Assembly (NCBI GenBank): GCA_043718025.1
Contig: JAYSWN010000164.1
Location: 1 to 22,237, forward strand
Direction of reading: 5' to 3'
DNA: 22,237 nt
DNA from: Pseudomonadota bacterium
GTDB lineage: Bacteria; Bdellovibrionota; FAC87; UBA2466
This document shows positions 1 to 22,237 of this stretch, in pieces. The translations under genes and the position numbers were made by a program. The notes beneath the pieces are model-generated. The model saw nothing but the letters and a program-made list of their open reading frames with translations, ran no database searches and was not told the DNA's origin. Within the stretch, counting starts at the first letter, position 1; the number at the start of each line of letters is the position of its first letter.

Positions 1-2
1 CG

Positions 3-107
3 CCTGAGCGCGATGCTGGTGTTGGCGGCGTAGATTTTATGCCTCCTCCGCCTAAAGAAGCGGATCTTGGTAATCCCAACTTGCCTAACCCAAACCGACC
101 CGTTTAA
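3..107 (+). CDS. 3' end of a truncated upstream CDS (Pro-rich C-terminal tail)
   Basis: Frame open from the window edge, PERDAGVGGVDFMPPPPKEADLGNPNLPNPNRPV*, stopping at TAA 105-107 just before the next SD. Product not identifiable. Confidence 0.4.
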   Translation, partial: PERDAGVGGVDFMPPPPKEADLGNPNLPNPNRPV

Positions 108-136
108 GGTCTCGTTTTTATTGAGGGAGAAGTATT

Positions 137-331
137 ATGCAGAAGCCCAACAAGTATTTTGATAAGCGGACCATGGACCGTTACGAGAACAAGAGCCTTC
201 TTGATACCAAAGAGGTCGCTTCTTACATGAAGAACCTTCCAGATGAATCCAACAATGCCGAGTGGATTCAAGCCGACGTACATGACACTTTTCTCGGTGA
301 CGAGGGCGACGACTCCGAACGGGGAGCGTAA
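137..331 (+). CDS. Small hypothetical protein (64 aa, acidic C-terminus)
   Basis: SD-like GAGGGAGA upstream. FDKRTMDRY...YMKNLPD resembles small hypothetical proteins I recall from delta-proteobacteria-like genomes (unverified). 3 nt from psd. Confidence 0.7.
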   Translation: MQKPNKYFDKRTMDRYENKSLLDTKEVASYMKNLPDESNNAEWIQADVHDTFLGDEGDDSERGA

Positions 332-334
332 GTC

Positions 335-985
335 TTGAGAAATGAAGGCATGCCGATAGCGCAGGAGGGCGTTCCTTTCCTGCTTGTATTTCTTCTGGCC
401 GCCGTGGCCTTTGCGGTTGGTGGTCTGTGGACGGGAGTTTTCCCGTGCCTGCTCATCGCTGGTTACATAGCTTTTTTCTTTAGAAACCCCGAACGTTTGG
501 CGCCCGTGGGCGCCTCAATGGTCGCTTGCCCGGCTGATGGCAAAGTGATCTACGTTGGTCTAGCGACCGAGTTCGACTTTGCAAAAGTCGAAATGCAAAA
601 AGTTTCCATCTTTATGTCACTTTGGGACGTGCACATTAACCGCTTCCCGGTTGACGGTACGGTAAAGGACATGAAGTACCGAAAGGGCCGCTTTATGGCG
701 GCTTGGGAAGAGGGCGCATCGCAGGAAAATGAGCGCAACGCGCTACTTATTGAAACCAACCATGGGGATCGTTTGGTGGTGGTGCAGGTCGCCGGTCTGG
801 TCGCCCGAAGAATTATCTGCTATCCGACCATTGGGTCTTTCATCTTAAAGGGGCAACGCTTTGGGTTGATTCGGTTTGGCTCTCGGGTCGATGTTTATCT
901 ACCGAAAGACGCCGAAGTTTTGGTGAAAATGGGCGAGAAGACGCTCGGTGGTGAAACCATCTTGGCTAAACTCAAGGATCGGTAA
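335..985 (+). CDS. psd: Phosphatidylserine decarboxylase proenzyme (short, pssA-linked type)
   Basis: Motifs FFRNPER, PADGKV, SIFMS..DVHINRFP, QVAGLVARRI and the self-cleavage motif FGSRVD. TTG start with GGAG 8 nt upstream. Confidence 0.95.
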   Translation: MRNEGMPIAQEGVPFLLVFLLAAVAFAVGGLWTGVFPCLLIAGYIAFFFRNPERLAPVGASMVACPADGKVIYVGLATEFDFAKVEMQKVSIFMSLWDVHINRFPVDGTVKDMKYRKGRFMAAWEEGASQENERNALLIETNHGDRLVVVQVAGLVARRIICYPTIGSFILKGQRFGLIRFGSRVDVYLPKDAEVLVKMGEKTLGGETILAKLKDR

Positions 986-1749
986 TGCCTCCAAAAAGCC
1001 GACACCAGTATATTTTGATCATTCCCAGTCTTTTTACGACCGGTAATCTTTTCTGCGGGTTCTATTCGATTCTCCACTCATTCAACCATCAATTCGACAA
1101 AGCGGCTTACGCCATTTTGTTTGCGGGAATTTTTGATGTGCTAGATGGGCGGGTGGCGCGGATCACCAAAAGCACGAGTCAGTTTGGGCTCGAATACGAT
1201 TCTATCGCCGACGTGGTCTCCTTTGGCGTAGCGCCCGCGGTATTGGTTTTTGTTTGGGCATTGCAACCTTTTGGTCGATTGGGTTGGGCGGGCGCTTTCT
1301 TTTTTGCCGCATGTGGTGCTCTAAGATTGGCCCGTTTCAATTCGATTACCACTGAAATGCCGAAGAGCTATTTTTTGGGTTTGCCTATTCCTGCGGCCGC
1401 CAACTTGGTTGCGGGCGTGGTGATTAGTAGCCATGACATGGGCGTAAACTATCCGGATTCCTTCGTACTTTTCCTGACCTTTGCTTTGGGTCTGCTCATG
1501 GTGAGTAGTATTCGTTACCGCAGTTTTAAAGATTTTGACCTGAGACACCGCCGTAGCTTTATTTTGCTCGTCTTTATGGTGGCCGGCTTGGCGCTCATCG
1601 CAACCCGGCCGGAAGTCACGCTAGTGATGATTTTTGGCTATTACGTGGCCTGGGGCCCAGTTCGTGAGCTGGTATCGTTTGTTCACCGCAGATTTTTCGC
1701 TAAGCACGAAGCCAAAGTGGTAGTAGCTAAAGCCGTTGATAGAGAATAA
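985..1749 (+). CDS. pssA: CDP-diacylglycerol--serine O-phosphatidyltransferase
   Basis: CDP-alcohol phosphatidyltransferase motif DVLDGRVAR...FG..YDSIADVVSFGVAP, plus ALRLARFN and FLGLPIPAAA. TAATG overlap with psd. Confidence 0.95.
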   Translation: MPPKSRHQYILIIPSLFTTGNLFCGFYSILHSFNHQFDKAAYAILFAGIFDVLDGRVARITKSTSQFGLEYDSIADVVSFGVAPAVLVFVWALQPFGRLGWAGAFFFAACGALRLARFNSITTEMPKSYFLGLPIPAAANLVAGVVISSHDMGVNYPDSFVLFLTFALGLLMVSSIRYRSFKDFDLRHRRSFILLVFMVAGLALIATRPEVTLVMIFGYYVAWGPVRELVSFVHRRFFAKHEAKVVVAKAVDRE

Positions 1750-1760
1750 AAGCAGGGCCG

Positions 1761-2849
1761 ATGAAATTTGATCACGTTCAAAAAGTGAAACGTCTTTGCG
1801 TGGTCGGTGCGTCCTCGTTGCTGGGCAAAGAGTTGGTTAGCCTGCTTGAAGAGGTCGAAGTCTCGCCGGAGCATTTGATTAAGTTCTCAAACCCTGATGA
1901 GGCCGATGAACCGGGACTTTCTGAGGATGGTGAACCTATTCCCGTCGTCGAGAATACCAGTTTCTCAGATGTTGACGTGGTGATGTTTGCCTCGCCGACC
2001 GAGGTCACCCGTCGTTTTTTACCGCACGCCCAAGAGGCTGGCTGTTTAGTTTGGGATTTTTCGGGCGCCTTTCGCTCCTTAGAGGGCGTTCCCATGGTGG
2101 TGCCAGGAATTAACGAAAACGAATTGCTTCGTTACGTTGGCCGCGTTGCCAGTGGCCCTTGCTCAGGTGCCGTGCCAATTGCGCTGGCTTTGCAGCCTTT
2201 TCTTAAAACGTTTGGCATCAAAACTGCGGTTATCTCGACTTATCAGCCTGTTTCCGAAATGGGAAATCAGGGGTTTGAAGATCTCTCCTTTCAGTCGGCG
2301 CAGATGCTAAATGGCGCTGACAGCGAAAAAGAGGGACAGTCGCACCCTTTGGCTTTTAACTGCATTCCGTGGATTGGCGAAGGCAATGGCGAAATCGTAG
2401 GCGACGCCGAGGGCGAATCGTCAGAAGAAACCCGCATTCGGCGCGACGTTGATCGTCTGTTGGGTGCCTCGCTTTCGCTTAACGTTACCGCAGTGCGAGT
2501 GCCAACCTTTTATGGCTTTGGCGCGAGCGTATACCTTGAGCTCGACACTCCGTTTCCGGCGCTAGAGCCGGTGCGCGAGTTGATCGAAAAATCTCCGGGA
2601 CTTAAGCTTTTTGACAAACCGGATGCCCAGATTTTTCCAACCAACCGCGAGTGTTCCGGTGCCGATCCCGTATTCATTGGGCGTCTCCGCCAAAGCCCGC
2701 ATCATCCGGCGGCGATCAGCTTTTGGCTCATGGCAGATAACTTGCGGCGTGGCGCGGCACTTAACGCACTAGAGAGTTTGGAATATTGGCTTCGGACTAA
2801 AAACCCCGCACCAGTGCTCGTACATCCCGGATCTCCGCAAGTGCATTAG
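1761..2849 (+). CDS. Aspartate-semialdehyde dehydrogenase-like protein (Usg-like, probably non-catalytic)
   Basis: Asd-fold motifs (VPMVVPGIN, STYQPVS, LAFNCIP, TAVRVP, DNLRRGAALN). The nucleotide-binding loop and catalytic Cys/His positions are altered. Lies directly upstream of truA, like E. coli usg. Confidence 0.85.
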   Translation: MKFDHVQKVKRLCVVGASSLLGKELVSLLEEVEVSPEHLIKFSNPDEADEPGLSEDGEPIPVVENTSFSDVDVVMFASPTEVTRRFLPHAQEAGCLVWDFSGAFRSLEGVPMVVPGINENELLRYVGRVASGPCSGAVPIALALQPFLKTFGIKTAVISTYQPVSEMGNQGFEDLSFQSAQMLNGADSEKEGQSHPLAFNCIPWIGEGNGEIVGDAEGESSEETRIRRDVDRLLGASLSLNVTAVRVPTFYGFGASVYLELDTPFPALEPVRELIEKSPGLKLFDKPDAQIFPTNRECSGADPVFIGRLRQSPHHPAAISFWLMADNLRRGAALNALESLEYWLRTKNPAPVLVHPGSPQVH

Positions 2850-2872
2850 CCAAAGATTTAGGAGATGGATTG

Positions 2873-3637
2873 ATGACCTTTCGTCTACTCATCGAGTACG
2901 ACGGCTACTATTTTAAGGGCTGGCAGCGGCAGATTAACGGCCTTTCAATTCAGGCCACCCTTGAAGACACCATTGCGAAATTAGCCGGCTACCGGGTGGT
3001 AATTTTTGGGGCCAGCCGCACCGATAGTGGCGTTCATGCGAGGGGGCAGGTTGCCCATTTTCGACTCAAAAAAGGCAATCCGATTCCGATCGATCGTTGG
3101 TGCCGCGCTTTAAATTTTTACCTGCCCCGCTATTTGCGGGTCCGTAAAATGGACCTGGTCGATGATTCTTTTATGGCCCAGAAGCGGGTCGTCTCTAAAA
3201 TCTATTCTTACCGCGTCATCAATGGTCCGGTCGGTAGCGCACTCGACACGCGGGTACTGCACTATCCCCGCCGTTTGGATTGGAATGCCTTGCAGGCGGC
3301 GATGCCCTACTTTGTTGGCGAGCATGATTTCAAATCGTTTCAGGCGGCTAAGAGCAACGTGAAGACTTCGGTACGAACCATTTACCGATTTGAGTTGCGT
3401 CGAGAGCGGGATCTGTATGTGTTTCATATCGAGGGAAACGGATTTCTAAAGCAGATGATTCGCAATATTATGGGGACACTGTTTGATGTGGGCGAAGGGC
3501 GACGCGACGCACACTCCATGCCAGAACTGATGGCGAAGTTAGATCGTCGCCTGGCGGGGCGTACTGCGCCGGCTCACGCCTTATGCCTAGAAGCCATCTA
3601 TTATGAGGGCGAGGGTCACGATGTTGAGCAACATTGA
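2873..3637 (+). CDS. truA: tRNA pseudouridine(38-40) synthase
   Basis: YDG..F.GWQRQ, catalytic SRTDSGVHA, GEHDF, GNGFLKQMIRNIMG and TAPAHAL. ATG 2873 chosen because AGGAG lies at 2860-2864. Confidence 0.96.
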   Translation: MTFRLLIEYDGYYFKGWQRQINGLSIQATLEDTIAKLAGYRVVIFGASRTDSGVHARGQVAHFRLKKGNPIPIDRWCRALNFYLPRYLRVRKMDLVDDSFMAQKRVVSKIYSYRVINGPVGSALDTRVLHYPRRLDWNALQAAMPYFVGEHDFKSFQAAKSNVKTSVRTIYRFELRRERDLYVFHIEGNGFLKQMIRNIMGTLFDVGEGRRDAHSMPELMAKLDRRLAGRTAPAHALCLEAIYYEGEGHDVEQH

Positions 3638-4529
3638 AGAGTCAGAAAATATCTCGCTCGCCTGGTACCTGATTGCGGCGATGCTGTTTCACGCGGTGCT
3701 CTGGCGAAGCGTTCAGTTTGTTGTGCCGTCGCTAAAATTGCCTTCATTTCTTGCCGCTAACCGTACGCCGGCCCCCATCGAGATAGAGAATTTGGATGAG
3801 CTCACAAAGCGCCAAGTGGTGAAAACCGATGCCGTAGAGTTCGATAAGAAACTGTTAAATAAAAAGGCCCGCTTTGCGGGTGAAATTGATAACCGCGTTG
3901 AAAAAGAGAGCGTGAGTCCGACCACCGGAAAATTCTTACCTGGCGGCATTGCCTTACGGCGTGGTCAAAGCGCGGCCCAAGCGCAGCCGGAAGCAAAAGC
4001 AAAAGAGATGGTGGGCACCCCAAATGGCGATATTCCGCAGTCTGATCTTAGCCAGTGGCGTCGCTCCGATGAAATCGGCATGTCCGACTTAATGGCCTAC
4101 GGGGCCAGCCCTTACAAACTGCCGTCTGACGTGGCCGAGGGGGCCAATACGGTCTTGAATACCGATGGAGTCACCTACGCTTCGTACATCAATCGTATCG
4201 CCGATGAGATCTATGGTCCGTGGGTCGAGAATGCGCAGTCGGCGTCGCGTCAACTAATGGACCAGAAGCGAAATTTGGATGAAAGCACCTACGTGACAAA
4301 GCTTGGCGTTACGCTAAGCGAAACCGGGAGTGTGCTGGGAATTCAAACCATTAAGAGCTCGGGCATTGAGCTTTTTGACGAGGCTTCTAAAAAAGCATTT
4401 TGGGCGGCTGAACCATTCCCCAATCCGCCCGCGCAGCTTTTTAGCAAAGAGCGACGGATTCATTTAGTTTACGAATTTCACTTCGAGTGGAAGAGTTCGT
4501 TTTTCAGTGTTTTTCCGCGGCGGATCTAA
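3621..4529 (+). CDS. Membrane-anchored protein with TonB/TolA-like C-terminal domain
   Basis: N-terminal TM helix with a His (AAMLFHAVLW), a long linker and a C-terminal YASYINRI...W...SSG...FDEAS..AF..AEPFPNPP. ATG 3621 is preceded by GAGGG (3603 is an alternative start). Overlaps the truA end. Confidence 0.8.
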   Translation: MLSNIEESENISLAWYLIAAMLFHAVLWRSVQFVVPSLKLPSFLAANRTPAPIEIENLDELTKRQVVKTDAVEFDKKLLNKKARFAGEIDNRVEKESVSPTTGKFLPGGIALRRGQSAAQAQPEAKAKEMVGTPNGDIPQSDLSQWRRSDEIGMSDLMAYGASPYKLPSDVAEGANTVLNTDGVTYASYINRIADEIYGPWVENAQSASRQLMDQKRNLDESTYVTKLGVTLSETGSVLGIQTIKSSGIELFDEASKKAFWAAEPFPNPPAQLFSKERRIHLVYEFHFEWKSSFFSVFPRRI

Positions 4530-4533
4530 TTTT

Positions 4534-4974
4534 TTAAGATTTAAAGGCGAATCCGCAGCCCACATCTTTGCGCACCAGAGTACGATCTTTGATATCGGTG
4601 GGAGTGATGGGAAAGAGCCGGCAAACCTCAGGACGATCTTCGTACTCACCGCACAATTGAGTCGTGGGGTTCCAAATAGGACATTGAAACATTAAATTGC
4701 AGCTCGCTCCGCAACTAGTACAGCCGCCGCTCAAGCCATGTTTTTTTTGCAGTCGGTAAGCTAGAGGCGGGTAGAGGCTGATAAAACTACGACGGGCTTT
4801 ACCGCGAATTTGCTGCCGCCCTTCGGCAGAAAACAGGCCGCGCTTGGTCAGTAGTAGCGGGATAAAAACGCCGCAGATCCTGGCGATCACAAAAAAACGG
4901 CGCACCATTGAAAATTTTTTAAGCCATGAGTCCAATTGGGCTCCTGATCTTTCCGTGATTGCCGCGTCTTCCAT
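4534..4974 (-). CDS. YkgJ/CxxCxxCC-like cysteine-cluster (Zn or Fe-S) protein
   Basis: CTSCGASC...CPIW......CGEYEDRPEVCRLFP...CGF pattern, with an N-terminal hydrophobic stretch. Confidence 0.75.
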   Translation of the reverse strand: MEDAAITERSGAQLDSWLKKFSMVRRFFVIARICGVFIPLLLTKRGLFSAEGRQQIRGKARRSFISLYPPLAYRLQKKHGLSGGCTSCGASCNLMFQCPIWNPTTQLCGEYEDRPEVCRLFPITPTDIKDRTLVRKDVGCGFAFKS

Positions 4975-5052
4975 GCCTAACCCTTTGCGTGTTGTGGGAG
5001 GGGCCCAAAAGTAGAGGTTTTACCACCGCTTACCGCAAAGCGCTACGCTGAA

Positions 5053-5066
5053 ACTGTATCAAAATT
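5053..5066 (-). promoter_or_regulatory. Putative extended -10 promoter (TG-A-TACAGT) for the YkgJ-like gene
   Basis: Minus strand reads AATTTTGATACAGT about 80 nt upstream of ATG 4974. The same 12-mer occurs upstream of the AI-2E gene. Confidence 0.45.
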
Positions 5067-5099
5067 CATCAATGAAAACGTTAAGATCCTGTTATTTTT

Positions 5100-6143
5100 C
5101 TACCTTTTCGAATCCCCTAGCTCAGACGTAAGAATATTTAGAAATGACAGAAACACTGCGGCTATAATCGGCCCCAGAAAGATTCCCGGTGGGCCCATCC
5201 ATACCGTAGCTCCGAGGGCGCTGATCAAGGCGAGCAAGGGGTGCATTTCGCTGGCCCCTTTTAAAATCCAAGATCGCACTACGTTGTCGATGGTGGCAAT
5301 GCCCATCGCCCCCAAAACTAAAACAAAAGCGCCGAGTTTTTCTCCGGTAAAGAAGAGGTAAGCGATGCCGCCCAAGGTGACCGGAGCCGTTCCCACTACG
5401 GGCACCATCCCCATAAAAACACCGAGGGTTCCGAATAAAATGGCGTTGGGTACGCGGGCCAGCGCAAAGAAAAAAAGAATCAAAAGGCCTTGAATCGCTG
5501 CACTGGCAAAGAGTCCCAGCACCACCCCGCGGCAACTATTTTGAAAGGCGTTAAAGAGTTGCGTCGATTTCTGGCGCCCCATCGGCGAGAGAGTCGATAA
5601 AAATTTTAGAAAGCGGGAGCCGTCGACCAGGAAAAAATAGAAACTTACGATCATGATGAAGAAGTTAAGAACCAGTCCCGGCATGCCCGCCAGAAATACC
5701 CCTACCCAAGTTGAAACGTGGCTGATTACCGACTCAAATAGATCCCCGAGTTGACCTTGAAGCCACTCGCGATCTAGCGGCGCAAAGCGCGACACCGAGA
5801 CAATCGCTTTTCTCACTACGGGGTGAGCTAAAATTTCATCGCCGCTCGTGGTCGGAATTTTCATCTTTTTTAGCGCGGCCGAGATCTGGTGGGAGCCTTT
5901 AATCAAAAGAAAAACGATGGGAACAATTACCCCTGAAGTCACGCCCACGGTGACTATTCCCGCCGAAGCAGTGGGCGGTAGCTTTTTATTGAGCCGGTTA
6001 AAAGTGGGGTAGCTGAGCAGGGCGATCATGGCGCCAAGCAAAATCGGAATGAAAAAAGGCATCATCATAAAACAAAAGAGGGAGGCAAGGATGAGCCCCA
6101 GGAGAAGCTGCATGCCCCATCGCCAGTTATTTTGTGATTCCAT
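5100..6143 (-). CDS. AI-2E (PerM/UPF0118) family transporter
   Basis: Multi-TM protein with FYFFLVDG, VPVVGT, IDNVVR and MHPLL..ISALG....GPPGIFLGPII. Start moved to MESQ (6143) because the track's 6278 start overlaps the divergent gene. Confidence 0.9.
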   Translation of the reverse strand: MESQNNWRWGMQLLLGLILASLFCFMMMPFFIPILLGAMIALLSYPTFNRLNKKLPPTASAGIVTVGVTSGVIVPIVFLLIKGSHQISAALKKMKIPTTSGDEILAHPVVRKAIVSVSRFAPLDREWLQGQLGDLFESVISHVSTWVGVFLAGMPGLVLNFFIMIVSFYFFLVDGSRFLKFLSTLSPMGRQKSTQLFNAFQNSCRGVVLGLFASAAIQGLLILFFFALARVPNAILFGTLGVFMGMVPVVGTAPVTLGGIAYLFFTGEKLGAFVLVLGAMGIATIDNVVRSWILKGASEMHPLLALISALGATVWMGPPGIFLGPIIAAVFLSFLNILTSELGDSKR

Positions 6144-6150
6144 GGCGGTG

Positions 6151-6213
6151 ATTGTATCAAAATTTTGCATGTCACATAAGCGGCTAATCGTGGCGCAGGG
6201 ATAGCGGTATACT
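6151..6213. promoter_or_regulatory. Divergent -10 elements (TG-A-TACAAT on minus, TATACT on plus), leaderless-type spacing
   Basis: Minus-strand TACAAT at 6151-6156 is 7 nt before ATG 6143. Plus-strand TATACT at 6208-6213 is 6 nt before ATG 6220. Neither ATG has an SD. Confidence 0.55.
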
Positions 6214-6219
6214 TTACCC

Positions 6220-7707
6220 ATGCGCCCTTTTTTCTGGTCCGTGACCATGTTCTCGGCATTCACGTTTTCATCGCCCACCTTTACACAGCAGGTCTCTAGT
6301 GACGTTTCGGCTCACTCCCCGATTTACGAAAAAATTGATGAGCTTGAGGCGTTGGGTTGCGGTTATTTTACGTATCGCTTGTTTCGTCCTCAAACCTACT
6401 TCGATCTGCGCAGTACGGTAGACATCACCGAAGATCCTGAAGGCGGTCAGGTTTGCAGCATTCCCCGTTGGCTACGAAAAGAAAAACAGATCTTAATGCT
6501 ACGTCCGGGCCAAACTCCGAAGGTGAGCTTTTCGCTGCTTTTACTTCCCGACGAGATTGTTTCGTTGCCGGGGCATGAGGCTACTGTGGCGCCTTCGTTT
6601 CCGCTGTGGGATCGTCGGGCCATCGGCGCGGGGGTGATGAGCTACCTTGATTTCAGCATCCATGCTCAAACCGGCGGGCCTAACGTTGCCTTTGCCTTCG
6701 GTGTAACCCCAAGTGTTGGGGTAAGCAGTACGGCGGGGTTGGGGACCGGCGCGCGGTTTTATTTGTACGAGGCGTACGCTAAAGCCACTTACAAATGGGC
6801 TGAGCTGGAAATTGCAAAAAAGAGTTTGCAATTCGGCAACGCCGCCCACGGAAATCTCTTATTGTCCGGAGCCACGGCCCCCATCACCTTTGCGCGCCTT
6901 GGGATTCGTCCTCATTTGCTTGGAGTGCCACTGGGCTTTTTGGGTCCCACCACGTTGCAAACTTTTGTATCGGCCGATACGGGCAGTGTCGTTACTGCGG
7001 GCGCCCACCTTTTGGGCATTCATCTGGGATTCAGACCCACGCCCTGGTTTGAATTTGGTCTGCTGCAGCTCTATCAATTTGGCGGCCCCGATGCCGCCGG
7101 GTTGCACGCCTTAGACATTTTAAAAATGCTGGTGCACTTAAGCGACGATGATCTCGATCAACGGCGGCAACAACAACTGGCGGCTCATTTTGGCTTTCAC
7201 CTTATTCCTTCGGTGCAGCTCTATTTTCAAATTGCGTTCGAACGACTCGGTCCATCGAACGCATGGTTTGCCAATGACGTTAGTTGGCTTGCCGGCCTGT
7301 GGGTCGCCAATTTGGGCAAGTTAGGCCTTCGTTTCGAGTATGCTCAGACCACCCCGTCAGCGTATCAATCGCCACGTTGGAAATCTGGTCTAGTATACGA
7401 GGGCACACCAATCGGTCATCCGCTGGGGCCCGATGCCGAAGGCTTTTATGCCGATCTACATTTTCCGGATATCAAAGAGTTTCGCCCTTCGCTCGGCGGT
7501 TTTTATGAACGGCGATGGCGTCACGCGGACATTGGCTTTGGAACGGAGTCTAGAACGGGGGCGGCAATCACATTGGCCAAGCGCTGGATTAAGACTGAAT
7601 TTGCCTTGGTGGCCAAGCTCGCCCGTGTAGAGAACGTAAAATACAAATTGGGCGGGGCTACCGAAGTTGCCGCCGCCCAATTCAATTTGCGATACTATTT
7701 TCTGTAA
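6220..7707 (+). CDS. Capsule assembly Wzi-family outer-membrane protein
   Basis: Signal-like N-terminus, PIYEKIDELEALG helix, GNLLLSG..AP, RPTPWFEFGL, YEGTPIGHPLGPDA and an aromatic C-terminal strand (FNLRYYFL). Confidence 0.75.
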   Translation: MRPFFWSVTMFSAFTFSSPTFTQQVSSDVSAHSPIYEKIDELEALGCGYFTYRLFRPQTYFDLRSTVDITEDPEGGQVCSIPRWLRKEKQILMLRPGQTPKVSFSLLLLPDEIVSLPGHEATVAPSFPLWDRRAIGAGVMSYLDFSIHAQTGGPNVAFAFGVTPSVGVSSTAGLGTGARFYLYEAYAKATYKWAELEIAKKSLQFGNAAHGNLLLSGATAPITFARLGIRPHLLGVPLGFLGPTTLQTFVSADTGSVVTAGAHLLGIHLGFRPTPWFEFGLLQLYQFGGPDAAGLHALDILKMLVHLSDDDLDQRRQQQLAAHFGFHLIPSVQLYFQIAFERLGPSNAWFANDVSWLAGLWVANLGKLGLRFEYAQTTPSAYQSPRWKSGLVYEGTPIGHPLGPDAEGFYADLHFPDIKEFRPSLGGFYERRWRHADIGFGTESRTGAAITLAKRWIKTEFALVAKLARVENVKYKLGGATEVAAAQFNLRYYFL

Positions 7708-7710
7708 GCC

Positions 7711-7729
7711 CTTAAGGAATTTCCTTAAG
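7711..7729. repeat. Perfect palindrome between convergent wzi-like and rpsI genes (possible bidirectional terminator)
   Basis: CTTAAGGAA-T-TTCCTTAAG, 9-bp arms, no U-tract. Confidence 0.5.
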
Positions 7730-7747
7730 AGGTTCTCGAAAGCGCTA

Positions 7748-8140
7748 TTAACGTTTGGAGAACTGGAATTTCTTACGCGCGCCTTTTTGGCCGTATTTCT
7801 TACGTTCCTTCATGCGGGAATCGCGGGTAAGTAACCCTTCCTTTTTTAAAACCTTACGAAAGTCTGGGTCGATCTTAAGAAGAGCGCGGCTAATGCCGTG
7901 ACTCATCGCGCCAGCTTGCGCGGCGATTCCGCCTCCATCTACCAAACCATAAACTGTGTAATTTTTAAGTTTTTCGGTGAGTACCAAGGGTTTAGCGACA
8001 ACCGCTCGAAGCACTTCTCCGGGAAAATACTGCTCCAGCGTGCGCTCATTTACATGAATGTCGCCTTCGCCAGGCACCAAACGGATACGGGCAATTGCTG
8101 TTTTGCGACGTCCCGTTGCTTGAATCATTTCCGTTGCCAT
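7748..8140 (-). CDS. rpsI: 30S ribosomal protein S9
   Basis: [26 protein letters not shown] and [28 protein letters not shown]. Confidence 0.99.
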
Positions 8141-8832
8141 TATGCTTCGCTCCCTTGTTGCAGACCAATGTTGCTCAACTTAACCACTTCAACCTGCTGC
8201 GCCTTATGAGGATGCTCTGCACCCGCGTAGACTTTCAGCTTTTTGTACCAAGTGCGGACCAATGGCCCCTTCGATTTTGGCAACATGCCCCAGACCGACC
8301 ATTCGATTAAACGCTCAGGATTGGTATCCCGAACTTCACCGGCCGTATAGCTTTTGATACCGCCTGGATAATTTGTATGGTGGTAATAGGTCTTGTCTTC
8401 CCACTTTTTACCGGTGAGCTTTACTTTCTCGGCGTTGATCACAACGACGAAGTCGCCGGTGTCAGTATGCGGAGTGTAGGCTGGTTTGTCCTTGCCCATC
8501 AACATGGTGGTCACCGCAGTACTCAGCCGGCCAAGAGGAATGCCCTCGGCGTCGACCAGCTTCCATTTAGCGACAACAGAACCAGTTTTTGCAAACGTGG
8601 TCTGTACCGCTAAAGGCGCCCGCTTACCGCCGGCGTGCAACACTCGCTTAATTTTTTTAGTTTTAGCCTCGATTTTTTCGGCTGCCCGAGCCGCGGCAAC
8701 GGCCGCCGTTACCATTTTGGGAGCCTTTTTCGGAGCCCTGTCTTGAACTTTGGAAACCTTAGTTTCCTTGGCTTCGGGGGCTGCTTTTTTCGAAACTTTC
8801 TTAACTTCTTTGTCTTCTTTTTTGTCTGGCAT
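8140..8832 (-). CDS. rplM: 50S ribosomal protein L13 with long N-terminal extension
   Basis: Core [60 protein letters not shown] overlap with rpsI. Confidence 0.97.
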
Positions 8833-8993
8833 TTGCTATTTAACCTTAATCGCTGTTGCTCGGGCCACACCGCTACTACTGCTGCTGGGCCACTTTCCAT
8901 CCACCTTACAACTTGGCAATCCACCCAAATTGGTCCCGGCTAGGTTAGGCCAAGCTTAGCCAAGCTCACCTGCCGTTTTGGTTTAAGAGGGAG

Positions 8994-9022
8994 TAACTAG
9001 CGGTTTCACAAGGTGAAGTCAA
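8994..9022 (-). promoter_or_regulatory. Putative sigma70 promoter of rplM-rpsI
   Basis: Minus strand TTGACT (9022-9017), 17-nt spacer, TAGTTA (8999-8994). Confidence 0.5.
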
Positions 9023-9052
9023 GGCCACGAAAGGCGTGCGTCAGGAGGGTGG

Positions 9053-9358
9053 TTAGGCGTTTCGGAAGAGGGCGCGAAACGCATTCTTGGCGGCTTCGGC
9101 TTCGGCGGAAGAGTCTGAAACCTCGGGTGTTTGGGAGGTTTCGGCCGGCTTGAATTCAAAGTACTGGCAGTCATTCTCAGTCGAACGGTCGGCGATCCAA
9201 GGGCTATGGCTTTCCAAACACTTAGAAGAGGAGGATTCAGAGTAATGAACGCAGTTTTTGCAGGCGTGAAGTTCGCTGGTGCAATGCGGGCACAGCCGAT
9301 TACGACGAACGACTTCAGCGGAAAGTTCCCCTTTGCAGTAGTGGCACCGGCTCGGCAT
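9053..9358 (-). CDS. Small Cys-rich (putative Zn-binding) hypothetical protein
   Basis: CHYC...CPHC...LHACKNCVHY...C...NDCQYF and a C-terminal AKNAFRALF. AAGGGA upstream. Confidence 0.75.
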   Translation of the reverse strand: MPSRCHYCKGELSAEVVRRNRLCPHCTSELHACKNCVHYSESSSSKCLESHSPWIADRSTENDCQYFEFKPAETSQTPEVSDSSAEAEAAKNAFRALFRNA

Positions 9359-9462
9359 CTTTGGCGTCCCTTCGGTTCATTGTTACTGCGGCTATTGAAT
9401 CACCAGCGTTCGGTTTTAATTTTACACCGTCTCTTGCTTTGACCACCAAAAAAAGAAAGCGA

Positions 9463-9492
9463 TTGGCGAACGTTAATTAAGGGGCCTATGAT
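9463..9492 (+). promoter_or_regulatory. Putative promoter of the thiolase-FadJ operon
   Basis: TTGGCG, 18-nt spacer, TATGAT. A strong SD (TAAGGAG) precedes ATG 9543. Confidence 0.35.
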
Positions 9493-9542
9493 GCCGCGGC
9501 CTATTAAAGCCAATTTTCGACGCAGATTTAAGGAGCATTTTT

Positions 9543-10856
9543 ATGAAGGCATGGGTAGCCAAAGAGCAGCGCGGCCGCGTAGCCATCTTAGGGGGCGTAC
9601 GGACCCCATTCGCTAAAGCAGGAACAAAACTTAAAGAAACTTCAGCAGTTAGCCTCGGCGTTTCGACGGCGCGCGAGGTGATCGCAAAATTGGAGATGCG
9701 TCCTGAAGAGGTCGACGAAGTGGTTTTTGGCAATGCTGGAACCCCGACCGATGCGGCGAATATTTCGCGCGTTATCAGTCTGCGCGCGGGCCTTTCCGAA
9801 AGCACCCCGGCCTACACTGTTCATCGTAATTGCGCCTCGGCAATGGAAGCTGTGGCTCAAGGCTGTTTAAAAATAGGCGCGGGCCTGGCCGACACCATGT
9901 TGGTGGGTGGTACCGAGAGCATGAGCAACATGCCACTCCTTTATGGTCACGAGATGACCGAACTATTCGGCACCCTAAATTTCGCTAAGAGTGGCACTGA
10001 GAAGCTGTCTAAGGTTTCTGAATTTCGTCCGAAGTGGCTGAAACCTAGGGTGGCGCTTATGGAGGGGCTGACCGACCCCATATCGGGTCTGAACATGGGG
10101 CAAACCGCCGAGATTTTGGCCCGCGACTTTTTGATTACCCGCAAAATGCAGGATGAATATGCGGTAAGAAGCCACCAAAGGGCGGTTGCGGCAACCAAAG
10201 AGGGGAAACGAACCGACGAGATCGTGCCGCTAGCGGTTGAGCCGGCGTACCGAGACTTTCTGCTGGAGGATATTGGACCGCGCGATGGCCAAACGATGGA
10301 AGCCCTGGGAAAACTGAAGCCCTTCTTCGATCGTGAAAATGGAACGGTCACTCCCGGCAATGCTTGCCCCATCACCGATGGTGCGGTGTCTCTCATGTTA
10401 TCCAGCGAAGCCAAGGCAAAAGCCGATGGCCGCACGCCGATGGGGTACATTACGGCGTTTACGTTTTCGGGTTGTGAGCCCAAGCGGATGGGCATGGGGC
10501 CGATTGTTTCGAGTAGTGCGGTGCTGGCGGCAATGGGAATGGACTTCAAAGAGATCGAATTGGTGGAGTTGAATGAAGCTTTTTCCGTGCAAGTGATCGC
10601 CAACCAGATGGCTTGGAACTCTAAACAGTACGCGGCAGATAAATTGGGCCGCACGTCCGCCTTGGGTGAATTGCCCGAGAGCATCTTGAATGTGAACGGC
10701 GGCGCGGTGGCCTTAGGCCATCCGGTTGGGGCCACGGGAGGCCGCCTCATTCTCACCCTGCTTTTGGAGATGCAGCGGCGGAACTTGCACCGTGGTTTGG
10801 CCACGTTGTGCATTGGCGGTGGACAGGGCGCCGCTTTTTTAATTGAGCGTGCATAA
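9543..10856 (+). CDS. fadI: 3-ketoacyl-CoA thiolase (FadI/FadA type)
   Basis: Catalytic NCASA, NEAF, GHPVGATG and CIGGGQG. Adjacent to a FadJ-type gene. Confidence 0.92.
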   Translation: MKAWVAKEQRGRVAILGGVRTPFAKAGTKLKETSAVSLGVSTAREVIAKLEMRPEEVDEVVFGNAGTPTDAANISRVISLRAGLSESTPAYTVHRNCASAMEAVAQGCLKIGAGLADTMLVGGTESMSNMPLLYGHEMTELFGTLNFAKSGTEKLSKVSEFRPKWLKPRVALMEGLTDPISGLNMGQTAEILARDFLITRKMQDEYAVRSHQRAVAATKEGKRTDEIVPLAVEPAYRDFLLEDIGPRDGQTMEALGKLKPFFDRENGTVTPGNACPITDGAVSLMLSSEAKAKADGRTPMGYITAFTFSGCEPKRMGMGPIVSSSAVLAAMGMDFKEIELVELNEAFSVQVIANQMAWNSKQYAADKLGRTSALGELPESILNVNGGAVALGHPVGATGGRLILTLLLEMQRRNLHRGLATLCIGGGQGAAFLIERA

Positions 10857-10877
10857 GTAAATTTTTTTGAGGGATGT

Positions 10878-13106
10878 ATGGAAATGAACCGCGAGACCTT
10901 TCGTGAAGAGGTTAAAAAATTTAAATCCTCGTTTCAGGCGCAGGCGGGAACCGACGCTTTTGATTCGGCGGAAAAATCGATTCGACTTGAGAAACGCGGC
11001 CCGGTGGCCGTCATTGTTTTGGATCAGTTTCAGGAAAAGGCGAATAAGCTAAGCACTCCCAACATGCTGCGCCTCTTTGATCTCTTTACCGAAATCGAAA
11101 AAGACGCGTCTCTAGGGGCAATCGTCTTTATCAGTCGTAAGCCGACCATCTTTATTGCCGGTGCCGACATTGCCGAAATTAAGCGGTTGAGTTCTGGTTT
11201 GGGAACAGCGGACGACCTAATGAAGTTGCAGTCGGTGTTCACCTATTTAGAAAAGATGGATCTTCCTTCAATCGCGGCGATTCATGGCGCCTGTATGGGC
11301 GGCGGAACCGAACTGTCATTGGCTTGCGACTACCGCATGGTAACCGATGGCCCCGAAACAAAAATTGCCCTACCTGAAGTCCTGCTCGGAGTCATTCCGG
11401 GTTGGGGCGGAACGCAGCGCATGCCAAGGCTGCTTGGTTTAGAGAACTCTCTTGATCTGGTCCTTTCCGGCAGGGCCGTCGACGGAAAAAAAGCCAAGAA
11501 AATGGGGCTCGCCGACAAAGTGGTTTCGAAAGAGTGGCTTGAAGAAAAAGCCATCGTTTGGGCCACTGAATTGGCCGCGTCCAAAAAGAAGCGTAAATTC
11601 GAACACGATATTAAAGACCGGTTGTTGGAGGCCGTGCCCGGCGGAAAATGGATTATTTTCGATCAAGCTAAGAAAAAGCTGATGGAAAAAACCAAAGGAA
11701 ATTACCCGGCTCCCTTAAAGGCCCTTGAAGTCATCAAAAAAACATACGGCGGAAACCTGGAGTCCGGTCTGGCCGTCGAGGCGAAAGCATTCTCAGAATT
11801 GGTCGTCGGTGAAGCCTCTAAAAACTTAATCAACGTTTACTACCTAAATGAGGCGGTAAAAAAGGATAAAGGCACCGAGAAAAGGACCAAGGGCGCCGAG
11901 GTAAATCACAGCGCCGTCATTGGCGCGGGGGTTATGGGCGGGGGAATCGCGCAACTTTTTTCGCAAAAGGGGACGCGCGTGCGGATGAAAGATGTGCAAT
12001 GGGATGCCGTAGCTAAAGGCTACCAGGCGGCGTTCAAGATTTTTAAAAAGCAAGTAGAACGCCGAAAAATAAAACAATCTGACCTCGACAACGCGATGGC
12101 GCGAATCGAAGGCACCCTGCAGTACAGCGGCCTGAAAAATTGCGATCTCGTGGTCGAGGCCGTGGTGGAAGACATGAACATCAAGAAATCGGTGTTTAAA
12201 GAGCTAGAAAATGCCTGCAATCCGAAAACGATTTTGGCCACCAACACTTCGAGCTTGTCGGTAGATGAATTGGCGTCGGCGCTTAAGGACCCATCGCGAG
12301 TGGTGGGCATGCACTTTTTTAATCCCGTCGACAAAATGCCATTAGTCGAGGTGGTTCGCGGCAAGAAGACTTCGGACGAAGCGGTGGCAACCGTTTTTCA
12401 GTACGCGAAAAAACTGGGCAAGACTCCGATTGTCGTGAAAGACGCCCCCGGCTTTGCGGTAAATCGCATTCTTGGGCCGTACATGAACGAAGCGGCCTAT
12501 TTGCTGGTGGAAGGGGCGGGAGCTGAGCGGATTGATTCCGTAATGGAAAACTTTGGCATGCCCATGGGGCCCATGGCCCTCTTGGATGAAGTGGGGTTGG
12601 ACGTCGCCGGCAAAGTTTCCAAAATTCTGTTTGGGGCGTTTGGTGAGCGAATGAAATCACCGGCCCTTTTTGAATCGTTTACGGCCGAGAAACGGTTTGG
12701 AAAAAAGGTGGGTAAGGGAATCTACCTTTACGAAAACGGCGGTAAGAAAAAAACGCTCGACTCCGGGTTTCTGCACAAGCTTGGCGTGAAAGAGGGATCG
12801 TCTTCGATTACCGATGACGAGATCGTAAAGCGTCTTGTGTACCTTATGATCAACGAAGGGGCGCGGGTTTGGGAAGAGGGGTTAGTGCGCACCGTCGGCG
12901 ATATTGATGTAGGCATGATCTTCGGCACCGGTTTCGCGCCGTTTCGCGGTGGACTGTTGCGATACGCCGATACCGTGGGCGCCGATCACATTGTTTCGGA
13001 TCTGGAGCTTTTTGCCCGTAAGTATGGGCCTAGGTTTCAGCCGGCCCAATTTCTTCAACAGCTTGCAGTTAGCGGGAAAAAGTTTTACGGAGATCAAGAT
13101 AGATAA
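10878..13106 (+). CDS. fadJ: Fatty-acid oxidation complex alpha subunit (enoyl-CoA hydratase / 3-hydroxyacyl-CoA dehydrogenase)
   Basis: Crotonase motifs FIAGADI, GGGTELSLACDYR, LPEV.LG.IPGWGGTQR. HAD motifs GAGVMGGGIA, EAVVE, TNTSSL, GMHFFNP. C-terminal GTGFAPFRGG. Confidence 0.92.
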   Translation: MEMNRETFREEVKKFKSSFQAQAGTDAFDSAEKSIRLEKRGPVAVIVLDQFQEKANKLSTPNMLRLFDLFTEIEKDASLGAIVFISRKPTIFIAGADIAEIKRLSSGLGTADDLMKLQSVFTYLEKMDLPSIAAIHGACMGGGTELSLACDYRMVTDGPETKIALPEVLLGVIPGWGGTQRMPRLLGLENSLDLVLSGRAVDGKKAKKMGLADKVVSKEWLEEKAIVWATELAASKKKRKFEHDIKDRLLEAVPGGKWIIFDQAKKKLMEKTKGNYPAPLKALEVIKKTYGGNLESGLAVEAKAFSELVVGEASKNLINVYYLNEAVKKDKGTEKRTKGAEVNHSAVIGAGVMGGGIAQLFSQKGTRVRMKDVQWDAVAKGYQAAFKIFKKQVERRKIKQSDLDNAMARIEGTLQYSGLKNCDLVVEAVVEDMNIKKSVFKELENACNPKTILATNTSSLSVDELASALKDPSRVVGMHFFNPVDKMPLVEVVRGKKTSDEAVATVFQYAKKLGKTPIVVKDAPGFAVNRILGPYMNEAAYLLVEGAGAERIDSVMENFGMPMGPMALLDEVGLDVAGKVSKILFGAFGERMKSPALFESFTAEKRFGKKVGKGIYLYENGGKKKTLDSGFLHKLGVKEGSSSITDDEIVKRLVYLMINEGARVWEEGLVRTVGDIDVGMIFGTGFAPFRGGLLRYADTVGADHIVSDLELFARKYGPRFQPAQFLQQLAVSGKKFYGDQDR

Positions 13107-13129
13107 ATAAATCAGGGTGGGGGGGGACG

Positions 13130-14095
13130 ATGAAGTTTATCGTTCGAGTTCTGATCTTAGGCAGCCTTTTCGGCGGGGGCTTATTACCGGCGGCGCCAGA
13201 CGCTGCAGTGTTCAATTCTCTTTTTTTGCAGGGCCTGTTGAGGCTCGACGAGCGGGTGGCTCGACCCAAGGCAGACCCGGCTGACTTCGAATACGTACTG
13301 GTGGGTGGCATTACCTCTGATTACCTGATGCACGTTGGCTATTACGAAGCCTTCGTTAAAGAGCTGGTGCTTCAAGGGGTCCCCCGGGCTCAGATTCATT
13401 TAATCTTTCCTCCCTCAAACAAAACCGTGGCAGTCAACGCGGTTGGTTTTCTTCAACCCCAACTGACCGCCATTGCCAATGGCAGCTTGCGACCGCTGGT
13501 ACTTGTTGGTCACAGCAAGGGGGCGGTGGAGCTGGTGCAGTGGTTTGTAAACGGAACCGAACTCTCTTCACGAATTGAAGCCTTTTTTAGTCTTCAGGGC
13601 GCTTTTGGCGGCAGCCAGATTGCCGATATGCTTTCTGGCGACCAGCGAACGTTGGTACGCATCAACGGCGGGATGGTAAGCCGTTTAGGGCTTGGCCTTC
13701 TGCAGTTTCTTAATCGAATGTTTCATAAGGCCATCGTTGGCGTTGAAGATCTAACGACGTTGAAGTCGCAACATCGGTTACAGGACTGGCGTGAAAACTT
13801 TGCCGCTAAGCTAAATGAGCTCGCCGCCAAGAGCATCTTTGTGCGCACTCAGAGTGAGCCGCATCTGATGGACGTGCGTACGCGAGTTGGCGCGCATTAT
13901 TTATTGAATGTGGGCGTTTTAGAAAATGACGGCGCGTTGTCATTCGAACACCAGCACGTGCCCGGCATGAACGCTCCCCTAATTTCAGTATTGGGCGTGG
14001 ATCACGGCCTTCCCTGCGGAAACCTCTTGGCGCGACGCCATCGCTACCGCGCCATTGCATTTATTCGGGCGCTACTTCATTCACTGGGGCGTTAA
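13130..14095 (+). CDS. Secreted alpha/beta hydrolase (lipase/esterase)
   Basis: Signal peptide, nucleophile elbow GHSKG, GAFGGS, and candidate Asp (NDGA) and His (VDHG). Confidence 0.75.
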   Translation: MKFIVRVLILGSLFGGGLLPAAPDAAVFNSLFLQGLLRLDERVARPKADPADFEYVLVGGITSDYLMHVGYYEAFVKELVLQGVPRAQIHLIFPPSNKTVAVNAVGFLQPQLTAIANGSLRPLVLVGHSKGAVELVQWFVNGTELSSRIEAFFSLQGAFGGSQIADMLSGDQRTLVRINGGMVSRLGLGLLQFLNRMFHKAIVGVEDLTTLKSQHRLQDWRENFAAKLNELAAKSIFVRTQSEPHLMDVRTRVGAHYLLNVGVLENDGALSFEHQHVPGMNAPLISVLGVDHGLPCGNLLARRHRYRAIAFIRALLHSLGR

Positions 14096-14174
14096 ATTAA
14101 GGCATGGCGCGCCGCATGTTACCGTGCTTACCTTCGCCCGTTACACTTACCCCTCCACAACAATATGGGGTCAT

Positions 14175-14669
14175 ATGAAAATTGCATTATTGGTTATTTT
14201 GACGACGATGGGCGCAGCTAACCTTAACGCCGCGACAAGTGGCTTAAAGAGTAATTGCCGTCCGATACGGGGATTTGTATCGGTGGAGTTTACTAGTGAA
14301 AATTGCACGAGCCCAGTGGGACTGTGCACCAAAGGCAAACTCTGGGGCGACCCGCTGTTTCAAGGCGAGACCAGCTACGTGGTTGAAAAAGTGGCCGGAA
14401 GCTCAGAGGACCCGACCACTAAAAACTCATTAACCTATTCGGGAACAATGAAAATTAATACCCGCCTGGGTGAGGTGACGGTTACTGACTTAGGACTAAT
14501 GGATAACAATAATAAACTTATCAGTTCGCAGAGCCGAACTCTTTCCGGAATCGGAAAGATGAAAGGGCTAAGCGGCGCTTTTTTCACCATTGGCAAGGCG
14601 AATGAAAAAGGGTTTGCCTCTGAGGTACACGGAATTGCCTGTTTCGAACGTACCGCCTTGCTTCCGTAA
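14175..14669 (+). CDS. Secreted beta-rich hypothetical protein
   Basis: Start reassigned to ATG 14175 (MKIALLVILTTMGAANLNA signal peptide, GGGG upstream). Four Cys including CTSPVGLC, and alternating beta-strand patterns. Confidence 0.7.
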   Translation: MKIALLVILTTMGAANLNAATSGLKSNCRPIRGFVSVEFTSENCTSPVGLCTKGKLWGDPLFQGETSYVVEKVAGSSEDPTTKNSLTYSGTMKINTRLGEVTVTDLGLMDNNNKLISSQSRTLSGIGKMKGLSGAFFTIGKANEKGFASEVHGIACFERTALLP

Positions 14670-14687
14670 ACTAAGGGATTTCGAAAA

Positions 14688-14951
14688 TTACTGATCAGCC
14701 GCAGCCGATTTTTCGGCGGCGGCTTTTTTCATTTTTGGGATCTTCTTGCTGCCGCGGCCTTCGGGTTTCAACATAAATTTATCATTGTGTTCAGCATGCT
14801 CGTGCCCTTCACTAAGAGGATCGCCTACTTGCTTGGCGGTTTTGCTTTGCTTGTGCTCACAGTCTTTGTTGCCGCAGTCGCCGTGGGGACAGGCTAATGC
14901 CAAATTGGCGGCGAAGATAAAGGTAGCAAATAGAACAAGCGGCAGTTTCAT
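14688..14951 (-). CDS. Small secreted Cys/His-rich protein (87 aa)
   Basis: GGAG 5 nt before ATG 14951. Signal peptide MKLPLVLFATFIFAANLALA, then CPHGDCGNKDCEH...HEHAEH. Confidence 0.7.
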   Translation of the reverse strand: MKLPLVLFATFIFAANLALACPHGDCGNKDCEHKQSKTAKQVGDPLSEGHEHAEHNDKFMLKPEGRGSKKIPKMKKAAAEKSAAADQ

Positions 14952-15018
14952 TTTGACTCCTGCTCCCACCTTAGCGAAAGCCGTTTGGCTTTTCAAAAAA
15001 GTTTTTTCGGTTGAGTGG

Positions 15019-15063
15019 CCGAGGATCCAAGCCTTGGCGAGGGGGCCTGACTTGGATCCTCGG
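15019..15063. repeat. Perfect 13-bp inverted repeat (intergenic hairpin)
   Basis: CCGAGGATCCAAG (15019-15031) and CTTGGATCCTCGG (15051-15063), 19-nt loop. Confidence 0.8.
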
Positions 15064-15081
15064 GGGGATATTTATTAGCCG

Positions 15082-15522
15082 CTATTTGGGGTCTAACGGC
15101 AGATACATTCGTTGTCGCCTTTTGCCGTGGTTGGGGCGCAGGATTTCGATCTTTTCGCTACCTGGGTTGGCGACGGCGCGAAAGAGTTCGCCTGTGCCGT
15201 CAGCGGTGGCCATTGATGTATCGCCCACGCGGGCGATCACGTCTCCTTTCTCCAAGCCAATTCGGCTCCAGGCGGTGCCGGGGTCGATGTCTTGCACCAG
15301 TAACCCCTCACGCTTGATGTCATTGGGGTAGGAGACCAAGCGCGCCTGCGTGGCTAACTCTGAGACGTTTGTATCCGGAGTTAAAGTAGCGGTGCCTTTT
15401 TTTACGTCAGTAACGGGTGTTTCTGTCACTTTAGTTTCTGCTTTTGGGTTGGGCGAAGTCGTACACCCCATGACGACCACGGCGGCGGTAACCAACGCGG
15501 TGAGAAGCGATGAGTTTTTCAT
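15082..15522 (-). CDS. Lipoprotein with a single PDZ domain
   Basis: Lipobox-like VVMG|C, Thr/Pro-rich linker and PDZ pattern GLLVQDIDPGT...IGLEKGDVIARVG. Confidence 0.75.
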   Translation of the reverse strand: MKNSSLLTALVTAAVVVMGCTTSPNPKAETKVTETPVTDVKKGTATLTPDTNVSELATQARLVSYPNDIKREGLLVQDIDPGTAWSRIGLEKGDVIARVGDTSMATADGTGELFRAVANPGSEKIEILRPNHGKRRQRMYLPLDPK

Positions 15523-15654
15523 AAGAACCTTTCGGGTTAAGAGGAATCGGTTGTGAGTAAGGACGAAGCACCCTCAAATTAGTGATGAATCAAAAGTTGC
15601 GGAAAAAATGCGATACAATAACCGCTGATTCATTCACTTACACAAAGGACGACA

Positions 15655-15774
15655 ATGAAACGCACCCTGTTTTTCGCAATTTTGGTGGCTTTCGGGTTGG
15701 TATTGACCTCATTCATTATTCAAGCCTGCGGCAGTAACTTACCGTTGGTGACTTTGAAAGGGGCCGGAGTATGA
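15655..15774 (+). CDS. Mini-lipoprotein (39 aa; absent from the ORF track)
   Basis: AAGGA SD at 15645-15649. Translates as MKRTLFFAILVAFGLVLTSFIIQA|CGSNLPLVTLKGAGV*. The stop overlaps the next start (ATGA, 15771-15774). Confidence 0.7.
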   Translation: MKRTLFFAILVAFGLVLTSFIIQACGSNLPLVTLKGAGV

Positions 15775-16397
15775 AGCGGCTACTCTTTGTTTTTGGCATG
15801 CTAACCGCGGTGTCTCCCGCTTTTTCAGTCGGCACGGTTAATGCGGGTACGATGAAATTTAAAGTCTACAAATTCGCCGTTTCGGCCAGCGTTGCCTGCA
15901 CTTCTCCGATCGAGATTTTTAGCGATGCGGCGGGTGTGGAGCAAGACATGGTCACCGGACCTACGTTTGGTTCGGGACGGTTGGCGGCCGGAAGTTATCC
16001 TTGCGTCATGGTGGAAATGTCGAAGGTCATTCAAACCAGCGCCGCAACTACCAGCGCGGGTTGCTCGGCGGGTGTAACGTTTAACGACGTGATCTGTCAG
16101 GACACCACGCAGCTGTCGCAGACTATCGCCGGGGTTGGTTTGACGTGCTCGGGCGGAGTCGCCAACGATCAACACGTAACCCTTTTCATTACGACGATAT
16201 CGGCGGGCACGAGCGGCGCACGCGCGTTGCTTCCTCCGACTTCGGAGACCGACACCACGTCCGGTTTGAAACTGACCACGCCGTTCGTAGTCACCGCGGC
16301 GGGTAAAACGGGAACCTTAACCGTAACCACCACTAACTTTCTTACCCCCGGGGTAGCGACGTGTTCTACTAATGCGCCGACGTTTTCGTTTCTGTAG
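15771..16397 (+). CDS. Secreted Thr/Ser/Cys-rich beta-type hypothetical protein
   Basis: GGAG upstream, signal peptide MKRLLFVFGMLTAVSPAFS, six Cys, strand-rich. Followed by a terminator. Confidence 0.8.
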   Translation: MKRLLFVFGMLTAVSPAFSVGTVNAGTMKFKVYKFAVSASVACTSPIEIFSDAAGVEQDMVTGPTFGSGRLAAGSYPCVMVEMSKVIQTSAATTSAGCSAGVTFNDVICQDTTQLSQTIAGVGLTCSGGVANDQHVTLFITTISAGTSGARALLPPTSETDTTSGLKLTTPFVVTAAGKTGTLTVTTTNFLTPGVATCSTNAPTFSFL

Positions 16398-16421
16398 TTG
16401 TTATATTACGTAGTGATAAAT

Positions 16422-16458
16422 TGGCTCCGGGGCTTTCGGCCGCGGGGCCATTTTTTTT
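16422..16458 (+). terminator. Rho-independent terminator
   Basis: TGGCTCCG-G-GGC-TTTCG-GCC-G-CGGGGCCA stem-loop followed by T8. Confidence 0.85.
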
Positions 16459-16488
16459 GGCGAGTCGGGGTAGGCCGGGACTGAAGGC

Positions 16489-17556
16489 CTACTCAATCTT
16501 CAGCATCAACTGTTCGGGGTAATTCTCGTCTACCAGATTGCCCATTGAGATACCTAACAAGCGAACGGGCCGTAAACGCGCTTGCCTCGTGGTGATCAGT
16601 AGGGCGAGCGCCACTTGAGTGATCACCGAGGCTAAAGCCGTGGGCGTAGCAAGCGTGCGACTACGGGTGAGGGTAGTGAAATCGTGGTAACGAATTTTAA
16701 GGGTCACGGTTAGCCCACGGTGGGCGATGCGGGTGAGCGCCTGCGACACTTCACCCGACAACTCTTCCAATACCTCGGTTAAAGTTTTGATATCCGCCGT
16801 ATCTTTTTCAAAGGTGGTTTCTGAACCGCGGCTTTTTGGTTGGCGATCGGACTGGACCGGGCGGCTGTCCAGGCCAAAGGAAAGGCCGTGGAGAAATCTG
16901 CCGAAGCTTCCTAGACGGCGCACCAGATCTTCGGCGGTGAGCTTTCGCAAGTCGGCGGTGGTCAGCAGTCCCATGCCCTGCATTTTTTTTGCGGTGGCGG
17001 GACCCACCCCCCAAAGTTTTTCAACGGGTAGCTTTTCAACGAATCGGGGCACTTCGGCCGGGGTAATTACGAAAATTCCGTTGGGCTTTCTTAAATCGCT
17101 GGCAACTTTGGCAAGAAATTTATTGGGTGCCACACCTGCCGACGCCGTGAGTCCAAGCTCATTTTGAATTCGGGCCCGGATCAACTCGGCCAGGCGAGTG
17201 GCGGAGCCTTGGGCAAACTTATTCGTGGTCACGTCTAAGTACGCTTCGTCGAGCGAGAGCGGTTCCACCAGGTCAGTGACGTCAAAAAAAATGGCGCGAA
17301 TTTGTCGACTCACCTCTTTATATTTGGAAAATTGGGGCGTGACAAAAATGGTAGCCGGGCAGAGCTTCAACGCATTTCGTGCTGACATGGCGCTACGGAT
17401 GCCAAAGCGGCGGGCCTCATAAGAGGCCGAAGCCACCACCCCGCGGCCTGAAGGGCTTCCCCCCACCACCACGGGAAGCCCCTTGAGTTCAGGGCGGTCC
17501 CGCTGTTCTACCGACGCATAAAAGGCGTCCATGTCGATGTGGATGATTTTGCGCAC
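16489..17556 (-). CDS. dinB: DNA polymerase IV
   Basis: IIHIDMDAFYASVE, ASYEARRFG, SLDEAYLD, NKFLAKVASD and VRLLGIS. GTG start. Confidence 0.97.
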   Translation of the reverse strand: MRKIIHIDMDAFYASVEQRDRPELKGLPVVVGGSPSGRGVVASASYEARRFGIRSAMSARNALKLCPATIFVTPQFSKYKEVSRQIRAIFFDVTDLVEPLSLDEAYLDVTTNKFAQGSATRLAELIRARIQNELGLTASAGVAPNKFLAKVASDLRKPNGIFVITPAEVPRFVEKLPVEKLWGVGPATAKKMQGMGLLTTADLRKLTAEDLVRRLGSFGRFLHGLSFGLDSRPVQSDRQPKSRGSETTFEKDTADIKTLTEVLEELSGEVSQALTRIAHRGLTVTLKIRYHDFTTLTRSRTLATPTALASVITQVALALLITTRQARLRPVRLLGISMGNLVDENYPEQLMLKIE

Positions 17557-17578
17557 GCGATCCTATTATTCCAAGCCT

Positions 17579-17594
17579 CTGAACGAATGTTAAG
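17579..17594. promoter_or_regulatory. Putative LexA (SOS) operator upstream of dinB
   Basis: CTGAAC-GAAT-GTTAAG, one mismatch from the palindrome CTGAAC-N4-GTTCAG, 22 nt upstream of the dinB start. Confidence 0.6.
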
Positions 17595-17722
17595 GCGATA
17601 GTGCGGCAACCCTCTATCCTTTTACCGGAACTTAGGTAGGCTTAAGAGTGTAGGCCGAATCCTTCGGTCCTTCTTCTGTTTCCACCACCAAATCTCATCT
17701 AAACCAACCTAAGGGGATACCC

Positions 17723-18511
17723 ATGCGCCTCAATTTGTCTTTACTCGTTCTGAGCCTAGTTTTGCTCTCTTCTCAGTCGGGCTTTGCGGCCCGTTCTTAC
17801 GCTCGAATCGTGGGCGGCACCGCGGCGACGGCCGGTGAAATGCCATTTATGGTATCGATGCAACGAAGCGGGCGTCATTTTTGTGGCGGTTCGCTCATCG
17901 ATAAAAGTTGGGTGCTGACTGCCGCCCATTGCGTAAAGGGGGCCTCGGCTTCGAGCATCAAAGTTAAGGTGGGTCTTTTGAAAATGGTAGATACCGCCGG
18001 AGTCGAAACCTTTTCATTAGATAAGATTGTTTCTCATCCGGAGAACTCGAGTTCCAACAATGACTACGATTTTGCTTTGCTCAAGCTAAGTGGGGAATCC
18101 AAATACACTCCGGTCTCATTAAATTCCGATTACCGCTGGCTCTCCGATCAAGAACAAGAAGGCCCGATGGCGACTACCGCCGGTTGGGGCACCACCTCCG
18201 AAGGCGGAAGTTTGTCGCCGGTATTGCTCAAGGTCGAAGTGCCCATGGTGAGCACTAAACGTTGCGAAGAGGCCTATCCCGGTCAAATTCTGAAATCGAT
18301 GTTGTGCGCGGGATTTGAAAAAGGCGGCAAAGACTCTTGCCAAGGTGATAGTGGTGGTCCGCTCTTAAGCCGATCGTTCTCGGGTGAGCTGGCCCTTACC
18401 GGGGTGGTGAGTTGGGGCGAAGGCTGTGCCCGTCCGAAAAAGTTTGGCGTTTACGCCGATGTCATTTCCGCGCTGAGCTGGATCGAGAATCAAATGGGTG
18501 CCTCGAAGTAA
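17723..18511 (+). CDS. Secreted trypsin-like serine protease (S1A)
   Basis: Signal peptide, R|IVGG activation site, triad motifs TAAHC / DFALL / GDSGGP, and Asp189-equivalent in KDSC. Confidence 0.95.
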   Translation: MRLNLSLLVLSLVLLSSQSGFAARSYARIVGGTAATAGEMPFMVSMQRSGRHFCGGSLIDKSWVLTAAHCVKGASASSIKVKVGLLKMVDTAGVETFSLDKIVSHPENSSSNNDYDFALLKLSGESKYTPVSLNSDYRWLSDQEQEGPMATTAGWGTTSEGGSLSPVLLKVEVPMVSTKRCEEAYPGQILKSMLCAGFEKGGKDSCQGDSGGPLLSRSFSGELALTGVVSWGEGCARPKKFGVYADVISALSWIENQMGASK

Positions 18512-18548
18512 ATTGACCCTGCGATAAATTCCAAGTGTACTTAAACTC

Positions 18549-19310
18549 ATGCGCACCCTCTCGCTTAAAAATTCGCGTGAACGAATGCTGGCAAACCAGA
18601 GCGAGAAGCTCTTTTTGAGTGGCCCCCAGCCGCGTCTTAAAGAGCTTTGGCGCGCCTGTCGCATTTTTTTTGAAACGCTAAAGGGGTTTCGGTCATTACA
18701 CTTTGTGGGGCCCTGCGTTACCGTGTTCGGTTCGGCCCGTTACCAGTCTGATCACCCTTACTATGAACTCACCAAAGAACTGGGCGCCGCCCTGGCCGGG
18801 GCGGGCTTTACCGTGATGACCGGAGGGGGACCCGGCTTGATGGAGGCGGCCAACCGTGGTGCTAAAGAGCAGGGAGGGCGCTCCGTCGGCTGCAATATCG
18901 TGTTGCCGCAAGAGCAGAGCCCTAACCCGTTTTTAGATCTGTTTATTGAGTTCAAGTATTTCTTTATTCGTAAACTGATGTTGGCAAAGTACTCCTACGC
19001 CTTTGTCGCCATGCCGGGCGGCTTCGGTACGATGGATGAACTATTTGAAGTGGCCACGCTGGTGCAAACCGGAAAAGTAAAACAGTTTCCGATTATCCTC
19101 ATGGGCACCGAGTACTGGCGTCCGCTGTTGAACTTTGTTCGTGAGAACATGGTTCAACAGGGCACCATCGATCTTGCCGACGCCGAACGAATCATCGTGA
19201 GTGACTCTCCCTCCTTCGTGGTTGCCAAGATTAGAGAGATTGCGCTCGGCCAGTTCGGTCTCACCTACGAGCCGCCCGTAAAGCGGCGCTGGTATTTATT
19301 AGAGGGTTGA
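18549..19310 (+). CDS. LOG family nucleotide monophosphate phosphoribohydrolase (TIGR00730-like)
   Basis: VTVFGSAR, TGGGPGLMEAANRGA, FFIRK and PGGFGTMDE. Exact start uncertain. Confidence 0.92.
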   Translation: MRTLSLKNSRERMLANQSEKLFLSGPQPRLKELWRACRIFFETLKGFRSLHFVGPCVTVFGSARYQSDHPYYELTKELGAALAGAGFTVMTGGGPGLMEAANRGAKEQGGRSVGCNIVLPQEQSPNPFLDLFIEFKYFFIRKLMLAKYSYAFVAMPGGFGTMDELFEVATLVQTGKVKQFPIILMGTEYWRPLLNFVRENMVQQGTIDLADAERIIVSDSPSFVVAKIREIALGQFGLTYEPPVKRRWYLLEG

Positions 19311-19811
19311 TTGCGAGTAAAACTTGAGTCGCGCTTGCAGTTGCCTCATCGTCAACCAAGAAAAGTCTTTCTCAACGTAAGTCGTTTTGATGCGCGGTGA
19401 AAAATTCGCGAAATTAGCGCGAAGGTGGCCCACCATTCTTGGCTCCGCCACAATCACCAACCGAGCGCCCTCCGCGCCGAACCGTTTGGACTCGATAATC
19501 GCGGCGGCCTCGCGGGCCGTTTTTTCTGTAATCACTTCAATCGGGTTCACCGTTTGACCGTAGGAGTGGCGGCTGCCCCCGCTCTGGCCGTGATGCGTAG
19601 AATCCCGACTGTCGAAAGACCTTCCGGGCCGATCGCTAACCAACTCATGGGTCTTCTTTCTGCCTTCGGGGATCAGGACCTCTTTCCTGAGTTCGCAGTG
19701 AATGCCATCGATACCGACGACCTTCTCGAAGAGCGCCAGCCGGCCTCGGTCGGCAACGAGGTACCAGGTCTTTTCAACTGTTGCAGATTTCATTCCGTAA
19801 GTGCTTCTCAT
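19299..19811 (-). CDS. Host-attachment (AtsE-like, eRF1-related) protein
   Basis: TWYLVAD, ELVSDRPGRSFDS, LVIVAEPRMVGHLR and EKDF. Start at 19811 or 19793 is more plausible than the track's 19901. Confidence 0.8.
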   Translation of the reverse strand: MRSTYGMKSATVEKTWYLVADRGRLALFEKVVGIDGIHCELRKEVLIPEGRKKTHELVSDRPGRSFDSRDSTHHGQSGGSRHSYGQTVNPIEVITEKTAREAAAIIESKRFGAEGARLVIVAEPRMVGHLRANFANFSPRIKTTYVEKDFSWLTMRQLQARLKFYSQSTL

Positions 19812-20071
19812 CTCAACACCATTTTTGGTTTTTCCTGCGAACATAGCGAACTCCGGGAAGGATAAAGGCTGGTTCAGTTGAGCGAAAACATCTCCGCCCA
19901 AGTACCCCCTTAGATTTGAACTGACCCTGGTTTTTTGTGCATACGTCGTGCCATTGGTTTCGGCCCCTTGCTTTGTTCTCGGTAAATCGAGGGCGGGATC
20001 AGATAACTCATTGAACGAAATTTGATCTCATTCATTGCGGGAATCGGTTACTCTTATTCGGGGTTAAGCTC

Positions 20072-21430
20072 ATGAAAATTACCTTTCTAGGCGCCACCAG
20101 AACCGTAACGGGCTCCAAATATTTAGTAGAGCATCACGGTTTTCGGGCTTTAGTGGATTGCGGCCTGTTTCAGGGGATGAAAGAGCTCAGATTGCGAAAC
20201 CGGGAAAAGTTTCCCGTCGACCCTAAGACCATCGATTGCGTCATTTTAACCCACGCCCACATTGATCACAGCGGCTACCTTCCCCTGCTGGTCAAAAACG
20301 GATTCACCGGTCCCATTTATTGTACTCGGGCCACTTTCTCTCTGTGCGAGATCCTTTTGCTCGATAGCGCCAAGATCCAGGAGGAAGAGGCGGAGTACGC
20401 TAATCGAAGAGGTTTTTCGAAACACCGCCCCGCCTTACCACTTTACACTCAACAAGATGTCGAGCGCTGTTTGCTCCGTTTTCGTCCGTTAGAGTGGGGC
20501 TCTGATCAGGTACTGGCCCCTGAATTCACTTTTCGTTTTTTGCGGGCCGGACACATATTGGGGGCCGCCGTAGTGCTCATTGAGGCAAATCGAAAAAGGC
20601 TTCTCTTTTCGGGGGATCTGGGCCGAGACGCTGATCCGCTGTTGCTTCCCCCCGACACGGTTGAGAGAGTTGATTATTTGGTGCTCGAGTCCACCTACGG
20701 CGGGCGTACGCACCCGCAAGTGGATCCGCTGGAAGAGTTAGCATCGATTATCAAGCGCACGATCGAACGAAAGGGAGTTGTGGTCATTCCCGCGTTTTCG
20801 GTGGGCCGAACGCAAACTCTTTTACACAGTCTTTACGTGTTAAAAAAAGCCGGCCGTATTCCAAAGGTACCAGTTTTTCTAAACAGTCCCATGTCCGTAA
20901 ATGCCACGCACATCTTCAAGCAATTTTCAGAAGAACTTCGTTTGAGCGAAAAGCAGATCAGCGAGGCCTTCGCGTTGGCCAAATATATCAACGGCGAAGC
21001 AGAGTCTAAAGAGCTGAATCTGCTTTCCGGGCCGATGATCATTATTTCTGCCAGCGGAATGGCAACGGGGGGGCGGGTTTTGTACCACCTGCGCGCTTTC
21101 GGACCTGTAGAAAATAATACAATTCTTTTCACGGGGTATCAGGCGGAAGGAACGCGTGGAGCCCAATTAATTGCCGGTAAGCGGGAAATTAAAATTCACG
21201 GTGAGCTAGTTACCATTCGTGCCGAAGTCCAAAATCTAGAAAACTTCTCGGCCCACGCGGATGAATCAGAAATCTTGGCTTGGCTCTCCCACTTTAAGTC
21301 TCCACCCAGTTTAACGTTTCTCACCCACGGTGAATTCTCTGCGGCCCAAGCACTCAAAACGCAGATTGAAAAAAAGACGGGGTGGCGTTGCCGGATCCCT
21401 GAGTACCTGCAGCAGTACGCCCTTCAGTAA
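20072..21430 (+). CDS. MBL-fold beta-CASP nuclease (YSH1/CPSF73-like)
   Basis: LGA..TVTGS, DCGLFQG, THAHIDH, AGHILG, SGDLG, ESTYG, SASGM..GGR, SAHAD and THGE. Confidence 0.93.
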   Translation: MKITFLGATRTVTGSKYLVEHHGFRALVDCGLFQGMKELRLRNREKFPVDPKTIDCVILTHAHIDHSGYLPLLVKNGFTGPIYCTRATFSLCEILLLDSAKIQEEEAEYANRRGFSKHRPALPLYTQQDVERCLLRFRPLEWGSDQVLAPEFTFRFLRAGHILGAAVVLIEANRKRLLFSGDLGRDADPLLLPPDTVERVDYLVLESTYGGRTHPQVDPLEELASIIKRTIERKGVVVIPAFSVGRTQTLLHSLYVLKKAGRIPKVPVFLNSPMSVNATHIFKQFSEELRLSEKQISEAFALAKYINGEAESKELNLLSGPMIIISASGMATGGRVLYHLRAFGPVENNTILFTGYQAEGTRGAQLIAGKREIKIHGELVTIRAEVQNLENFSAHADESEILAWLSHFKSPPSLTFLTHGEFSAAQALKTQIEKKTGWRCRIPEYLQQYALQ

Positions 21431-21690
21431 GCTAGTAATGCTCACTGAGTTTATAATGCGGCGTGCGGTGCAATGTGCACCCATCGGGGCCGGAAAAAAA
21501 GATGGGGTTGCATAGCCGCGAAGCCTCAAAAAACCCACCCTAACGTTGGCCCCCGGCTTGCACATGTCTTCCGGAGTCCGAGCCATCTATCGGACCGAAA
21601 AAACTTGAGTTGGAATGCGCTTCCCGTCTCGGCGTTCGCTGCCGCTTAATTCCAATTTATATTTACCTAACCACAACGAGGACACTCATC

Positions 21691-22237
21691 ATGAATCACA
21701 ACATCTGTTATGCCCATTGGTTTTACCGTTCCTTAATCGGTGCCGCGCTTTTTGCCGCGTCGGCGCCCGGACAAATGGTACCTAACGCCAGAATAAATTT
21801 TGACGCCAACCCGGATCTCAATATTTCCGATAGTGGTGCGGTGGATCTCGCGTCCGAAGTGGATGACGATGAAACCCTGATGATCGATCGGGCTGGCTTA
21901 GAGTGGAGAGAGGATGGCGCCAAGGCCGCTGTCTCTACTTTGTTAAACGAAGAGAGCTCGGCTTCCTTTTTTGGTGCCCTGCCCACTTTGCCCTCATTTA
22001 AGCTACCGTTCGTGGAGTGGCTGGATGACGTTCACGGAAAAGACGATCGCGTTCAAGTGTTTGATACTCAGGCGGTTCCGCAACGGATGGTGGGCCGCAT
22101 TGGTTTAGGCTGCACCGGAACTCTCATTGGCCCCCGCCACGTATTGACCGCCGGCCATTGCGTTTTCAACGTGAAGAATAATAGTTGGCAAAAAAATCTT
22201 GATTTCTCGCCGGCGCAACGTGATGCCACCACTAAAC
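21691..22237 (+). CDS. Secreted V8/glutamyl-endopeptidase-like serine protease (S1B), truncated at the window end
   Basis: Not in the ORF track because no stop is reached. GAGGA SD and ATG 21691, acidic pro-region, then VHGKDDRVQV...VGRIGLGCTGTLIGPRHVLTAGHCV. Confidence 0.85.
   Translation, partial: MNHNICYAHWFYRSLIGAALFAASAPGQMVPNARINFDANPDLNISDSGAVDLASEVDDDETLMIDRAGLEWREDGAKAAVSTLLNEESSASFFGALPTLPSFKLPFVEWLDDVHGKDDRVQVFDTQAVPQRMVGRIGLGCTGTLIGPRHVLTAGHCVFNVKNNSWQKNLDFSPAQRDATTK

Follow-up and report, generated by a model that had tools for sequence, protein, structure and literature searches.

The locus examined here raises the question of why a very short lipoprotein gene should run directly into the gene of a secreted protein that has its own, different signal peptide, given that lipoprotein anchoring normally operates in cis, with one chain carrying one lipid. 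The locus lies in the window, the whole stretch of 22,237 nucleotides that was analysed, which is contig C73 of a 4.14-Mb Bdellovibrionota assembly. The initial annotation had suggested that the short product becomes a lipopeptide whose strand-like LVTLKG segment completes a beta-sheet of the secreted partner and tethers it to the membrane. The features of the locus, with the basis for each, are as follows.

15645..15649, + strand: AAGGA, a Shine-Dalgarno-like (SD-like) word for the small ORF, 5 nt 5' of the ATG (sequence)
15655..15774, + strand: small lipoprotein ORF (anchor peptide gene), 39 aa, ATG start (sequence; homologues upstream of 43/44 split partners; pN/pS)
15655..15726, + strand: predicted lipoprotein (SPII) signal peptide, residues 1-24, ending IQA (sequence)
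15727..15729, + strand: Cys25, predicted lipidation site (sole invariant alignment column)
15748..15765, + strand: predicted anchor-strand motif V-T-L-K-G-A (phi-x-phi-x-G-[AS]) (motif counts; strand 21-30 in the fused model)
15757..15769, + strand: AAAGGGG / GGAG, SD-like for the partner, within the final codons of the small ORF (sequence)
15771..16397, + strand: secreted partner, 208 aa, six conserved Cys, predicted transthyretin-like beta-sandwich without its first strand (sequence; models; single copy in the genome)
15771..15827, + strand: predicted non-lipoprotein (SPI) signal peptide of the partner, ending A-F-S (sequence; motif at the matching place in 34/40)
about 16421..16459, + strand: terminator-like hairpin and U-run closing the two-gene unit (folding energy, shuffles)

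The 39-codon ORF of the initial annotation is confirmed on the sequence, with its SD-like word, MKR n-region, hydrophobic region spanning residues 5-22, and lipobox-like IQA|C at Cys25, and the predicted mature product is the 15-mer first proposed. The textbook lipobox reads [LVI][ASTVI][GAS]C, from which the window lipobox departs at -2 (Gln), with QG|C, QS|C, and QA|C recurring among homologues. The n-region, h-region, and lipobox Cys by which bacterial lipoproteins are recognised are present in 42 such small ORFs, as judged by our own heuristic filter; the Cys is the single invariant column of their alignment, and SD-like words precede 29 of the 42 homologues. Within the window's genome, 17 short ORFs with ATG, SD, and lipobox pass the filter, and the strand motif is terminal in one of these, the window ORF itself; a small ORF with the strand motif exceeds chance expectation. 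The description of the ORF as unannotated holds for function only, because it is already a called, unnamed gene in a public collection. One sequencing-run contig covers the locus with no differences, possibly being the window's own source and hence not independent.

Six cysteines mark the 208-aa partner (Cys43, 78, 98, 109, 126, and 198), which is single copy in the assembly and belongs to a family without a name that comprises 530 clusters at 50% identity. No PDB sequence match was found for the family, no Pfam or NCBIfam family at cut-off for peptide or partner proteins, and no match in plasmid and viral databases. A small-residue -3/-1 type motif occurs at the matching signal-peptide place in 34 of 40 split partners. 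Both the six-Cys protein and the ATGA overlap of the small ORF stop with its start (15771-15774) are present as claimed; the -4 overlap recurs in 7 of 42 pairs, with other gaps ranging from -1 to +67 nt. The assignment of an SD to the partner holds in part, as GGAG (15766-15769) lies 1 nt from the ATG and AAAGGGG (15757-15763) is better spaced; 33 of 42 split partners have their own SD. The terminator said to close the unit is found as a hairpin of -23.8 kcal/mol (z -3.0; 2 of 200 shuffles equally good) followed by a U-run, in a terminator scan that by itself is not above chance (2 found against 2.1 expected). No sigma-70 promoter was found at the locus. The two-gene unit stands alone, since it is flanked by a divergent PDZ lipoprotein gene at 15082-15522 (- strand) and by a convergent, putatively DinB-like gene at 16489-17556. 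The divergent gene encodes a small lipoprotein whose PDZ match (E 7e-4) falls below the cut-off.

Examining homologues reveals two forms of the gene. An initial protein search returned 27 homologues, nine of them lipoproteins of 226-246 aa and 18 of them SPI-type proteins of 202-216 aa. The nine long forms present a lipobox Cys, a few polar residues, a TVTLKG-like stretch, and a linker before the core, and the 18 short forms have an ordinary signal peptide directly joined to the core; LVTLKG of the small ORF corresponds to the stretch missing from the short-form proteins. A profile search of 401 Bdellovibrionota genomes gave 74 matches in 61 genomes, from which a census of 72 genes was drawn: four fragments (L070, L074, L075, and a contig-edge match in G166) were left out, L002 was used instead of its duplicate L008, and L003 and L004, on two further contigs and the latter cut at its 3' end, were added. 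After the lipobox filter had missed five genes belonging to one genus, it was loosened a single time, to accept Arg/His at -1. Single fused lipoproteins with a phi-x-phi-x-G strand after the lipobox Cys account for 28 of the 72 genes, and under the same loosened filter a small lipobox ORF lies within 200 nt upstream of 0/28, two of which have <500 nt of flank. The other 44 genes, the window's included, are SPI-type without the strand and come from 40 genomes with seven family codes. A small lipobox ORF, typically ending in the strand motif, lies directly upstream of 43 of these 44; it is complete in 42, ending -4 to +67 nt from the partner start and giving mature lengths of 14-37 aa, and in L042 it is present and cut by the contig end. 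The sole split partner without its own upstream peptide is the first of two tandem genes at L037, where the peptide gene lies between the two. Two checks proposed with the initial annotation, conservation of a small lipobox ORF upstream of homologues and the existence of single fused lipoproteins among them, thus both came out positive, the 28 fused genes bearing a TLKG-type strand. The genomes are related, so that counts overstate independence, and no P value is attached to the census because kin are not independent. A metagenome scan gave two loci and a genome scan one further (L005-L007); L005 and L007 were rejected as family members, being CTP-synthase false positives, and L006 lies on the same contig as L005.

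The strict motif phi-x-phi-x-G is found in 34 of the 42 small peptides (7% of shuffles) and in 23 of the 28 fused N-termini, with the peptides ending 2-5 residues past the motif Gly. Five of the misses among the peptides end ITIRMG; in one genus (L035, L041, L043, L050, L052), this strand occurs together with an unusual lipobox that has Arg at -1, as MSR|C, MTR|C, or ISR|C. Outside the strand motif, the peptide sequence is free to vary. Purifying selection acts on the small ORFs, most strongly on their final ten codons: pooled over 13 sister pairs from the tree, pN is 0.35 versus a pS of 0.76 for the small ORFs (uncorrected, with pS near saturation) and 0.20 versus 0.69 for their last ten codons. 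The gap between small ORF and partner takes all three values modulo 3 (8, 13, and 21 of 42), so that neither read-through nor a conserved frameshift can explain the arrangement. The signals of covariation between strand and core are weak, with top Z values of 5.2 and 4.8 against 10.6 within the core (107 paired rows), and a peptide profile search of the 401 genomes detects generic lipoprotein signals in 357, being unspecific below its top rows. Linkers from strand to core in the fused forms are mostly 15-45 aa long, making the covalent link a loose one. Internal SPI-like sites were considered as a general feature of these linkers and rejected, being not enriched (39/67 against 50% in shuffles). 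Long fused linkers with an amphipathic, signal-peptide-like segment and an AxA-like end just before the core occur in L063, L066-L068, and L071, and a few linkers look signal-like (L063, L071, P0043, P0073).

Fused and split states interconvert repeatedly. A tree built from 71 core domains, which omits L004 and whose root is not inferred, shows seven changes of state; at least three of these seven changes are forced by starred branches, and a single change is allowed by 0/200 bootstrap trees. The fused gene L020 is nested among split genes with starred support, and the GTDB homologue nearest to the window gene on the tree, L002, is fused (support 100/100). Among the 27 close proteins there are three state changes, with the window protein grouping with SPI-type proteins at modest support.

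Structure prediction places the motif within the fold, which is modelled as one domain of about 185 aa (pTM 0.84-0.85). In the model of the fused homologue P0009 (pLDDT 90.7), residues 21-30 form a strand (pLDDT 95). In the model of the partner alone (pLDDT 91.3), segment 65-72 is not a strand and 179-185 is shortened, a difference that fits a position of the missing strand between these two segments; the two models are of different proteins that are 53% identical. Both models resemble transthyretin-like sandwiches. The best fold match is MbnP (PDB 7l6g; Z 5.5, rmsd 4.5 A, 154 aligned, 11% identity; Foldseek E 6e-3), and several type V pilins match the fused model over the whole domain with Z 3-4.3; these matches indicate topology only, because Z is below the tool's guide of 8. 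Alignments with the fused model start at residue 10 of transthyretin, 29 of MbnP, and 30 of the FimA prepilin, and those with the partner alone at residues 20, 53, and 44, respectively. The motif is predicted to be the first strand of a transthyretin-like sandwich, absent from the partner alone, in agreement with the original placement of LVTLKG in the partner's sheet, since the fused model has an integral first strand there and the partner model lacks it. The partner C-terminus carries a conserved P-x-F-x-F strand.

Beyond the observed architecture, shared motif, selection, and repeated fusion and fission, the preferred reading, to which we assign a probability of about 0.75, is that the two genes are two halves of one lipoprotein, the lipidated peptide filling the partner's empty strand groove and forming a non-covalent membrane tether. 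The peptide likely clips into the partner as its missing strand because it carries the N-terminal segment of the one-piece relatives. Of the beta-sandwich, the partner would contribute all but the first strand, which the small ORF would supply together with the lipobox. The peptide would be processed by Lgt/LspA, and the partner would be exported via Sec/SPI and form three disulfides, with assembly in the periplasm after separate export; completion of the sheet by the peptide would recreate the fused lipoprotein minus its covalent linker. Anchoring is probably at the outer membrane, as 34 of 42 peptides have Gly and one has Asp at residue +2. Surface or periplasmic binding or adhesion is the most likely reading of the predicted fold for the role of the partner.

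Comparison with known systems clarifies what is shared and what differs. In chaperone-usher pili, an incomplete Ig-like beta-sandwich is completed in trans by a chaperone or by the strand of the next subunit, and the initial annotation had drawn its analogy from this donor-strand complementation. The analogy stands insofar as the strand is missing from the partner, but the proposed donor would here be a free-standing lipopeptide of 14-37 residues, unlike chaperone-usher donors, and the lipidated anchor strand of type V pilins is the better analogy. The type V pilins of Bacteroidia (FimA, Mfa1, Mfa2; PDB 6jzk, 5nfi, 4qb7, 3sy6) are transthyretin-like sandwiches in which a lipidated Cys precedes the first strand, a lipidated anchor strand in sheet 1 that keeps the protein at the membrane and is cut off at Arg46 of FimA (PMC13655056, available text, which also mentions the chaperone-usher mechanism); a like arrangement may exist here. 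The anchor strand of type V pilins lies in cis, is cut by gingipain, and is displaced by a C-terminal donor strand as the two-domain (NTD + CTD) pilin polymerises, whereas in the window and at 42 other loci the strand has a gene and a signal peptide to itself, and the partner is one disulfide-rich domain from a different phylum. No type V pilus operon (stalk, anchor, and tip pilins) was found in the flanks examined, tandem copies occurring in three genomes only, and no conserved cleavage motif was found in the fused linkers, where a type V pilin has a protease site in its beta1-beta2 loop. Identity with type V pilins was rejected on the single domain, the strand as a separate gene, and the lack of a pilus operon in the flanks; by analogy, the peptide likely works like the type V anchor strand.

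MbnP (PDB 7l6g) and DUF4382 (PF14321) are likewise transthyretin-like proteins, the fold match to MbnP being weak at Z 5.5. DUF4382 matched 5 of 137 members (best E 0.01) and gave 0 matches for the window protein; neither the window protein nor any of the 137 members reaches the gathering score, and membership was rejected. One Atlas cluster, with DUF4382 on 31% of its members, scored 0.92, and remote kinship with DUF4382 is plausible. To our knowledge, there is no split form of the MbnP or DUF4382 families. MbnP pairs with an MbnH-type di-haem cytochrome c peroxidase (PMC3621798, available text); membership of the MbnP family was rejected, with no Pfam/NCBIfam MbnP match in 137 members and no MbnH-type neighbour cluster in the flanks. 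LptM (YifL) is a very small lipoprotein whose short conserved motif binds the separately exported LptD (bioRxiv 10.1101/2025.01.03.631273, available text). The motif of LptM, C-G-L-K-G-P-L-Y-F in E. coli, begins with the Cys and serves to stabilise a barrel of the outer membrane, whereas the motif described here stands 7-18 residues after the Cys, at the peptide end, corresponds to the N-terminus of the fused homologues, and belongs with a soluble partner. Like many unrelated lipoprotein models, the NCBIfam LptM model touches some of the peptides (7 of the 42, best E 1.3e-4); LptM identity was rejected, the Cys-starting motif being absent and the window peptide having no NCBIfam match.

Alternatively, the lipopeptide could bind in the same groove but act as a transient carrier, bringing the partner to the outer membrane or the cell surface before being displaced; the partner would then be released or would polymerise through strand exchange, like a type V pilin already cleaved at the gene level. 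The fold matches do include type V pilins (Z 3.6-4.3), whose lipidated anchor strand is cut and then displaced in the course of assembly (PMC13655056, available text), and the partner ends in the P-x-F-x-F strand. Small outer-membrane barrel-like genes, counted by eye, flank about 11 of 44 split loci against 0 of 28 fused loci, a hint of a surface role; they adjoin L017, L025, L033, L037, L040, L046, L048, L053, L076, L077, and L003, which are kin-clustered, and Pfam OMP_b-brl is above cut-off for one of three such genes tested and weak for another. The partner, however, is a single domain without a second sandwich bearing a long donor strand, and its C-terminal strand aligns to the fold's own last strand, immediately after the conserved Cys198. 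The flanks hold no anchor, tip, or protease genes, there is mostly one copy per genome, and internal cleavage-like motifs show no enrichment in fused linkers (39/67 against 50% in shuffles); a transient carrier is judged unlikely.

A ribosomally made lipopeptide signal or natural product, with the partner as its receptor or binding protein and no structural completion, had been offered as an alternative at the outset and is very improbable. The lipoprotein pathway can be co-opted by ribosomal peptides (PMC13056109, available text), yet no modifying enzyme, exporter, kinase, or regulator is conserved within flanks of about 1.5-2 kb, signalling domains are missing from the partner, and the fused forms hold in cis the very strand outside which the peptides vary freely. 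The reading as a broken, frameshifted, or mis-assembled single lipoprotein gene, with the small ORF as a relic, finds a point in its favour in the fused nearest GTDB homologue (L002, 100/100) but is scarcely credible and largely refuted, the initial annotation having already argued against a simple frameshift, by the split form in 40 genomes and seven family codes, by gaps that range from -4 to +67 nt and cover all three frames, by partners with their own signal peptide and, in 33 of 42, an SD, by purifying selection on the small ORFs, by one split pair that is identical to named records of Bacteriovorax sp. PP10 whose locus tags are adjacent (WP_323577958.1, 40 aa; WP_323577957.1, 237 aa), and by the closest protein homologues of the window gene, which are also SPI-type.

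The two-gene design, for which a non-covalent tether formed by two halves of one lipoprotein is the preferred reading, is real, conserved, and apparently undescribed. The initial annotation knew of no description of such a pair, and none was found in the available text of the open-access literature; the same material yielded no precedent for a design divided between two genes or for its repetition in three families. Since type V pilins already display the chemistry of a lipidated anchor strand, the design might on a stricter view count as a new variant. If true, the reading would provide a new way of attaching proteins to the bacterial envelope, with anchor and cargo as separate genes carrying different signal peptides and their products coming together again through completion of the sheet; localisation predictions for these families would change, and overlooked small ORFs would gain a defined role. 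The natural fused versions offer a built-in control, a named isolate record carries the pair, and a 15-residue lipid tag capturing its partner could serve surface display.

The same layout recurs in further families. Scanning the window's genome shows that, of its 17 short lipobox ORFs, one other lies upstream of a secreted protein, here called family 2 (the window's family being family 1), which occurs there as follows.

G000:C66, L111:2552-2692 and L111:1501-2541, - strand: family 2 in the window's genome, small ORF and partner
G000:C39, L128:1091-2430, + strand: family 2, second copy in the same genome

Family 2 partners are secreted proteins of 345-400 aa with no Pfam match and no detected similarity to family 1. 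The family comprises 19 loci in 17 of the 401 genomes, with a small lipobox ORF upstream in 19/19 that ends in the motif [LMF]P-x-x-[IVL]-[SAG]. Family 3 (L140-L145; about 385 aa, secreted, Cys-rich) was found through the peptide profile, and a small lipobox ORF lies upstream in 6/6 substantial loci, five ending KF (mostly G-x-KF) and one KG, with two weak matches not classified. Family 3 may be a distant relative of family 1, since its N-terminus recalls family 1. No fused forms of families 2 and 3 were found among the proteins examined, and strand complementation in these families is for that reason extrapolated. The odds slightly favour a general plug-in anchoring in Bdellovibrionota, in which lipopeptide tags of about 40 codons with family-specific C-terminal motifs (phi-x-phi-x-G; [LMF]P-x-x-[IVL]-[SAG]; ...G-x-KF) pick up proteins that are secreted on their own and hold them at the membrane. 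If true, membrane attachment would be modular, evolutionarily reversible, and potentially releasable, and many predicted soluble periplasmic proteins would be membrane-tethered by overlooked small genes.

Several minor observations accompany these families. Family 1 was found in none of the 53 genomes of the large family code f8, where families 2 and 3 occur in three genomes and one genome, respectively. A typical family-1 anchor peptide gene at L131 (G166:C62:12439-12540, + strand) lies upstream of an unrelated collagen-like lipoprotein and may be an orphan or work in trans; peptide-like ORFs also stand at contig ends in L090 and L101. L136, a distant branch of family 2, has the peptide end LPRIAL. 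At L134 (G245:C30:47245-47334, - strand), a small lipoprotein ORF ending VVPAPQMK lies upstream of another secreted protein, a possible fourth family. In G000:C216, a 55-aa lipoprotein-start ORF (L079:2311-2478, - strand) is followed by a 298-aa ORF (1298-2194, - strand) without a signal peptide; it was rejected as a split pair because it looks like a broken ordinary lipoprotein gene, and the short lipobox ORF of L137 was rejected because it has no partner. Elsewhere in the window, positions 14688-14996 (- strand) hold a short ORF that looks secreted, has many His and Cys residues (CPHGDCGNKDCEH, HEHAEH), and gives no Pfam match, and positions 8140-8832 (- strand) hold what is presumably a ribosomal protein L13-like gene with an extra Lys/Ala-rich N-terminal stretch of ~85 residues.
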